Shown: positions 1-64,000 of the stretch, one piece after another
Numbering within the stretch: position 1 is the stretch's first letter
Layout of the letters: each line of letters begins with the position of its first letter
Program-made: the position numbers and the translations under genes
Assembly (NCBI GenBank): GCA_965228855.1
Contig: CBDDIJ010000002.1
Coordinates: forward strand, 160,001-224,000
Direction of reading: 5' to 3'
Length of the DNA: 64,000 nt
Source: Candidatus Obscuribacterales bacterium
GTDB taxonomy: Bacteria; Cyanobacteriota; Vampirovibrionia; Obscuribacterales; Obscuribacteraceae
Notes under the pieces: model-generated
What the model saw: the letters and a program-made list of their open reading frames with translations, nothing else
Databases searched by the model: none
Told to the model about the DNA's origin: nothing

Positions 1-272
1 GTCATCGCGCACGCGTCGCTGGTCAGCACCGGCGAGCGCGAGAACATGCGCACGAAGTGCTGCGCGTCATGCGGCTTGATGACCGGCATGCCGTCGATCG
101 AGCGGATGTCGGGACCACCGAACATCTGGTCTTCCTCGGTCACCACCGCGGGATTGTACGGCACCTCCTCGGTGTCGAACGGCTCGCTGCTGACGCCGTA
201 CTCGGCGATGCGGAACTCGAAGCCGTCGCCCTTGCGCGAACGGACGAGAAGAATTGCGTTGTCTGCACTCAT
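1..272 (-). CDS. Hypothetical protein, 5' part only (runs off window edge)
   Basis: ATG at 272 preceded by an AGGAGG RBS. Open frame MSADNAILLVRSRKGDGFEF... with strong GC3 bias. Not in the ORF track because it is truncated. Confidence 0.75.
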   Translation of the reverse strand, partial: MSADNAILLVRSRKGDGFEFRIAEYGVSSEPFDTEEVPYNPAVVTEEDQMFGGPDIRSIDGMPVIKPHDAQHFVRMFSRSPVLTSDACAM

Positions 273-423
273 GGTATAGCCTCCTGGTAAGGGTCTAGGT
301 TAGACAGAGCTGATGCGGTTCTACCGCCCGCTCCGCCTGCGAACAAACAAAAGGCACGCCACCGCCCATGGTGAACACGGGCGATGGCAGCTTTGGTGGC
401 TGAGCGTAAACAGCCCAGCCCGG

Positions 424-1110
424 TTACGCCGCGCACCTCTGCAGGTACGCGACATAAACCGCCTGCAGGTTGTCGGCATCCCTGCTCTCCGCTTCCGCCG
501 GCGCCAACTGCATGGCGCGGAAGATGCGGATGTACAGCTCGACCGACTCCGGGCAGCAGTCGAGGCCGCCCTTGCCGTTCGCCCGGCGATAGTCGGAACC
601 AGCCCGCGCGATGCGAAGCAGGTCCTCCTCCGTCGGGCTCGTCTCGCGGTCCAGCGCACCGGGCTGCACGAGCAGACCCTTGATGGTGAGCCCCGAGAGC
701 TGCGGAAGCGAACGCCGCTTGCCGCGATAGTCGGTGTACTGACCGAAGGACGGCTTCGAGGCGTCCTCGGACACCATCAGCCTGACGCTGATGTTGCCGA
801 CGCGACCGTGCTCGCCGCTGATGCGCAGCAGCGGGTCGTTGAGCACGTTCGGCGCCTCGGCGGCGCTGAGCACGCGCTGCGTCGCCACGGAGCGCACCGC
901 GGGCGGTGCGGACGCGACGGGCGTCTTCGTGACCTTGATCTCGCCACCCTGGTTGAAGCGGAGCGCGGCGTAGCAGCCGAGCACCTCCTGCCAGTGACGC
1001 GCCGGCGTGTAGCGAACCACCGTGCGCTCCCCATCGATGAGGAACACGGACTTCACCGAACCGAGTTCGATGACCTTCGCGCCAGTCGGGATCAGGTTGC
1101 CTGCAATCAT
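424..1110 (-). CDS. Hypothetical protein
   Basis: ORF 424..1206; likely start MIAGNLIP at 1110 with GGAG RBS. High-GC3 coding bias, no recognised motif. Confidence 0.7.
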   Translation of the reverse strand: MIAGNLIPTGAKVIELGSVKSVFLIDGERTVVRYTPARHWQEVLGCYAALRFNQGGEIKVTKTPVASAPPAVRSVATQRVLSAAEAPNVLNDPLLRISGEHGRVGNISVRLMVSEDASKPSFGQYTDYRGKRRSLPQLSGLTIKGLLVQPGALDRETSPTEEDLLRIARAGSDYRRANGKGGLDCCPESVELYIRIFRAMQLAPAEAESRDADNLQAVYVAYLQRCAA

Positions 1111-1249
1111 TGTCGTCTCCGTTGTGGATAGAAAGACACCACCACTAGCGGTGGCACCGCCAGCAGCCCGAACGGCCGCTGACGGCAGTAGCCGGGTTCT
1201 CAGCACTCAGCAGCTACGCGTGCCGCCGACCGCGCCGAATCCCCACCCG

Positions 1250-2833
1250 TCAGCAGCAGTGCTTGCCGCTGACGGTACCAACCGGACTTTCACCGGCAAC
1301 AGCTCCGCTCGCGCGAAACTGCTCGACGTGCCGCTTCAGCCACTCCAGACCGCCCGCCTCGTCGGAGAACTCCCCGCCGAGCTGAGCTTCCAGCGCAGCC
1401 TCTTTGAGCACGCCTATCGTCGGCCCCGCCTTGAACCCGTGCTCGATGATGTGCTTGCCGGTGATGAGGTGAACGGCACCAGGCCGCCTCGACGCCACCG
1501 GGTCGTTGCGCATCTCGTTCATCACGTTCAGGTAGAAGGCCATCAGCGAACTCGCAACCCGGTCAGCCCTGGGGCGTCCCGTGCCAATCGAGTCGCAGTG
1601 CTGCATCACGATCAGGTCGAACACGTCCTGCCGGTTCATCAACCGGGAGAGCCTGCTGCGCTTGATCTTCGGGTCATCGAAATCGTGCATCTGCATGTGC
1701 ATCAACACAATCTCGCGAACCCGCTTGGTGACTTCACCCGGCAGCTTCAGGCGACGGCAAATCGCCGCAGCGACCTCGGCACCTTGCTCCGCGTGCCCGT
1801 GATTGCTCACGCGGATGCGGTAAGGCAACAGCACTTGCTTCCAGCGCGGACCGACAGTGCGGCGCGCCAGCTTCCAGGTCTGGGTGCGAGGCTTGGCGAT
1901 GTCGTGCAGCAGCAGCGCGAGCCGCAGCGGGAACGACACCAGGCTAGCCTCGATGCTGGAGGTCAGAAACTCGTCGCCGGCAAACGCCGCCAGCTTCTCG
2001 TCCAACCCCTCGCGCGACGCCGAAGCGTTGACCACCTGGCGCGTGTGCTCCCAGGCAGAACCCTCCGGGTGCCAGTAGGGATCCTGGAACCCCTTGAGGC
2101 TCCGCATCGGCAGCATCTCCGGCAGAATCTCCTTCATCAGCCCCGTCTCCATCAGGAGGTCGAGACCGACAACCGGAGCCTTGCTCGTGAGGATGCCCTT
2201 CAGCTCGTTCGCGATACGCTCCCAGGCGACGATGACGCCAGGCTTGAGTTCAGGCGCGAACTGTTTCAGTGCCGACAGCAAAGCGGCGTCGACCTTGAAA
2301 CCGAGCTTGGCTGCGAAACGCACAACGCGCAACATCCGCAGCCGGTCTTCCTTGAAGCGCAGAACCGGGTCACCGACCGAGCGGATGATGCGGTTCTTGA
2401 TGTCGTCGCGCCCACCGAAGAAGTCGAAGATTTCGCCGGAGACCGGGTCTTCGAACATCGCGTTGATGGTGAGGTCGCGCCGAGCAGCGTCGCCCTTCAG
2501 CGCCTCGCGCCAGTCGCAGTCCGTGAGGAGCGTGACCGAGTCGGGGCGCCGAGCGTCGCCGTACTGACCGTCGTTGCGGAAGGTGGCCACTTCGACCTGA
2601 ACCTTCTCGCGAACGACGACGATGACACCGAACGCCTCGCCGACGAAGATGCAGTGGTCGTCAGCGAAGATGCGTTTGATTTCGTCGGGGTGGGCGTTGG
2701 TCGCGACGTCGTAGTCCTTCGGTTCGACACCGAGGAAACCGTCACGAACACAACCGCCTGCGAACACCCCGACATGACCTGCGGCCTGCAACTGTCTGGC
2801 GACAGCCGCGGCGATTTCTCTGGCATGTGACAT
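1250..2833 (-). CDS. cca: Class II tRNA nucleotidyltransferase (CCA-adding/poly(A) polymerase family) with HD domain
   Basis: Motifs GGCVRD..DYDVAT, EVATFR, RRDLTINAM and RFKEDRLRMLR. HD-domain motifs HPEG..WEHT and LLHDIAKP. AAGGAG RBS. Confidence 0.9.
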   Translation of the reverse strand: MSHAREIAAAVARQLQAAGHVGVFAGGCVRDGFLGVEPKDYDVATNAHPDEIKRIFADDHCIFVGEAFGVIVVVREKVQVEVATFRNDGQYGDARRPDSVTLLTDCDWREALKGDAARRDLTINAMFEDPVSGEIFDFFGGRDDIKNRIIRSVGDPVLRFKEDRLRMLRVVRFAAKLGFKVDAALLSALKQFAPELKPGVIVAWERIANELKGILTSKAPVVGLDLLMETGLMKEILPEMLPMRSLKGFQDPYWHPEGSAWEHTRQVVNASASREGLDEKLAAFAGDEFLTSSIEASLVSFPLRLALLLHDIAKPRTQTWKLARRTVGPRWKQVLLPYRIRVSNHGHAEQGAEVAAAICRRLKLPGEVTKRVREIVLMHMQMHDFDDPKIKRSRLSRLMNRQDVFDLIVMQHCDSIGTGRPRADRVASSLMAFYLNVMNEMRNDPVASRRPGAVHLITGKHIIEHGFKAGPTIGVLKEAALEAQLGGEFSDEAGGLEWLKRHVEQFRASGAVAGESPVGTVSGKHCC

Positions 2834-3257
2834 ACTGGGCTCCTTTCTGGCTTGTTAAGCGGAAAGCTAAAAAGAGCAAGCCGACGAGAAGCCACGCACC
2901 GAGCGAGTCTTCATAGTCGTCTGGCATTCGCGCGTACAACTCCACTCGTCAAAGACAAGTGAAGAAGCGTTTGAACTGGTGATTAGCCGCTCTGTTTGAG
3001 TTGAATTCCGTGGTTTGAATAAGAGAGATATCTCAACCTAATGAAATTCGGTTCATGAACACAAACAAAACCTCGTTGAATTAATCCGGCTCATGGTTTT
3101 AAACTCACTCGCTCATACGTGGTTCTCACACTGAGATCGAATTTGCGCTTACGCTAGGTCGCGCGCCATTTAATCTAATTTCCTTTCGCCTCTAAAAAAA
3201 CACTCGCGACCGTTTATGATTCTTGGTCACAACGATAATCAAAGCTCAGGAGCCTAT

Positions 3258-3788
3258 ATGAAATCACCTGGATTCTTACCCGCGCTAGCTACGTTGCTCG
3301 TGCTCAGCGCTGCGCCGTCGGCAAACTCGCAAGGCGCAACCGTCGGCGTCGACAATCTGCCAGACTCGGGCACGTACTTCATCGTCAGCGCCGAAAGCAA
3401 AGAAGCGCTCCAGCCGGTCGCCGGCACCGCCGGTCAAAACGTTTTCCTCTACGAGCACAACTCGAGCGGCATGCAAAAGTGGGTCGTCACGCGCAAAATC
3501 GATCCGAAGACCAAGAAGCCCATGAACCGCTACTCAATCCGCCTCGCCGGCGAAAACAACGACCTCTATCTGCAGCCCTTCCCCGCTCCGGACCACACGT
3601 GCATGATTAGCAGCGGCGTGTCGGCATTCTCGCTGGTTCCCACGGCTGGTTCGTACGTGATCAAAAGTGCCGCCCAAAACGGCGACGCGCTCTACATCTC
3701 GCCCAATCCGCCGGTTCAAACAGAAGCGCGTTTCGGTCCTGCTGACGGGTCGCAGAAATTCAGCTGGGATTTCATTCCTGCCAACTAG
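3258..3788 (+). CDS. Secreted protein, probable ricin-B/beta-trefoil lectin-like domain
   Basis: Signal peptide (LATLLVLSAAPSANS), Q-x-W/F repeats (MQKW, SQKF), GTYFIVS and YVIKS strands. AGGAG RBS. Confidence 0.65.
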   Translation: MKSPGFLPALATLLVLSAAPSANSQGATVGVDNLPDSGTYFIVSAESKEALQPVAGTAGQNVFLYEHNSSGMQKWVVTRKIDPKTKKPMNRYSIRLAGENNDLYLQPFPAPDHTCMISSGVSAFSLVPTAGSYVIKSAAQNGDALYISPNPPVQTEARFGPADGSQKFSWDFIPAN

Positions 3789-3871
3789 CCCAGCGAACGC
3801 CCATCGTCACCCTCGCCCTGCAAGCCTCGCCGCGACCGTCGTGCCGGTCGCTCGTCACTGACTGCTCGTCG

Positions 3872-4277
3872 CCCAGTGTGGAAAACAGGCCATCTTTGCA
3901 TCGATTTTGGATCGGTTTTTCACACACTGGTCCGCAGACAGTTGGTTCGCTAGTGGACTTCATCCCCGCCAACTAGCCAGAGGCGAACAGCCGACTGCGC
4001 TCAACCAATGTGTAGAAAACAGGCCATCTTTGCATCGATTTTGGATCGATTTTTCACACACTGGTCCGCAAACAGTTGGGTTCGCCAGTGGGGCCATAGT
4101 CAGCGCTCAACCAGTGTGTAGAAAACAGGCCATCTTTGCATCGATTTTGGATCGGTTTTTCACACACTGGTCCGCAAACAGCTGGTTCGCCAGTGGGGCC
4201 ATGGTCTGCTCGTCGCCCAGTGTGTAGAAAACAGGCCATCTTTGCATCGATTTTGGATCGGTTTTCTGCACACCTGG
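3872..4277. repeat. Four tandem copies of a ~60-bp hairpin-forming repeat
   Basis: Core CCAGTGTGTAGAAAACAGGCCATCTTTGCATCGATTTTGGATCGGTTTTTCACACACTGG. GAAAAC starts at 3881, 4015, 4121 and 4227 (spacing 134/106/106). Terminal arms are self-complementary. Confidence 0.9.
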
Positions 4278-4498
4278 AAATTCACGGGTCAACATCGGTG
4301 CCCGAAACCCGAAAACACCGATCCACTATCTCTTTTAGTATACGCACCACCGGTAGTGACAATCAGAAGTGGCAAAGGTTAGACCGCCTGAACGTCTCTG
4401 ATTAGCAAACCCGACAAACCTGCGCGCACACTTCGAGACCCGGTCAGGGGACGGCAACACGCAGTCGCCGCCCCATGTTTCGCAATCGAGCGTTCTGC

Positions 4499-4813
4499 TC
4501 AGATGTCGTTCGGTGCCTTGACGTTGGCGCCGAATCCGATGTCGGGGTACTTCGCCATCATGCTGGCATGATCGGAGAAGTGCTCCCAAGTCACGCCGTA
4601 TCGATTCTCCGAAACCGCCTTGCGGGTCGGAGCGCAGGACCAGAGCAACGTGCTCCACTCCCCATGCGGCGCGCGGGTGTATTTGCACTTTCCGTTCATG
4701 ATGCAGACAGCCTCGTAGAGCTGTCCATTCATGCTGGCGAGCCAGTAGCCCATGTCAGGAAGCCGCGCGAGCTGCTTTTCCGTGAACGTCTTAAGTTTCG
4801 CCTTTGCAGGCAT
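4499..4813 (-). CDS. Hypothetical protein (104 aa)
   Basis: ATG with AGAGGGAAG upstream; coding-like composition. Confidence 0.65.
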   Translation of the reverse strand: MPAKAKLKTFTEKQLARLPDMGYWLASMNGQLYEAVCIMNGKCKYTRAPHGEWSTLLWSCAPTRKAVSENRYGVTWEHFSDHASMMAKYPDIGFGANVKAPNDI

Positions 4814-4895
4814 GCAGATCTTCCCTCTGTTTTGCGAGCTTGAAAGACGAGCCCGCGTGTTAAAAGCTACATACGGCGAGTTCGCGTCTTGCGAG

Positions 4896-5489
4896 CTACG
4901 CGTTCTGCATGCAGCTCGGTCCAGTTTCAGCCTTTTCTTCGGAGTCGCGCGCGTCGTCCAGGTAGATGGCGGCGATGCGGCGCTTGCACTGCGCGCTCAT
5001 CTTGTGCCACTTGCTGAACTGCGGGTGGTTGTAGGTCCGCGGACCAGGCGAGCACTTGCCCGCGAAGACCTCGGCGAGATACAGCGCCTGCTTCGCAAAC
5101 TCGACGCGATAGCGCGGTCCGTTGCGATAGTTGCCGGGCTCGAACTCGAACGAGCTGGCGCGCAGCAGTTCCGTCACCAGACGCGCACCGAGATTGAGCG
5201 TGCGGAGCGCTTGCCGAAGCTCGCGACGCTTGATGCCCTCGGCATACTCGAAGTCGGGTCCCTGGGAGTATGCGTCGCGCATCACGTCCCAGATGACGGA
5301 CTGCGCCTCGCCGAGCGTGATGAATTTCTCGCGCAGACCGTGGTTGTGCTGCTGCTCGGTGCCGATCGTTGCGATGAACTGCTCGATGTCGCGCTCCGCT
5401 TTGTCGTTGAGTGCTTTCAGCACCTTGTCGGCGTCGACGAGGGTCTCACGAAGGGCGGCGATGACGGGATTCGGACGGTAAAAGGTCAA
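4896..5489 (-). CDS. Hypothetical helical protein; start uncertain (TTG at 5489 chosen)
   Basis: ORF 4896..5657; the high-GC3 coding signal begins near LTFYRPNP. Confidence 0.6.
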   Translation of the reverse strand: MTFYRPNPVIAALRETLVDADKVLKALNDKAERDIEQFIATIGTEQQHNHGLREKFITLGEAQSVIWDVMRDAYSQGPDFEYAEGIKRRELRQALRTLNLGARLVTELLRASSFEFEPGNYRNGPRYRVEFAKQALYLAEVFAGKCSPGPRTYNHPQFSKWHKMSAQCKRRIAAIYLDDARDSEEKAETGPSCMQNA

Positions 5490-5909
5490 TTGCTTGTTCC
5501 ATCTGTTGGCCGGACTGAGTCTCGGCGTTGGGGTTTCGTTGTTCTGTGAAAAACCGCTTGCAGCGCTGCTTTTGCACAGGATTGTCCCCACCGACTTTCC
5601 GATAAAACCGCGAACGCTCGCACTCAATGCCGACAGCTGGTCTCGGCGGAGCCACAAATGTGGGTCGAAGACGAAATCAGGTTGGCGGGATGAATGGTCT
5701 GGGCTGGCGGAAATTGGGTGGATGTAAAGTGCGGAGAATCACCTATGCCTAACAGACTCAAGAGAAACACTTCAAGTAACAACACCAGTAACAATGTTCC
5801 GATCACGTAACACAAAAACATGCCTACTAGATCATACAGGACCTCGCCTCGACGGAGACACAGACCCGATAAGGGCTTTCGGCATCACCGTTTCAGCAGA
5901 CAGTTTCGT

Positions 5910-5961
5910 TGTCTACGGTGCGATGACGGAATTCGGAAATTCCGGCATCGCACGATAGACA
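5910..5961. repeat. 52-bp four-box element, copy R1
   Basis: TGTCTA cggtgcg ATGACG gaattcggaaattc CGGCAT cgcacga TAGACA. Confidence 0.9.
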
Positions 5962-6025
5962 GATACGGTCAATCGCTAGAGGTCGCTAGCTAGCACACCC
6001 GCGGATTACACGCGGCAGCTGTTCG

Positions 6026-8923
6026 TTACACGCGGCAGCCGTGTGTGATCAGGTCGAGGCGGTCGGCAACCACTTCGGCGCTGATGTTGACGACGAGCTG
6101 CTGGTCGCGACGAATCGCCTCTTCCAGCGTGCTGATGCGGGTGCGGTCCTGGGCGACCTCGGTTTCGAGACTGGTGACGGTGGTCTCGTTGCTGGTGACG
6201 ACGGTGGTGAGCTGCTCGACGCGCTCACGGCTGACGCGGACCTTCTCGGTCAGACGAGCGATGGTGTCCTCGCCGGTCGCGACCTTCTGGGTGAGCTGCG
6301 TGACGGTGGTCTCGCCGGTCGCGATAGCGGTGTTCAGGTTCGCGATGCAGGTTTCGGTCTCGCGAATCTGAACGGAGACGCGCTCGATGTTGGTGCGGTC
6401 GGCGGCGACTTCGCCCTCGAGCCGGGTGACGGTGGTCTGGTCGCAGGCGACGACTTCAGTCAGGCGGGTCACTTCGGTGCGGTCACCGTTGACTTCGCAC
6501 TCGAGCTGGTTGACGACGGTGCGGTCCTGAGCGACCTCGCAGGTCAGCCGGGCGACAGTCGCTTCGTCGACGCAGATCTGCTGGCCGATGGTCACGATGC
6601 ACTCCTCACCTTCGCGGATCTCGGTCTCCAAACGGGTGATGTTGGTGCGATCGTTCGTGATCGCGGTGGTGGCGTTGGTGACGCGGGTCTGGTCGTTCGA
6701 AACGACCGTGGTCAGCCGGTCGACCTCGGTGCGATCGCAAGCGACGATGTCTTCGAGACGCGTCACTTCGCACTGGTCGACGCGAACGACCTCGGTGAGC
6801 TGGTCGACGACGCACTGGTCCTCACGGACCTCGCCCTGCCACTTCGTCACTTCCTCGCGGTCCGCGCAGACCTCCTGCTCGAGCCGGGTGATGTCCTCCT
6901 TGTCGGTCTGGATCTCATGCCGCAGCCGGTCGATGGTGCACTTGCCCTCCTCGATCTCGCGGCGGTCCTGCTCGATCTCGCAGTCGTCCTGCGCGATGTT
7001 AGCCAAACCGACGCAGATCTCGGTACGCAGCCGGGTGACCTCGCTCGGGTCCGCGCAGGGCTGCTTCAGCAGGTCTTCCAGCTCCTTCGTGTCCTTGAGG
7101 AGCTCGGTGCGATTCTCGTGGCGGCGCTGACGGTCGGTCTTGAGCTCCTCCTTGTCGCGCGCGAGTTCCTCGCGAGCGGCGGTGAGGTCGGTCTCGTCCT
7201 TGATCAGCTCTTGGCGGGCGCCGGCGAGATCGTGCTCGTCCTCGGTCAGCTCAGCCTGCGCGCCATTGAGCGCCGCCTGATCGCGACCGAGTTCGGCTTG
7301 CGCCTCGGTGAGCGCCGCCTGATCCGTGCTCAGGGTCTGGCGCGCCGTGGCGAGCAGCTGCTCATCGGAGGTGAGCTTGCCCTGCGCGGTGGCCAACAGA
7401 GCGGTATCGCGGGTGAGGTCACTCTGGGCGGTCACCAGCTCGCCTTGGTGACGCACCAGGTCGCTCTGCGTCTGAGCCAGCTCGGCGCGATCGGCGTTGA
7501 GCTCCGTCGTCTTGCGACCGAGCAGTTCGCGGTCCGCGACCAGCTGCCCTTGCGCGGCGGTCAAGTCGGTTTTGTCCTTGGTCAGCTCGAGCCGAGCAAG
7601 GCGCAGCGCCTCTTCGTCGCGAGCCAACTCGTCGTTGGCGCGGGTGAGCAGGAGCTGGTCGGCGGTGAGCTGGTCACGGGCCGTGCCGAGCGCCGCTTCG
7701 TCGGCGGACAGTTCGCCCTGGTAGGTGGCGAGCTGCCCCTGCTGGGTGAGGAGCAGGGTCTGCTTGACCGAGAGAGTCTGGCGATCGGTCGCCAGCTGCG
7801 ACTGCGCCGTAGTCAGGCTCTGGCGGTCCGTGGTGAGCTGCGTCTGCGCACCGGTCAGGGACGTCTGGTCGGTGGTCAGCTGCGACTGCGCGCCGGTGAG
7901 CTGAACGCGGTTGCCAGCGAGCACGGTGCGCCAGTGGTCGAGCGCCGTGACGTCGATGGTGAGTTCGCCCTGCGCGTCGGTCAGCGCGGTCTGGTTGCCG
8001 TAGAGGTCCTGGAAAACCTCGTCGAGGGCGTCGAGGTCACGCCCGAGTTCGGCGCGCAGGTCCGAGCATTCCCCGTCCGCACAGTTGCCGTTACCGGGCT
8101 GACCGTTCGGCGGGCAGTTCGCCGGCGGCTGTGGCTGCCCGGTCGGCGGGCAGTAAACGACCGGCGGCTGCGGCCGCGGACCACCGTTCGGTCCGCAGTC
8201 CACACGGATGGGGGTGTAGTCGCAGTCCCAGTTGCCGCGCGCCGGCGCGACACCGCACGCGGTACCAGCCGGCGAGCCGTCCTGGTTGACCTTGACGAGG
8301 TTCGGGCCGACGTCCCAGGTCGGAACGTTCTCCTGGCTCGTGATGGTAGTCGTGCGGTTGTCCACGGAGATGCGCTTGTTCGCGCCGTAGTCCGTGATCA
8401 CCGTCGTGATGATGTCGGAGTTCTTCGCGACCGCGTCCATCTTTATGAACGTCCCGTCGCCCAGCACGAGCGTCCGCTGCGTCGTTGTCCAGTCCGTCGT
8501 GACGCCGTTCGCGTCTTCGTGGGGGTCGCCCCACTCGCGAACTTCCTGCTCGCCGCACGGGTTCTTGATGGTCACCGTCGAGCCGGTGATGTTGATGTTG
8601 TAGCCACCGCTGGTGGTGTAGCTGATCGGCTGACCGGCCGCAGTCTGCGAAAACTGACCGTCGCACTGGGTCTGAGTCTGGATAGGCGCGGTGTTGCAGT
8701 TGGTCGGGCGGCAGATCTGCACCTGCTCGGCCTCGAGCCGGATGTCGCCGACGCGCCCCACGAGCCCGCCGAGCTGGCCGAACTCGTTGACGAACCCGAC
8801 GGTCGGCACTTCGCGCGACTCCAGGTTCTCCACGCGCAGCCCGCGCACCGCGCGGCTCTTGGCGGGGTTGTTGATAAGCGAGGTCTTCTTCTTGCTGCCG
8901 AACAATTTGTTGAACAGGTTCAT
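6026..8923 (-). CDS. Large extracellular-type protein: LEPR-XLL-like N-terminal motif, DUF1521-like WGDPH domain and ~670-aa coiled coil
   Basis: RGLRVENLESREVP motif; VREWGDPH...TLVLGDGTFI; Pro/Cys linker; long heptad/14-residue repeats. Confidence 0.8.
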   Translation of the reverse strand: MNLFNKLFGSKKKTSLINNPAKSRAVRGLRVENLESREVPTVGFVNEFGQLGGLVGRVGDIRLEAEQVQICRPTNCNTAPIQTQTQCDGQFSQTAAGQPISYTTSGGYNINITGSTVTIKNPCGEQEVREWGDPHEDANGVTTDWTTTQRTLVLGDGTFIKMDAVAKNSDIITTVITDYGANKRISVDNRTTTITSQENVPTWDVGPNLVKVNQDGSPAGTACGVAPARGNWDCDYTPIRVDCGPNGGPRPQPPVVYCPPTGQPQPPANCPPNGQPGNGNCADGECSDLRAELGRDLDALDEVFQDLYGNQTALTDAQGELTIDVTALDHWRTVLAGNRVQLTGAQSQLTTDQTSLTGAQTQLTTDRQSLTTAQSQLATDRQTLSVKQTLLLTQQGQLATYQGELSADEAALGTARDQLTADQLLLTRANDELARDEEALRLARLELTKDKTDLTAAQGQLVADRELLGRKTTELNADRAELAQTQSDLVRHQGELVTAQSDLTRDTALLATAQGKLTSDEQLLATARQTLSTDQAALTEAQAELGRDQAALNGAQAELTEDEHDLAGARQELIKDETDLTAAREELARDKEELKTDRQRRHENRTELLKDTKELEDLLKQPCADPSEVTRLRTEICVGLANIAQDDCEIEQDRREIEEGKCTIDRLRHEIQTDKEDITRLEQEVCADREEVTKWQGEVREDQCVVDQLTEVVRVDQCEVTRLEDIVACDRTEVDRLTTVVSNDQTRVTNATTAITNDRTNITRLETEIREGEECIVTIGQQICVDEATVARLTCEVAQDRTVVNQLECEVNGDRTEVTRLTEVVACDQTTVTRLEGEVAADRTNIERVSVQIRETETCIANLNTAIATGETTVTQLTQKVATGEDTIARLTEKVRVSRERVEQLTTVVTSNETTVTSLETEVAQDRTRISTLEEAIRRDQQLVVNISAEVVADRLDLITHGCRV

Positions 8924-9904
8924 GTTGATCCCTGAGATGATCCTTCTCTGTCGAGGTGATAGCCACCATAGCTACCGACCTTTGGAACTGATGCGAGAGG
9001 CAGCACGGGCTCACACGCCGCCTTTGGACAGTTGGCTTGTCGAATGGGAAACACACGCGACTCCATGCATTGAACGCAGAAGCCCATGTCAACACCATCT
9101 CGACACGATCATCATCACGAGGCAACTCGGTCGAAAAGCCTGAACACGGTTTGTCCAACTCATTAGGTCGAACGGTTCAGTAGTGGCTCTTCGCTGGAGT
9201 TCTAGGGATCGAGTCAGGCGCCTACCTCCTTTGGATAGCGCCGGAATGATAGTACCCAATGCCGCCTGGCGAGCCGCTCTTCTCAGGAGCGCTCATAGCC
9301 TGATGAAATTCCGAACCGGGGTTTAGTGCCGCCGTGTTTTGCGCGCCTGACCTCAAAAGGCGCATAGCAAGCCGAACGGTGGAAACGGTTTGTCGACGCA
9401 TATTGAAGGTGATTGAACCACCTTCGCGTAAAACAACCTCTCCGCCAACGCAATTTGACGCTCCAGAGCAGGTTTGAAACCACTTGCAACGGATGTGCAT
9501 GTCCGCGCAATCAGTATCAATACCAGTGCACTCCCCGGAGCATCACGAACGCAATCGCCACACAAGAGAGGGAATGGCCAAATTCTCTCTCTGACAGTAG
9601 AATCGAAACCCGAGCAACACCGGCACCACTGACGGTGCGCTCGGAGTTATCGATTCAATCTGCCTGTGGTGCTGGTGGCGGCTTATGTCCTAAATTGCGT
9701 GGGCGGAAAAGTTGCATTCAAATTCGCAAAGAAGCGTAACGCGTTGCAAGCCCAGGGCGTTTCCACTGACATTTGTTTACCAACAATTGCTTCGCAACGC
9801 GTTACGTTCTCACATTTGATATTGACCGAATCCCGACACGATGACGGTTTTGAAAGACCGAAAGCAATATCCCTCGCGCAATCGATTCAACTGACTCTAG
9901 TAGT

Positions 9905-10056
9905 TGCAAATAAGTTTGCAGTTTTCTGACCAAATCCTGCAATCTAGTTTGCAGCATACCTCTCACAACCATCCGATCGCACTAAATACACTTCAATTTC
10001 AGGTCGCTGCAATTTTGATTGCAGTTTTAAGCACAAAAGCTGCAATCAAACTTGCA
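9905..10056. promoter_or_regulatory. Quartet of TGCAA-N6-TTGCA palindromes (putative protein-binding array)
   Basis: Sites start at 9905, 9938, 10008 and 10041 (spacing 33/70/33). Confidence 0.7.
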
Positions 10057-10302
10057 GGTCTCAGCTTTGATTTCTCTCGGTGATATGCACGCCTGACGCG
10101 ATGCGTGATGGGACAGTTTGCACAGAGTTGCGTGAGGGTCAGCTTGGACAGAGTCTGCGTGCTGCGGACGCCGCCCTCTATCTACATTCGATAGTAGCAG
10201 TTGGATAAAAAATTGCCGTGCGAGGATGCCACGGCGAACGGACGGATTCACTTGCGTGAATCGTACGGATGATTCATCTAATTATTCAGGCAGCAGCTGC
10301 TC

Positions 10303-10701
10303 TCAACGCCGATTGACCGGACGCCGAATCAGAGGAACCTCGTCATCATAAATGACGGTGGAGCCCTCCTGAGCGATCACCGCGATATCACCTGCGGTGC
10401 ACGCTTGCCCGCCGGAAGCGACAAACAATTCCTTATCGGAACCGCTTGCTGTCACCGTTGCCGACGCACAATCAGGCAACGACGAGCCGGCGGTAGCGGG
10501 AATCAGTTTCGAACCCGGCCAGTGCTGAACGTTGCTGCCCTTGCGAGCATAAACGACACTGCCCTTTTGCGCGACGATCAGCGCCCCGTCTTGAGCGAGA
10601 CCGACAGATCCAGACGAAACCGACACACTCACTTGACCGGCTTGCACAACTGCCGAAAACAAAAGCACCGCCAGCGATACCAATTTCGCACACGTTCTCA
10701 T
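10303..10701 (-). CDS. Small secreted protein with short A-x-x-G-S-x-V repeats
   Basis: Signal peptide ending AVVQA; AQDGALIVAQKGSVVYARKGSNV and AQEGSTVIY. ATGA overlap with the upstream gene. Confidence 0.7.
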   Translation of the reverse strand: MRTCAKLVSLAVLLFSAVVQAGQVSVSVSSGSVGLAQDGALIVAQKGSVVYARKGSNVQHWPGSKLIPATAGSSLPDCASATVTASGSDKELFVASGGQACTAGDIAVIAQEGSTVIYDDEVPLIRRPVNRR

Positions 10702-11588
10702 TGCATTTCCTCAGGGTTAATGGTTCTGTCTTCCTCGATAACTTCGGCGGGGCTACCCTGTGCCTCGTTGCCCGGCAGAGCGTCGGCGGCGTTTTGCAGA
10801 GCCTCGGCAGCGTTTTGCCGAGCCTGTGCCTCGATGTCCAGCAGAACTTCGGCAGCGCGGCGTTGAGCCTGCGCTTCGATACCGGTCAACGCTACCGCGA
10901 AGTCCGCATTCAGACGCGCCGAAACGCTACGCCCAATCTCATCGAAGGCTCGCAGAGGCGGCAAATCATCGATGAGAGGCTCGATTTTGCGTCCGATGAG
11001 GAATTTGGAAAGGGAAGCTGCTGATACTTCGCCCCTGTGATGTTTCCGCAAGTAATCATCCAGCGACTGAGAGTCGATGTGCTGGATTGCGATGGTTTCT
11101 GCCGTTGCGCTCCTGTTCGCGTTTCCGTCCTCGGATGTGCCCTTGCCGGACGCATCAGCAAACAGCCGCCAGGTAAACAGGTAAGCGCAAATCGCCGAGG
11201 TTTCCGCGAGATAGTCCTTGCAGGAGATGCGCGAGCGTTCCACCTCGAGACGCAAGGTTTCGAAACCGAACGGCATCGGCTGGTCACTCGAATATCTGAG
11301 AACGTCCCTCTCCCCGTCCCTTCGAGTAATCTCGATGCTAAGCGGATTCAACGTCAGTTCGTGCGGGACCTTCAACTCCGTCAGTCCATGCACATCCAGG
11401 GTGTTCATCAACCTCCGCCAAGTTGCATCACCGTCGCGGTCGGATTGAGCGATGATGCTCTCAAAACAGACGATAAGCCGAGCAAGAAAGATCTTGTCGA
11501 GCTCGGTCGACATGAAAACAGTTGGAAGAAAGTTCGTTCTGCGTCGCACCGTACCGAGTTCGGTGGTCTTCGAGTTTGATTTATCCAT
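10698..11588 (-). CDS. Hypothetical protein
   Basis: 296-aa ORF with GGAG RBS; translationally coupled to the next gene. Confidence 0.7.
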   Translation of the reverse strand: MDKSNSKTTELGTVRRRTNFLPTVFMSTELDKIFLARLIVCFESIIAQSDRDGDATWRRLMNTLDVHGLTELKVPHELTLNPLSIEITRRDGERDVLRYSSDQPMPFGFETLRLEVERSRISCKDYLAETSAICAYLFTWRLFADASGKGTSEDGNANRSATAETIAIQHIDSQSLDDYLRKHHRGEVSAASLSKFLIGRKIEPLIDDLPPLRAFDEIGRSVSARLNADFAVALTGIEAQAQRRAAEVLLDIEAQARQNAAEALQNAADALPGNEAQGSPAEVIEEDRTINPEEMQ

Positions 11589-11689
11589 ACATCTCCAGGA
11601 TTGATGGTGAGGGTTTAGGATGGCTCGGAAGCAGCGAACCCAGTTCGCACAGCACTTCCGAACCGGAGAAAATCGCGAATGCGTCGAGA

Positions 11690-12937
11690 TCAGGAGAACA
11701 TCATCGAAGCAAGCGATGCAACAAACGCTTCACTGCCCTCGACCGCCTCGAGCAACCAGTAAAGTTTGCTGGCGGCGACCATGAAGAACACGTGCAGCTT
11801 CTGACCTGCTTCTGCGAGAATCCGCTTAGCACGGGCGCGCAGATGAAACACCGTCGTAGCATCACCCCCTTGATTGCGCTCTTCTATAAGCGCCGCCAGG
11901 CGCTCCAGATCGCGCACGACTCCGGGATAATTGCCACTTTTGACCTTATAGACAAGCTCGCAAATCTCGATTCGCTTTCTCAAACCGCGAACAATAGCCG
12001 TTCGATTGCGCCTCATATAAAGCGCCGCCAGCGGCTCCAGCTCACGGATCAGAGTTTTTGCTTCTTGACCGACAGCCTTCTCCACGATGCGCATAAAATC
12101 GAGTTGATTCGCCGTAGCGATGAACAACTCGGCATTCTTCGGATCGCCGAGCGCGGTGTAAGTCTCTGAGAGCTCTTTATAGATTGCCAGACATTCGTTG
12201 CCGGGCAAGCTGCCATCAGCCTCATGCAGATCGACAATAGTGTGCAAAGCAGCGGCGGCTTCCTTAAATTTTTGCTGCTTCTTGAGCGTCTCGGAGAGAA
12301 CCACCAGGTTAGCAATCCGGTCCGCTCGCAGGCTTGCATCAGGTTTGACCGAACCTTCCACGACGCCACTATCTGCGGTATCAGCCAGCCCAGCCAACTG
12401 TTTCGCCTCTATAGAATCGGCGATGGACATCAGCAAGGTCTCAGCCTCGACATAATTGCCAATCATCAGACAGCAATTCGCCATCGTCTTTTGAGCCGCA
12501 ATCAGACGATCGTCTGTTTTGTCGCACGCGGTCTGAAAAATCTTCAAACCCTTTCGGTAAAAAACAGCTGCGTCTCCCGGCCGCCGGTACTCCCAGTACA
12601 GATCGCCGAGTGACATCCACTGGCGAGCCGTTATGGGGTCCTTCTTGCCGAACATCATGCGGTCGTAGGCGATAAAACGCCAGATAAACATCTCGCGCCG
12701 AGTGAACTCGTCTCGATACACAGACGGGTCGAACGCACCCGGCGATTTCTTTTTCAATGCCGAAGCTCCGGTCGCCGACATGGAACCGAAAGACTGAGAC
12801 ATCATTCGAATGCGATAAGGAGCCATCTCCGACCAGTCGTCGATCGCCTCTTGCAGCTTTAGACTGAGCCGCTTGGGAATGCCACAGACATAAACTATGG
12901 TTTTAAAAACCTTCAAAATTGCTTGCGGAAGCCTCAA
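11690..12937 (-). CDS. Tetratricopeptide-repeat protein (start uncertain)
   Basis: TPR-like helices: SLGDLYWEY...AAVFYRKGLKI, GNYVEAETLL, KFKEAAAAL, LEPLAALY. Confidence 0.75.
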   Translation of the reverse strand: MRLPQAILKVFKTIVYVCGIPKRLSLKLQEAIDDWSEMAPYRIRMMSQSFGSMSATGASALKKKSPGAFDPSVYRDEFTRREMFIWRFIAYDRMMFGKKDPITARQWMSLGDLYWEYRRPGDAAVFYRKGLKIFQTACDKTDDRLIAAQKTMANCCLMIGNYVEAETLLMSIADSIEAKQLAGLADTADSGVVEGSVKPDASLRADRIANLVVLSETLKKQQKFKEAAAALHTIVDLHEADGSLPGNECLAIYKELSETYTALGDPKNAELFIATANQLDFMRIVEKAVGQEAKTLIRELEPLAALYMRRNRTAIVRGLRKRIEICELVYKVKSGNYPGVVRDLERLAALIEERNQGGDATTVFHLRARAKRILAEAGQKLHVFFMVAASKLYWLLEAVEGSEAFVASLASMMFS

Positions 12938-13878
12938 TTAAGTTTCCTCCTTTCTGGATATTGCGTTTCCGCGAAGGCGCAGAACGATTTCGTCTGCACG
13001 TGGAGGTTGGCGTTTCTGTCCGAATGGCACGGAACAGGAAACGCGATTCGCAAATTTTGCGAAATTAAAACCGCTGTCGCTCTTGCAAACAGACACCGCC
13101 AGTGCGCGTGCAACCACGGGAGCTCATGAGCTTTTCGGTGGAATGCGTTGTGGGTAACCAGGGGCGCTTTTTGGTGATGTGGTACTAAATAGAGTGCAAT
13201 GCGAGAGGCGATATGTAGTAACAGAGAATTCGGCTCAGTGTCAGCAAAAGTTTTGTTAAAGGCTCGGTTTTACAACCTGAAACAACCAGCAACATTGGCT
13301 GCTTCCAGTGGAAAAATACTCAGATTCTTCGCACCAGTTGCGCCACCATGACATCCGCCATCCACTCGACAACAAGGAACAATGCTCATATATTCAGCAC
13401 TTGCGGATGTTTTAGAATCGGGACAGTCTTAACAGATACGAGATGCCAAGCGGAAGCGCAAGACAGAGGAAATGGTGGCGCGGCACGCATCAGGTTTTGT
13501 AGTGCGACATGTGCTGAACGAACGGAGCCGATAAGAATATGGCGTCCATGCGGCGGACGTTTACGAAGGCTCATATCATGAGCTTTCACGAAATATAAAC
13601 TAGCTTCGCTATTCCTCATTCCTCTTGATAATTTCAATTACATAACTCTCTGAGCAAGAACTAACTGAAATTGTTCGCTTTACATCGCGACTCTTTCCTA
13701 GTCTTCGATATCGCTAACTGTTTTTTTCTAGAGCTTCAACAAAACCCAAAAGCTCTCCAAGCTTCTAACTAATCCCGACACACAAATCGCCCGACTATGG
13801 CGATGCGTGGGTTGCATCTTCAAAATTTTGGACCACGCAAACCCTCATGAAATGTGGGTTTCCGGTCGGAGGTTAAAC

Positions 13879-15168
13879 ATGAAACATCCCGACGAACGCC
13901 AGACCTGGCGTCAGCTTCCTACGCGGTTTGCGAAGGAACTGCAGACGACGTTCGCGTCGCTCGGCAGTCGCAACTTCCGCGTCTATTCTTTGGGACAGGT
14001 CATCTCGCTGAGCGGGACCTGGATGCAGACAATCGCGCTGAGCTGGCTTGTGTACAGGCTGACGGGCTCCGCGACTGCGTTGGGTATGGTGTCGTTCGCC
14101 GGCAGCCTGCCCATTCTGCTGTTTACTTACTTCGGCGGGATGATCGCGGATCGTTACGACCGCAAGCGCATCCTGGTTACCACGCAATTTCTCGCGATGC
14201 TCGAGGCGGCGACGCTTACGGTGCTGACGTTCACAGGCTTGATCAGCGTTCCCTGGCTGGTCGTGCTGGCCTGCGTCCGAGGAACAATCACTGCAATCGA
14301 GCTACCGGCGCGGCAGTCGTTCATCCCCGACCTCGTGCCGAAACATCAGCTGCACAACGCCATCGGCATCAACTCTGCGATCTGGAACACGTCGCGCACC
14401 CTCGGGCCGGCGCTGGCAGGCGTCCTCATCGGCGTCTTCGGCGAGACAGTCTGTTTCGGTTTCAACACGGTGAGCTATCTCGCCGCGTTCCTGTCGCTGT
14501 ATCTCATCAAGATCCAGCCCCGCGAGAAAGAGACCGAAGCGGAGGCAAAACTGAATGCGCGCGACGCCGGTCGCGGCGTCTGGTCGGTCCTCATGGGTCC
14601 CGAGCTCAAGTACATCTTGCTGCTCTCCGCCGCGACCAGCATCTTCGGCTTCCAGTACGGCACACTGCTGCCAGTCGTCGCAGACAAGGTCCTCGGCGGG
14701 TCGGCGTCCACGCTCGGCTTCCTGTCGGCGGCAGCCGGTTTCGGCGCGCTGCTGGGAAGCCTGGCGCTCGCCAACCGCGGTCAGAGCAAATGGCTTCGCC
14801 GCGCCATCGGCTTCGCCTGCCTCGTGCTGGCGCTGGCCATCTCGCTCATCGCCTACTCGAATGTCATCGCCATCTCGTTTGTCGCTGTCGCTCTCGCCGG
14901 TGCCATGCTCAGCTTCCAGCTCAGCGGCGGCAATTCCATCGTGCAATCCTCGGTCAGCACCAGCATGCGCGGTCGGGTAATGGGCGTCTATTCGACGTTC
15001 ATGCTTGGATTCGCGCCAGTGGCGGCGATGATGGCGGGCTGGATGGCAGAAACTTTCGGAGTCAGCAACGCGCTCTACGTGAGCGCTGCGGCGGTCTTCA
15101 TCTCCGCTGCCACATATCTCCACTTTGCCAAGAGACAGTCCGGGCAGTCGACCGACACGCCGGACTGA
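13879..15168 (+). CDS. MFS transporter (MFS_3/DUF894-like, H+ antiporter-type)
   Basis: SLSGTWMQTIALSWLV, GGMIADRYDRKRIL, PARQSF and MRGRVMG; ~12 TM segments; GGAGG RBS before 13879. Confidence 0.9.
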   Translation: MKHPDERQTWRQLPTRFAKELQTTFASLGSRNFRVYSLGQVISLSGTWMQTIALSWLVYRLTGSATALGMVSFAGSLPILLFTYFGGMIADRYDRKRILVTTQFLAMLEAATLTVLTFTGLISVPWLVVLACVRGTITAIELPARQSFIPDLVPKHQLHNAIGINSAIWNTSRTLGPALAGVLIGVFGETVCFGFNTVSYLAAFLSLYLIKIQPREKETEAEAKLNARDAGRGVWSVLMGPELKYILLLSAATSIFGFQYGTLLPVVADKVLGGSASTLGFLSAAAGFGALLGSLALANRGQSKWLRRAIGFACLVLALAISLIAYSNVIAISFVAVALAGAMLSFQLSGGNSIVQSSVSTSMRGRVMGVYSTFMLGFAPVAAMMAGWMAETFGVSNALYVSAAAVFISAATYLHFAKRQSGQSTDTPD

Positions 15169-15245
15169 TTTACACGTCACTGCCGGTGGTGGCGTCAGTC
15201 TCCCCAGACTGCTCCACCACCGGCTCTTCTTCGTAGGGAAAAACC

Positions 15246-16028
15246 ATGAAAGACAACACGAACCGCTCCGGCGGCAGGCTCTTTCTGATCGGTGGCGCCG
15301 CAGAAAGCTGCCTCACGCACTTTTTCGAGCTGGCCGGCGGTGCAGAGTCGCACATTCTTCTCGTTCCTCACGCCAGTGAGAACTGGAAGAAAAACGGAGA
15401 CGCGCTGGCCGCCGAACTCCAGAACATGGGCGCCGCTTGCGTCGCCGTCGCGCTCCCGTCCGAGCCGTTCGCGATTCCGCGCGGCACCACGGGCATCTAC
15501 ATGCTCGGCGGTGACCAGTCGCAACTCGTTCGCCTTCTGGGGCAACGAGGACGCCTGGCGCTGCACCGTTACTACCGGCGCGGCGGTTTAATCGCTGGAA
15601 CCTCAGCCGGAGCGGCTGCCCAGGCAGATTTGATGGTGACGGAGGGCATGTCCGACAGCAAGCTCGTCGACGACTCGCTCCGCACCGGACGCGGCTTGGG
15701 CCTCGTTCGCGGCATGATGGTGGACACGCACTTCATGGAGCGAAACCGCTACAACCGCATGATGGCGGCGCAATTCTGCCGCAAGGGTGGACTCGCAGCC
15801 GTGGGTCTCGACGAGGACACCGGCATCATGATTGAAGGAGATGTCGCCACCGTATACGGTACCGGGTGCGCGAACTTCTTCGTGCCCGTTCGCGTGTTCA
15901 AGCAGAAGCACGCGCAGGAAGACGGCGCTCCGAGCCGGCTCTCCGTGGGCAATGTGACGGTTTCCTTCCTGTCGGCTGGCGCTCGCTTCAGCCTGCGCGT
16001 GATGGAGCCGATCCGGAACCAACCTTAG
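15246..16028 (+). CDS. cphB: Cyanophycinase / peptidase S51
   Basis: LFLIGGA, GGDQ, nucleophile motif GTSAGA, DTHFMERNR and GLDEDT. Confidence 0.8.
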   Translation: MKDNTNRSGGRLFLIGGAAESCLTHFFELAGGAESHILLVPHASENWKKNGDALAAELQNMGAACVAVALPSEPFAIPRGTTGIYMLGGDQSQLVRLLGQRGRLALHRYYRRGGLIAGTSAGAAAQADLMVTEGMSDSKLVDDSLRTGRGLGLVRGMMVDTHFMERNRYNRMMAAQFCRKGGLAAVGLDEDTGIMIEGDVATVYGTGCANFFVPVRVFKQKHAQEDGAPSRLSVGNVTVSFLSAGARFSLRVMEPIRNQP

Positions 16029-16228
16029 CGCGAGCTAAGATAGCCGTCCTTCAGAGCCGCGAGACTTCGCCCGGATTAAATCAACTGCCAGCGGTTGCCT
16101 GAAACGGGTCGAAGTCGTAGGTTCGAAGGCGTTCCCCAATTCCCCATCACCAGAAACCCGAACCGCAAGTCTCTCAGTAACACCGACGTATCTTTCCGAA
16201 CCTCTCTCTTATCCAGAAGGAGAACTGA

Positions 16229-16882
16229 ATGAAGTCGTTCGTCATGGTGCCCGGCGGCAAGCTCGTCCAGCAGCACAACCGCTTCGGGGGCGAGAACAAG
16301 TACGGGCACGACCGCTTCAGCGCGCTGGAGCGCCGCCGCCGCCTCGCCCGCGTGCTCGACCGCGAGTTCGACCTCACGGTCGGCGAGATCGGGCTGAGCG
16401 TGGTCGAGCCGGAGCGCGAGGTCGAGTCGACCTGGACGGTCCTCGAGCCCTGCAGCCGCTTCCGCCACAACGTCACGTTCGTGATCGAGGGCGACACCGA
16501 CCTGGCGATCCGCGTCTACGCGGCGCGCAACGGCGGCCGCCACCCCGAGAAGGTCAGCTGCGACTGCGGCTGCGGCCCGGACTACTTCGTGACCGAGGTC
16601 GACGGCTCGCTCTGCACCGCCACCGCGCGCCTGCGCAACTGCAACGTGCGCGAGACCCGCTCCGGCGACACCGTCGTCACCGAGCTCCGCGCCCGCGCCA
16701 ACCCGAGCTCGTGGGACTACCACACGCTCGAGCAGTTCCTCGCCCGCGAGGACGTGGTGGTCATCAGCAGCGCCGACATCTCCGAGGACGAGCGCCACTA
16801 CCGGATGCCCGTCCGCACCTCGCCCAGCGACTACCCGGACGACGTCCGCACGGTCGCCTGGCTGCTGAACGCCGAGCTCTAG
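16229..16882 (+). CDS. Hypothetical protein
   Basis: AAGGAG RBS; extreme GC3 bias; contains CDCGC. Confidence 0.75.
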   Translation: MKSFVMVPGGKLVQQHNRFGGENKYGHDRFSALERRRRLARVLDREFDLTVGEIGLSVVEPEREVESTWTVLEPCSRFRHNVTFVIEGDTDLAIRVYAARNGGRHPEKVSCDCGCGPDYFVTEVDGSLCTATARLRNCNVRETRSGDTVVTELRARANPSSWDYHTLEQFLAREDVVVISSADISEDERHYRMPVRTSPSDYPDDVRTVAWLLNAEL

Positions 16883-17037
16883 CCGTTTCTGAATGTGACC
16901 GGAGCACCCCTCTGGTCACATTCCCTCCCCCGAACCTCTACTATATGCCTTCATATCTCCGACAGTCCGCAAAACGAGCTCTACAACAGCCTTTCTAGAG
17001 ATCAGTAATGGGCGCAACGAGCTGCCAAGACCTCGTT

Positions 17038-17089
17038 TGGCAATGACCGATAGACAGTTTTCCGAAAATCCGGCAATCCCACGTAGCCA
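17038..17089. repeat. 52-bp four-box element, copy R2
   Basis: TGGCAA tgaccga TAGACA gttttccgaaaatc CGGCAA tcccacg TAGCCA. Confidence 0.85.
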
Positions 17090-17325
17090 AACCCAATCGT
17101 TCGAAACAAAGGCTAGTGAAGCGATCGCCGGAAACATATGTGGACAAAACAGCTCCCGGCAAGAACGACTCACTACGGCTTTTAGTAATATTCAGAGACC
17201 AAAAATCTGGCAATCCCACGTAGCCAAACCCACTCGTTCGAAACAGAGGATAGGGACGCGATCGCCGGAAACATACGTGGACAGAGTCTCTCAGGCACCG
17301 ACAAGTCACTACGGTTTTTAGTAGC
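17065..17325. repeat. Imperfect tandem duplication (~137-bp period) of the right half of R2 plus its flank
   Basis: AAAATC(C/T)GGCAATCCCACGTAGCCAAACCCA...GCGATCGCCGGAAACATA...TCACTACGG..TTTTAGTA occurs twice. Confidence 0.85.
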
Positions 17326-17380
17326 ACTGTTCGCAAAAAGACACCAGCCGAAACGCGACGGTTCCGGCTGGTGGTCCAGT

Positions 17381-19624
17381 TTAGAGGTCGACCTCGATGT
17401 CGATGTTTTTCTTATTGCGCAGGACGGTGACTTGAGTCTTGCCACCGGCGACGGTGTCAAACTGCAAGTCAACGCGCGCTTTACCGACATGCAATCCGGT
17501 TACCGTCACACTGCCGAGCCAGTCAGGAACTGCCGGCTCGATGATGCGGAGCTTGCCGGACTGCACCTCGATGCCCAGGCAGGCGGTCAGGATTTGAAAC
17601 ATCGTGCCCGCTGCCCATGCCTGCGGAACGCAGGAGACGGGATAGCGAATCGGTCCCTGAGTCTGCGGATTATCGAATCCGCAAAACAGTTCCGGCAGAC
17701 GTCGGTCCGGCTGATGCTGCGCAGCCGCAAACAGTCCACGCAGCACACGATGCGCATCCCTGGCGCGACCGACGGCACAGAGCCCTTCGAGCATCATGCC
17801 GTTGTCGTGCGGCCAGACCGAGCCGTTGTGGTAGCTCATCGGATTGTACGCCGCCTCGCCTGCAGCCAGCGTGCGAATGCCCCAGCCACAGAACATCTCT
17901 GGCGACATGAGCTTGCGGGCGACCAGCTGTGCGCGCGAAGCGAACAAAATTCCGGTCGACAGAAGATGCCCCGGATTGCTCGAAACCACGTCGCATTGCT
18001 CGCCGTCACGGTCGAGCGCCAACGCGACATACTCATGCTTCGGCATCCAGAAGTCGTTGTGAAACCGAATACGCAAAGCCTTGGCCTTGCGCGCCAGACC
18101 TTCAGCCAGGCGGGTTTCGCCGAGGTCGGATGCAATCCCGACGAGCCGAGCCCAGGCTTCGTAGAGATAGCCCTGCGGCTCGCACAGTGCGATCGGAGCA
18201 CGCGCGAGCGTGCCGTCCGAGTACATGATCGAATCGCCCGAGTCCTTCCACCCCTGGTTGGCGAGCGCCGCTCCGGCACGTCCACCGTAGGTGAGGTAAC
18301 CGGTCGGACCGACCTGCGAGTCCAGGAAATCGAGCGCCGCAAGGATGTTCGGCCAGAGCTTGCGCACAAGCTCCATGTCGCCGGTCGCCGACACATAGCG
18401 CGTGACGAGCATCAGCCAGAGCGGCGTCGCATCGACCGTCCCGTAATACGGCTTGAACGGAATCTCGCCCAGCCGAGCCATCTCGCCGAGCCGCAGCTCG
18501 TGCAGAATCTTGCCGGGACGCTCTTCCGTGAAGGCATCGTGCCGCTTGCCCTGATAGGCAGCCAGCACTTCAATCACCTCACGAGCGATCGACGGCTGCA
18601 CATGCAGCATCTGCAGAGCCGTCACAGCCTGGTCGCGACCGAATGCAGCGGCGAACCACGGAGTGCCAGCGCCGATGCACGTCCCCTTCGGCGTCGGCTG
18701 ACGCAGAACGTAGAGGTCACGCATCGCTCGTTCCAGAATGGCGTTGAATGCGGTATCACCGGTGGTGATAGTCGCACCGCCAGCCTGCCACTTCTCGAAG
18801 CCCTCCACAGCACGCTTCTGAGTGCCCTCGAAGGAACGCCGACGCCGGGCGGACTTGTCGTTCTTGTACGCGACACCGTCGATCTCGGCATCCGCGTGCG
18901 TGACGACTGATGACTCGATGACGTGCTCCTGGTGCGGCTTGAGATGCAGTTTGAAAACAGCCACGCCGTCCGTGATCGAAGGAGTCACGTCGCCGGAAAG
19001 AATCTCGACCGTCGACTTCATGACACTGCCATCCAGACCGCGATACGAGAAGACAAGCCGTTTCCCGACGCCCGCGAGACCGGAGGAACGCTTACCGCGC
19101 ACCTTCCCCTTCGCAATGTCGGTCACATCGACCGCCTCCATCGATCCGCGCGCGGGACGCTTGGCGCCTCGCACTTCGAACATGTCGGCGAAATCGGAAT
19201 CGAAAACGATCGCGATCTCCACCTCGACAGCCTTGCTGTGATAGTTGGTGACCACCAGCTTTTCGCTCAGTCGGTCCTCGATCACCATGCTGCGCGTAAC
19301 GAGAACACTCTGCTCCGGCAGGTCATCGACCTTGGGATTGCCGTAGACGAACTCCGCCTGAAAGCCGCTTGCAATGTCGCGCGCCAGCAGCCGCGGGTGG
19401 GTCTTGTTGATATAAATCTGCCACGCACTCATGTACCGAGTGTCGTCGCGAAACAGTCCGAACGGCGCCGGAACGCCACGCGAGAGCGGCATCATTCCCT
19501 GATCGTTCATGATGAGGAAGTGCGCGCCGTTCTTAATCACAATCCGGTCTTGGCTCGGATTTTCCGCCTCGTACTCGACGTTCGCGCCTTGCTGAACGCC
19601 CTGAATTTTTTGTACCGCTGTCAT
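17381..19624 (-). CDS. Amylo-alpha-1,6-glucosidase / glycogen debranching enzyme family
   Basis: GLFRDDTRY N-domain; AGTPWF..FGRD, PGKILHELR, YYGTVDATPL, NQGWKDS, YHNGSVWPHDN, LPELFCG and PQAWAA. Confidence 0.92.
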   Translation of the reverse strand: MTAVQKIQGVQQGANVEYEAENPSQDRIVIKNGAHFLIMNDQGMMPLSRGVPAPFGLFRDDTRYMSAWQIYINKTHPRLLARDIASGFQAEFVYGNPKVDDLPEQSVLVTRSMVIEDRLSEKLVVTNYHSKAVEVEIAIVFDSDFADMFEVRGAKRPARGSMEAVDVTDIAKGKVRGKRSSGLAGVGKRLVFSYRGLDGSVMKSTVEILSGDVTPSITDGVAVFKLHLKPHQEHVIESSVVTHADAEIDGVAYKNDKSARRRRSFEGTQKRAVEGFEKWQAGGATITTGDTAFNAILERAMRDLYVLRQPTPKGTCIGAGTPWFAAAFGRDQAVTALQMLHVQPSIAREVIEVLAAYQGKRHDAFTEERPGKILHELRLGEMARLGEIPFKPYYGTVDATPLWLMLVTRYVSATGDMELVRKLWPNILAALDFLDSQVGPTGYLTYGGRAGAALANQGWKDSGDSIMYSDGTLARAPIALCEPQGYLYEAWARLVGIASDLGETRLAEGLARKAKALRIRFHNDFWMPKHEYVALALDRDGEQCDVVSSNPGHLLSTGILFASRAQLVARKLMSPEMFCGWGIRTLAAGEAAYNPMSYHNGSVWPHDNGMMLEGLCAVGRARDAHRVLRGLFAAAQHQPDRRLPELFCGFDNPQTQGPIRYPVSCVPQAWAAGTMFQILTACLGIEVQSGKLRIIEPAVPDWLGSVTVTGLHVGKARVDLQFDTVAGGKTQVTVLRNKKNIDIEVDL

Positions 19625-20305
19625 GAGTTACTCCTCTGCGGTTGCTTGCTTGCCGAGAAAGCGCTGTGAATACTGAGTCTCGCTGTCAGGTCCTGGATTT
19701 CGCGCGACAAAATTCACATCGTTCGAAAACGATGTGCTCCGTCGAAGGCGAGGCAGGAGGCGAGGCTGCGAAAGTTTGGAAGGTATGGTTAACCGGGGTT
19801 TATTGTTTTGATTAACCTGACCATATCAATTCTCTAAGCTCTAAATCTCAGGTTTACAATGAACAACAAATACCGTAAGCGCGCCCATAGCTTCAGTCAT
19901 GAGTCTTAATACACAACTTCTCATTTACTTGATGCGATTGGCCCAACTAACTCACCAACCTCACGAATGAAATACTTTTCAAACGCAAACCTCGCGCGAA
20001 TACGGAGATGCAGTCACTGCAAGCGGTTTCAGACCCAAAGCCAAATCGTTTAACCAAAGCTTTCGATTACCGTTCGTAATAAGTCTGGAGAAAAAACAGT
20101 TGAAAGTGTGAGTTTGTTGCCAGTCTTCACGCACACATCAATTCAGGTCCACTCAGCAGAAAAACAGCTCGCAGCGCCACTCTCGAAAACTTCTCCGGTT
20201 TCGTCAACGGGAATATGAGGTGTCGCTCCGGATCTGATAAGACGTGCTCGCATTCAGCAAGACGCAGTGAAGACGAGAACCCGACTAACCAAGGAAACAG
20301 ACCAT

Positions 20306-21556
20306 ATGCAAAGCGCATTCGCCAACAGCAATCTGCAATTCGCTCTGAACCTGCTCGGCCACGCCTATGACGCCTCCCTCAAGGAGAGCGATCCCGGCAA
20401 GAAGCAGGTGGTCCAGATCTCTCCGTTCAGCATCCGGCGCGCTCTGACCATGGCGGCCATCGGCTCCCGCGGCGCCACGCGTCAAGCCATCCTCGACGCC
20501 ATGTGCTACTCCGCCGGCACCGACCTGACCGCTGTCAACGAGGACAACAAGGCTGTTGCCGACTTCCTTTCCACCGTCGAGTCGCGCGGTGACGCGCCGA
20601 CCACGCTGCTCCTCGCCAACGCGCTCTGGCTGCGCGACGACAAGGACCCGAACGGACCGGTCTTCCACCAGCCGTTCATCGACGCCAACGCCAAGTTCTT
20701 CAACGCCGAGTGCAACCGCCTCGCCTTCGACGACGCCGCTCTCGCCGCCATCAACGGCTGGTGCGACCGCAACACCAAGGGCAAGATCACCAAGATCATC
20801 GACGAGATCCCGGCGGACGCCTTCGCGTTCCTGACCGACGCGCTCTACATGAAGACGCCCGCCAAGGAGCGCTTCTACCGGGTCAACGACAAGGCCGGCA
20901 GGTTCTTCGGTCTGACCGGCGCCGGCGAAGACACGGTCTACATGCGCCAGCGCGGGGAGTTCCACTACCTGCAGTCCGATGGCGTCCAGGTGCTCGAATT
21001 CCCGTTCGGTCAGTACGGCTACTTCAACTTCTACCTCATCCTGCCCGACATCGGCTCCGACCTGACCGCCGCGGTCAAGTCGCTCGGCGCCAACTGGGCC
21101 GACTGGAAGGAGAACCTCCGACCCGGCTTCGGCATGGTGCGCCTCGCGCAGAACGAGCAGGAATGGGGCAAGAACGTGCTCCCGGAGCTCGCGCTCCAGG
21201 GCATGGGACTCGCCTTCACCGACAACGCCGACTTCGCCGACATGTGCACGAAGCCGCTCAAGATCGGCGCGGTCGCGCACAAGACCAAGACGAAGTTCTC
21301 GCACAAGGGCTTCGAAGGCGCCGCCGTCACCGCCGTCGGCATGATCGAATGCACGAGCGTCCGCATGCCGGTCGTGCGCAAGGAGTTCGACATCACCGCC
21401 AACCGCCCCTACGCCTGGCTCGTGACGGGCGGCGACGAGATCCTCTTCGCCGGTACGACCGTGAAGCCCACGGTACCCGCGGAGCAGGACGAGGACGATC
21501 CAACCGATCTGGGCTGGGACGTCCAGGACGACAAGGACCTCAACGTCCTCGCCTGA
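20306..21556 (+). CDS. Serpin family protein
   Basis: ISPFSI..AL.M..IGSRGAT, LANALW, INGWCDRNTKGKI, reactive-loop hinge KGFEGAAVT and ANRPY...ILFAG. Confidence 0.9.
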   Translation: MQSAFANSNLQFALNLLGHAYDASLKESDPGKKQVVQISPFSIRRALTMAAIGSRGATRQAILDAMCYSAGTDLTAVNEDNKAVADFLSTVESRGDAPTTLLLANALWLRDDKDPNGPVFHQPFIDANAKFFNAECNRLAFDDAALAAINGWCDRNTKGKITKIIDEIPADAFAFLTDALYMKTPAKERFYRVNDKAGRFFGLTGAGEDTVYMRQRGEFHYLQSDGVQVLEFPFGQYGYFNFYLILPDIGSDLTAAVKSLGANWADWKENLRPGFGMVRLAQNEQEWGKNVLPELALQGMGLAFTDNADFADMCTKPLKIGAVAHKTKTKFSHKGFEGAAVTAVGMIECTSVRMPVVRKEFDITANRPYAWLVTGGDEILFAGTTVKPTVPAEQDEDDPTDLGWDVQDDKDLNVLA

Positions 21557-21723
21557 GCGCTCGGCAGGTCGTGATATAAACAGCCGCAGTCGCTGACGTT
21601 CCCCGGAGAGTCGCACACAAAGTGCGATTTCTCCGGGGTTTCGCCTGAAATTATTCCTACTATCCCATGTCGTGCCCCTCAGCCTTGTATAATCGGTGTT
21701 GTTGGCGCAGGACGGAAGACAAG

Positions 21724-22473
21724 ATGACCTCCACACCACAATCAGGACGCAAAATCGCCGGTGCAATCAGACACCGCCTGGTTTTGAACGTGGATGAACT
21801 CAAGATCCAGGATCGCAATCTCGTTTTAAAAGCGCTTGTGTTCATCGAGGAACAGTACGACAAGTACAGAAAGAAAACGCGGAGCTTTCCGGAGCGCGGA
21901 ATTCCATTGATTACACATCCGATGCGTGTCGCATTGGTTCTGCTTGAAGAACTCGAACTCAAAGACACTGGCGCGATCACAGCAGCGCTGCTGCACGAAC
22001 TGGTCGAGTGGAAACGAGACAAAGTCACCATCGCCGACATTGAGCGCAACTTCGGAAGACCAATTGCCATGCTGGTTTCCATTCTCACGAAACCACCGAT
22101 CGATGACGACGCCAGCGAAGAAGAACGCGCTCAAAAACTCGCAACTTACTATCGCAGAATCGAGCAGGCAAGCGTTGTTTCGAAGCTCGTTAAACTTTGC
22201 GATCGATTGGATTCTGTGCGTGAAGCGCCAGAGTGGCTTGAGGAAGATCGGCAGCGCAATTACCTCGAAGAGACCAAAGCTATCTATATTCCGATAGCAG
22301 CGGAAACTGATTCTTATCTGCACGAAGAGCTTCTCGCCGCTGTGGAAACGCTTGAGATGGCGATTTCCAACCCCAGCGCGGCGGATTCGAGCACGCTGAT
22401 TCCTCGATACGTTGCAATCAGCGATGTCGGAAACTCAGACGATGGTGAGCCGGGCTCAGACTCGACCCACTAA
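21724..22473 (+). CDS. RelA/SpoT hydrolase-like (Mesh1/SAH) HD-domain protein with degenerate active site
   Basis: PLITHPMRVA, AALLHELVEW, FG...V..LTK and VKLCDRLD follow the HD_4 pattern, but HD is replaced by HE and ED by EW. Confidence 0.8.
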   Translation: MTSTPQSGRKIAGAIRHRLVLNVDELKIQDRNLVLKALVFIEEQYDKYRKKTRSFPERGIPLITHPMRVALVLLEELELKDTGAITAALLHELVEWKRDKVTIADIERNFGRPIAMLVSILTKPPIDDDASEEERAQKLATYYRRIEQASVVSKLVKLCDRLDSVREAPEWLEEDRQRNYLEETKAIYIPIAAETDSYLHEELLAAVETLEMAISNPSAADSSTLIPRYVAISDVGNSDDGEPGSDSTH

Positions 22474-22542
22474 CACCTGGGGATAGAAGCCCGTTTCGCC
22501 GCCAAAATTGCAACGCGATAAGCGCAACTGTTTAACTCAAAC

Positions 22543-22896
22543 CTAGAAAATACCCTTCTGAAAGCCGTATTCAAGCGCTTGATGGTACTGTTCTTCAGTA
22601 AAACCCTTGCACAGAGTACAGAGTTCATCAAGAAATATACGATTCGTGTCCGGAAGCTCGAACTCGGTTCCCGCCGGATTCTCAGTCGCCCAGCGGAATA
22701 CCAGCCGGCAAGAATTATCGAACAATGCCCGCACCCGATTCCAAGCCGAGGCATACTGCCGCTCGGTAAAACCAGGAACCCGCTCCCGCAGTCGCTCAAC
22801 AGCATCTTTGCGCGCGACCTTATCAGTCGACTCAAGGAAGAGAAGAAACGCTCCTGTGAGCAATTCTTGTTTCTCAATCTCTGTCGTTTTCGTCAT
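22543..22896 (-). CDS. Hypothetical protein
   Basis: 117-aa ORF, ATG start with AAGG upstream. Confidence 0.65.
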   Translation of the reverse strand: MTKTTEIEKQELLTGAFLLFLESTDKVARKDAVERLRERVPGFTERQYASAWNRVRALFDNSCRLVFRWATENPAGTEFELPDTNRIFLDELCTLCKGFTEEQYHQALEYGFQKGIF

Positions 22897-22988
22897 TTCT
22901 GCCTTACAAAGTCGCGAGGGGCTGACCGGCTACCAGCACTATTTTATGCCAGTTCGCGCAATTTTCAAAACGTCTTATATTGCTACGA

Positions 22989-23399
22989 CTAGGGCGCATG
23001 CAAACCGATTGCAGACAACACTGTCGATAGATATTTGATTAGACCGGATATGAGAGCAGCCGTAACGACCATGCTTGCCAGATTTCTTCTGTTCAATCGC
23101 CCAACCCACGAAAGCGCTACTGTCGCGAAAAGAACCGTGAACCATGCGCCCTCGAAAACTACGGCACCTAAGTGTTCCGTGCTGGTAGATTCGGAATAGT
23201 CCCAGTCGGCCTTCGTTCCGACTCTGCAATCAGTACCTAATCTGGGGTCTCTCGGCGCAGCGACTAAACCTTGAGCATGTGCCTGCGCAATTGAAAAAAA
23301 GCACAAGAACACAATCCACAACACTCCCTCGATGGGTCTGCGACGCATTCGTTTCAAAGCCACATTAGCTCCTCCCGCAAGAAGCTCCAAAGTGTTCAT
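22989..23399 (-). CDS. Membrane protein; partial paralog of the adjacent gene
   Basis: Three hydrophobic segments and AHAQGLVAAP motif; start overlaps the upstream stop (TAATG). Confidence 0.65.
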   Translation of the reverse strand: MNTLELLAGGANVALKRMRRRPIEGVLWIVFLCFFSIAQAHAQGLVAAPRDPRLGTDCRVGTKADWDYSESTSTEHLGAVVFEGAWFTVLFATVALSWVGRLNRRNLASMVVTAALISGLIKYLSTVLSAIGLHAP

Positions 23400-24010
23400 T
23401 ACATCACTGCGATCATTGTTCCGACGACAACCAATGCGATACCTGCAACCACACCGAAACTAGCCCAGTTCAATCTTTTGAGATAGGTCAAACCGAGTAC
23501 GCCCAAAAGGCTCGTAAACATAGTTCCCTGCATGATCGTCAGCTTCAGATTTTCCGGTGATCGTGCCACTATCTCCTGCATCACGCTGGAATCGATTTCG
23601 TTCATTTGACCGCCGTGGGCGTCAATTGGCGCACCGACCAAACCCTGCGCATCAGCATGATCAATGAATCCCGCCAAAACAATCGGCATCAGCAATGCCA
23701 ACGCCACCACACGCAGAACGTTTCGAATTCTTCGCAGTCCGACTGGACAGTTCTCGGTCATGATCGTGCCGTCAGATCGTCGATATAAACGAAGGCACAA
23801 ACGTCCCTCGTTGCGCCGAATCAACGCACCAGCCTCACGTTTCGACATCTCAGAAATATTGTAGACATTCAACTGACAGTGATTGCAAAATTTGATGCGC
23901 TCGTCCCCCTCCATCGAATCCCAGGGAACCGCACAGGGTGCGGAGATAAACGTACGTGCCAGTATTTCGTCGTCACCCAATTCACTTTTCTTTCGTCTAT
24001 TAGCCTGCAT
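23399..24010 (-). CDS. Membrane protein with N-terminal Cys-rich (PC..W..M.G...FC..C...VYN) domain
   Basis: APCAVPWDSMEGDERIKFCNHCQLNVYNISEMS...LCLRLYRRSDGTIMTENCP, followed by TM segments. GGAGG RBS before 24010. Confidence 0.8.
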   Translation of the reverse strand: MQANRRKKSELGDDEILARTFISAPCAVPWDSMEGDERIKFCNHCQLNVYNISEMSKREAGALIRRNEGRLCLRLYRRSDGTIMTENCPVGLRRIRNVLRVVALALLMPIVLAGFIDHADAQGLVGAPIDAHGGQMNEIDSSVMQEIVARSPENLKLTIMQGTMFTSLLGVLGLTYLKRLNWASFGVVAGIALVVVGTMIAVM

Positions 24011-24272
24011 AAAAACCGCCTCCAACCTCAAGTTGCGCGATGTCCCAGTTTCAGCTTAGTCAACCAGGCGAAATTGGTCACGCGTGATTACACGACTGAC
24101 ATGCAAGATTTAAACGAACAGCGCTTCCCTGCTCGTGTTTACACCAGTTAAGCGGCTCAAAAAAAACGAGCATCAACCCAAACTCAAATAATGTTCGGAG
24201 AGAAAACAGCTGCTAGAGTTACCACTGAATCGCGAAGTCATTCCACGCGAAAGACCTCCACCAGGGAGCCTC

Positions 24273-25049
24273 ATGGATACAAGCGAAATTCTAGACCGAA
24301 TGAAACAGACTTACTCAGAGTGCGATTCATTTCGCGAAGTCAGCCGAGTCCCATCTTCCCGTGCCCAAGCGACAAAAGGCAGACTGGATGCCGATCTCGA
24401 ATTCAGACTCTGGTTCAAACGACCATCATGTTACCGCGTCGAAGCAAAATTTGTATGTTTCGATACCACTGAAGAGAACCATGAGCAAGGACTGAAGCCA
24501 CATAAACAGTTTATCGACCGGGGTCGCGCGGCGGCGTTGGAGTTTGATCACTTTCTGCTTGTGGGCGATGAAAACTCGGGCACCGTCATTCAATATGCGG
24601 GACAGTTCGATCGGACCCAACGACAAAAAATTCAGCATTTCGCTAATGGTAGAGCGGCAATAGCAGAACGAAAGAGCGCAGCTCGGACGCTTTCACTGTT
24701 TGAGGAAACGCCTTACTACTTACAAAACATACGAGGTCTGGTCAGCTTTCCCGAACAAACAGTTGGAAAACGGACGTGCCACCATATAGTGGTTTACTCT
24801 ACTGCGGCTTACGTCGAAACACATCTCTGGATAGATAAGCAGGATTTTTTGCTGCGAAAAATTCAGCAACCGGTGCATGCCGTTTTGAAACCAGCTCTGA
24901 GCCTGCTTCGCCACGCTCCGTTTAAACTTGGCGACTTCCTCTCCACCGATCTGCATGGCGATGAAATGAACATGCACACCGAATTTATCGTCCTTGAGAC
25001 CGAAGTAAACCCGGATATCGACCCATTTGTGTTCGAAGCGAGGCTTTAA
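24273..25049 (+). CDS. Hypothetical protein, possible LolA/DUF2092-like beta fold
   Basis: FKRPSCYRVE, EQTVGKRTCHHI, LWIDKQDFLLRKI and VNPDIDPFVF resemble LolA-like family ends; GGAG RBS. Confidence 0.6.
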   Translation: MDTSEILDRMKQTYSECDSFREVSRVPSSRAQATKGRLDADLEFRLWFKRPSCYRVEAKFVCFDTTEENHEQGLKPHKQFIDRGRAAALEFDHFLLVGDENSGTVIQYAGQFDRTQRQKIQHFANGRAAIAERKSAARTLSLFEETPYYLQNIRGLVSFPEQTVGKRTCHHIVVYSTAAYVETHLWIDKQDFLLRKIQQPVHAVLKPALSLLRHAPFKLGDFLSTDLHGDEMNMHTEFIVLETEVNPDIDPFVFEARL

Positions 25050-25372
25050 ACCGCACGTGGAGCGAGAGGATCGTTCGCAAATTCCAAGATTTCCCTGCCA
25101 ACGACCCGCGCAGGATATCAACGAATCATGGTCTTGACTAACCCCCGCCAGAAAATGTGCAGAATCTGCTACAAAATTTTCCTAATTTGGCCTCAAAAGT
25201 TACACATTTGCTACTACGCAATGTCGCATTTGTTTTCAAGAAACAAGAAGTCATCGAAAAGCGCATTTACTGCGCCTCTCGATGACTCCAAAAATGCGCG
25301 CCCGGTGAAGCGAGAGAGCTGGATTTACATCCAAGCCCTGCTCGCTTCACTCGGGTTGGCATGCCACCACAT

Positions 25373-26011
25373 TTAGCGGCAGCCTCCTCCACAACCACGG
25401 CGAGAGCGCCGCGTTTTCTTAGCAGCCCCTGAGGCGGCGCTGGTTTCGACAGGCTTGTCAGCGGCAGCGACAGGCTTTTCCGCCGTCGGGACAGCGCCCG
25501 GTTCGACAACCGTAGAGTCAGCGCCGGAAGCGGCGCAGCTCCCAGCCGGCTGCGAAGCGGCCTTCTCGGCAGCTTCCGCAGCAGCCTTCGCCTCAGCCGC
25601 AGCGAGCCGCTTGCGCAGCCGCTTGCCGTAAGGCGTGATACCGCTCTCGATGGTCAGCGGTTTGTCATCCTGGTCGACGGCAACGTACACGACGTAGCCC
25701 TCGGTGACCGGGATGTACTCACCGTTTCGCTCGACGTCCACCCAGATGTGAGTGGAAACCGACGTCTTGCCGATGCGAGTGATTTCGACCCAGCAAGTCA
25801 GCACATCGCCGACATGCACAGGCTTCTTGAACTCGACTTCCTTGAAGTTGACGGTGACGAAACGATGCTTGCAAATCTTCTTGGTTTCGACGACACCAGC
25901 CACGTCGATGTGGCTCAGAATCACGCCACCGAAAATGTTGTGGGCGGGATTGGTGTCCTTGGGAAACATGACTTCCCGGATAGCCGGGCAGCCGCGTCTG
26001 TTGAGCTTCAT
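25373..26011 (-). CDS. Acyl-CoA thioesterase (YciA-type hotdog fold) with Ala/Lys-rich tail
   Basis: PKDTN...IFGGVILSHID, FKKPVHVGD, GKTS and YVAVD. Confidence 0.9.
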   Translation of the reverse strand: MKLNRRGCPAIREVMFPKDTNPAHNIFGGVILSHIDVAGVVETKKICKHRFVTVNFKEVEFKKPVHVGDVLTCWVEITRIGKTSVSTHIWVDVERNGEYIPVTEGYVVYVAVDQDDKPLTIESGITPYGKRLRKRLAAAEAKAAAEAAEKAASQPAGSCAASGADSTVVEPGAVPTAEKPVAAADKPVETSAASGAAKKTRRSRRGCGGGCR

Positions 26012-26052
26012 GGGTAACCTCGTAAATAGTTAGACTGACGACCGAGCGGGCG

Positions 26053-27597
26053 TCAGCGTGCGCGAATGTTCTTCACGAGCTTCGCGAGGTTCGCGAGACT
26101 GATGATGTCGTTTCGTCGCGTTTCACCGTAATCGGGCACAGCGCAAAGCAGGCACTGTTCTTCATACAGCGACTTCAAAAGCAATATGGAATTGTTGTGA
26201 ATCAGCTGCGCAACGCGAGCGAATTCAACTGGGTCGACAGACTTGGACGCGTCAGTCGAGCTGGCTGCAGCTTCCATCGCCAGCACCGCCGCCGATACCA
26301 CGTGCCGAGCCTCAAGCACTTCGGAGTACTTGTTGCCGCGCGGAAGCAGCTTCGCGATTTTCTGCGCGGTTGCCTCGTCCTTGTTGCCCCAGGTCATCAG
26401 TTTCGCGAGCGACCGATCGCCCAACGACTTCAGATTCTTGTTGCAAATGGCGTCAGCCACGACCGACAGAACAGCGCTCAGGTCGCTGAGTTTCACCTCA
26501 GTGTAAACCGTTCCCGCGCTATCTTGAAACACGACCTTCTCGTGCAGAGCGCCACCACATGCGATAGCGGCTCGCTGGCGCAATTCGGTACCGTAGACTT
26601 TGGCATCATCGAGACCAAGCCGCTCCACCACCTCGATGGCGAAGAGGGCGCGTACGACATCAGCAGGATGCTCTTCGGCGCCCTTACCCGGCTCGAAACC
26701 CGCTTTGTTAGCAGACTTCTGCTCCGGGTTGTGAGCGGCAAGAACGAGCATGCCGCCGTTCGCGTACATCGGTCCCATGTTCAAAACACCGGCTGCATCG
26801 GCAAGCAGCTCCGGGAGCCACTTCTCGAAGAGCTGGAGCATGAACGCCTCGGTAGGCGCATTCTTGCTGCGTCCCAGCGAGAAAATCGAGCCGGTGCGCA
26901 TTTTGATCGTCTTGCTGACGCCAACCAGGGAGCCGGACTGGAACGCGTTCTTGATCGCATCCTGCACGTTCGACTGAACTTCAGCTTCGAAACCGACCAC
27001 GCCATCGTGAATCACATGGCCGCCAACCTCGTGCGCGTCGATCAGCCAGAGCGGAACGAACGTCGCATGGTTAGCCGGCTTCGAGATGAGAGAGACCGGA
27101 AGTTCGGCGCTCGCGGCCAGCGTGAACGGTTCAGACTTACCCATGGCAAAGAACCCGAGGGGGTCGAGCTCCGGCCAGCGCAACGTCTTGCGCGCCTCGG
27201 ATCGGACCTTCGGGTCGTCCATGAAGCGCCGATAGAAGTTGCTCGCCAGCGCTTGAAACGCTCGCAGGTTATCGGTTTGCTTGGTATCCGCGAGCTGTAC
27301 GACAGGCTGAGCCAGTGTGCTGAACACGGACTCGAGCTGAGCGATAACTCGAGCACGAGTGGCGGCGCTCCCTTTGCGAGCTGACTTTTCCGCCTGTTTC
27401 ACGGCCTCATCGAGCACATCAACGTAGGGCTGATGATAGCGAGAAGGCAATAGTCGCCGAGCATCCGCCACCGTCTTCTTGAACTTCTCGAAATCCTTTT
27501 CGTTTTGAAAAGGCTCCTGAAGAGTCACTTTCGAAGACAGGGCCAGACGCACGCGCGATAAGACTGTGGCGTAATCGCCCAGGTATTTCCGGGTCAT
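26053..27597 (-). CDS. Putative zinc-metallopeptidase-like protein (HEVGGH...ELLAD...HP)
   Basis: Gluzincin-like motif order; homologous to 56621..58528; AGGAG RBS. Confidence 0.65.
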   Translation of the reverse strand: MTRKYLGDYATVLSRVRLALSSKVTLQEPFQNEKDFEKFKKTVADARRLLPSRYHQPYVDVLDEAVKQAEKSARKGSAATRARVIAQLESVFSTLAQPVVQLADTKQTDNLRAFQALASNFYRRFMDDPKVRSEARKTLRWPELDPLGFFAMGKSEPFTLAASAELPVSLISKPANHATFVPLWLIDAHEVGGHVIHDGVVGFEAEVQSNVQDAIKNAFQSGSLVGVSKTIKMRTGSIFSLGRSKNAPTEAFMLQLFEKWLPELLADAAGVLNMGPMYANGGMLVLAAHNPEQKSANKAGFEPGKGAEEHPADVVRALFAIEVVERLGLDDAKVYGTELRQRAAIACGGALHEKVVFQDSAGTVYTEVKLSDLSAVLSVVADAICNKNLKSLGDRSLAKLMTWGNKDEATAQKIAKLLPRGNKYSEVLEARHVVSAAVLAMEAAASSTDASKSVDPVEFARVAQLIHNNSILLLKSLYEEQCLLCAVPDYGETRRNDIISLANLAKLVKNIRAR

Positions 27598-28204
27598 AAC
27601 GCGCTCCTATTCTTGTTTTCGGACAGCTTCCAGTACAGCGAAAGCTGCCATGGTCCTGTCTAGGTTGCGGTTTAAAACTAGTGAAAATGCTTGTGCGTAA
27701 GAGATGAGTGATCGGAGAAAGAGAAAAAAACTAAAGCTCCCCAAAGTTACAAAGAGGGAGACGTTTACTTCAACGTTTTCGTGAATCAAGAACTTTATAC
27801 GTTTTGCAGATATCCAGATACTGACATCCGAACCCCTCTTGAGATCGACAGTTGTCGAGCACCATCTCTTTCAATTGCACGGATAACTATTCGCGCTTGA
27901 CTTCAAGAAGTCTGAGAACCCAGTTCTCAAGAGCATTTATGACTAGCGAAGCTTCACCGCATTTCCGTGCGCGAACCGCGCTTTCCTTGAACTGCGCACT
28001 AATTTCTGTTGGCTCGACTGGTCGAAGTTGCGCTTGCGAACTGGATTGCGACTGCTTTAAGTTTTGATGTCAAAAGTTTTTTTCTAAGAACCAGTATTTC
28101 TGAACGTCAAAAGTCTTCCACCGACCTGAAAATTTGAATCGCGTTTCTATTCAAACACGCGCGACGGTATCGCACGTGGTATCACAATCAGAAGGAGCCA
28201 TCCG

Positions 28205-28912
28205 ATGGATGAAGCTCAATATCTTGCGCTTGTTCGGCACGGCGAGAGCTATGCGAACGTTGAAATTGCCAAGGCAAGCGATGGGTTGTATTACGCCATC
28301 TCTGGTTCCGACCGCGACGTCGGCATCACGCCGAACGGAGAACTGGACTGCCTGAGAGCCGGTTCGATTCTCGCTCGACTCTTCCCGCGCTCTTTCCCGA
28401 TTTCCCGAATCTGGAACAGCGAGTTCCGCCGAATCTGGCAGTCCTCGGATCATATTCGCGGACATCTTCCCTATCCGGTCGAAACCGTCATCGACAAACG
28501 GCTCAACAAGCGGAGCTACGGACGGTTCTGGAACCTCACTTACGAAGGTGTTCGTGTTCTTCATGAGCACGAGGACAGCATCTACAAAGCCCTTGGTCCG
28601 CTGAAGTACCGACCGCCCGAGGGTGAGAACTTTTACGACCTGTTCGAACGCGTCGATGAGTTCATGCTCGGCGATCTCAACGAAGCGACAGGAAATCAGC
28701 TGGTCGTCGGGCACTCAGCGGTTCTGCTGGCGATGCAACGCAGCCTTGAAGGGCTGAATGACATGGAAGTCGTGCGCCAGTACGAAGACATCGCAATACC
28801 GAACGGCTACGTGATGCTCTACCGGCGAACTCGTCGAGATCAGCCATGGAAGCGAGTTTACATCTCCGATTATCTTCACGGAGAAACAGGCAAACTTCCG
28901 GAAGTCGCATAA
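28205..28912 (+). CDS. Histidine phosphatase (phosphoglycerate-mutase family)
   Basis: LVRHGES, S..RR..QS, RPPEGENF..L..RV and LVVGHS. Confidence 0.9.
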   Translation: MDEAQYLALVRHGESYANVEIAKASDGLYYAISGSDRDVGITPNGELDCLRAGSILARLFPRSFPISRIWNSEFRRIWQSSDHIRGHLPYPVETVIDKRLNKRSYGRFWNLTYEGVRVLHEHEDSIYKALGPLKYRPPEGENFYDLFERVDEFMLGDLNEATGNQLVVGHSAVLLAMQRSLEGLNDMEVVRQYEDIAIPNGYVMLYRRTRRDQPWKRVYISDYLHGETGKLPEVA

Positions 28913-29454
28913 CGACTTATTCCGACTTCGAACCGTGGGACTGGCCACTCAGCCAGTTTCCACGGTCAAGTTAATGCGTCAGGAGCCACCTCCGGCTAGT
29001 GATATGAGAGCTAGCGCAAGCGCTTGACTTCATAAAACAGCTCACATCTTTGAAAGCTGTTAAAGAGTCACCGCACGCCCGACAAAGGTTTCAAAGAATC
29101 AGACGCGCGCGCGGGATTTTTAGAGCCCGTTAACCTGCACCAATACCTCTTTGAAACATGTAACAGCCCCTGGTAGGCATAAGTGTATTTCTCTCCGCTT
29201 CAACTGAAGGGCACGTCTAACCAAAAGCGGATTCCGTCTAACTAGTCTCGTTATTGATCAGCCTCTCTGTGAGTGGGTTGAGCAATACCGATTTCGCAAC
29301 CACGGACTAAGCAGAGCTAAAGCGAAAACCGGACAGCCCCTCATCCGTCAATCGCCAATCAAGACAGTGGGCGCAAATGCACCACTGCCCGCTTCTGACT
29401 TCCGTAATTCCTGTCCAAGCCAATGGTGACTTGGAATTTAACCGGAGACTTAGA

Positions 29455-31398
29455 ATGCAACACCTGAATAAGTTCGATTGGGCTCTGGGTAAGCGCGTTT
29501 TCGCGATGACCAAGCCTTACTGGACTGCCTCGGGGCCCAATCAGAAGTGGCTCCTCGGCGGCTTCCTCGCTTTCCTCCTCACCTGTGCGTGGGGTCTGTA
29601 TATCGCCTTCAGCGTCGCCACCGCTGTTCCCGTCGCCGAGCTCTGGCCGTCGGGCATCGTCAGCATGTTCCCGGCCTCCTGGGTGGACACGCACAAGTTC
29701 GTATTCGCAGGATGGGCCACCATCGCGTCGCTCGCCCTGCCGTCTGCGTACCTGTGGTTCACCCGCAAGGTGATGAACCGGGGCTGGCGCCTGCTCGGTC
29801 TGCTGATCGCGCTGCTGCTCGCCGTCAACGGGCTCAACGTCCTGTTGTCGTTCCTCAACCGCGACATGATCAACGCCCTGCAGGTGAAGGAAGTCAATGC
29901 CTTCTGGCAGTCCATCACCATCCTGGCGTCGGTCTTCATCATCGGTATTCCGATCGTCGTCTGCTACCGCTGGGTCCGCGACCTCCTCGGCAACGCCTGG
30001 AGAGAGTGGTTCACGGAAGAGATCATGGGCCTCTACTTCGCGAAGCGGAAGTTCTACAAGATCTCGCAGATGGGCACGGTCGAGAACCCTGACCAGCGTA
30101 TCTCGGAAGACGTGAAGCTCTTCACGCAGGGCGCGCTGCGCTTCATGCTCATCGTGCTCGACTCGGTCATCACCGTGCTGTCGTTCGCGACTGTGCTGTG
30201 GAGCATCTCGCACCTGCTGTCGGCGACCGTCATCATCTACGCGATCGTCGGTACCGTGGTCACCGTGCTGTTCGGCAAGCGCCTGATCGGCATCAACTAT
30301 CGCCAGGAAGAGTTCGAAGCGAACTTCCGTTACCAGGCGGTCCACGTCCGCAACAACGCAGAAGCCATCGCCTTCTACCAGGGCGAAGCCATGGAGAAGC
30401 AGAGCATCCTCTCGCGCTTCTCCGAGGCGATCAAGAACTACAACTTCCTGATCCGCTGGCAGCGGAACCTGGCGTTCTTCACGCAGGGCTACGACTACCT
30501 CGTGGTCGTCCTGCCCATCCTCGTGCTGGCGCCGCTGTACTTCATGGAGAACAGCACGGTCAACTTCGGTCAGATCATGCAGGCGAACTCGGCGTTCGGC
30601 CAGATTCTGTCCGCGCTGAGCCTGTTCGTCGCCGAATTCGCGACGCTCTCGCTGTTCGCCGCCAACGTCAATCGTCTGGGCGACTTCATGGACGAGCTGC
30701 ACAAGCCCGATGAGCCGAACACCGCGGAACATCCGCGTATGTCGGTCGCCCGCGGCGCCAACATCTCGCTGAAGAACGTCACGATGATGACGCCGGACTT
30801 CGCCCGCACCCTGGTCACCGGCGTCAACGTCGATGTCCAGCCCGGCGAAAGCCTGCTGTTCGTCGGTCCCTCGGGGTCCGGCAAGAGCTCGCTGCTGCGC
30901 GTCATCGGCGGTCTGTGGGATGCCGGCACCGGCCAGGTGACGGCGCCTGACTCGAAGGAGATGTTCTTCCTGCCGCAGCTGCCGTACCTGCCGCTCGGGT
31001 CGCTGCGTCTGCAGCTCACCTACCCGAATGCGAACAGCAAGGCCACCGACGCCGAGCTGGCTGCGGTGCTCAAGACCGTCAACCTCGATGGTCTGATCGA
31101 GAAGTTCGCCAAGGACGGCGGGCTGGACGCGGTCAAGCACTGGTCCGACGTCCTGTCGCCCGGTGAGCGTCAGCGTCTGGCGTTCGCTCGCCTGCTCCTC
31201 AACAAGCCGAAGTACGCGATTCTCGACGAAGCGTCGAGCGCGCTGGACCCGGCCAACGAAGAGCTGCTGTACACCATCCTCAAGCAGAGCGGCACGACCT
31301 TCCTCTCGGTCGGTCACCGCGAGAGCCTGCGCGCCTACCACAGCAAGGTGCTCGAGCTCGACGGCAAGGGCGGCTGGCGCATCGTCAAGGGCAGCTAA
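29455..31398 (+). CDS. Fused ABC transporter permease/ATPase, YddA/BacA-like (ABCD subfamily)
   Basis: NPDQRISED, EANFRY, EAIAFY, Walker A GPSGSGKS, LSPGERQR, ILDEASSALD and SVGHR. Confidence 0.93.
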   Translation: MQHLNKFDWALGKRVFAMTKPYWTASGPNQKWLLGGFLAFLLTCAWGLYIAFSVATAVPVAELWPSGIVSMFPASWVDTHKFVFAGWATIASLALPSAYLWFTRKVMNRGWRLLGLLIALLLAVNGLNVLLSFLNRDMINALQVKEVNAFWQSITILASVFIIGIPIVVCYRWVRDLLGNAWREWFTEEIMGLYFAKRKFYKISQMGTVENPDQRISEDVKLFTQGALRFMLIVLDSVITVLSFATVLWSISHLLSATVIIYAIVGTVVTVLFGKRLIGINYRQEEFEANFRYQAVHVRNNAEAIAFYQGEAMEKQSILSRFSEAIKNYNFLIRWQRNLAFFTQGYDYLVVVLPILVLAPLYFMENSTVNFGQIMQANSAFGQILSALSLFVAEFATLSLFAANVNRLGDFMDELHKPDEPNTAEHPRMSVARGANISLKNVTMMTPDFARTLVTGVNVDVQPGESLLFVGPSGSGKSSLLRVIGGLWDAGTGQVTAPDSKEMFFLPQLPYLPLGSLRLQLTYPNANSKATDAELAAVLKTVNLDGLIEKFAKDGGLDAVKHWSDVLSPGERQRLAFARLLLNKPKYAILDEASSALDPANEELLYTILKQSGTTFLSVGHRESLRAYHSKVLELDGKGGWRIVKGS

Positions 31399-31633
31399 CC
31401 AGCTACTCAGGACGGCGCAAACCGAAACCAGCCGAAGTCGGATACGAAGGTGTCGTGCCACCACAAGTGGTGCGACACCTTCCCGGCGGGGCGGATGGGA
31501 AGCAGCTTTCAACAGCTGTTCTTTCCCATCTCGCCTTTCAAACTCCGTCTACTATATAGCCTCGTATTCACTCAAGCCCGCATCCCGCTGGCGGCAAGCC
31601 TCTTGTGCCCTCATCCGGACGCCTCAAATTTTC

Positions 31634-31685
31634 TGTCTACGCCACATTGCCGGATTTCGTCAAATCCGTCATAGCCACGTAGCCA
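31634..31685. repeat. 52-bp four-box element, copy R3
   Basis: TGTCTA cgccaca TTGCCG gatttcgtcaaatc CGTCAT agccacg TAGCCA. Confidence 0.9.
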
Positions 31686-32345
31686 AACCTCACAAAATCA
31701 ATACGGTTCCGCTCCAAACACAAGAAGCTTATGAATGAGGTGTGAACTGATTCAACGACCGCGTAAAACGGTTTCAAACAAAAGAACTCGACAGCTTGTC
31801 GAAAGCATCCAAATTCCGCATAGTCAGCGGGATCAAGCGTACTCCGCACCCTGCGCGAGCTAGCGCTCTTGATGACCCCGCCCCGCATGGCCCGGGAATT
31901 TTGGGGGAATCGTGAACTATCTCTAAAGCATCCAACGCAGCAACTTTCCCGTTCCAAGTGCGCCAAAACCGCGCACCGCTTTTGGTATCAAGAATATGCA
32001 TGCTTTCAAAACGCTTGCCAAGTAGAAACATCGCAAACCCTCTCCCCGTCCCAAAGAAACACATCGAAACAGTACCCTTCACAAACCGCAACAACCATCA
32101 CACCTTGATCACATTTGGGCGCAGATGTATACCAATTCCGTTCAAACAGCAGCATTCACACGAAATCCAAGGCGACCCAACAAAAACAAAAACACTTACC
32201 AGCGCCAACACAACAAAAACACCACCAGCGACAAACGCTGAACCGTAGTGATGTGCTTTCGTCCGACCATGCGTCTTTCCTGATGCGTGACGGTTAACTG
32301 TGGAACGAAGAATCAAATCTAGAACAACGAAAGGATGATCTTCCA

Positions 32346-33401
32346 ATGACTCCCGAAAATCGCGCCGCTGAGATCTTCTACGATCTTCACCGACCCCTGT
32401 TCGAGAGCCTTCTCCTCACTGTCAGTAGCGATGAGCAGCGCTGGGCCCACCGCATCAAAACCTTCGAGTCCGCCGGGCTTCTCGACTTTCATACGGCTTC
32501 CACTCTGAAGCCCAAGCCCGTCATCGACCAGTACGTTGAAGATGAGAATGGTGAACGTATCTACGCCTTCCGCGAGAGCCAGCTCGACCAGCCCAAGTGG
32601 AAGCGCTCGTTCATCCGCAAGGTGAAGGCTCCTCGCCCGTCCAAGTGGACGCGTCACCGCCTCCAGCTTCACCGTGACCAGGTCCAAGACCCCAAGTATC
32701 GCGAAGACATCGCCAAGGTGCTCGCGTATAAGTGGGCAAACCATCTGGAGCCGGAAAACGTCGACGTCATGTACATGAAGCTCATGGACGTGGCGGCTCT
32801 CGAGCACATTCTCGACCGTTTCCCGAGCAATCAGATCAATACGGCGAACGTCAACGACTTCCTTCTGCGCCGCTTCGCCAATGAGCTTCTCGACAAGAAC
32901 GAGAAGTTCCAGGCTTTGATGGATCGCATGAAGGCCGAAATCGCTCCGATCAAAGAGCAGGTCTATGCCGAGATCCGGCAGATCACCGCTCGCATTCGGG
33001 CCGAATCCGACGCCGCTTTCGCCGCCATCATTGCCGAGTCTCAGCGTCGCGCAGACATCGCGATTGCGGAGATTCGCGCTCGGGCTGCCGCTCGGGCTGA
33101 GCAAGACGCGGCTTTCGCGGCTACGATGGTCCAGTCGGACGAAGACCCGGAGGTCGCGTTCCGTCGCACCGTCGATGCCAGCATCGCCCGTGAGAAGGAA
33201 GAGCGCAAGCGTCAGGCACGCCTCCGGCGCTCCACGCCTGGCGGCTTCACGCTCTGGCTGATGTCGCGTGCCGCTATGGTGGCAGTGCCGGTCGGTCTCG
33301 CCTTCTTCATGGAGTTCGGCGAGGGCGGAACGACGCTGGTCGAGTTCCTTACCGAGTGGTGGCATTCCTTCTATGGTCATGGGGAAGCCGAACCCGCTTG
33401 A
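32346..33401 (+). CDS. Hypothetical protein with coiled coil and C-terminal TM anchor
   Basis: 351-aa ORF with high GC3, Ala/Arg/Glu-rich helix and hydrophobic C-terminal segment; AAGGA RBS. Confidence 0.75.
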   Translation: MTPENRAAEIFYDLHRPLFESLLLTVSSDEQRWAHRIKTFESAGLLDFHTASTLKPKPVIDQYVEDENGERIYAFRESQLDQPKWKRSFIRKVKAPRPSKWTRHRLQLHRDQVQDPKYREDIAKVLAYKWANHLEPENVDVMYMKLMDVAALEHILDRFPSNQINTANVNDFLLRRFANELLDKNEKFQALMDRMKAEIAPIKEQVYAEIRQITARIRAESDAAFAAIIAESQRRADIAIAEIRARAAARAEQDAAFAATMVQSDEDPEVAFRRTVDASIAREKEERKRQARLRRSTPGGFTLWLMSRAAMVAVPVGLAFFMEFGEGGTTLVEFLTEWWHSFYGHGEAEPA

Positions 33402-33535
33402 GTAAGTAGATATAAGTAAAGCCCGGTCACAACGCAATGAGAAGCCGGCAAACGGTGTCAGAGCAGGTGCAAACCTGACCTGACACCCAACTATAGAAGG
33501 AGCACCATCTTCGCTCCTTCGAACTCAAACCCTAT

Positions 33536-33650
33536 CTACTAAATGCGATAGTCTGCACAACCGAGACAGCACAAGCATCGGCGGGAAAATGCCCCCTACT
33601 AAATGCGATAGTCTTCGTGATCGAGATACTGCAAGCATCGGCGCAAAATG
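33536..33650. repeat. 60-bp tandem duplication containing the CTACTA motif
   Basis: CTACTAAATGCGATAGTCT...CAAGCATCGGCG at 33536 and 33596. Confidence 0.85.
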
Positions 33651-33671
33651 AACCCTATTTTGACCCACCAT

Positions 33672-33723
33672 TGTCTACGGCTCGTTGCCGCTTTTCGGAA
33701 AATCCGGCATCGAGGGATAGACA
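33672..33723. repeat. 52-bp four-box element, copy R4
   Basis: TGTCTA cggctcg TTGCCG cttttcggaaaatc CGGCAT cgaggga TAGACA. Confidence 0.9.
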
Positions 33724-34053
33724 AACGGCTGTTTTGGGACCCTCTCGGAAGTTGGAGAAATCTCGAAATCCTCTATAGAAGAGCAGTTTCGGTGAAAGAT
33801 AGATACTGTCTTTTATAGTAGGCAAGATTTAAAAAAAATCCGAGCACGCGGCATACCGAAATTCCCGTTTGTTCAACAGGAAATTGGTATACCGCGTGCC
33901 GGACAGACTGACTCAAATGAATTATGTATGAGGCAGAAGCCAACCAGAATTCGAAGGCGGAATTCTGGTCGGCAGTTCCTGAGGTTTTCTCAGCGGTCAG
34001 TGGTCAAACTATTGCCTTCGTTTGAACCTTAACCGTCGCAGGCGCCGAGGCGC

Positions 34054-34296
34054 TTACTTCGTGGCCGGAGCCGCGGTGTCTTCCTCGCTCTCGCTGACGG
34101 ACAGGCCGACGGTGGCGGCGAGGCTCGTCTTGCGGGTCTTCGTGCCTTCCTTCACCGTCGTGGCGAGGGTGGAGGTCACGGTGACTTCGCGGTTGGAGGC
34201 GTCGCCGAGTTCGACCAGAGCCGCGTCATCGGCGGTCTTGCGGGCATCGGCGAGGCGGGCATCACGGGTGGCGTTCTTGGTGTTGGCGTTGGACAT
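34054..34296 (-). CDS. Small Thr/Ala-rich hypothetical protein
   Basis: AGGAG RBS; strong GC3 bias; 80 aa. Confidence 0.7.
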   Translation of the reverse strand: MSNANTKNATRDARLADARKTADDAALVELGDASNREVTVTSTLATTVKEGTKTRKTSLAATVGLSVSESEEDTAAPATK

Positions 34297-34980
34297 GGTC
34301 CAGTTCTCCTAGTGAGTGTTCAATTTGCGGTTTGAAACAGAACGATTCCGCACTCAATCAACAGATGACGAACGCAAAACCAACAGCCTGTGCCAGTTCA
34401 ACAAACCGATGAAGGTAGGTTGCTACAGTGGCGATAGTCGAAAAGTGACTTTGGCTGGGACTTGCGGACGAAACCTGATGAGAAAGTGAGGAAGAAAGGA
34501 ACGTCCTGAACGTAAAGGTTTCAATCCCTCTATGACAAGCGACCTGAAGACAAATTACCGGCGCGAGCAAAAGCGGCAACCACAGCCGCCGCAAGCGTTT
34601 CCAAGAGGAGGCTCTTTAAGTGACATACATTAATCCGACCAGTACTGATATAGCGCCACTAGCGCAACCTGCAATATCCCTAGACGGAGTTAATCTCCGC
34701 TCGCGCTAACTCTGGCGGCACTTTTCGGCGTTTTCTGTCACCCCGGTCGCAGAAATCGCAACCGGCCGACGCGAGTGGTTTCGTTCAGTTTGAACATAAG
34801 ATTAACTGCGCGAGATTGAGTGCCAGGTCGTCCAACTCATAGGCTTAAACAGCTAATTTGCTTCAACTGTTCAAGAACTCACAAGAAATAAACACCTTCC
34901 GCTGTCACTGAGTTCTCATTTTTAACCACCTCCTTCCTTCCCAATCGGGGAGGACCAGGCTAATTCGCCCAGGAAAAGCC

Positions 34981-37041
34981 ATGTCTAGAAACACCCAGCG
35001 CCGCCCAGTGCGTCGCGCCAAATATGCCTTTTCGATGGTGAAACGCTGGCTGCCGATGCCCGATGGCACGAAGCTCGCCGCCACCATCTACCTGCCCACC
35101 GCCCACAAGGAGGGTGAGCGTTTTCCTGTACTCCTCGAACTCCTGCCCTACCGGAAAGACGACACGTTCTTCCTGATGGACTACCCGACCTATTCGTACT
35201 TCGCCAGACACGGCTACATGACCGTGAAGGTGGACATTCGAGGCACGGGTGCATCGCAAGGCGTGACGCCGCCCCGCGAATACTCGGACATCGAGCTCGA
35301 CGACGCCGTCGAAATCATTCGGCAGCTCGCCGACATGCCCGAAGCCAACGGCAACGTCGCGATGTGGGGCATCTCCTGGAGCGGTTTCAACTCCATTCAG
35401 GTTGCGATGCGTCGACCGCCTCAACTGAAGGCGATCATCGCGATGCACGCATCCGACGACCTGTACCACGACGACATCCACTACGTGGACGGTGTGCTGC
35501 ACCTCGACCCGTACCACCTGTTCATCAACCACGAACTCGGTCTGCCGCGCACCCCGCACTACAAGCTCGATGAGGACTACTTCCTCAACCGCTTCGACCA
35601 GACGCCCTGGCTGCTCACTTACCTGTCACAGCAGGAGGACGGCGACTTCTGGCGTCGCAAGTCGTTGCGCTTCCAGGGCTACGACAAAATCAACATCCCG
35701 GTTTATCTGATCGGCGGTCTCAACGACGGCTACCGGGACACGGTGATTCGCATGCTGGAAAACCTTTCCGGTCCTGTGCGCGCGGAAATCGGTCCCTGGG
35801 GTCATTCGTCGCCCGACGACGGCGTTCCCGGTCCGAACTTCGAATGGCAGGATGAAGCCATGGAATGGCTTTCGCCGTGGCTCGCGCCTGAGCGGTCCAT
35901 CGCTGAAGCCAGAAATCGCGGTTCGTCGAGGTCTGCGAACAAGCGCAGGCTGATGACTTTCGTGCGCGACGGTCATGAACCGGATCTCGACCAGACCGTT
36001 TCGCCCGGCACCTGGCGCGTGTTTGATTGGCCGGCAGCTGGTTCCAGCAAGCTGAAACTGTTTCTCGCCCCAGGCGGGAAGCTGGTCAATCGCTTCTTGA
36101 ACCATCAGGGACGAAACAGACTCGCATCCATCGACACCCATACCGCCACCGCCAGCAGTGGCACCGCCGCTGGTTGGTGGTGGGGCGAAACGACAGCGGA
36201 CATGCGCAACGACGACAGCGAATCACTCGTCTACGACAAGCTCGTGGATAAACCGATTCAAATCGTCGGTCTCCCGGAAGTGGGTCTGCGCGTTTCCAGT
36301 AAGAACGTCCGCGCCAACTGGTCGCTGCGTTTGGAAGATGTTTCGCCCACGGGAAAGGTGACGCTGGTGACAGGCGCACTGATCAACGGAGCGCATCTTA
36401 TCGAGCGACTTGGCGCGAGCGAACTCGAGCCGGGTAAAGTCTACGACCTGAGTACGAAGCTCCACTTCACCACGTGGACGTTCCAGAAGGGACATCGAAT
36501 CCGTCTGGCAGTTTCCAACGCTCAGTTCCCCATGGCGTGGCCGTCGGCAGACGTGGTTGAAACCTCCGTTCACACCGGGGGCGCAGCATCGACACTGACA
36601 CTACCGACGGTGCCCTTCGGTAGTGGTTCGCAACCCACGCTGCCGCGCGTGGCGCGCAAACGCTACAGCCCGTATGGAGAGGATGTGTGGTTGGAAGATG
36701 GAAAACCTGACAGTAAACGAGAGGTGATCCGTCGCGCAGACGGCAGCCTCTCTTTCTGCCTGGCAAGCCGTTCTGTCTATGATATTAAACGCCGTCGCTT
36801 CATTGTCGAAGGCAGCAACATCTGGACGACCAACGACAAAACTCCTGCAAAGTCGATGTACGAGGGCGAGATGCAAACCAGCATCATCACGGCTGCCCGC
36901 AAAATCGTGCTTAAGACGAACATAAAAGTAGAGTCGGACGAGAAAAACTTCACCGTCACAGTCACCCGCGAACTGCGCTGCAACGCCCGCAAAGTCCGCG
37001 CAAAAACCTGGACAAAAACAATCCCCCGCCGCCTCCACTAG
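34981..37041 (+). CDS. CocE/NonD family hydrolase (peptidase S15)
   Basis: MPDGTKLAA, PYRK, DIRGTGASQG, nucleophile GISWSG and IGPWGH; PepX-like C-domain (GHRIRLAVS..FP). Confidence 0.92.
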   Translation: MSRNTQRRPVRRAKYAFSMVKRWLPMPDGTKLAATIYLPTAHKEGERFPVLLELLPYRKDDTFFLMDYPTYSYFARHGYMTVKVDIRGTGASQGVTPPREYSDIELDDAVEIIRQLADMPEANGNVAMWGISWSGFNSIQVAMRRPPQLKAIIAMHASDDLYHDDIHYVDGVLHLDPYHLFINHELGLPRTPHYKLDEDYFLNRFDQTPWLLTYLSQQEDGDFWRRKSLRFQGYDKINIPVYLIGGLNDGYRDTVIRMLENLSGPVRAEIGPWGHSSPDDGVPGPNFEWQDEAMEWLSPWLAPERSIAEARNRGSSRSANKRRLMTFVRDGHEPDLDQTVSPGTWRVFDWPAAGSSKLKLFLAPGGKLVNRFLNHQGRNRLASIDTHTATASSGTAAGWWWGETTADMRNDDSESLVYDKLVDKPIQIVGLPEVGLRVSSKNVRANWSLRLEDVSPTGKVTLVTGALINGAHLIERLGASELEPGKVYDLSTKLHFTTWTFQKGHRIRLAVSNAQFPMAWPSADVVETSVHTGGAASTLTLPTVPFGSGSQPTLPRVARKRYSPYGEDVWLEDGKPDSKREVIRRADGSLSFCLASRSVYDIKRRRFIVEGSNIWTTNDKTPAKSMYEGEMQTSIITAARKIVLKTNIKVESDEKNFTVTVTRELRCNARKVRAKTWTKTIPRRLH

Positions 37042-37220
37042 CTTCCCGCCAGTCGGTCCCTCCCCGGGACCCTCTGGTCTCCCGAATTTGCCTACTATAT
37101 GTTTACGTATCTCCGTAAGCCCGAGAATCGTTACGGTGTCGGTGTTCAGAGTCCTTCAAAACTTAAAAGAACACGAAAATTCCCAGACTTGGCTACGTGG
37201 CTATGAGATAGTGTGTTCGC

Positions 37221-37226
37221 TGTCAA
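37221..37226 (-). promoter_or_regulatory. -35 box (TTGACA) of the circle-junction promoter; partner -10 TACGTT at 38468-38463
   Basis: Joining the IS ends gives TTGACA-gcgaacacactatcttg(17 bp)-TACGTT pointing into the bridge RNA. Confidence 0.8.
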
Positions 37227-38188
37227 CAATGAACGCTTAGATGATTGGGATTAAATGGTGTCTTTGTCCTGTAGATCGCCATCATGATGCGAAGTAGCTT
37301 GCGCATGGCGGCGCACAAGATGACTTTCCTTGGTTTGCACTTCTCTGCCAACTTTGTCGCGAATTTTTGAATGGCAGGGTTTGATCGAACTGCGCTCAGA
37401 GACGCCATGTAGAAAACTTTCCGGAGGCGCTTGCAGCCTTTCTTAGACATCTTCGGACGCCCTCGAACAGAAGTTCCAGACTCGCGCAATTCCGGAGTCA
37501 AGCCGCAGTAGCTCTCGACTTCTCTCAACGACTCGAAGGAATCCAAGCCGGAAATTTCCGTGAGAAACGTGAGTGCCGAGATCAAACCGACTCCAGGGAT
37601 GGTTTGCAGTAAGGCGAGATCGTTCTGAAATTGCGGTTCGGACTTGATCAAGAGGTCTCGAGCCTGTTCCAGCAGCAAAATCTCATTGTTGATGAATTCG
37701 ATTTGCCGCTGAAGCGAGATACTCACAGGTTCGTCGAGCCGACCGGACTCGGTACGATTCACGGTTCTGGTTCGGTCGGTTTTGAGCGCATCAATGTGAC
37801 GCTCAATGTTGCGAATCTTCCGGACCACGTCCGGGAGGGGCGTCCAGGTCTTCGGTTGAATCAGTTTGCAAAACTGTGCGATTACCTCGGCATCAATTGC
37901 GTCCGTCTTTGAACGCTTCAACAGGCTTTTGCCAAAGTTTTTGATCTGAACAGGATTGACGACGCTGACGGCAAAACCTTTGTCGCAGAAGTATTCTGCG
38001 AGTGGCTCCCAGAGCTTTCCAGTGGCCTCCATGCAAATTTGTACTTCGCTTTCGGTGTGCTGATTCAGCCACTTCTCAATTCGCCGAAATCCGCTGTCAG
38101 AGTTGTCAGCGTGCAACTTCCGCCCTCGTTCCGAGAGCAGATAGCAATCCACAGTCTCTTTAGAGATGTCTATCCCAAGTGATATCAC
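37223..38188 (-). CDS. IS110 family recombinase/transposase (DEDD RuvC-like + Tnp domain)
   Basis: GIDISK, CMEATG and SKTDAIDA (DEDD); TIPGVG; catalytic-Ser motif RESGTSV; SKKG..RLRK and AAMRKL. GGAGG RBS before GTG. Confidence 0.96.
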   Translation of the reverse strand: MISLGIDISKETVDCYLLSERGRKLHADNSDSGFRRIEKWLNQHTESEVQICMEATGKLWEPLAEYFCDKGFAVSVVNPVQIKNFGKSLLKRSKTDAIDAEVIAQFCKLIQPKTWTPLPDVVRKIRNIERHIDALKTDRTRTVNRTESGRLDEPVSISLQRQIEFINNEILLLEQARDLLIKSEPQFQNDLALLQTIPGVGLISALTFLTEISGLDSFESLREVESYCGLTPELRESGTSVRGRPKMSKKGCKRLRKVFYMASLSAVRSNPAIQKFATKLAEKCKPRKVILCAAMRKLLRIMMAIYRTKTPFNPNHLSVHC

Positions 38189-38214
38189 GATGCGCCTCCA
38201 TTTAGACTTGCCAA

Positions 38215-38456
38215 CCTACACAGGACGCGGATAGAATCTTGTCAGGGCGAGCCTTGTACGCATGCTAAATCGTTCTAGGATTTGCATCTGATAGTGTTCA
38301 GCCTCAGAGGACAAGACAGAAACGGAAGTCCAAACCTCATAGCCTGACTTCGCGGTCATACGCATTTTCCTGGTTTCTTCCGTTTCTCTATCCTCGCGTC
38401 CTCGGATAGCCTTGCCGACAGCAGGACCTGGTGTCAATTGATTGGGTCTGCTGTCA
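38215..38456 (-). ncRNA. Bridge RNA of the IS110 element (ends approximate)
   Basis: 5' hairpin. Target loop inside stem AGAAACGGAAG/CTTCCGTTTCT with guides AAAATGCGT (38368-38360) and GGCTATGA (38344-38337). Donor loop inside stem TCTTGTC/GACAAGA with guides ACACTATC (38297-38290) and CGTACAAG (38260-38253). Confidence 0.88.
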
Positions 38457-38617
38457 ATCTCTAACGTACAACGCAATTTCGAAATTCCGTCATCGAGGGA
38501 TAGCCAAGAACCCACCTCTCGGATCGAATCCGTCTATCAGGTTCCGGCTTCGCGAAATTCCATAATGGCGAAGACTCTGACCAAGTTCAATTGCTACGCA
38601 ACATCCAACCCGCGATC

Positions 38618-40396
38618 TCACTTCGGGATCGAAAACCAAAACGTACTGCCCTTGCCGACTTCGCTTTCGACACCAATTGCGCCACCATGCTGTTCGACAA
38701 TCGCTTTACTAATCGCCAGTCCCAATCCAGTTCCGCTGCGGTTTTCCTCGCCCTCCGGCGCCTGCTTGAACCTGTCAAAAATAGTGCGGAGATACTCCGC
38801 CGCAATTCCACAACCCTCATCAGCGATCCTGAGAGAAACCGCCTCACCAAGCTCCTCTACAGAAACTCTCACGGTGCCGCCATCAGGAGAAAACTTGACC
38901 GCGTTTGAAACCAGATTTACCAGAACCTGAACAACCCGGTCTCCATCTACATTTAGAACCAGTGGTGTCGTCGGCGCCACCACCTTAACGTTCTTCTCGG
39001 CTGCCATCGCAGAGCACGCACCAACCGTCTGATCGAGCAGGTGCTGAACGTTTTGCTCCGACCTCCGCAACTTCATATGTCCAGATTCCAATCGATCTAT
39101 ATCCAGCAAATCGCAAATCAGCTTGACTAAGCGATCGATGCTTTTGCCCATCTGCGACAATCGTTCCCGACCCGACTGATTCAACTCGCCGTAGATTCCA
39201 TCCTCGAGAAGCTCCAGATAGTTCTGCACCGACGTGAGCGGTGTCCGCAAATCATGGCTCACCATTGAAACAAAGTCTTGCTTCATCCGCTCCAACTGCT
39301 TGCGATCGGTAATATTGTGCGCGACGCAAAAGTACGATCCATCAGTCTCTGACCAGGTTACCGACCAGAGCGTATCAACCACAGTGCCGTCCTCACGCAG
39401 CATCCTGTTCTCAAAGGACTTACTAGTCCTTTCAGAACGCGCCTGTTCAAGCTCCTTAACAGTAGCTTCACGCTCGTCAGCGACGATGTACTTAACGTAA
39501 TGCGCCCCCAGTAAGTCATCCGCATCCCTTCCGAGAAGCTCTGCCGAAGCCGGATTCACACGTTCCAGGACGCCTGACTTACTGATTGAAAAGATCATAT
39601 CCGCAGTATTGTCCACGACCGCGCGCTCGCGCATCGAAGCCAGCGTCAGCGCTTCAGCCATCTCCCTGAATGTGTGGTCGAGATGCGCAAGCTCATCATT
39701 ACCTTTAATTGGAGGACTGAGCGGCAAACCACGAGCAAGCCTAACGGTGTTATCCATGAGAACTGAGAGCCTTCCGGTCAATTCGCGAATGACTACGACA
39801 ACAACGACAAATGCGATCACCGTATTCAATACCACACCAATGAACAACCAGCTTTGAATTCGCTTTCGCTGCTCCGTCTGAACCTTCGGATAGAGCTCCT
39901 CCGCCTTGCGTTCCTCTTCTAGAATTTTGTCGAGCTCTTTGGTTAGATTTCCGAAAATTTGCTGCGCCCTGTCCTTGGTCGCGAGGATGCCTTCGTCGCG
40001 TAAAATCCGCTTCAACACTCGAAGTTGATCGGCGCCGTCGCGCATCAATTTCTGCGCACGCTCAAAGTGCTCACGAGCAGCGGGATAATCAGCCAGCGCT
40101 TTGGTTAATATGCGCTCCTCTTTTTCAATTTTCTCGCGCGCCCTGGCATCGCGCTCCGCTCGTTTCTCCTTATCCGCAGCGATGGTGAAACCGGCACCAG
40201 CTGTGGCATTATCAAGAAGAATTCTATGGACTTCGTTGACGTGCGTGATAATCGAACGCGCAATGAATTCGTTCTGGCGCTCCCGCTCGGCTTCTGCAAG
40301 AAGATTGCTGAGAACCAACACAAAGCAAAATTCAAACACCAGTGGCAGTACCACTAGAATCAGCATCTTGTGAGAAAGCTTCAGACCTTTTGCCAT
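38618..40396 (-). CDS. Membrane sensor histidine kinase (periplasmic sensor, HAMP, PAS, HisKA, HATPase)
   Basis: Two TMs; DELAHLD..F..MA (HAMP); PAS ending HNITDRK; SHDLRTPL, NLVSNAVKF, DEGCGI and GTGLGLAI. Confidence 0.95.
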   Translation of the reverse strand: MAKGLKLSHKMLILVVLPLVFEFCFVLVLSNLLAEAERERQNEFIARSIITHVNEVHRILLDNATAGAGFTIAADKEKRAERDARAREKIEKEERILTKALADYPAAREHFERAQKLMRDGADQLRVLKRILRDEGILATKDRAQQIFGNLTKELDKILEEERKAEELYPKVQTEQRKRIQSWLFIGVVLNTVIAFVVVVVVIRELTGRLSVLMDNTVRLARGLPLSPPIKGNDELAHLDHTFREMAEALTLASMRERAVVDNTADMIFSISKSGVLERVNPASAELLGRDADDLLGAHYVKYIVADEREATVKELEQARSERTSKSFENRMLREDGTVVDTLWSVTWSETDGSYFCVAHNITDRKQLERMKQDFVSMVSHDLRTPLTSVQNYLELLEDGIYGELNQSGRERLSQMGKSIDRLVKLICDLLDIDRLESGHMKLRRSEQNVQHLLDQTVGACSAMAAEKNVKVVAPTTPLVLNVDGDRVVQVLVNLVSNAVKFSPDGGTVRVSVEELGEAVSLRIADEGCGIAAEYLRTIFDRFKQAPEGEENRSGTGLGLAISKAIVEQHGGAIGVESEVGKGSTFWFSIPK

Positions 40397-40698
40397 ATGG
40401 TCATCTACTAAGTTATCGCGCGCGACGAAGACAACACAATCTTATACAGTGTCCAGCAATAACTCAATCAGTTTAATAGCAAAACGCCGAAACGCCGCTC
40501 AGACCAAAGCGAACAAAAGTTGTCACACCTTCGCCACAATTCCTGCTTATCGTACTCGCAAGCGGTTTAAACGCCCACAGACTCGATTTCCACTTGTCTG
40601 TTTTATAAACACTATTTACTACTTCAAGACTAAACTGATTGCAGAGCTTGCCCCTGCTCGCTCCAGGGCGTTCTCTCCTTCTTCCGGAGGATTATCTT

Positions 40699-41979
40699 AT
40701 GCTGCACACACGCGAGGTCGATAACTCAGGACCGACTGAAAGTCCTCTCAGACAAGTTGCATCGGAGGCTTACAGACCCGAATCCCGCGAAATCTTTGCT
40801 AACAAGCTTACTCAGACATCCTGCCAGAACGAACGAATGAGCGACGACGCGCTCAACACGTTTTTCAAATCAAATCTTGATACCAGCCAATTGTATAAGA
40901 CCTGCGAAAAACCGCGTGAACGGCACGCTCCGAACGAGGGACAATGTGAGAACAGAAAGGCGTTCAACAGTTTTGAGACCGGCACCGATCAATACAAAAA
41001 CACTTCCCGGCACCTCAGAGAAGCGCTCACAGCCTTGAACTCAGATAATCCGACCAAGGCGCTCAAGGAACTCGGGACCAGTAAACAATGCCTGGATACC
41101 GGCAATGAGGATATCAAAAACGGTTTAAAGCAACATGAGGGAACACGCGGCGAATGCCCAATTCAACGAGGGCTTGAGCGAGCTCAGAAAAACGATTTTG
41201 CGATTAACGCCGCGACTGAATTGATCAAGGGCGGTTGCGCAGAGGATGCGAAACACGTGATCCGTGATGCAATCAAGCGAATGAACGGTGCGACTTCAGA
41301 GGTCGATGAAGGCGTCCACAACCTGCGCGCTTCGGAAGAGTCGGCTTTCACACCGCGTAGCAATGAGTCTAGAACCCGAGGCGACGGAGACAGCTCTGAC
41401 CGCATAAGCTACCGCCCGTATGAGGGTCAGGAGAGACCGTTCATCAAGCCCGGTGAATTTGTGATCGCTCTCGTGAGTGGCTCCGCTGCAGGTCTGAGCA
41501 ACTCTGCCAACTTACTAGGACGACTTCTCGGCGGCGGAGGTTTCGGAGAAAGCTACCGAAACGACTCCCAGAGCGGCTCGCGCAACAGTTTCAATCTGAT
41601 GGATCCGCTCGGGTTGTTCAACAACTTTGACAGAACAAGCGGAAACGGACAGGGAGACGGACTTTCCAGTACACTTCAAAACCTGCTCAGACCGCCAGGC
41701 ATCCTCGGCGGCGGAAACGGAAGCTTGCTCGACTCGCTGCCGAAGCCACCCGACCCGCTCGGCGTCCTCGGTGGAGAAAACGGAAGTCTGCTCGACTCAC
41801 TGCCTAAACCGCCGGATCCACTGGGCATCCTCGGTGGTGGCGACTCCGGTTTCGGAAACCTCTTGCCCAAGAATCCACTTGAGGCTGCAACCAAACCGCT
41901 CGAACTGGCTTCTAAACCTTTGGAGCTAGCGACCAAGCCCCTAGAACCGCTGAAGAAACTGTTCAAAAAACTGTTCTAA
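40699..41979 (+). CDS. Hypothetical protein with C-terminal Gly/Pro/Leu repeats
   Basis: GGAGG RBS; repeats GILGG.NGSLLDSLPKPPDPL and KPLELA; ends LKKLFKKLF. Confidence 0.75.
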   Translation: MLHTREVDNSGPTESPLRQVASEAYRPESREIFANKLTQTSCQNERMSDDALNTFFKSNLDTSQLYKTCEKPRERHAPNEGQCENRKAFNSFETGTDQYKNTSRHLREALTALNSDNPTKALKELGTSKQCLDTGNEDIKNGLKQHEGTRGECPIQRGLERAQKNDFAINAATELIKGGCAEDAKHVIRDAIKRMNGATSEVDEGVHNLRASEESAFTPRSNESRTRGDGDSSDRISYRPYEGQERPFIKPGEFVIALVSGSAAGLSNSANLLGRLLGGGGFGESYRNDSQSGSRNSFNLMDPLGLFNNFDRTSGNGQGDGLSSTLQNLLRPPGILGGGNGSLLDSLPKPPDPLGVLGGENGSLLDSLPKPPDPLGILGGGDSGFGNLLPKNPLEAATKPLELASKPLELATKPLEPLKKLFKKLF

Positions 41980-42002
41980 ACACCAGAGCTTTTCCCCCGA
42001 GC

Positions 42003-42054
42003 ACAGAAACGCATGCAGGAGTTTCGCCAACGCGAGACTCCTTCGTGTTTCTGT
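42003..42054. terminator. Stem-loop downstream of 40699..41979
   Basis: ACAGAAAC..AGGAGTTTCGC-caac-GCGAGACTCCT..GTTTCTGT. Confidence 0.55.
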
Positions 42055-42107
42055 TCAAATTATTTGACTGAGTTTCCAAATTCGAGAAATCGGGTTTGAG
42101 AATATTT

Positions 42108-42782
42108 ATGGCAAAGGTTCTGGTGGTAGACGACGATAAACTTCTGGCGAATATGATCGCCGACTATCTGCGCGCGCAGCAGTACACGATTGAGTGCGCG
42201 TACAACGGCGCAGATGCCGAAGAATTGCTCTGCAACTATGTTTACGACGCGATTGTGATCGATTGGGGACTCCCTGAAAAGACCGGAATCGATGTCGTAA
42301 AAAAATTTCGGTTCGAAGGCGGAAACGCGCCCATCCTGATGTTGACAGGGCGGAACTCGATCGACGAGAAAGAGGTCGGTCTGGACAACGGCGCCGACGA
42401 TTATTTAACCAAACCCTTTCACATGAAGGAACTCTCCGCGCGCCTCCGTGCCCTCCTGCGAAGAGCCGCACCAACAAAGAAGTCTGAGCTGACAGCCAAA
42501 GGACTTGTCCTGGATCCGGTCGCGCACAAAGTCACCAGGGATGGTGTCGAGATCTCACTGCATCCCAAAGAATTCGCGCTTCTTGAACATCTCATGCGAA
42601 ATCCAAATCAAGTTTTCAGCGCGGAAAATTTACTCGATCGCGTATGGAAATCAGATTCGAGCGTCGGACCCGAAGGCGTGCGCGCGTCTGTAAAACGCTT
42701 GCGCAAAAAGATTGACGTCGAAGGCAAGGATTCAGTTATCGAAACCGTCTACGGCGTCGGCTACAAACTAGTCACCGACTGA
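42108..42782 (+). CDS. OmpR/PhoB family response regulator
   Basis: VLVVDDD, VIDWGLP, LMLTG, GADDYLTKPF and winged-helix ending IETVYGVGY. Confidence 0.95.
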   Translation: MAKVLVVDDDKLLANMIADYLRAQQYTIECAYNGADAEELLCNYVYDAIVIDWGLPEKTGIDVVKKFRFEGGNAPILMLTGRNSIDEKEVGLDNGADDYLTKPFHMKELSARLRALLRRAAPTKKSELTAKGLVLDPVAHKVTRDGVEISLHPKEFALLEHLMRNPNQVFSAENLLDRVWKSDSSVGPEGVRASVKRLRKKIDVEGKDSVIETVYGVGYKLVTD

Positions 42783-42807
42783 CGAGCGAGAAATTTCGCC
42801 TGTTCCG

Positions 42808-42903
42808 GAAATTTCTACTAAATTCCAGTCCGAAATTTCTACTATATTCCAGCCCGAAATCCCTACTATAGTCCAGCCCGAAATCTCTACTATATTCCCG
42901 CGT
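42808..42903. repeat. Four 24-bp tandem repeats carrying CTACTA
   Basis: GAAAT(T/C)(T/C)CTACTA(T/A)A(T/G)TCCAG(C/T)CC x4, last copy degenerate. Confidence 0.9.
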
Positions 42904-42983
42904 ATTCGCATGCACCCGAGATCGAAACGCAGACGGCACTTTCGAGACTTCCAATCCAAACACAATAGTCCAAAACCAAGCTT

Positions 42984-43035
42984 TGGCTATGAGGGAACGA
43001 CGAAATTCGTGATTTCCGTCATTCCCTCATAGCCA
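42984..43035. repeat. 52-bp four-box element, copy R6
   Basis: TGGCTA tgaggga ACGACG aaattcgtgatttc CGTCAT tccctca TAGCCA. Confidence 0.9.
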
Positions 43036-43181
43036 AACGTCCGCGAAAAATTAGCAACGCCGCCGCCTATCCTGTCATACTCAGGGTTCTCGCCATTTTA
43101 TAGATACGAAGTCATATAGTAGCAAAGTTTCGAAAGAAAGGTGGTACCAAGATTGATACCACCTTCCGGTGCGCTGTGAAC

Positions 43182-44207
43182 TTAATCATCGACGTATCGA
43201 CCAGCTCTCCGAGACCAAACGCGAGGCGCCTGAGCGAGTTTGACGAGAACCTTCGCCAGACCCAACGTGATGCGAGCCATTGCGTCGAAGTCGACTTTGT
43301 CGGGAGTGTCGTCCACGCCATGCAGGTACGGAAACCGGAAATTCGATGTATCGGTGACCATAAGTGCCGGACAGTCGAACTGCCAGAACGACCAGTGGTC
43401 GGAGCGAGCGATGTCTTTGAACCGTTCCGGAGCAGCCGCGCCTTCGGATGGAAACGCAGCCAGCTCGCGGAAGTTGCGAACCACCCTGCGAACCCAATCA
43501 CGCGACGCATAGTTCCCGATGAAACCGATGAAGTTTCCCCGCTCGGGATAGAACAGATTGAACGGGAACGGGTACTTCTGCGAGCCAATTTCGTTGGAGA
43601 AATACCCAAGCATCTCCAGCGAAATCATTCCGACCAGCTGGTCGCCACGGTCGTGACTGCGTTTTGCATGGTGGTAACTCCCCATGTTTCGCCAGTCTTC
43701 ACCGTGATATTCCTCGTTTGGAAAAGCAACGAACCGGACAGTCTTGTCCATGGGGACGTCCTTCAGGAGCGACGCAATCTCAATCAGAGCTGCGACTCCG
43801 GAGGCATTGTCATCGGCTCCTGGTGACCCGAGAACGGTGTCATAGTGGGCGCCGATGACAATAACTTCCTTGGGCTTCCGCCTTCCGGTTATTTCAGCAA
43901 CAACGATTTGCTGCGAGACGCCTTGAAAATCGAACGATTCAATCTCAACGTCAAAGTCGCGTTGAATAAACTGACTCGTGCAATACTTAGCGGACCTGCG
44001 CAGGCTATCACCGCGTTCGGCATGGCGAACACCGATGCCCAGAGCCAGTTCTTCGACGTGTTTCCGAAGACGCGCTGCCAGCTGTTTCTCAGAGGGCATG
44101 AGCGCCGGCAGCGTTTCGGAAAAACTCCTGCCGGGCATGCTCACATACCGCGCGAACACAGGGTAGAGCAGGCACCGCAGCAGCGAGCGTTTTATGTTTT
44201 TCCACAT
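43182..44207 (-). CDS. Peptidase M28 family protein
   Basis: IGAHYDT, PGADDNASGVA, FPNEE, SLEMLG, RSDHWSF and YLHGVDDTPD. Confidence 0.92.
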   Translation of the reverse strand: MWKNIKRSLLRCLLYPVFARYVSMPGRSFSETLPALMPSEKQLAARLRKHVEELALGIGVRHAERGDSLRRSAKYCTSQFIQRDFDVEIESFDFQGVSQQIVVAEITGRRKPKEVIVIGAHYDTVLGSPGADDNASGVAALIEIASLLKDVPMDKTVRFVAFPNEEYHGEDWRNMGSYHHAKRSHDRGDQLVGMISLEMLGYFSNEIGSQKYPFPFNLFYPERGNFIGFIGNYASRDWVRRVVRNFRELAAFPSEGAAAPERFKDIARSDHWSFWQFDCPALMVTDTSNFRFPYLHGVDDTPDKVDFDAMARITLGLAKVLVKLAQAPRVWSRRAGRYVDD

Positions 44208-44257
44208 GGGTTCACTCCCTTGTTGTTCTTGCCGCTGTCAAAAAACAGATGCGCTTC

Positions 44258-45319
44258 TCAGGCAGAGAACCCATGTTCCGCGAAGATCTTTTCGACCTGA
44301 ACAACGGCGTACTGACCAAGGGGCATGTCGAAGCTCACCTGCTCGAGCTGCTCACACAGAGCAATCGCGGCGGCTTTGCGCTCGGTGGGGATGAGACCGG
44401 CTTTCTCCAGGCGACGCACCGTGGCGATGTACGACGCGGTAATCGCGTGCCACTTCGCGACGCGAGTGAGGTCGAAAGTCAGCCCGTGGAAACCGTTGAT
44501 GGTCGGCGAGATAACGATGTTGCCCTCGTCTTCGGTCGGGTGCATGCCGTCGATATTGCCGCAGCTGCCACCGCAACGCAGATGCCAGAGAGTGCGCAGC
44601 CACCAGGACTTCTTCACGTGGTCATCCGGCAAGTCGAACGCGATGATCTTGTCCGGGCTCGCGCCAAGACGCATCTGCACCGGCAAGGTGGGACAGCTGC
44701 CCGCGTCGCCGATGGCGCCGTCGAACAAATGCCAGCCGCTGTACTCGACCGCGTCGATGATGCCGGGTATCGCACACGACGCATTAACCGCAGTACCGAC
44801 TGAAACCGGACCTTCGAAGCCTTCAGGCTTCTCGGCGTGCTTCCAGTTCCAGTAGGCGCCCAACTTGGTGAAGAGGACGGAGTGTCCGGTCAAGCTTGCC
44901 GCCATCGTCCAGAACCCATCGGGCCAGCTCGTCACTTCTTCGTCGATGAGCTCCTGGATGGGTTTTCCCGAGTAAACACCCTTGAGAGGCAGGGTGTGCT
45001 CGTACCGATACTTGGAGAGCAGCGCCCAGATTCGGCTCAGCCAGCCGCTCTTGGGGATGAGAAATTTTGTGAAATCGGCGCCGACCGCGAGCTCAAGAAG
45101 CTCTTGCGCGGACACGCCGTGTGCGAAGAGAGCAGCCGGTATGGAACCGCCACTCACACCGCCGATGGTGGCAAACTTGGTGAAGCCGCATTTTTCAAAC
45201 GCGACAATCGCACCAGTTGCGCCAAGAATCGCTTTCGAACCTCCCGCTCCGAAAACGACGTGATACTCGTTGGACAGGTCGCGCTGGACCTCTCCAGTGT
45301 TGGTTGTTGTGTCGTGCAT
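44258..45319 (-). CDS. Patatin-like phospholipase
   Basis: GAGGSKA Gly-loop, GVSGG nucleophile, ASCAIPG and FDGA. Confidence 0.88.
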   Translation of the reverse strand: MHDTTTNTGEVQRDLSNEYHVVFGAGGSKAILGATGAIVAFEKCGFTKFATIGGVSGGSIPAALFAHGVSAQELLELAVGADFTKFLIPKSGWLSRIWALLSKYRYEHTLPLKGVYSGKPIQELIDEEVTSWPDGFWTMAASLTGHSVLFTKLGAYWNWKHAEKPEGFEGPVSVGTAVNASCAIPGIIDAVEYSGWHLFDGAIGDAGSCPTLPVQMRLGASPDKIIAFDLPDDHVKKSWWLRTLWHLRCGGSCGNIDGMHPTEDEGNIVISPTINGFHGLTFDLTRVAKWHAITASYIATVRRLEKAGLIPTERKAAAIALCEQLEQVSFDMPLGQYAVVQVEKIFAEHGFSA

Positions 45320-45799
45320 GTTGATGTCTCGTACGCTAACAGTGACAATCACCGCGCGTTAAATCGCACGCCACACCATGTGACGCGCGCTAAAGATAAG
45401 AAGGCACTTTTCTCAAGAGGAGAAGAGTTGCAAGAGGATAGAGAGGCGTTTAATTCCTCACGGATTTAGAATGAAAAGATTCGTTTCGAAGATACGGAGA
45501 GAGACTCCCAAAAGTGAATATCTAAAGCCTCTTCAATCGAAACTTGCCGCGGGACACAGTTTAGTCAGCTGCACCCTCCTGACAATCCCGCTTCTCAAAA
45601 CTACGCAATTCTGGGACACATGACATCGCCCGGTTGCCAAGCCAGTTATAATTCTCATTCAGTTTCAAATACCTAGCCTCGGTGCGCAAATGGCTAACAC
45701 CTTTTCGGGCAGGGATTTTTGGGCATCGTTTAAACCCACTGCCCAAGCGGAACAATGGACCTGTCGGAGAAACAATTACCAGCACGAGGTACAGTCGGA

Positions 45800-46840
45800 A
45801 TGAAGGTAAAAGCTGCGGTTCTTGAGAAAGCCAATGTTTTCGGGATCCAAGAAGTAGACTGTCCGGATCCGGGTCCGGATGAGGTTTTGATTAAAACCAA
45901 AGCTGTCGGAATCTGCGGTTCAGACGTCCATTATTACGTGGAAGGTCGCATCGGGCCTTACATCGTCGACAAACCGCTCATCCTCGGTCATGAAACCGGT
46001 GGGCAGGTCGCCAAGGTCGGCAAGAACGTCAAACACTTGAAGGAAGGCGATCGCGTCGCACTGGAACCGGGCGTTCCATGCGGTTGCACAGACTTCGTCA
46101 AACGTGGTCAGTACAATCTCTGCCCGAGTATCAAATTCTTCGCGACACCGCCGTATCACGGCACATTTGCCGAGTACTTCATTCACGACGCAAACTTCAC
46201 TTTCAAGCTTCCGGACAACGTCAGTTTCGAAGAAGGTGCGATGTGCGAGCCCCTCTCGGTAGGCATTCACGCCACGCGTCAGGGCTCAGTAGGTCTTGGT
46301 TCACGCGTGCTGATCACAGGCGCCGGACCGATAGGTCTGGTGAACGTTCTCTGCGCGAAAGCAGCAGGAGCAGGCATTATCGCTGTCGTTGAAACACACA
46401 AAAACCGCATCAAAATGGCGAAAGAGTGCGGCGCGACTCATGCTTTTGAAACGTTCAACCAGGAAGAAATTCTCGACCTCACCATGGACGCGACCTATGG
46501 CGAAGGTTTCGACGTTGTTATCGAATGCTCCGGAGCAGGTCCGGCAGCGCAAACCGCTGTCAAAGCCTTGAAACCGGGCGGAACGCTCGTGTTCGTCGGA
46601 TTGTTCAGCCAGCTGGAAGTGCCGATGGATCTGAACATGATCACGCAGAAAGAGCTGACGTACAAAGGCGTCTTCCGTTATCGCAACACCTATCCAACCG
46701 CGATTGATTTGATTTCGTCCGGTCGCCTGGATGTGAAACCGCTGATCACCAAACGCTTCCCCTGGCAAGAAGTGAAAGCCGCCATGGATTGCGCCCACAC
46801 CGAAGCGAGTACGCAAATCAAAGTAATGACAGAGTGGTAA
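45800..46840 (+). CDS. Zn-dependent polyol (sorbitol/xylitol/L-iditol) dehydrogenase, MDR family
   Basis: GICGSDVHYY, LGHE, GDRVALEPG, EPLSVG, GAGPIG and GVFRY. Confidence 0.9.
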   Translation: MKVKAAVLEKANVFGIQEVDCPDPGPDEVLIKTKAVGICGSDVHYYVEGRIGPYIVDKPLILGHETGGQVAKVGKNVKHLKEGDRVALEPGVPCGCTDFVKRGQYNLCPSIKFFATPPYHGTFAEYFIHDANFTFKLPDNVSFEEGAMCEPLSVGIHATRQGSVGLGSRVLITGAGPIGLVNVLCAKAAGAGIIAVVETHKNRIKMAKECGATHAFETFNQEEILDLTMDATYGEGFDVVIECSGAGPAAQTAVKALKPGGTLVFVGLFSQLEVPMDLNMITQKELTYKGVFRYRNTYPTAIDLISSGRLDVKPLITKRFPWQEVKAAMDCAHTEASTQIKVMTEW

Positions 46841-46971
46841 CACTCCGAGGCGGTGCAAACCGCCTCATCCCCAGCTCTGCCTACTATATTCCAAAGTATC
46901 TAGTGAACACCCAAAAACCAAGACCAGGTGTGACTTCTCAGCACTTTAGCGTAGAGCGACCCAGTCAAAAT

Positions 46972-47339
46972 ACACCCGCTTGTCTACGGTGCATAGACGG
47001 AATTCGCTAAATCCGTCGCTCTAGCGTAGACAGGCGGCAATTCGATCACTCAGAAAATCCCGGAAAACGCCACCAAATCAACAAACAGAGTCCTGTCTTT
47101 TATAGTAGACAAATCTGTTCTACTATAAACCGAAGTATCTCACAAAACACCAAGAATCAGTACCGACGGCGTTTTAGAACCGCCTGCCGACTTAACTAAC
47201 ACCCGCTTGTCTACGGTGCATAGACGGAATTTGCTAAATCCGTCGCTCTGCCGTAGACAGGCGGCAATTCGATCACTCAGAAAATCCCGAAAAACGCCAC
47301 CAAATCAACAAACAGAGTCCTGTCTTTTATAGTAGACAA
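46972..47339. repeat. Direct repeat of ~141 bp (offset 227) carrying 52-bp copies R7 (46981-47032) and R8 (47208-47259)
   Basis: ACACCCGCTTGTCTACGGTGCATAGACGGAATT...CTTTTATAGTAGACAA at 46972-47112 and 47199-47339. Confidence 0.92.
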
Positions 47340-47942
47340 CAGTCGCGGAGCTGCGATATTCGTGCGCGCGCGGGGAGTTTCACACATAGACCATGGCTTA
47401 TGTCATGAATATTAAGTAAGAAGCGAGCCGCGCGATAGGTTTCGCACATGCGCGCCCACACACCCGCGTGTAATAGCAAATATCACTTTCTGAATTGGCT
47501 CTCATATCAGCGCTAGATGTCAAGATCCTGTTCTAGTATTCATTGCACTCGCGCGCGTTTAGCCCAAAACACAGCAACAGTCACTGTTTCTCAATATCAC
47601 TCTGTTTCTCTACAAGCGCTGTACGTCATACGCACCACGTTGCTTTAGAACGTGCGTGCGCCTTAGGTTCAAATCACCTTCAAACATCGTTTCAGAGAAT
47701 GCCGAAAAAGTTCTAATCACAAAGCCTTTCCGGACCACGACAATGACTCTCATCTCCGCGCAAGCAGAGGTGATTCTCAACGTCCTGCAGACTCCGGGAT
47801 AACGGCGTGACCAAAAGCGAAAGAGAAGGACACACATGACCCGTGGTTCGCCCCTACAGGCGACTCGCGTTGTCTTGTTTCTTGCTCTCGGGTGGCGTGT
47901 TGCCTCCGGGATTTTTTAACAACCCAAACGTTAGGAGTCTCT

Positions 47943-48707
47943 ATGCGAAACAAGAGCGAAACCATCTGGATGCCCATCTGGGTCGAACTTCTCTCGAAGT
48001 GCAAGAAGCGCGTCTTCTTGTTCGACCTTGACGGCACCGTCTGGGACGACCTGCTGGTCGTTCTCAACGAAGCTTTCGGACCCGTCGACGCCGCCGGCGA
48101 GAAGGTCTGGAAACAGTACGACCGTGCGTTCAAGGTTCTCGGAACCATGACCAACGGCGCCCACCTCGAAGCCGAGTACCGCGACCTTCTCACCGAGAAG
48201 ACCCTCGCGGAAATCCACGACTGGCTCAAGGTCAACCACCGCCTCGTGCCCGGCATCAAGGAGTTCCTCAAGCTCCTCGCCGACAACGACACGACCGCAA
48301 TCGCGGTTTCGAACGGCGCCTACCAGATCGCGGACCTGATGCTCGCGCATCACGACGTGGTCATGCCGCGTGTCTGCAACTCGCTCGTCATGGAAGAGGG
48401 CAAGTTCGTCGCCCTCGATTTCTTCCACGATGAGCACGAGGGCATCCGCAAGGGTGATCTCGCGACCAAGGCGGCGGAGCTGGGTCACATCGTTGTCGGC
48501 TGCGCCGGCGACTCCAAGGGTGACCTCAGCCTCGCAGTCGACACCGCCAAGCTCGGCGGCATCGTCCTCGCCGTCAACAAGAACGGTCTCTCCGCTTGGT
48601 GCGAAGCCAACGAGGACCAGGTCGGTGGCCCGAACGGCTGGCTCCACGTCATGGATTACGTGGACGCCATCCCGGTCGTCGCCGCACGTCTCGGCAGTCT
48701 GAGCTAG
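47943..48707 (+). CDS. HAD-superfamily phosphatase (subfamily IB-like)
   Basis: FDLDGT, VSNG, K and GDSKGD motifs; AGGAG RBS. Confidence 0.88.
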   Translation: MRNKSETIWMPIWVELLSKCKKRVFLFDLDGTVWDDLLVVLNEAFGPVDAAGEKVWKQYDRAFKVLGTMTNGAHLEAEYRDLLTEKTLAEIHDWLKVNHRLVPGIKEFLKLLADNDTTAIAVSNGAYQIADLMLAHHDVVMPRVCNSLVMEEGKFVALDFFHDEHEGIRKGDLATKAAELGHIVVGCAGDSKGDLSLAVDTAKLGGIVLAVNKNGLSAWCEANEDQVGGPNGWLHVMDYVDAIPVVAARLGSLS

Positions 48708-48910
48708 TGGAACAGTCGTAGTGAGGCAGGCGCTCGAGTGAACTCGTAGCGTCTGTCTTCGCGCGTCTTCACTCAGCAACAACTGTTTCACTACGCACCG
48801 CAGGCGGTGCTCTCGGTCGAGAGCATCGCTTGCAGCTTTTTTCTAACCCGCCAGGTGCATGACGCCCGCGAGCGCGTGTGCCGGCACAAAACCTGAAAAG
48901 GACTTAGATT

Positions 48911-50281
48911 ATGGCAAAAGCTTCCACTGCCGCTACCGCGGCTCTCGTCTCTGCCCCGGCTCTCCGTCGCTGGGATGTCACCGGCAAAATGAAGTGCGAG
49001 TGCGTCGAGCACAGCCTTCCCTCGGAGCTGCCCGCTGACCGCGTGCATCTCGAGTTCATCTGCAACGGCGTTTGCGGTTCGGACAACCACATGTTCTGCA
49101 CCGGCGCCGTGCACAGCGGTCACAAGGGTCCGCATCAGCCCCTCACCCTCGGCCACGAACTGGTCGGTCGCGTCAAGGCGATCGGCAAGGACGTCACGAC
49201 CCTGAAGGTCGGCGACATCGTCGCGGTCGAGCCGGGTCTGCCCTGCGGCGAATGCCCGAACTGCAAGAAGGGTCGCTATCACTGCTGCCCGAAGACGCTC
49301 TACATGGGCACGCCTCCGCAGAACGGTGGTCTCGCCGATGAGTTCCACTGGCCGGCGACCTGGTGCCACCTGCTGCCGGCTTCGCTGGCTGCAGACCCGG
49401 TCCTCGCCAGCCTCGCCGAACCGCTGGCTGCCTGCCGGCAGTCGTGGGAACTGCGCAACAAGATGGTCGTCGACCGCGAGGACGACGAGTGGACGGTGGT
49501 GACCGGCTCCGGCGCCATGGCGCTCGGTGTCGTCGCCATCATCAAGGCGATGAACCCGAACGAGAAGGTGGCGGTCGTGGCGCGCAACGCCAAGGCTCTC
49601 GCCTTCGCCAAGGAGTTCGGCGCCGACGCCACGTTCGAGCTCTCCGCCATCAATCCGAAGGCCATCGCCGATGGTCTCGCGGAGGAACTCGGCGAGCTGT
49701 TCAAGACGGACCACTTCGACAACGACGAGACGCTCGACGCCTCGTTCGCCGACAGCCCGGTTCGTCTGGCCGCTGCCCGTGCCGCTCGCGAGGCGGTGCG
49801 CGTGCAGCGTGACCGTGGTTCGCACATGGACGAAATCCAGTCCATCATCCGCACGGCTGCGTTCGGCGCTGCCGTGAAGGCGCAGATCGAAGAGAACAAG
49901 GCGGTGTTCGGCGCCGTCCAGAAGCTGGCGAGCGGTTTCGTCAGCAGCCTCTTCGAGTGCACCGGCGATGAGCGTCTCCTCGAGACGATCATCGAATCGC
50001 GCTGCATGCTCGCCAACGGCACCATCATCGGTCTGGGCTGCCACTACGGTGTCAGCTTCGACGTGGCGATGCTCCGTCGTTTCGAGCTGTCCTTCCAGCC
50101 GGTGCGTCGCTCCTGCAATCAGTTCCCCGCCACGATCAAGCTGCTCGAAGAGAAGCCGGACCTGTTCCGGAAGCTCGTCGGCGGCACGATCAAGTTCGAA
50201 GACTTCGGCGGTCTGATGACGGGCGACAAGAAGGAAACGTCGACGGGCACGGGTGGTCCGAAGACGGTCGTCGTGAAGTAA
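48911..50281 (+). CDS. Divergent Zn-binding MDR dehydrogenase with a large insertion
   Basis: GVCGSDNH, LGHE, CGECPNC...C structural Zn site, AEPLA, VTGSGAMA and FECTG. Confidence 0.85.
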   Translation: MAKASTAATAALVSAPALRRWDVTGKMKCECVEHSLPSELPADRVHLEFICNGVCGSDNHMFCTGAVHSGHKGPHQPLTLGHELVGRVKAIGKDVTTLKVGDIVAVEPGLPCGECPNCKKGRYHCCPKTLYMGTPPQNGGLADEFHWPATWCHLLPASLAADPVLASLAEPLAACRQSWELRNKMVVDREDDEWTVVTGSGAMALGVVAIIKAMNPNEKVAVVARNAKALAFAKEFGADATFELSAINPKAIADGLAEELGELFKTDHFDNDETLDASFADSPVRLAAARAAREAVRVQRDRGSHMDEIQSIIRTAAFGAAVKAQIEENKAVFGAVQKLASGFVSSLFECTGDERLLETIIESRCMLANGTIIGLGCHYGVSFDVAMLRRFELSFQPVRRSCNQFPATIKLLEEKPDLFRKLVGGTIKFEDFGGLMTGDKKETSTGTGGPKTVVVK

Positions 50282-50310
50282 CGGAACGGCGCAAGCTGTT
50301 TCGCACCCAA

Positions 50311-50356
50311 AGCCGGGTGGAATCGGGGTTCGCAAGACCTCGACTTCCACCCGGCA
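50311..50356. terminator. Strong GC stem-loop after the dehydrogenase
   Basis: GCCGGGTGGAA...TTCCACCCGGC with an inner stem; no clear U-tract. Confidence 0.45.
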
Positions 50357-50426
50357 CCGCTGTTGGTGGCAGCAGTTGGGAAACCTACTGCAGTCACTTT
50401 GGTCTGTCAGAAGAAGGAAAGTTGCA

Positions 50427-50681
50427 TTGAGCAATCGGACTCGTAACCGCAAGCCCCGCTTCCCGCGCATCGACACGCTGCTGCTGGCGAAGTACGGCAT
50501 CATCCAGCCCACCCGCCTTGCGGAGGGGATGACCGTGATGACGCCGCTCGACAAGCTGACCAGCGAAGACCGCGAGGACCTGCTCGAATTCGCGCAGTTC
50601 CTCATGGCGCCGGAACGCGAACATGACCTCGATTTCCTCGAGGACGAACGCGCCGCGGAAACGGTGCACGACGAGCCGTAA
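50427..50681 (+). CDS. Small hypothetical protein
   Basis: TTG start after AAGGAA; high GC3. Confidence 0.6.
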   Translation: MSNRTRNRKPRFPRIDTLLLAKYGIIQPTRLAEGMTVMTPLDKLTSEDREDLLEFAQFLMAPEREHDLDFLEDERAAETVHDEP

Positions 50682-50781
50682 TCGGACGACCGCGGCGGCG
50701 GAGGAAGTGAGAGACCTTCCTGCGCCGCCGCATGGCGTCCGGCTATTAACTTCCACAACTCGAAAATTCGAGGAGGTTTTT

Positions 50782-51045
50782 ATGAACAACCAACGCAGAA
50801 CCGCCGACACCGCCCATGGAAGCCCGAACTTCCATCAGCCGGTCGTCAACATCCCCTCGCCGGACGGCAAGGGCACCACTCTGGCACGCATGATCTTCCG
50901 CGAGCGTCCCGTCGTCGACGAGATGCTCCAGAAGGTCCACCCGTCGAAGGTTTACTTCGATGCGTTCTACATCGTCGAGACGCTGCGCGGTCCAGCCGCC
51001 ATGCTCATCTCGTCGACCATCGTCGACACGGCCGTTCGTCACTAA
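50782..51045 (+). CDS. Small hypothetical protein
   Basis: AGGAGG RBS; ATG at 50782. Confidence 0.7.
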   Translation: MNNQRRTADTAHGSPNFHQPVVNIPSPDGKGTTLARMIFRERPVVDEMLQKVHPSKVYFDAFYIVETLRGPAAMLISSTIVDTAVRH

Positions 51046-51121
51046 CGGCCCTCAGCACAGAGTCCCTGGACTCCCAGTGCGGAGCTATATATCTCATTAA
51101 CTCAGCAAAGGAGTTCAGCTC

Positions 51122-51358
51122 ATGGCTAAGAACCGCATGCATCAGGTTTCGACCAAGCCGAAGAAAAACAAAAACCACTGCGGCACCATCACGGTGGAAG
51201 ACCAGCTCCGCATGGCGCGAGCCGGACGCCGCGACGCCGAAATCGCCAGCGGTCACAATCGCGCGGCGGGCACCGGCATTCACGGCGGCGACAAGGAAGC
51301 GCGCAAGCGCAAGGAGCGCCGCCAGTCCAAGGCAGACCTGCGCAAGGACAGCTATTAA
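51122..51358 (+). CDS. Small, highly basic hypothetical protein
   Basis: AAGGAG RBS; 78 aa, Lys/Arg-rich. Confidence 0.7.
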   Translation: MAKNRMHQVSTKPKKNKNHCGTITVEDQLRMARAGRRDAEIASGHNRAAGTGIHGGDKEARKRKERRQSKADLRKDSY

Positions 51359-51386
51359 CCAGAAGTTCCCGAAGGAGGGAACCGCT

Positions 51387-52397
51387 ATGTTTACGACACT
51401 CATCTCGAAAGTCCGGGCCAATGCCAGAAAACGGCGTCTCACCAATCGCAGGTGGGCGCGCAAAACTCTGGTGATTGGTCCGGCTCAACCGGTTGATGGT
51501 GACTCCGTTGCCTGCACGGCTGCCGTCCTCGCCCATCTTCGCAAGAAGGGAGTCGAGGCCTACACGCTTCCGACGCTTGCAATGTACAGCCAAATCGATT
51601 GGATTATCACTCGCGACGACATCCATCCCGCCTGTCGCGCTGCGATGAACGGCAACCTGACGACCGCCAACCTGCAAGCTGCGTACGACGCGATGCTAGC
51701 GGAATGGCGGCCGGACGAGGTTGTGCTCGTGGATGGACACATCCCGGGCTTCGACCTTCGCGGCGTCAAACAGTACATGATCGACCACCACATCCGTGAG
51801 GGAGTCGGTGAAGTCGATGACAAGGCAGCCTTCATAAAGCTGGCTCCGTCGGTTGGTTGTTTGCTCGTCGAGTACTTCGGCATCTACGAGCCGATTCTCG
51901 CGGTCAGCATCCTGACCGACACGTTCTGGTTCCGCCAGAATCTCCCGGCACAGGCGGTCAAGACCATGGCTGTCCTCGTGGAGAACGGGCTCACCGACCA
52001 GCTCTTGTCGATTTACCAGAAGCGCCTCATGGTGCACAAGGATTCAAACATCCTCGTTGCCATGCGCAAGTCCGACATGCGCTTCGCTCTGAATGGAGAG
52101 GCCGCGTTCGTTGTTCTCGACGAAACCGACCCCGAAATTCATCGCGGCGTCATGGGCGAACTCGGCTACTTCTGCCACCACATGTGTGTTGTTCGTGGTG
52201 ACGGCTACGTGTCGTTTCGCACCACGGACGATATCATCGACCTGCGTCCCCTGGCGACCCGTTACGGTCGCGGCGGTCATGCGAAACAGGCTGCCGGACA
52301 GGTAGACCCGCATGATGAAGCCGCACTCAGCCGGTTGTTCGAGGACTTCGTCAAAACTGTGGAACCGGCAGAGGCAAAGGCTTCGGCTGGCAGATAA
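51387..52397 (+). CDS. DHH family phosphoesterase (NrnA-like)
   Basis: VDGDSV, LVDG, IDHH, LTDT and GGH..AAG motifs. Confidence 0.88.
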   Translation: MFTTLISKVRANARKRRLTNRRWARKTLVIGPAQPVDGDSVACTAAVLAHLRKKGVEAYTLPTLAMYSQIDWIITRDDIHPACRAAMNGNLTTANLQAAYDAMLAEWRPDEVVLVDGHIPGFDLRGVKQYMIDHHIREGVGEVDDKAAFIKLAPSVGCLLVEYFGIYEPILAVSILTDTFWFRQNLPAQAVKTMAVLVENGLTDQLLSIYQKRLMVHKDSNILVAMRKSDMRFALNGEAAFVVLDETDPEIHRGVMGELGYFCHHMCVVRGDGYVSFRTTDDIIDLRPLATRYGRGGHAKQAAGQVDPHDEAALSRLFEDFVKTVEPAEAKASAGR

Positions 52398-52636
52398 GAG
52401 GAACGGCGACATGCACGACGAAGTGCACAAGGCTGGTGATAGCAATCACTTGCCTGTCGGGAGCGAGATGCGATTCGCTGCCCGGCTGAGAAGACGCGAA
52501 GAAACCGGCTAACCATGCCGCTCTCTTCCGCCTTCTCATTCAAAGAACCTCTACTATATGCCATACTACGACTGACGTCTCGGTACCCTTGTGGTTTGGG
52601 CTTCGCCAGACACATCGGCTCTTTCTAGACCCTGCG

Positions 52637-52688
52637 TGTCTATCTGACGATGCCGGATTTCTGAAAATTCGTCATCCTCAGATAGCCA
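52637..52688. repeat. 52-bp four-box element, copy R9
   Basis: TGTCTA tctgacg ATGCCG gatttctgaaaatt CGTCAT cctcaga TAGCCA. Confidence 0.9.
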
Positions 52689-52842
52689 ACCTAAAGCTCT
52701 CGCCTGGCGAATGCTTCAGCACGTCTCAGGATCCTGTAGAAACGGCCAGCGTGGTTTCTCATCGGAGAGTGAGCCTGCCAGCGACTCAAATCGCAGAATG
52801 CATTCCCACATTTGTCTGTAGCAGAAACCGAAACGACTTCCC

Positions 52843-52894
52843 CGTCAATGAGGGAGCGACGGAATTTGCTGAATCAGTCGCTCTGAGATTGACA
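52843..52894. repeat. 52-bp four-box element, copy R10 (a half copy follows at ~52916)
   Basis: CGTCAA tgaggga GCGACG gaatttgctgaatc AGTCGC tctgaga TTGACA. Confidence 0.85.
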
Positions 52895-53748
52895 GGGCTC
52901 AAGCTAGACCCGGTCAGTCAATGAGGCAGCGACGGAATTCGCTGCTAACTCCAGGGCAGTCGTTCGGATGCATGCAAAACCGGCCAGCCCTCTTCCGAGA
53001 CACTCATGCACTCATGTCTCATTTACGTCATGAGATAGTAGCAATGGGCATAGAATATAAATCCTGCAAAGGCCACGGTGACCATCTTCCAGAGCAGGTT
53101 TATTCAGTTTTATGACGTCGATTAGACTTCCACCAGCCATCCGTCCATTGATTCACCACTTATAAATCACATATCAAATTTATAGATATTGGACAGTGCA
53201 ACACGTTTGCTTACTAACTGAAAAGCAATCGCCATCAACCTTTCCTAGCAAACGAGCTTTTGGTTAAGCAAATTTCCATTGTCACCCACTTGGAAGTGTG
53301 CGGCCGTGTCAGCCTGTGACGCACGAGATCGGCTTGACAAGCCATTTTTGGGAACGATACCAGCCCAAAATATCAATTAAATCTGCTCCGTTACAGCTCG
53401 TGCAGGACATCCGGTAGTCAAAGTCCCGGACATCGGCAACAGTATTCACTCTCCGCTCTTTTGATGAACATTATCGCTAGCACATCATTACAACTATAGG
53501 TACGAAACCGCTTGCCGTAACCAGCAACTGTTGCCCTAATGCCTTGCTTGAAACCGTCGTTAGCCCATATCAATAACGTTCACCTGGAGCGACCGCAACG
53601 ACTCGCGAGGCGACGTCAACGCGACAAAAGACGAGAACTGAAATTTGGCGGGTTGGAAATTGAATGAGGCAAGCGATCTAGTTCTTGCTCTTTAATTGAC
53701 GGTCTCCCTCCGAGTCCTGCCTTTCATGGTGCGGTTGCGCCGCAATCT

Positions 53749-53800
53749 TGTCTATCCTGGAATGACGCATTTCGCCGAATTCGTCTATGCACGATAGACA
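53749..53800. repeat. 52-bp four-box element, copy R11
   Basis: TGTCTA tcctgga ATGACG catttcgccgaatt CGTCTA tgcacga TAGACA. Confidence 0.9.
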
Positions 53801-53845
53801 AAAAGGCGTCAACGCATTTTCAAAAAACCACAAACCATCACCACA

Positions 53846-54012
53846 CGCCGATCAGGGACCCTAGGCACTACGATACTGTCTAGTAGCGATGGGCAGACCC
53901 TCGCCAGACGCCGATCAGGGAGCCTAGACACTACGATACTGTCTAGTAGTGATTGGCAGACCCTCGCCAGATGCCGATCAGAGAGACTTAGCATCACGAC
54001 ACTGCAAGTAGC
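53846..54012. repeat. 63-bp tandem repeat (~2.6 copies) carrying GATAC..TAGTAG
   Basis: CGCCGATCAGGGA.CCTAG.CACTACGATACTGTCTAGTAG.GAT.GGCAGACCCTCGCCAGA at 53846 and 53909, partial copy at 53972. Confidence 0.9.
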
Positions 54013-54568
54013 CAGTTTAGCGGAGCTTAAGAAAGCTATCGCGCGTACGCTAACTCTAAACTTTTCATCATGTCGTAGAAGAGAGCAGGACTGTTTTAGC
54101 TCTAAAACTAAAACTAGTCCTGGAAACAATGAGTCTGGCAAGTACCTGAGCGTTATTTAGACAAGTTCTTATAGCTTGTCTACGCCTTGTCAAAGCGGCG
54201 ATGTTTTCTATATGGTCAAAGCATACTTGTTTCTTGACAACCAACTCGGGAATTAAAACAACAACCCCCGTTTCCACAAGTAAGACACTTAGTTTTGGCA
54301 GTTCCAGTTCGCATCCGTGCGTTCTGTTGGTCATCGGGATTCAGCATCTGCATCGCTTGCGGCTGATGAGTTCCTAACTGCTCGTTGGTAGTCGCTTCGG
54401 CGGCTCGAATGTGTTCAAGGCGTTTCAAGCAAAAGCAAATTAGCTCCACGAGATGGTTGTCTCCGTGGATGACTTAGCTTGCGCTTGAGGTCGTCGAGGG
54501 CACTCTTTCTAACCGGTTCGCAAAGCATTCCGCCTAGCGAATCTAACTCTAGACAGGAGTTTACGACC

Positions 54569-55804
54569 ATGGCAAATCGCAACATCAACACCTCCGGCAT
54601 TCCGCAGCTCACCCCCGCGCAGCTCCGGAAGATCATCGCCCTCGAGAACGCCTACACCGCCGAGGTGAAGGCCAACCCGATGGTTTGGCTGCCCAACAAG
54701 GACATCGTCACGCTCGACCAGTCCGTCGCGCCCGACTTCGGGTTCTCCGGCTTCGTGCGTCACTCGGACCTCGGCGACATCGACTTCAGCGAGCTGAGCG
54801 TCGACGAGCTCGAGAGCTTCACCAAGCGCAGCCGTCGTTCGGCCAAGGGCGGCAAGGGCAAGGGCAAGGGCGGCAGCGGCGGCGGTCAGCAGGGTGCTCC
54901 CTCGGCCGCTGTCGCGGAGCAGGTGGTCGGTTCGTACTTCAAGGGCATGCAGCCCGCGGCGAACACCGGCAACCTGATTCTGGGCGAGCAGAACGCGCTG
55001 TTCGGCTCGAAGCAGAAGGCCATCACCTACCGCGACGCCTGGCGCCACATCGTCGAGCCGCACCACATCATGTTCTGGTCCGAGGTCTCGGCCGAGTTCC
55101 TCCAGGAAATCGGTCAGGCGTACGGCCACGGCTACTGGTGCAGCAAGGCGAACACCCGCGACCAGGCGGTCGGCATCACGGCTCACCCGCGTCTGAAGAA
55201 GATCGCCGGCCCGTTCTCGTACGACCGCGTCGCGTCGGTTCAGGGCATCCCTGACCTGCGTCCGGCGTTCGTCGTCATCTTCGAGGACCTCTGGTCGGGC
55301 GTCATCATCAAGGCGATGGTGAACCACCTGAAGTCGATGCGCGGCGGTCCGAAGCTGACCTCGCCGGTCCGCTACCAGCAGTGCGTGGAAATCGTGAAGG
55401 CGCACGGCGTCTCCACCAGCGGCGTCAAGCCGGCGCTGAAGAACCAGCAGACCCGCAACATCTGGCGCAACAAGGTGTTCGGCCGCGGGTTCACCGACCA
55501 CGGCACCACGACCGTGACCATGCCGCTGTGCATCCTGCCGGACGCCGAGCGCAAGCTCGATCTGCAGGAGCGCATCAAGCGCGGCATCACCGTGATGGCC
55601 GGCGACTGGAACTGCCTGCTCGGGCAGGTCACCGACGTCGACCCGCTGATCCAGGCCGGCTACCTGCTCATCGATCCGACGGGCAACGTCCCGACGCACT
55701 CGATGGGCAGCCGCCTCGACGGTTTCTTCGCCGAGAAGGGCAACTTCGAAGCGTGTGACGCCGACGTCGCGGACGGTCCGGACGAAGTCGACGGCGACCA
55801 GTAA
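54569..55804 (+). CDS. Endonuclease/exonuclease/phosphatase (EEP)-like protein
   Basis: WSEV, VNHLKS, AGDWN, PTH and RLDGFF in EEP order; AGGAG RBS. Confidence 0.72.
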   Translation: MANRNINTSGIPQLTPAQLRKIIALENAYTAEVKANPMVWLPNKDIVTLDQSVAPDFGFSGFVRHSDLGDIDFSELSVDELESFTKRSRRSAKGGKGKGKGGSGGGQQGAPSAAVAEQVVGSYFKGMQPAANTGNLILGEQNALFGSKQKAITYRDAWRHIVEPHHIMFWSEVSAEFLQEIGQAYGHGYWCSKANTRDQAVGITAHPRLKKIAGPFSYDRVASVQGIPDLRPAFVVIFEDLWSGVIIKAMVNHLKSMRGGPKLTSPVRYQQCVEIVKAHGVSTSGVKPALKNQQTRNIWRNKVFGRGFTDHGTTTVTMPLCILPDAERKLDLQERIKRGITVMAGDWNCLLGQVTDVDPLIQAGYLLIDPTGNVPTHSMGSRLDGFFAEKGNFEACDADVADGPDEVDGDQ

Positions 55805-55996
55805 GTCGCTGTTCCGGCAAGGGGAGTCGGTTTAACGACCGGCTCTCCTTGTCGTTCGTATCAGAGTAAACGCGTTCACCGGGTGGTGGACGCGTTCTTC
55901 GCCAGCACCCTGCTGGCTGGGGCGAGCTTCGGCTCACTCCATGTTTTCTCGAGAACCGCTCCAGTAAACAATCTGGAATCAATTCAAAGGAGAATT

Positions 55997-56533
55997 ATGG
56001 CTACTGCAATTTGTTTCCGTCCTGACACCAATGGCTGGGAATTCGACGGTCAGTGCTTCTTCAACGCGACCAAGACGTTCAACCGCAACAACCGCCTCTA
56101 CGCCCAGAGCAAGGAGAGCGGCTTCGCGCTGAACATCTGGCGTGCCGAGGAGCGCAAGGGACGCAAGTTCCTGAGCGACCGCGGTCTGGGTGAACTCATC
56201 GGGTTCTGCCTCGGCCATGGAATCAGCTGGGTTTCGTTCAAGGGATGCACTGTCTCGGTCAACTACCTGACCAAGGCGCTCGCATTCAAGGCGAAGCACG
56301 GCTGGTTCGTCGACTTCCTCGTCAAGGTCGAGGACCACGAGTTCGACCCCAACGTTCCCACGCCCGGCGGCAGCTGGGGTGAGGGCAAGCGTCTCCTCGC
56401 GGAAGCGGCGGAGAAGTCCAAGTACGCGACTCTGTGCCGGGCGGCTTGCCGTCTGGACGAAGCCGCGGACGTCGACGCCGAAATCGAATCGATGAAGGCG
56501 CGTGCCAAGGAGCTGATGTACTCGAAGCGCTGA
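55997..56533 (+). CDS. Hypothetical protein
   Basis: AAGGAG RBS; high GC3. Confidence 0.75.
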   Translation: MATAICFRPDTNGWEFDGQCFFNATKTFNRNNRLYAQSKESGFALNIWRAEERKGRKFLSDRGLGELIGFCLGHGISWVSFKGCTVSVNYLTKALAFKAKHGWFVDFLVKVEDHEFDPNVPTPGGSWGEGKRLLAEAAEKSKYATLCRAACRLDEAADVDAEIESMKARAKELMYSKR

Positions 56534-56620
56534 GCTTCGCGTCATCGGCTGTCCTGTGTTTCTAAACGCCGGGGAGCTCTGCTTCCCGGCAATTCTCTAA
56601 CGTCAAAAGTGAGGAACATT

Positions 56621-58528
56621 ATGAATCGCAAGAAGAACCCCAACATCAAGCTCAACGTCCCGGGCATGCAGCACATCAGCTGCGGCGCTGGTCACGAGGC
56701 GCACATCGACGTCGTCGGTGCCGGCTCGGAGAACTACCAGTGCCCCGACGTCGACACGCTGGTCAAGCGCAGCCTCGAGAAGAGCAAGCTCGCCCAGCCC
56801 AAGACCACCATCGGCAAGGTCTCGAAGCGCCGCACCAGCCGCAAGGCTGCCGGCACCGAGAAGGCCGCCAAGGATGCCGGCGTGCAGTCGTTGCTGCCGC
56901 AGGCGGTGACTCCGGTCGCCATCATCCCGCGCCTGCCGGACGAGCCCGCCGACCGGCTCTACAAGACCCTGCTGCTCGGCGCGACCGGTCTGCAGGACAA
57001 CATGGTCAGCCGCCAGCTCGACGGCATCGTCTACGACGTCTTCGGCGCGGACATCGGCACCCTGAACTGGGCGTCGAACAACATGCCGGAGCAGTACCGC
57101 AAGGGCGCGACGAGCCTGCAGAAGCAGTACGACACCATCGTGCCGCGCTTCAAGCAGGCTCTGCTGCAGCTTCTGCGTGAGCTGGCCAAGCGCAACCCCA
57201 ACGTGCCGCAGTCGCAGTTGCTGAAGCACGCCGTCGACTCGCTCCTCGAGCAGCTCGGCGGTTTCCGCTTCATCAGCAAGGTCTACACCGACTCGTTCGG
57301 TCAGTACCGTGACGGCGTCTACGCGTCGGAACTGATGGCCATCAACTTCTTCTACAACCAGGCGGCGGCGCTTTTCAAGCGCGTCGACCCCGATGCGCCG
57401 GAGAAGAAGCCCGAGGGTCTCGAGTCCATCGTCTACCAGGTCGGCGACAAGTACCTCGCGCGGTTCACCAGCATGTCGCTGGCGACCATCCCGGGTTCGA
57501 AGGGCCCCATCGGCATCCACGCGCTGCAGATGCCCTTCGATTTCCAGGACATCCTCGCGATCATGCTGCCGCTCCTGGCGCACGAGTTCCGGCACAACCT
57601 CTTCGCCGACGTGAAGGGCTTGGACGACGAAATGCGGGCGGATCTCGCGAACTGCCTGAAGGCCGATCACAAGGCCGGCGTCTTCAAGTTCAAGTCGGAA
57701 GAGATGATGCTCGGCAAGCAGAAGGTGTCGACCATCGACCTCATGGTCAAGCTGATGGTGGACTCCATCGGTGAGATCGACGCCGACATCGCGGGTGGCG
57801 TGCTCTTCACGGGCACGGCGTACCTCTACAACATGATGCTGTCGTTCCCCGCCATGCTGGTCCGCGGCACCCCGCTGGCCAAGGCGAAGAAGCTGCTGCG
57901 CACCGAGTCGTACTTCAAGCTCGTCAAGCAGCAGGATGGCAGCCATGCGCTCCAGTTCGAGCCGCATCCGCCGGATTACATCCGTGCGCACATCGTGGCC
58001 GCCGGTCTCGATGAAATCGGCTTCAAGGCCGAAGCGGACGAATGCCGCCGCCTCGCTGACCTCGCGGTCGGCACTCCGTTGCCCACGCACATCACGTGGA
58101 ACGACGGTGGCGGTGACGAGCACGAGGACGAGGGTGAGGGCACGTCCGAGAAGTCGGACATCGTCATCGCCTTCACCGTCGAGGACATCAAGGCTGTCGC
58201 TCCCACGGTGGCTCGCGCCATCATCCGGAGCAAGCTGAAGAGCCTCGGCGGTCGCAGCACCTACGAGATGATCGACTGGAACGCGGCTCGCGAGGCCAAG
58301 GTCCAGAAGCTCACGGACATCCTGGTCGCCGGCAAGTCCGACGTGCCGGACGACATGGGCTCGGTGTACGCGACCTACGTGGGCGCGGCGGCGACGCTGG
58401 CCTACTGGCAGTTGCTGCACAAGGAGACGGATCCGAACGCGGATGCGTCTGCAATCGCGCGCGCGGTCAACGCCAACGCGATGAAGATGATCCACGAGCT
58501 CGAGGCGAAGGCTAGCAAGACCGCCTAA
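56621..58528 (+). CDS. Putative HEXXH zinc-metallopeptidase-like protein
   Basis: LLAHEFRH...GEIDAD...EPHPPDYIR; paralog of 26053..27597; GAGGA RBS. Confidence 0.7.
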   Translation: MNRKKNPNIKLNVPGMQHISCGAGHEAHIDVVGAGSENYQCPDVDTLVKRSLEKSKLAQPKTTIGKVSKRRTSRKAAGTEKAAKDAGVQSLLPQAVTPVAIIPRLPDEPADRLYKTLLLGATGLQDNMVSRQLDGIVYDVFGADIGTLNWASNNMPEQYRKGATSLQKQYDTIVPRFKQALLQLLRELAKRNPNVPQSQLLKHAVDSLLEQLGGFRFISKVYTDSFGQYRDGVYASELMAINFFYNQAAALFKRVDPDAPEKKPEGLESIVYQVGDKYLARFTSMSLATIPGSKGPIGIHALQMPFDFQDILAIMLPLLAHEFRHNLFADVKGLDDEMRADLANCLKADHKAGVFKFKSEEMMLGKQKVSTIDLMVKLMVDSIGEIDADIAGGVLFTGTAYLYNMMLSFPAMLVRGTPLAKAKKLLRTESYFKLVKQQDGSHALQFEPHPPDYIRAHIVAAGLDEIGFKAEADECRRLADLAVGTPLPTHITWNDGGGDEHEDEGEGTSEKSDIVIAFTVEDIKAVAPTVARAIIRSKLKSLGGRSTYEMIDWNAAREAKVQKLTDILVAGKSDVPDDMGSVYATYVGAAATLAYWQLLHKETDPNADASAIARAVNANAMKMIHELEAKASKTA

Positions 58529-58744
58529 CCAAGCGGCTCGAAGTGGCGCGAGTCACTTCGAGCTGTGAGGAGTACTGAGGCGAAGCGGTTGAGTTAGCTC
58601 AACCGGAGCCGGGCGACAGGTCTACCAAGACCTGCCGCCTTGGCTTTTTTAAAACTTGCTACTAGCACATACAGTATCTTCTCCTTCCATAGAACCAGTC
58701 CCCGGGCGGCATTCCGTCGGTCGAGACGGACAGCTGGTGATCAG

Positions 58745-58796
58745 CGTCTACGAGGCGTTGACGCATTTTCAAAAAGTCGTCTATCAGTGATAGACA
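58745..58796. repeat. 52-bp four-box element, copy R12
   Basis: CGTCTA cgaggcg TTGACG cattttcaaaaagt CGTCTA tcagtga TAGACA. Confidence 0.88.
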
Positions 58797-58878
58797 GTTT
58801 GAGTTTGAGAATCTGCACGCTAGCCGCAATTAATTAAAGGTTTGTTCCAGTGTCCCAAGCAGAGTATTGGCATTGCGT

Positions 58879-59030
58879 TGCAAATCAGATTGCAGGTTTC
58901 AAGCCAACAGCTGCAAACCAATTTGCAGTCACTCAAATTTTGACGCGAAACCCGCCGTTCCTGGTCTCCTGACCGGGGCGTTGCAAATCAGATTGCTAAA
59001 TCCACACCAAAAGCTGCAAACCAATTTGCG
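58879..59030. promoter_or_regulatory. Second quartet of TGCAA-N6-TTGC(A) palindromes
   Basis: Sites start at 58879, 58912, 58982 and 59015 (spacing 33/70/33). Confidence 0.7.
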
Positions 59031-59062
59031 AGCAAGATTGAGAGAGCGCGACGGACGATGCT

Positions 59063-59114
59063 TGTCTACGAGAGAATGACGGAATTCGCCAAATCCGTCG
59101 CTCTCTCGTAGACA
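59063..59114. repeat. 52-bp four-box element, copy R13
   Basis: TGTCTA cgagaga ATGACG gaattcgccaaatc CGTCGC tctctcg TAGACA. Confidence 0.9.
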
Positions 59115-59133
59115 CCGCATACGAGCGGCAAGC

Positions 59134-59285
59134 ACAAGCGACCCAAAATCCGCTCAAGGCAAAGCATTACGGACACCATATATACGCTCTCATATAGTAG
59201 TAATTCTTGTCGGCAAGTACAAGCGGCCCAAAATCCTTTCAAGGCAAGGCATTACGGACAACACTTATACGCTCTCATATAGTAG
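59134..59285. repeat. 85-bp-period duplication ending in ATATAGTAG
   Basis: ACAAGCG.CCCAAAATCC..TCAAGGCAA.GCATTACGGACA...TATACGCTCTCATATAGTAG occurs twice. Confidence 0.88.
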
Positions 59286-59364
59286 CCAGAGTTGGAAAAG
59301 TGACAGGCACAGGCACGCGATGAGATTTCACCGCGCGCCTGCATCTGTCTAGTGTTCAGTCAGT

Positions 59365-60171
59365 TCACGCGGGAACGACCTGCGCCTCGACCTGCGAGAC
59401 GAGGAATTCCTGCGCGCGCTTGCGAGCCTGCTGGAAGGCGCCGCCGGCGATCGAGAGGGCGAGGTTGCGAACCTGAGCGGGTTCGTCGACGCCCATGCGC
59501 TTCACGACCTCGCCGCCGAAGTCGGAGTAGGCGCTGCCGAGGGAGCGCTCGAAGGCCGCCCATTCGTTCTTCAGGCGCTCGGGCATGTTCGGGTCCTGGA
59601 CGCCGGCGGTGCGCGCCAGGAAGTCGTCGAAGCTGAGTTCGGCGCTGTAGCCCTTCACCGCTTCCTGGAACCAGTGGAGGCCACCGGTGATGTTCTGCAG
59701 GAAGGCACCATGCGCGGTGGCGAGGGCGAAGATGACGTTCTGCCCGCCGACCACGACGATGGCGTCCGGCGAGGAGGAATCGAACTGAGCCTCGAACTGC
59801 GAGACCAGGAATTCCTGCGCCCGGCTGCGAGCCTGACGGAAGGCGCCGCCGGCGATCGAGAGCGCGAGGTTGCGCACCTGAGCCGGTTCGTCGACGCCCA
59901 TGCGCTTCACGACCTCGCCACCGAATTCGGTGTAGGCGTTGCGCAGGGTCTTGGCGAAGGCCGACCATTCGTTCTTCAGGCGCTCGGGCATGTTGGAGTC
60001 GTCGACGATGAGCGCGTTGCGCGAGTTGAACTCGTCGTCGAAGCTCATCTCGGCGCTGTAGCCCTTGACCGCTTCCTGGAACCAGTGAAACATGCCGGTG
60101 ACGTTCTGCAGGAAGGCACCGTGGGCGGTGGCGATGGCGACGGTGTTCTGCTGAGCGATTTCGAGGTTCAT
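59365..60171 (-). CDS. Hypothetical protein made of two near-identical ~125-aa helical domains
   Basis: ATAHGAFLQN.TG..HWFQEAVKGYSAE...NMPERLKNEW...FGGEVVKRMGVDEPAQVRNLALSIAGGAF occurs twice; start MNLEIAQQ. Confidence 0.85.
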   Translation of the reverse strand: MNLEIAQQNTVAIATAHGAFLQNVTGMFHWFQEAVKGYSAEMSFDDEFNSRNALIVDDSNMPERLKNEWSAFAKTLRNAYTEFGGEVVKRMGVDEPAQVRNLALSIAGGAFRQARSRAQEFLVSQFEAQFDSSSPDAIVVVGGQNVIFALATAHGAFLQNITGGLHWFQEAVKGYSAELSFDDFLARTAGVQDPNMPERLKNEWAAFERSLGSAYSDFGGEVVKRMGVDEPAQVRNLALSIAGGAFQQARKRAQEFLVSQVEAQVVPA

Positions 60172-60374
60172 AGAAGTACCTTTCAAAGAGTTTCGTGGAG
60201 GATGCGCCGTCATTGACGAGCGCGTTGAAAGTCCCTGTCGGACAGGGCGGATTCGTCGGTTCAAGCCGACGAACATTGTCCGCCCTGTCCCTGAGCGCTG
60301 AGGGATGATCCTCGAGAGCCTGTTGCCAGGCTGTGTTGTGCATCGAGCGCAGGCTGTTTCCAACCTGAGACCGA

Positions 60375-62429
60375 TTACTCCTCGTTTTCGGCCAGGTGCT
60401 TGGCGTAGTCCGCGGAGGTCCAGAGCTTGTAGCCGCCGAGACCGTCGAGCTCGAGCACCGTGTCGTGATGGTGCACGAGAGTCGGCCGGTGACCCACGCT
60501 CATGAAGCTCGTGCCGTTCTTGCGCAGGAGCTTGTACACCATCGCCTCGTTCTTGACGTCGAGGGCGCTGGTGGCTTCGTCCAGAATCGCGACCTTGGGC
60601 TTGAAGACGACCAGACGCGCAAGCGCCAGCCGCTGCTGCTCACCGGGCGAGAAGATGTCCTGCCAGTTGAGTTCGGCATCGAACACTTCCGCGTCGCTGA
60701 TGGTCTGCCCGTCGACGCCGCGCATCTTGGAGAGCGCTTCGCGAACGTTCGAGACCACGTTCGGCAGATTCACCAACTGAAGAATCGACTTCAGCTCCTC
60801 GACCGAGACCTGGGTCTCGACGTTCGGATAGGTGATCTGCTCACGCAGCGAGCCCAGCGTCATGTAGGGCTTCTGCGAGAGGAACAGCATGTTGTTGATC
60901 CCCTTGCGCTGCTCCGGACGCGTCACGGTACCGCGACCATTGGTCCACAGACCGGCGTTGACACGCAGGAGGGACGACTTGCCGCAGCCGGACGGACCGA
61001 CGATGAGCAGCGAACCGCCCTCCGGAACCTCGAAGCTGAGGTCGGTGGCGAAGGTGCGAGCACCATCGGGAGTGCGGAGCGTAACCTTGTCGAACTTGAC
61101 GTTGTCACCGAACTGGGTGACGATGCGCTCCTCGGATTCATCGACGACCGGCTTTTCGAGCGCCTCGACGAAGGTGCCGATACGGTTGACGTTGGCCGCG
61201 AACTTGGCGATCGAGGTGAACTCAGAGATGATCACTTCGAGCGAGCTCAGCACCATGCGGAAGGCGAAGGTCGCCTTCGTGATGGCGCCGACGTCGATCT
61301 CGCCGCGGAAGTAGAGCGGAGCGAGGAAGAGCGACGGGACGATGATCACCACGTAGTCGAAGCCGGTGGTGAAGAAGCCCAGGTTACGCGACGAACCGAT
61401 CAGGCGGCGGTAGTTGGTATACAGCGAAGCGAAGCGCCCCTTCGACTGCTCGAGCTCCTTGGTCTCACCGCCGTAGAAAGCGATGGACTCGGTGTTCTCG
61501 CGCGTGCGGGTGAGGCTGAAGCGGAAGTTCGCTTCGTAGCGCAGCTGGAGACCGTTGAGGGACGCCAGCTTGCGACCGAGCCACCAGGTGATGCCCGTGC
61601 CGACGAGCGAGTAGCCGATGACGACCCAGGTGAGGTCCTTGCTCATGCCCCAGAGTTCGCCCGAGAACGCGACCAGCGTGATGAGCGCGCCGAGGATGGT
61701 GAGCAGGAGCGCCAGAGCGGCGTCGCAGAAGTTGCGGACGTCTTCGTGAACGCGTTCGTCCGGGTTGTCGATGTCGGCGCGGCCGTTGATGTAGTAGTAC
61801 GCGCGAGTCGACGCGGAGAAGTACTTCTCGGCGAGGTGGAAGGTCAGCCAGCGACGCCAGTGAGCGCCGAGGACTGCGCGCACCCAGCGGTTCGTGCCGA
61901 CGATCGGAATCGCGACGATGAACACGAGGGCGTAGGCATAGAGCCACTTCCAGTATTCGACTTCGTTCTTGCTGTTGAGCGCGGTCGTGAACATCTGCGA
62001 GACGTTACCGATGACCACGTTCATCACGTTGACGACGACGATGAAGCCGAGAACGATGATGAGCAGCGACCAGCCGGTGAAGCGAGCCGAGCTCTTGTTC
62101 ATGGTCTCGGCAGGCGGCGAGTCGAGCCCCCATTTCTTGCCGAAGTACCACGCGCCGAAGGCGGAGACGAGGATGGCGACGACGCCGTGCACCCAGTAGG
62201 TATTGACGGCGGCGAGCATGGCGGGAGCATCGATCGAACCCATCCAGCCGAGAACAGTCGCCTTACCGAAAGCGACCGCGACGTTGAGCCCGAACACGGT
62301 CGCGATGCAGATCGCGAGCGCAGCCAGACCCCAGAACCAGTTCCACTTGAAGTTGCCGAGCCAGTACGGCTGGCCGACGAGGCGAAGACGGCGGAGGAAG
62401 GTACCCCCACCAAGACCGTTTTCTACCAT
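60375..62429 (-). CDS. Second fused ABC transporter, YddA/BacA-like (ABCD subfamily)
   Basis: DNPDERVHED, EANFRF, ESIAFY, GPSGCGKS, FSPGEQQR, LDEATSALD and SVGHR. Confidence 0.93.
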   Translation of the reverse strand: MVENGLGGGTFLRRLRLVGQPYWLGNFKWNWFWGLAALAICIATVFGLNVAVAFGKATVLGWMGSIDAPAMLAAVNTYWVHGVVAILVSAFGAWYFGKKWGLDSPPAETMNKSSARFTGWSLLIIVLGFIVVVNVMNVVIGNVSQMFTTALNSKNEVEYWKWLYAYALVFIVAIPIVGTNRWVRAVLGAHWRRWLTFHLAEKYFSASTRAYYYINGRADIDNPDERVHEDVRNFCDAALALLLTILGALITLVAFSGELWGMSKDLTWVVIGYSLVGTGITWWLGRKLASLNGLQLRYEANFRFSLTRTRENTESIAFYGGETKELEQSKGRFASLYTNYRRLIGSSRNLGFFTTGFDYVVIIVPSLFLAPLYFRGEIDVGAITKATFAFRMVLSSLEVIISEFTSIAKFAANVNRIGTFVEALEKPVVDESEERIVTQFGDNVKFDKVTLRTPDGARTFATDLSFEVPEGGSLLIVGPSGCGKSSLLRVNAGLWTNGRGTVTRPEQRKGINNMLFLSQKPYMTLGSLREQITYPNVETQVSVEELKSILQLVNLPNVVSNVREALSKMRGVDGQTISDAEVFDAELNWQDIFSPGEQQRLALARLVVFKPKVAILDEATSALDVKNEAMVYKLLRKNGTSFMSVGHRPTLVHHHDTVLELDGLGGYKLWTSADYAKHLAENEE

Positions 62430-62961
62430 GATGAACCCCTTTCACGGGTTGAGAGAAAGTTTGAACGTGCCGAAGGCACATCCGTGCAAGCTCAATCAGC
62501 ATGTGAAGCTGAACAAAAGGCGCCGAGTTGTTGTAGAAGTGTTTTTTTCTCGGTAAATCGACTTCTCGCTGAAGCAGGTGAGCTGTTGACAACTCACCTT
62601 ATCTCCGCGCCTGTAGGGGATCAAAGCTAATAAGGTATGTAAACTCAGTTAAGCATTATTACGAACATCTTCAAGAGCCAACAGAATGGAGCTTTTGATA
62701 TCGAAACCTCTTTTGGGCCGAAACCGTTTCCGCCAATTCGATAACATTAAACGCGTCAAGAGACGCAAAAAACTCCGTCGCGAGGCTAGCGATAAGCGGT
62801 TCGGTCCAGCGCGTTTTTGTGACGTTTTAGGGTTCGCGCGAGCTTGGTGTTTAATCAAGCTAGTGATATCAGGTGATGTCTCACACCACATCTAGTGGCG
62901 CGCTGCCAGAGTCTTTACAGATGTGTGCGGATCGTCGTGACACGGCGGTCTAGAGTCGGTT

Positions 62962-63013
62962 CGTCAATGAGACAGCGACGGAATCCGCTAAATCCGTCGC
63001 TCTGGGATTGACA
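62962..63013. repeat. 52-bp four-box element, copy R14 (a partial copy follows at ~63036)
   Basis: CGTCAA tgagaca GCGACG gaatccgctaaatc CGTCGC tctggga TTGACA. Confidence 0.85.
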
Positions 63014-63212
63014 GGCGGGAGCTAGAGTCGGTTCGAATGAGACAGCGACGGACTGTTTTACTATCTTTTATGGTAGTCGTTCAAAAAGGGGCAAATTCGC
63101 AGAATGTGAGGTCTGCGAATCTGCTGTTTGTCAGTGTCGACGAGCTGTTCCAGACAGCGAGCGCCACCAATCCGGCGATACCAGATTTGGTGACACTCGC
63201 TGTTGAAACCGC

Positions 63213-63869
63213 TTACGCCCTCGCCGGCAGACCGAGCTTGGCGCGAATCTGATCGGTCGTCAGACGCGGGCGCGAGTTGTCCGTGGAGAGCGCCGTGCGC
63301 ACGAGCGTACGCTTGGTGATGCGCACGACCTCGACGATGTGCCCGGTGCGCCCCTGGCGGATGAGGTTGGCGGGAAGCTGCTCGCCGTACCGGTTGCGGT
63401 CACGGTTACGGCGGCGGCGGGGCTTGGACGAGCCGTCCTCGGCGTGAATGTCACGCTTGCGGGACTCGTGCGTGCTCGTCACCGGCTTCGCCCTGAAGGC
63501 GAGGCGGGAGGAGCGCTCGCGCGAATACTCCTCGAGCCCATCGACGATCGCCTGCTCCGCGGCGCGCTTCTCGTTGCGCGCGCGGATGCGGTACTCGATG
63601 TCGTTCTCGCCGCGCAGAGCCTCGCGCCGCTTGCGGTTGCCAGCGTCGCCGCCGAAGCGCCCGTGCACGCGACGGAAGAGCACCGTCTCGAAGCCGAGGA
63701 AGCTCGTGATGCGACCGCACGCCTGGAAGCGGTTCGGGTTGACGGTGTCGAGCGAGATCACGTCCATCGAGGACTCCTTGTTGTCGTTGTCGAAGAACAG
63801 CGCGGCGAGGACACCGTCATCCATCGAACGGATGGCGGCGGCAGTCAGCGCGAGGGAGCGATTGGTCAT
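63213..63869 (-). CDS. Arg-rich hypothetical protein
   Basis: GGAGG RBS; extreme GC3 bias. Confidence 0.75.
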   Translation of the reverse strand: MTNRSLALTAAAIRSMDDGVLAALFFDNDNKESSMDVISLDTVNPNRFQACGRITSFLGFETVLFRRVHGRFGGDAGNRKRREALRGENDIEYRIRARNEKRAAEQAIVDGLEEYSRERSSRLAFRAKPVTSTHESRKRDIHAEDGSSKPRRRRNRDRNRYGEQLPANLIRQGRTGHIVEVVRITKRTLVRTALSTDNSRPRLTTDQIRAKLGLPARA

Positions 63870-64000
63870 TCAGAAACCTCCAAAAGGAGTTGATGAAAAC
63901 ACTTCTGTCGACCGCAGTCGAGCAGAAGCAGCGAGTTGCCATTCGAAGAGACGCCACCAGATTTGGTGGCGTCTCTTTAGTGTCGACCGAGGTCGACTTA

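Follow-up and report, generated by a model that had tools for sequence, protein, structure and literature searches.

The IS110-family element IS621 of Escherichia coli encodes a two-domain recombinase (DEDD and catalytic serine; PDB 8wt6) and, in a long left end, a 177-nt bridge RNA that has separate target and donor loops. The left target guide (LTG) and left donor guide (LDG) pair with bottom strands and the right target guide (RTG) and right donor guide (RDG) with top ones (Hiraizumi et al., 2024; PMC11208158). As set out in the accessible portion of that paper, the top strand is cut between T9 and position 10 and the bottom strand between 9* and 10*, opposite the step between top-strand positions 6 and 5. 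The overlap is four bases long and includes positions 6-7, which are unlike between donor and target. After the swap, the arriving core base-pairs with the core-binding part of the right guide in the opposite loop, and the handshake guide takes up positions 7-6 (PMC11208158). The first core base was described as "less conserved" (Hiraizumi et al., 2024; PMC11208158), pairing to both core strands is strongly preferred (PMC11208160, accessible portion) and positions 8-9 are CT in all 16 natural IS621 guide groups (Extended Data Fig. 5a file of PMC11208160). The BridgeRNADesigner code in the supplement of PMC11208160 rejects unlike cores with a CoreMismatchError.

ISCro4, also called IS622, is a bridge recombinase used in human cells (PDB 9t56) and follows the same bridge RNA logic with handshake guides as the element analyzed here. 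Its published use brings donor and target together only with matching cores, either CT or GT, and the accessible part of the IS622 preprint describes no natural unlike-core case. CazIS110-1 of Caloranaerobacter azorensis is reported to be excised and integrated through its top strand, the bottom strand being completed by other factors (10.1101/2025.10.25.684509, accessible portion); the word "core" is absent from the text of that preprint, in which unlike cores are not addressed. ISPpu10, an IS110 element of Pseudomonas putida, enters a REP stem-loop and is described as flanked on each side by a duplicated CT, with strict pairing beside the core; a promoter lies across its circle junction (10.64898/2026.03.19.712850, accessible portion).

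The window, a stretch of 64,000 nucleotides from a genome of Candidatus Obscuribacterales, contains a small jumping gene that is guided by RNA, carries a 5' bridge RNA and is related to IS621. Our main reading, to which we assign a probability of roughly 0.8, is that this bridge-RNA-guided IS110 element carries a CT donor (ACACTAT-CT-TGTAC) into a GT target, with its guides wired for unlike cores.

The element and its recombinase

The element and its parts lie on the minus strand of the window:

37206..38470, minus strand: IS621-like IS110 element, 1,265 bp, with one core copy (CT) counted, at the right end
38189..38470, minus strand: left end, 282 nt, non-coding, which encodes the bridge RNA and is the best-conserved DNA among relatives (70-75% identity)
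37223..38188, minus strand: recombinase gene, 321 aa, GTG start, recognized by its Pfam domains and by alignment to the IS621 transposase
37222..37206, minus strand: right end after the stop codon, 17 nt

The 282-nt non-coding left end upstream of the gene and the right end of 17 nt give the layout of the IS110 group, whose left end encodes the bridge RNA. The recombinase matched Pfam families DEDD_Tnp_IS110 (PF01548; E 3.6e-27, 95.5 bits vs. a cut-off of 29) and Transposase_20 (PF02371; E 1.5e-23, 83.4 bits vs. a cut-off of 21.3), and it aligned over its full length with the IS621 transposase (8wt6; E 4.6e-50) and the homologous ISCro4 transposase (9t56; E 8.3e-47). Counterparts of D11, E60, D102, D105 and S241 of IS621 were retained in the alignment to 8wt6. 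The protein has the domains of the IS110 group, an N-terminal RuvC-like DEDD domain and a C-terminal Tnp domain with the catalytic serine, as does IS621.

A search of the genome (8.2 Mb, 6 contigs) with the region gave 10 matches, which comprised four copies of the window element (99-100% identity), three copies of a second element about 70% alike to it, and three short matches to its flanks only. The four copies were each 1,265 bp long between identical junctions, with ends that read TGTAC... (left) and ...TATCT (right). Their left junction was ...CGT|TGTACGTTAG and their right junction ...CTATCT|CATAGC, where the vertical bar marks the boundary; the right end of one genome copy read CTACCT in place of CTATCT. 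A metagenome-assembled genome of the same genus (G040, Candidatus Obscuribacterales) held one copy (99% identity) with identical junctions, and a protein-based search of genome contigs detected a single related locus, which was this congeneric copy.

Junctions and empty sites

Coordinates of both junctions were re-derived by script. On the minus strand the left junction reads AAATTGC-GT|TGTAC (38479..38466) and the right junction reads ACACTAT-CT|CATAG (37214..37201), which gives the following arms and cores:

38473..38479, minus strand: left target arm LT, AAATTGC, host DNA, one position unlike the LTG
38471..38472, minus strand: target core GT at the left junction, host DNA, which occurs once in empty sites
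38466..38470, minus strand: right donor arm RD, TGTAC, the first element bases, complementary to the RDG
37208..37214, minus strand: left donor arm LD, ACACTAT
37206..37207, minus strand: donor core CT at the right junction, the last element bases, CT in 12/12 visible right ends of the element and its relatives
37199..37205, minus strand: right target arm RT, CATAGCC, host DNA

The target is ...GCGT|CATAGCC, the inserted DNA is TGTAC...CTATCT, and T alone is common to both junctions. The left core was GT and the right core CT in 4/4 genome copies and in the one congeneric copy. Three empty sites read GCGT|CATAG. The first is an empty tandem copy of the host repeat about 100 bp from genome copy L002 (..GAAAGCG-TCATAGCC), which equals the two flanks of L002 joined (...GGGAAAGCG-TCATAGCCACGTAGCCAA). 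The second is the orthologue of the G040 insertion site, which is empty in the window genome, where flanks 91-92% identical abut at C3:2154394|2154395 and read CAATTGCGT|CATAGCC. The third is the window locus itself, whose empty form was present in a 262-base Logan contig from one activated-sludge run; this contig joins 37205 to 38471, skips 1,265 bases and has one ambiguous base. At the window locus and at the G040 orthologue, filled and empty sites differ by exactly 1,265 bases, and insertion is site-specific with no target duplication beyond the core, as in the IS110 group. These empty sites make GT the target core and CT the donor core.

A single core CT, the same in target and donor and paired by all four guides, is the published description of IS621 and was not what we found: the cores were GT and CT in 5/5 insertions and three empty sites, the LTG core is GU, and the core of the RTG pairs with CT. 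The preliminary description of this locus, made from the letters of the sequence, had read the junctions as GT left and CT right with only the T duplicated, and both the re-derived coordinates and the other copies bear this out. It had also named CT, or GT, at both junctions of other copies or at empty sites as the outcome that would overturn its reading, and this does not occur.

Guides of the bridge RNA

The guide layout of IS621 was taken from BridgeRNADesigner, the design code that accompanies PMC11208160, and the four guides were found in the left end in IS621 order and register, with coordinates checked by script:

38360..38368, minus strand: LTG, AAAATGCGT, RNA AAAAUGC-GU, same sense as LT plus core, 8/9 with the window site
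38336..38344, minus strand: RTG, GGCTATGAG, RNA GGCUAUG-AG, reverse complement of CT+CATAGCC, with its last G opposite target G8
38334..38335, minus strand: target-loop handshake guide GU, which can pair with donor T7 (wobble) and A6; AU in relatives
38289..38297, minus strand: LDG, ACACTATC+A, RNA ACACUAUC then A, same sense as LD plus C8, in the 7+1 layout of the IS621 template
38253..38260, minus strand: RDG, CGTACAAG, RNA CGUACA-AG, reverse complement of CT+TGTACG, 8/8
38251..38252, minus strand: donor-loop handshake guide GC, which complements target C7 and G6

Among 5000 shuffles of the 282-nt left end, the individual guide matches were reached 158, 158, 126, and 26 times and all four together in none, so the guide matches are more than chance. 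The single-sequence fold was only slightly better than that of shuffled sequences (z -1.84; 7/200 shuffles fold as well), and we therefore relied on the alignment fold. The consensus fold of nine related left ends had 46 pairs, nine of them with compensatory changes that support the stems beside the loops, and placed the guides in two internal loops. As in bridge RNAs of the IS110 group, the 5' arms of the two loops correspond to bottom strands and the 3' arms to top strands, and the handshake guides on the 3' side of the RTG and RDG can each pair with positions 7-6 in the opposite DNA. Over the 15 rows of the relatives table described below, the guides vary along with the flanks. Rfam gave no match for the bridge RNA at E up to 1 on either strand of 36900..38800.

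IS621 and the window element share the guide layout: an LTG of 7+2, an RTG of n+2 followed by two handshake bases, an LDG of 7+1 then A, and an RDG of n+2 followed by two handshake bases. Their donor sites are nearly identical (ACAGTAT-CT-TGTAT for IS621 in the designer README; ACACTAT-CT-TGTAC here), and both insert into REP-like repeats. The two systems differ at the core. IS621 has CT in both target and donor, whereas the window element has a GT target (AT in most relatives) and a CT donor, and its LTG and RTG, unlike those of IS621, disagree at the core position. By the strand rule available from PMC11208158, the LTG is set for a GT target and the RTG and RDG are set for CT.

The guide positions in the preliminary description hold, as does its view that the GT core is programmed, since the LTG has a GU end and 17 empty copies of the host repeat read GT. 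The AG that it had assigned to both right guides is present at the ends of the RTG (38344..38336) and the RDG (38260..38253), and the GC that it had likened to a handshake guide after the RDG (38252..38251) is complementary to G6 and C7 in the left target arm.

The host repeat used as target

The host site is a REP-like palindromic repeat, roughly TTGGCTAC...GCCGGAATTTTCG.....CGT|CATAGCCnnnTAGCCAA, and all insertions lie at one position of this single repeat family. The natural target reads about AAAWTGC-GT-CATAGCC. A search pattern built on the repeat's right half matched 27 places, and the two bases upstream of CATAG were GT at 19, GG at two, TT at one and CT at five of them. Of the five CT places, four are right junctions of the element itself. 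The left half of the repeat is missing, as judged by eye, from the remaining CT place and from two of the GT places. The 17 recognizable empty repeat copies among the 19 GT places all have GT, and no empty repeat copy with CT was detected among the 27 places. A reading of the GT sites as off-targets of a CT-seeking element was rejected, because the LTG carries GU and no empty repeat has CT. The second element of the genome (L005-L007, 1,256 bp) has CT on both sides and is inserted in the other arm of the same repeat.

Other copies of the repeat carry the element in metagenome contigs (four runs from four wastewater or sludge studies). No variants at 38471-2 or 37206-7 were listed in contigs of the four metagenome runs. 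One LTG variant from the metagenomes, AAAUUGCGU, is a perfect match to the window element's own site; a second is AAAAAGCGU. In one run the RTG was changed at two bases. Two odd joints with short sides, 38035->38225 and 38037->38223, were also present in one metagenome run.

Unlike cores among relatives

DNA searches with the left end matched 12 of 104 genomes of the same family, the window genome included. The bridge RNA region of a relative, used as query against a phylum-wide sample of 400 genomes, gave no match outside the window genome, and the bridge RNA scaffold was confined to the family among the genomes searched. A donor-loop pattern detected seven metagenome contigs. The table of relatives, for which left ends were aligned and right ends located, has 15 rows that represent 14 distinct elements (L036 repeats L017).

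LTG positions 8-9 equaled the last two bases of the left flank in all 15 rows (AT in 12, CT in two and GT in one). The RTG had an AG end in every row, and the right end of the element was CT in each of the 12 rows where it fell inside the locus. Set against a CT donor, the 12 AT pairs and the GT pair of LTG and flank make position 8 unlike in 13/15 rows. An AT target for a CT donor was confirmed for L019, an AT-type relative, by a congeneric genome with an empty orthologous site, ...TGAAACAT|AACGGTGATTAT (...|AACGGTG). When an empty site for the relative L015 was sought in the 104 family genomes, only L015's own locus matched. As we read the table, handshake position 7 is pairable in 13/15 rows and fails in L014 and L041. 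The match between RT and RTG is poor in L013, L038, and L039, at two of the first five bases.

Thirteen insertion events had unlike cores and both junctions in view: five sites of the window element and eight distinct relatives. Each junction keeps its top-strand base in 13/13 of these events, and the swapped pattern was seen in 0/13; the events span several genera, although the elements are kin and thus not fully independent. The unlike-core pattern is general across the element and its relatives. The proposal in the preliminary description that each junction keeps its top-strand core is therefore seen in every unlike-core event. Its statement that the enzyme tolerates a core mismatch undersells the case: the bridge RNA is wired for unlike cores, and relatives with AT targets share this wiring. 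The interpretation given there was largely right, in so far as the evidence supports it in part, and the pattern is more general than was thought.

A proposed exchange and its alternatives

Anatomy, junctions, empty sites and recurrence in relatives are observations, and to these we add an account in which the cleavage positions, the order of steps and the finishing of the bottom strand by repair or replication are inferred; the cleavage sites are assumed from IS621 on the strength of the protein match (E 4.6e-50). The donor site would be the joined ends of a circle, ACACTAT-CT-TGTAC; it has T9 alone in common with the target, with C in the donor and G in the target at position 8. The bottom-strand guides each follow their own DNA, with GU in the LTG for the target and C in the LDG for the donor, and the AG ends of the top-strand guides RTG and RDG both complement the donor CT. 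Since the AG of the RTG complements donor CT, target G8 would be unpaired, opposite the RTG G, before exchange. By homology with IS621, top strands are predicted to be cut on the 3' side of T9 and to change places. This would bring the donor end ...ATCT onto the AG of the RTG and the handshake GU, and the target end ...GCGT onto the AG of the RDG and the handshake GC, where C7 and G6 would pair and G8 would not. Position 8 would thereby act as a third, one-sided handshake base that extends the non-homologous stretch of positions 6-7, and the predicted products, LT-GT-RD at the left and LD-CT-RT at the right, are those of every copy. If the bottom cut lies opposite 5|6, as in IS621, positions 6-7 are already non-homologous in the overlap and the product would follow the top strand.

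This sequence of steps is consistent with two preprints that describe the top strand as the main path of excision and integration. The top strand is the main route of integration in one preprint (10.1101/2025.10.25.684509, accessible portion), and a single strand is released on excision in another (10.64898/2026.08.31.748434, accessible portion). The top-strand route of CazIS110-1 is what the junctions of the window element imply. ISPpu10 differs from the window element, in which the base beside T9 is unlike between target and donor. Under standard programming, IS621 does not recombine CT with GT: in a preprint, two bridge RNAs were given CT and GT cores as an orthogonal pair, and their cross-reaction was abolished. 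There, both right guides are matched up to the exchange and mismatched from then on, whereas in the window element one right guide matches before exchange and the other after. This difference in timing makes the natural wiring a distinct configuration and not mere tolerance.

Two other accounts of the exchange were weighed. Double-strand exchange could produce G.G and C.C heteroduplexes at position 8, with mismatch repair that always restores the top-strand base. The junction sequences alone fit such repair as well as they fit completion templated by the top strand, and IS621 structures include bottom-strand cleavage and Holliday-junction resolution (PMC11208158, accessible portion). Against this, an unrepaired heteroduplex predicts that half of the copies are swapped, which was seen in 0/13 unlike-core events, and the bottom strand of IS621 is left unligated with mismatched bases, which points to top-strand templating. 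We regard the repair account as unlikely. The core of this clade could instead be one base long, with an overlap of T9 alone and a bottom cut that leaves position 8 unexchanged, as might be suggested by the duplication of T alone and by the fact that the IS621 protein reads T9 (PMC11208158, accessible portion). This is very unlikely given a recombinase that aligns end to end with that of IS621 and retains its catalytic residues, a guide register that keeps the two core-pairing bases in RTG and RDG as well as the handshake bases, and an IS621 bottom cut that lies four bases from the top cut, not one (PMC11208158, accessible portion). That the GT/CT difference is a post-insertion mutation or a misplaced boundary at one copy is refuted by five of five insertions with identical junctions, by the three GCGT|CATAG empty sites, by the GU end of the LTG itself, and by the mismatch of a register shifted by one base (TC vs. 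TT) to the LTG, which has A and not C after GCGU.

The shifted register, with target core TC and donor core TT, was also considered as a candidate in its own right and rejected, as the LTG sequence stops short of it.

Direction of the reaction

The preliminary description had suggested that unlike cores may bias the reaction toward insertion over excision. We addressed the direction by counting pairs, an inference of this analysis in which a wobble is taken as half a pair. By this count the target loop (RTG-AG and GU) goes from 2.5 pairs with GCGT before exchange to 3.5 with ATCT afterwards, and the donor loop (RDG-AG and GC) from 2.5 with ATCT to 3 with GCGT. The net gain on insertion would be 1.5 pairs. 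A CT target would give an equal gain, because leaving position 8 unpaired takes away one pair in the target loop at the start and one in the donor loop once the strands have been exchanged. The suggested bias is unsupported, since pair counting gives the same gain as for matched cores. Excision through donor loops only has been proposed in a preprint (10.64898/2026.08.31.748434, accessible portion), and under such a scheme excision would, if anything, be favored by the left-junction mismatch.

A candidate promoter on the circle

In the published model of IS621 the intermediate is a double-stranded circle, and its junction completes a promoter that serves the bridge RNA. No circle junction was seen in the four metagenome runs, all of them contigs. 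One further feature of the window element would be completed on the circle only:

37221..37226, minus strand: TTGACA, putative -35 of a promoter, read from the sequence

On the circle, TTGACA would be followed after a 17-nt spacer by TACGTT (38468..38463), a putative -10 that matches 3 of 6 positions. TTGAC is present at the corresponding place in the right ends of relatives. A promoter scan of the linear element detected no sigma-70-like site on the minus strand and one, at chance level, on the plus strand. The TTGACA/TACGTT pair may function as a circle-junction promoter.

Implications for bridge recombination

We found no report of natural elements with unlike cores in the literature covered, which for PMC11208160 took in the paper outside its figures and most of its large supplementary tables. 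The boundary method of PMC11208160 (accessible portion) defines cores as repeated bases and prefers CT, and boundary pipelines that favor repeated CT cores may hide unlike-core elements. Identical donor and target cores are required by the BridgeRNADesigner code (PMC11208160) and by the site-selection rules of the IS622 preprint, as far as these sources were accessible. Bridge recombinases are under development as programmable genome editors, and the window element breaks the matching-core rule; together with its relatives it provides natural counter-examples whose guide wiring can be copied.

We tentatively propose, at slightly less than even odds, that position 8 is a programmable one-sided handshake base and not a homology requirement, such that the LTG copies the target base and the RTG and RDG complement the donor. 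Should IS621 or ISCro4 obey the rule as well, one and the same CT donor could be directed to AT, GT and perhaps TT targets with no re-engineering of the donor, which current design software bars. The guide wiring offers a direct experiment on wider target scope and a testable design rule.

The junctions are a natural read-out of the product-determining strand and bear on the debate between cut-and-paste and top-strand copy-out and paste-in mechanisms, as it stands in the accessible literature. If the proposed reading is true, the uniform junctions of this element and its relatives would be natural, in-genome evidence that the top strand alone sets the products of bridge recombination.

Two related elements in one repeat family

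The genome that holds the window (G000) contains a second IS621-like element of 1,256 bp, present in three copies, and the left end of this element is about 70% alike to that of the window element:

C2:1121427.., copy L005
C2:859218.., copy L006
C2:775357.., copy L007

The insertion site of the second element, TTTGTCT/ACGCCAC (slashes mark junctions throughout), lies in the other arm of the window element's REP-like repeat, and the two related elements thus occupy two positions within one repeat family. CT was found at both junctions of the second element, and the left target guide of its bridge RNA ends in CU.

In G000 the REP-like target repeat is often arranged in short tandem arrays, with one copy following the next every 160-210 bp or so, and empty neighbours were observed beside occupied copies in these arrays:

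C2:1031262, 1031471 and 1031679, repeat array
C2:1055013 and 1055172, repeat array
C2:1643250 and 1643415, repeat array
C3:2154380 and 2154551, repeat array

Conservation and probable decay among relatives

Nearly all relatives of the window element keep two TTGAC motifs in the left end at a spacing of about 25 nt. The promoter scan did not call the pair in the window element:

38457..38425, minus strand, paired TTGAC motifs (GATTGACAG ... AATTGACAC) 5' of the bridge RNA stems, within the left end

The relative L020 (G090 C674) is probably a decayed copy, judging from its donor loop, which is broken after ...TATAC and in which the conserved ACAAGG-TCGCCCTG is replaced.

At the right junction of the relative L041 (CT/TA ATCGAT), the bases predicted by the right target guide (ATCG..) begin two bases past the element end, and in L013, L038 and L039 just two of the first five right-flank bases agree with that guide.

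The site orthologous to the insertion of L019, a relative with an AT target, was compared in another genome:

G027 C14:106875.., orthologous site (L045)

This site reads GTGAAACA/AACGGTG and lacks T9, the second core base, which is present in G023 (TGAAACAT/AACGGTG). The absence of this base reflects a one-base difference or, alternatively, a footprint.

Guide variation in metagenomes

The guide bases of the window element vary among variants in four wastewater or sludge metagenome contig sets (runs X6, X9, X10 and X14):

38364-38365 and 38341-38342, variable guide positions

The left target guide variants were AAAUUGCGU and AAAAAGCGU, and the right target guide was altered at two bases in one run. 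These guide variants fit other variants of the REP-like repeat, and they look like natural reprogramming within a population.

What the first reader, a model, noticed from the sequence alone, without database searches (positions are those of the whole stretch)
38215..38456. Fully readable bridge RNA: an RNA-guided IS110 recombinase programmed against a host repeat
Seen: the non-coding left end folds into a 5' hairpin and two internal loops. Loop 1 carries AAAATGCGT, an 8/9 match to the target's left arm plus core (AAATTGCGT), and GGCTATG, the exact reverse complement of the right target arm CATAGCC; a TGAC/GTCA hairpin separates them. Loop 2 carries ACACTATC, identical to the element's own right end, and CGTACAAG, the reverse complement of core plus left end (CTTGTACG); an ATGC-AAATC/GATTT-GCAT hairpin separates them. 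Known: this is the architecture of the IS621 bridge RNA (target- and donor-binding loops). Inference: this is an intact, probably active programmable recombinase with its own target and donor specificity.
Basis: partly seen in the sequence, partly recalled or inferred. Interest (0 to 1): 0.93.

Follow-up and report, generated by a model that had tools for sequence, protein, structure and literature searches.

The report
IS110 jumping gene with bridge RNA
This is an intact, recently mobile IS110-family insertion sequence whose left end encodes a two-loop "bridge" guide RNA that spells out both a repeated host sequence and the element's own joined ends; the mechanism has been known since 2024, so this is a clean new example rather than a new kind of system.

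Summary
A 1265-bp IS110-group element lies on the minus strand at 37206-38470. It has a 321-aa DEDD/Ser recombinase homologous end to end to IS621 transposase (PDB 8wt6, E 4.6e-50). Its left end folds into a 5' hairpin plus two internal-loop arms. Shuffles put the chance of this at about 3e-10.

Fifteen related elements keep the stems: 25 of 65 pairs show compensatory change, and 0 of 500 shuffles do as well. Their guides change together with their own flanks (80 of 98 positions; 0 of 20000 permutations).

The target is a palindromic host repeat of about 70 nt (177 nhmmer hits). The site is empty in a related strain, and a sister genome carries a copy in a site that is empty here.

Near-identical copies carry three variants of the left target guide.

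No transcript or circle junction was seen. This is a new member of a known kind. The scan has noted similar bridge RNAs in other genomes.

The parts
37206..38470 (-). Whole insertion sequence ('IS-1'), 1265 bp including the 3' CT core. It has no terminal inverted repeats.
   Evidence: The alignment of four own-genome copies with their flanks fixes both ends. A DNA contig of run X9 joins 37205 to 38471 and skips exactly 1265 nt. A sister-genome copy sits in a site that is empty in this genome.
38471..38507 (-). Left half of the interrupted host repeat (REP-like palindrome). Its last 9 nt, AAATTGC+GT (38479-38471), are the left target arm plus the target core GT.
37189..37205 (-). Right half of the interrupted host repeat. 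CATAGCC (37205-37199) is the right target arm.
38463..38468 (-). -10-like hexamer TACGTT in the left end. It forms a promoter only when joined to the right end.
   Evidence: Read. TTGACA (37226-37221) is followed by 13 nt, then CT, then TG, which gives a 17-nt spacer. The linear locus has no promoter-like site on this strand.
38221..38456 (-). Predicted bridge RNA, about 236 nt. The 5' end is inferred from the junction promoter and the 3' end from the end of the basal helix.
   Evidence: Model R1 scores 230.1 bits on this copy.
38417..38455 (-). 5' stem-loop (GACAGCAGACC / GGTCCTGCTGTC).
   Evidence: The 13 relatives with a complete left end each fold into one hairpin that starts near UUGAC, with different stem sequences. 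L048 folds as two small hairpins and the 5'-truncated L049 as a short one.
38318..38387 (-). Target-binding arm. Lower stem: 38387-38377 with 38328-38318. Upper stem: CCAGG/TTTGG. Apical hairpin: 38358-38345.
   Evidence: In one search, helix 3 has 7 of 11 pairs with compensatory change and 90.7% of cells paired. Helix 5 has 3 of 4 pairs with compensatory change.
38360..38368 (-). Left target guide (LTG) AAAATGC+GU.
   Evidence: The other own copies read AAAAAGCGT and the sister genome reads AAATTGCGT.
38334..38344 (-). Right target guide GGCUAUG, then AG (pairs with the core), then the handshake dinucleotide GU (38335-38334).
   Evidence: The logic is from PMC11208158.
38236..38317 (-). Donor-binding arm. 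Stem GTCTTGTC/GACAAGAT, inner GGC/GCC, apical hairpin 38287-38262.
   Evidence: In one search, helix 6 has 95% of cells paired and is mostly invariant. Helix 8 has 6 of 9 pairs with compensatory change.
38289..38298 (-). Left donor guide AACACUAUC(A).
38251..38260 (-). Right donor guide CGUACA, then AG (pairs with the core), then the handshake dinucleotide GC (38252-38251).
38222..38402 (-). Basal helix predicted to close both arms (38402-38388 with 38234-38222).
   Evidence: In one search, helix 2 has 69.8% of cells paired. Its inner 6 bp are largely conserved, and the outer part holds only in the closest relatives.
37223..38188 (-). Recombinase gene (321 aa, GTG start, stop codon included). 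A GGAGG ribosome-binding site lies at 38199-38195.
37221..37226 (-). -35 hexamer TTGACA in the right end. It overlaps the stop codon.
   Evidence: Read. A TTGAC lies 12-13 nt before the ACACTATC of the right end in all 12 elements whose right end was found.
37206..37214 (-). Left donor arm ACACTAT (37214-37208) plus the donor core CT (37207-37206).

Best explanation
This is an intact IS110-group insertion sequence of 1265 bp in a bacterium of the same genus as a MAG labelled Candidatus Obscuribacterales. It moves by bridge-RNA-guided recombination of the IS621 type.

Shown from sequence:
- The element ends are defined to the base.
- The recombinase keeps the residues that align with IS621 D11, E60, D102, D105 and S241. 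Here they are D7, E54, D96, D99 and S237.
- The left end folds into a 5' hairpin plus a target-binding arm and a donor-binding arm.
- The target arm reads AAAATGC-GU and GGCUAUG-AG. It matches a REP-like host palindrome at ...AAAWWGC-GT|CATAGCC.
- The donor arm reads AACACUAUC and CGUACA-AG. It matches the joined right and left ends, ACACTAT-CT-TGTACG.

Inferred by analogy with IS621:
- A rare excision joins the right end to the left end. This builds a TTGACA-17-TACGTT promoter that drives the bridge RNA and the recombinase.
- A recombinase tetramer with the RNA pairs the circle junction with a repeat unit.
- It cuts the top strands after the core T and exchanges them.
- The handshake dinucleotides then pair with the incoming strands. 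GU follows the RTG and fits donor A6-T7. GC follows the RDG and fits target G6-C7. This favours insertion.

The product keeps the target's GT at the left junction and the donor's CT at the right junction.
For: Protein: Pfam PF01548 (E 3.6e-27) and PF02371 (E 1.5e-23). The PDB search gives IS621 transposase 8wt6 at E 4.6e-50 over residues 4-315 and ISCro4 at 8.3e-47. The alignment shows D, E, D, D and S conserved at the catalytic columns. The residue list comes from PMC11208158.

Ends: fixed by the four own copies, by the empty-site contig that skips 1265 nt, and by the occupied/empty pair with the sister genome.

Fold: z -3.2.

Covariation on 15 elements: 79.2% of cells paired, 25 of 65 pairs with a change on both sides, 0 of 500 shuffles as high, and a maximum at slide 0.

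Guides against their own flanks:
- LTG against left flank: 80 of 98 non-core positions match, against a cross mean of 2.3 of 7. 0 of 20000 permutations reach this.
- With one representative for each of the 11 distinct LTGs: 65 of 77, again 0 of 20000.
- RTG against right flank: 39 of 50, 0 of 20000.

Sister element IS-2 in the same genome keeps the stems and the donor loop. It has a different target loop that matches its own different flanks.

Host repeat: 177 nhmmer hits. Nearly all sites matching the guides at 14 or more of 16 positions are repeat units.

RNA model: a covariance model built from this clade finds all 7 own-genome copies (222.8-230.4 bits). It also hits just upstream of the recombinase gene in two proteobacterial plasmid IS110 elements with about 38% protein identity (E 7.4e-6 and 1.1e-3).

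Recent mobility: the four copies differ at 3 sites in all and encode identical proteins.
Against: - No transcript of the RNA region was seen. The two RNA-library contigs cover only 37251-37468, inside the recombinase gene, and such libraries can hold DNA.
- No circle-junction joint was seen in the four runs laid.
- Rfam 15 gave no match better than E 6.5, so no curated model could be applied.
- The integrated locus has no promoter-like site on the element's strand.
- The window copy's LTG mismatches its own flank at one position.
- No unoccupied site in this genome matches any LTG variant plus the right arm at 16 of 16. The best is 15 of 16.
- The LDG reads A opposite the core T.
- The unconstrained MFE pairs a few guide bases with each other.
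- The covariation controls can be exceeded by related sequences without structure (caveat stated).
Confidence: 0.88

Rival explanations
1. The element is a real bridge-RNA IS110, but the window copy itself is silent or crippled and only its sisters move.
For: It carries a private LTG base (T at element position 107) and a private synonymous change (position 690) compared with the three other own copies. The linear locus has no promoter-like site on its strand. No RNA or circle evidence was found.
Against: Its protein is identical to that of the other copies, and all stems and the other three guides are unchanged. The same LTG variant stands on a different backbone in run X9, so it is a circulating variant and not a lesion. 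Low expression from the integrated state is normal for IS621 (PMC13626964, passages read).
Confidence: 0.07
2. The matches are DNA-level subterminal repeats bound by the protein, and the fold is only a 5' leader of the recombinase mRNA. The RNA does not guide.
For: No transcript ends were mapped. The structured region ends about 20 nt before the ribosome-binding site.
Against: Target-loop sequences match host flanks that are not part of the element, and they change with those flanks across relatives. The stems show compensatory changes. The protein is a full-length homologue of IS621, for which RNA guidance was shown by experiment and by structure.
Confidence: 0.03
3. The four complementarities are a chance coincidence.
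For: None beyond the short length of each match.
Against: In 20000 shuffles all four never occurred together, and the product of the single frequencies is 2.9e-10. The same layout recurs in 14 other elements.
Confidence: 0.003

Closest known systems
IS621 of Escherichia coli: bridge RNA plus recombinase (Durrant et al. 2024, PMC11208160, passages read; Hiraizumi et al. 2024, PMC11208158, passages and section 7 read; PDB 8wt6)
   Same: - Recombinase homologous over its full length, with all catalytic residues.
- ncRNA in the left end, with a 5' stem-loop, a target-binding loop and a donor-binding loop.
- 9-nt LTG (7 nt plus core); RTG, LDG and RDG in the same order and on the same strands.
- T at the second core position.
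- Handshake dinucleotides that fit donor A6-T7 and target G6-C7, the same dinucleotides as in IS621.
- A promoter formed at the RE-LE junction.
- A repeated extragenic palindrome as the natural target.
   Different: - The best PDB match is distant, and the best plasmid relatives are about 38% identical.
- The RNA is about 236 nt against 177 nt.
- The two arms abut without the 11-nt linker (IS621 TBL is nt 34-98 and DBL nt 110-177), and they are predicted to be closed by a basal helix.
- The RTG pairs with 7 nt plus the core, not 4.
- The RDG is contiguous here. The discontiguous form is seen in sister IS-2.
- The target core is GT while the donor core is CT.
- The LDG does not pair with the core T.
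ISCro4 / IS622 bridge recombinase (PDB 9t56; preprint 10.1101/2025.05.14.653916, search listing only)
   Same: Recombinase homologue at E 8.3e-47 over residues 4-315.
   Different: Its RNA was not compared here.
ISPpu9 and ISPpu10 of Pseudomonas putida: REP-targeting IS110 elements (PMC12288879, search listing only; preprint 10.64898/2026.03.19.712850, abstract and outline read)
   Same: Multi-copy IS110 elements that insert into one conserved palindromic intergenic repeat.
   Different: For ISPpu10, a target stem-loop 5' of the site is reported as a second specificity determinant. Whether the palindrome here plays that role was not tested.
IS1111-group elements with seekRNA
   Same: Same recombinase superfamily and a two-loop guide RNA.
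   Different: Their RNA lies downstream of the recombinase gene, in the right end. Here it lies upstream, in the left end, which is the IS110-group layout.
CazIS110-1 of Caloranaerobacter azorensis (preprint 10.1101/2025.10.25.684509, abstract and passages read)
   Same: A bridge-RNA IS110. Its reported top-strand-only insertion predicts exactly the junction cores seen here: target core on the left, donor core on the right.
   Different: No sequence comparison was made. That work is biochemical and does not mention cores (0 occurrences of 'core').

Membership tests
IS110-family bridge recombinase (IS110 group) | Recombinase with an N-terminal RuvC-like DEDD domain and a C-terminal Tnp domain carrying the catalytic serine | tested here: met
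   PF01548 covers residues 4-147 and PF02371 covers 192-276. D7, E54, D96, D99 and S237 align with IS621 D11, E60, D102, D105 and S241. The chain numbering is offset by +2, which was checked against T12, A61, G63 and G242 as named in the paper.
IS110-family bridge recombinase (IS110 group) | Structured ncRNA in the non-coding left end, upstream of the recombinase gene | tested here: met
   The fold z-score is -3.2. Covariation on 15 sequences is reached by 0 of 500 shuffles. The region is 38456-38221 and the gene starts at 38188.
IS621-type bridge RNA | Target-binding internal loop: the LTG has the same sense as the left target plus core, and the RTG is complementary to the core plus right target | tested here: met
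   8 of 9 and 9 of 9 positions in the window copy. Co-variation with flanks across relatives is reached by 0 of 20000 permutations for each guide.
IS621-type bridge RNA | Donor-binding internal loop: the LDG matches the right end and the RDG is complementary to the core plus left end | tested here: met
   LDG: the 7 nt of the right end plus C match and the core T does not. RDG: 8 of 8. The same LDG/right-end match is seen in more distant relatives with different sequences, namely L026, L022 and L023.
IS621-type bridge RNA | Core dinucleotide with T at the second position on both sides of the element | tested here: met
   GT on the left and CT on the right in 5 of 5 IS-1 insertions. The empty sites read GT.
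IS621-type bridge RNA | Handshake guides that pair with positions 6-7 of the non-cognate DNA | tested here: met
   The donor-arm GC is complementary to target G6-C7 in 4 of 5 insertion sites. The target-arm GU pairs with donor A6-T7 through U:A and a G.T wobble.
IS621-type bridge RNA | Sigma-70-type promoter formed only at the RE-LE junction | tested here: met
   TTGACA, a 17-nt spacer and TACGTT, read. The -35 motif is conserved in 12 of 12 right ends. This is a sequence match only; promoter activity was not tested.
IS621-type bridge RNA | The RNA is transcribed, and a circular intermediate exists | tested here: inconclusive
   The contigs of two RNA libraries cover only part of the recombinase gene, and no circle joint was found in 4 runs. 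Contigs cannot show absence.
IS621-type bridge RNA | Match to a curated covariance model | not testable with these tools
   The Rfam 15 scan gave only E 6.5 or worse to unrelated families. A home-made model (R1) hits two proteobacterial IS110 left ends at E 7.4e-6 and 1.1e-3, one of them beside a protein that matches IS621 at E 2.8e-68.
IS1111 group (seekRNA) | Guide RNA downstream of the recombinase gene, with subterminal inverted repeats | tested here: not met
   Only 16 nt lie between the stop codon and the donor core. The guide RNA is upstream.

The most novel reading that the evidence does not exclude
This clade may preserve two natural records of how bridge recombination works in the wild.

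(1) Junction cores. Eleven independent insertions have an LTG core that is not CU: five IS-1 sites with GT and six relatives with AT. In all eleven the left junction keeps the target's core and the right junction keeps the donor's CT. The opposite product, which a two-strand exchange across a 2-nt heteroduplex would be expected to give half the time, is never seen (2^-11 is about 5e-4). This is the footprint expected of top-strand-only transfer, as two 2025-2026 preprints propose from biochemistry.

(2) Fast-changing guide. Among near-identical copies, 2 of about 13 substitutions fall in the 9-nt left target guide (binomial about 0.004). They give three variants, AAAAA, AAAAT and AAATT, that track subfamilies of the host repeat. 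This would be natural retargeting caught in the act.
Probability: 0.4. Interest if true: 0.55.

Novelty: new member of a known kind. Interest (0 to 1): 0.33.

Why it matters
As a system it is ordinary. It adds a fully parsed bridge-RNA element from the Melainabacteria lineage (Candidatus Obscuribacterales), where one literature search ('Obscuribacter' with 'IS110') found no paper.

It has some practical value as a natural test set:
- Two sister elements share donor ends but carry different target loops aimed at two positions of one host repeat.
- Three natural one-base variants of the left target guide sit on an almost identical backbone.
- The target core (GT) differs from the donor core (CT).

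Together these could be used to test guide mismatch rules, cross-mobilisation, and the disputed strandedness of insertion, without designing artificial variants.

Tried and rejected
- Rfam 15 scan of 36900-38800 at E up to 10: only three chance-level matches to unrelated families.
- First MAFFT/RNAalifold attempt on 8 mixed relatives: the alignment was too poor for the 5' part. It was replaced by a 15-sequence alignment of closer relatives with a structure taken from the window fold. Because the structure came from one of the aligned sequences, the slide control leans towards it.
- A second small alignment had a wrong end coordinate for one locus and was not used.
- The genome contigs protein scan found only one relative, the sister genome.
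- Class-wide protein search: 13 of 201 genomes had a match at E 1e-30 or better, this genome included. Family-wide DNA search: 3 of 61 genomes.
- Sequencing runs: the RNA libraries X19 and X20 hold contigs only over 37251-37468, so there is no evidence for or against the bridge RNA transcript. No circle-junction joint was seen. A joint 38037 to 38223 in X1 (shorter side 30 nt, letters between not known) was not interpreted.
- Promoter and terminator scan of the linear locus: one promoter-like site, on the opposite strand, and no terminator-like site.
- My first script for right ends used too strict a pattern and found none. It was redone.
- My first chance test used the wrong 8-mer for the donor guide. 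It was redone.
- ORF 38216-38515 (99 aa, minus strand) overlaps the RNA region, but it starts in the host flank outside the element. I treat it as an artefact of ORF listing.
- Plasmid tblastn gave no close named relative; the best identity was about 38%.
- Earlier notes of this scan for this genome: none near this place.

Full report
**What is there**

The finding lies on the minus strand. A 321-aa ORF (38188-37223, GTG start, GGAGG 6 nt upstream) carries the two Pfam domains of IS110 transposases: PF01548 (E 3.6e-27) and PF02371 (E 1.5e-23). It aligns over residues 4-315 with the IS621 transposase of PDB 8wt6 (E 4.6e-50) and with ISCro4 (E 8.3e-47). D7, E54, D96, D99 and S237 stand at the columns of IS621's catalytic D11, E60, D102, D105 and S241. 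The residue list comes from PMC11208158. The +2 chain offset was checked against T12, A61, G63 and G242, which that paper names.

**Boundaries**

The genome holds four copies at 99% identity or more, and three identical copies of a sister element I call IS-2. Aligning the four copies with their flanks shows that identity starts at TGTACGTTAG (38470) and ends at ...AACACACTAT-CT (37206). The element is 1265 bp and has no terminal inverted repeats.

Two independent occupied/empty pairs confirm this to the base:
- A copy in a same-genus genome, whose record is titled 'MAG: Candidatus Obscuribacterales bacterium', sits between ...GAGCAATTGCGT and CATAGCCAGATAGACACGCGAGGG.... That site is uninterrupted in this genome.
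- A DNA contig from an activated-sludge run joins window 37205 to 38471 and skips exactly 1265 nt. This is the empty form of this very locus in a related strain.

The empty sites read ...GC-GT-CATAGCC. The occupied sites read ...GC-GT-[element]-CT-CATAGCC.

- LTG AAAATGCGT, 38368-38360
- RTG GGCTATG plus AG, 38344-38336
- LDG AACACTATC, 38298-38290
- RDG CGTACAAG, 38260-38253

The two separating hairpins are also present. The region folds with z -3.2 into a 5' hairpin, a target arm and a donor arm. Forcing the guides open costs 4.1 kcal/mol. In 20000 shuffles the four matches never occurred together. The product of their single frequencies is 2.9e-10.

**Comparative test**

I collected relatives from several searches: the class, the family and one metagenome pattern scan. 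Fifteen elements were aligned.

With the structure taken from the window fold, 79.2% of cells are paired and 25 of 65 pairs change on both sides. No shuffle of 500 does as well, and sliding the partner by 1-3 columns drops pairing to 35-51%. By helix:
- Target-arm stem: 7 of 11 pairs with compensatory change.
- Donor-arm hairpin: 6 of 9.
- Target-arm hairpin: 3 of 4.

The 5' hairpin is misaligned by MAFFT. Folded one by one, the 13 relatives with a complete left end each give one hairpin starting near UUGAC, with different stem sequences. L048 folds as two small hairpins and the 5'-truncated L049 as a short one. The structure came from one of the aligned sequences and the sequences are related, so these controls are supportive and not a proof.

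The guides change with their own DNA:
- LTG against left flank: 80 of 98 non-core positions match, against a cross-pair mean of 2.3 of 7. 0 of 20000 permutations reach this.
- With one representative per distinct LTG (11): 65 of 77, again 0 of 20000.
- RTG against right flank: 39 of 50, 0 of 20000. Four relatives match only 2-3 of 5 RTG positions.

The cleanest case is sister element IS-2 in this same genome. Its recombinase is only 52% identical, but its ends, its stems and almost the whole donor loop are the same. Its target loop reads ATTTTGT-CU and GGCGU-AG. Its three copies sit at ...TTTGT-CT|ACGCC... (two exact, one with 5 of 7).

A covariance model built from the alignment finds the seven own-genome copies. 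It also hits, at the expected place and strand, the left ends of two proteobacterial plasmid IS110 elements with about 38% protein identity (E 7.4e-6 and 1.1e-3). One of these encodes a protein that matches IS621 at E 2.8e-68. Rfam 15 has nothing that matches.

**The target**

The flanks are halves of an imperfect palindrome of about 70 nt: TTGKCTAYG-N5-ATGMCGGAATTT-CG-AAATYSCGTCAT-N5-CRTAGMCAA. A profile built from 25 seeds finds 177 copies at E 1e-3 or better. IS-1 inserts in the 3' half and IS-2 at the 5' edge.

Nearly all genome sites that match LTG plus right arm at 14 or more of 16 positions are such repeat units. None matches at 16 of 16. The best free sites for the window copy's guide are 15 of 16. 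In the window, the repeat lies between the convergent 3' ends of a histidine-kinase gene and an S15-peptidase gene.

**Fit to the published mechanism**

I read passages of PMC11208160; passages and section 7 of PMC11208158; and passages of PMC13626964. The LTG pairs with the bottom strand and the RTG with the top strand, and the donor guides do likewise. Top strands are cut after the core T. The two bases 3' of each right guide, the handshake guides, should pair with positions 6-7 of the other DNA.

Here GC follows the RDG and is complementary to target G6-C7 in 4 of 5 insertion sites. GU follows the RTG and pairs with donor A6-T7 through one Watson-Crick pair and one wobble. These are the same two dinucleotides as in IS621.

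A TTGACA lies 13 nt from the right end, and all 12 right ends recovered carry a TTGAC at that place. With the CT core and the first two bases of the left end it stands 17 nt from TACGTT. A promoter therefore exists only in the circle, as described for IS621. The linear locus shows no promoter-like site on this strand.

**Differences from IS621**

- The RNA is longer, about 236 nt against 177 nt.
- The arms abut without a linker and are predicted to be closed by a basal helix. Its inner 6 bp are conserved and the outer part is not.
- The RTG pairs with 7 nt plus the core.
- The LDG does not pair with the core T. Two relatives share this.
- The target core is GT, and the LTG reads GU. The donor core is CT, and the RTG and RDG read AG.

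**Activity**

The four own copies differ at three sites in all and encode the same protein. Insertion is polymorphic between strains. This argues for recent movement. No RNA or circle was seen. The RNA-library contigs cover only part of the recombinase gene, and contigs cannot show absence.

**Two side observations**

First, the left target guide varies among near-identical copies. Three own copies read AAAAAGCGT, the window copy reads AAAATGCGT and the sister genome reads AAATTGCGT. A metagenome copy with the sister-type backbone carries the window-type guide. The middle variant is therefore probably ancestral. By my count, two of about 13 substitutions fall in 9 of 1265 nt, a binomial probability of about 0.004. 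The T-rich variants sit in ...TTGC flanks and the A-rich variant in ...AAGC flanks, though one copy sits in a poor match (3 mismatches). The sample is small.

Second, the junction cores. In all 11 insertions that have both junctions and a non-CU LTG core, the left junction keeps the target core and the right junction keeps CT. All 12 right ends recovered are followed by CT; three loci did not reach a right end. A two-strand exchange over a 2-nt core would make a heteroduplex at position 8 and should give the reverse arrangement about half the time. Top-strand-only transfer predicts what is seen. Two preprints propose such transfer from biochemistry: 10.1101/2025.10.25.684509 (abstract and passages) and 10.64898/2026.08.31.748434 (abstract only). 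A bottom-strand cut one base further in, or biased repair, would also explain it.

**Verdict**

It is a new member of a known kind. The scan has noted similar elements in other genomes.

Noticed in passing
G000:C2 about 774.4-775.95 kb, 858.3-859.8 kb and 1120.5-1122.0 kb (loci L032-L034), minus strand: Sister element IS-2 is present in three identical copies. Its recombinase is 52% identical to IS-1, yet its ends and donor loop are the same. Its target loop is aimed at the 5' edge of the same host repeat (TTTGT-CT-ACGCC). The shared donor ends suggest the two elements could cross-mobilise.
   Followed up: partly
Whole genome G000; window examples at 38471-38507 and 37189-37205: The roughly 70-nt palindromic repeat family is very unevenly spread. 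Of 177 nhmmer hits, 146 are on contig C2 (2.59 Mb), 20 on C3 (3.76 Mb), 11 on C5 and none on the others. C2 also has a higher G+C content (0.529 against 0.504 and 0.507). The genome is rated 5.78% contaminated.
   Followed up: no
Left and right junctions of IS-1 (window 38472-38471 and 37207-37206) and of loci L036, L046, L048, L050, L052, L054: The left junction keeps the target's core (GT or AT, matching the LTG). The right junction always reads CT, in 11 of 11 insertions with a non-CU LTG core. This is the footprint expected of top-strand-only insertion.
   Followed up: partly
Window 38364-38365 (element positions 107 and 106): Copies that are otherwise 99.2-99.8% identical carry three variants of the left target guide. 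Two of about 13 substitutions fall in the 9-nt guide.
   Followed up: partly
G000:C5:860927-862245 (copy C): This copy has T to C at the last base of the right end, next to the core (ACACTAC-CT). That creates a mismatch to its own left donor guide. The IS621 paper reports a bias against C at this position.
   Followed up: no
L020/L030 (G157:C2:519169-520103): A close relative has a bridge-RNA region that scores 239 bits with model R1. Its recombinase reading frame appears as two abutting pieces (residues 2-142 and 143-312). It looks like a frameshifted copy with an intact RNA.
   Followed up: no
Window 38618-40396 (minus strand) and 34981-37041 (plus strand): The element sits between the convergent 3' ends of a PAS/HisKA/HATPase histidine kinase and an S15 X-Pro dipeptidyl-peptidase-like gene. 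The kinase gene lies upstream in the same orientation, and no terminator-like site was found, so read-through could supply low-level RNA.
   Followed up: no
Window 38037-38223, run X1: One contig of the best-holding run joins 38037 to 38223 and skips 185 nt. The shorter side is 30 nt, and the letters between the two sides are not known. It may be an assembly artefact among the multiple copies.
   Followed up: no
Runs X6-X16: At least half of the sampled words of the element stand in wastewater and activated-sludge metagenomes from several studies. Only X9 of these was laid on the window.
   Followed up: partly
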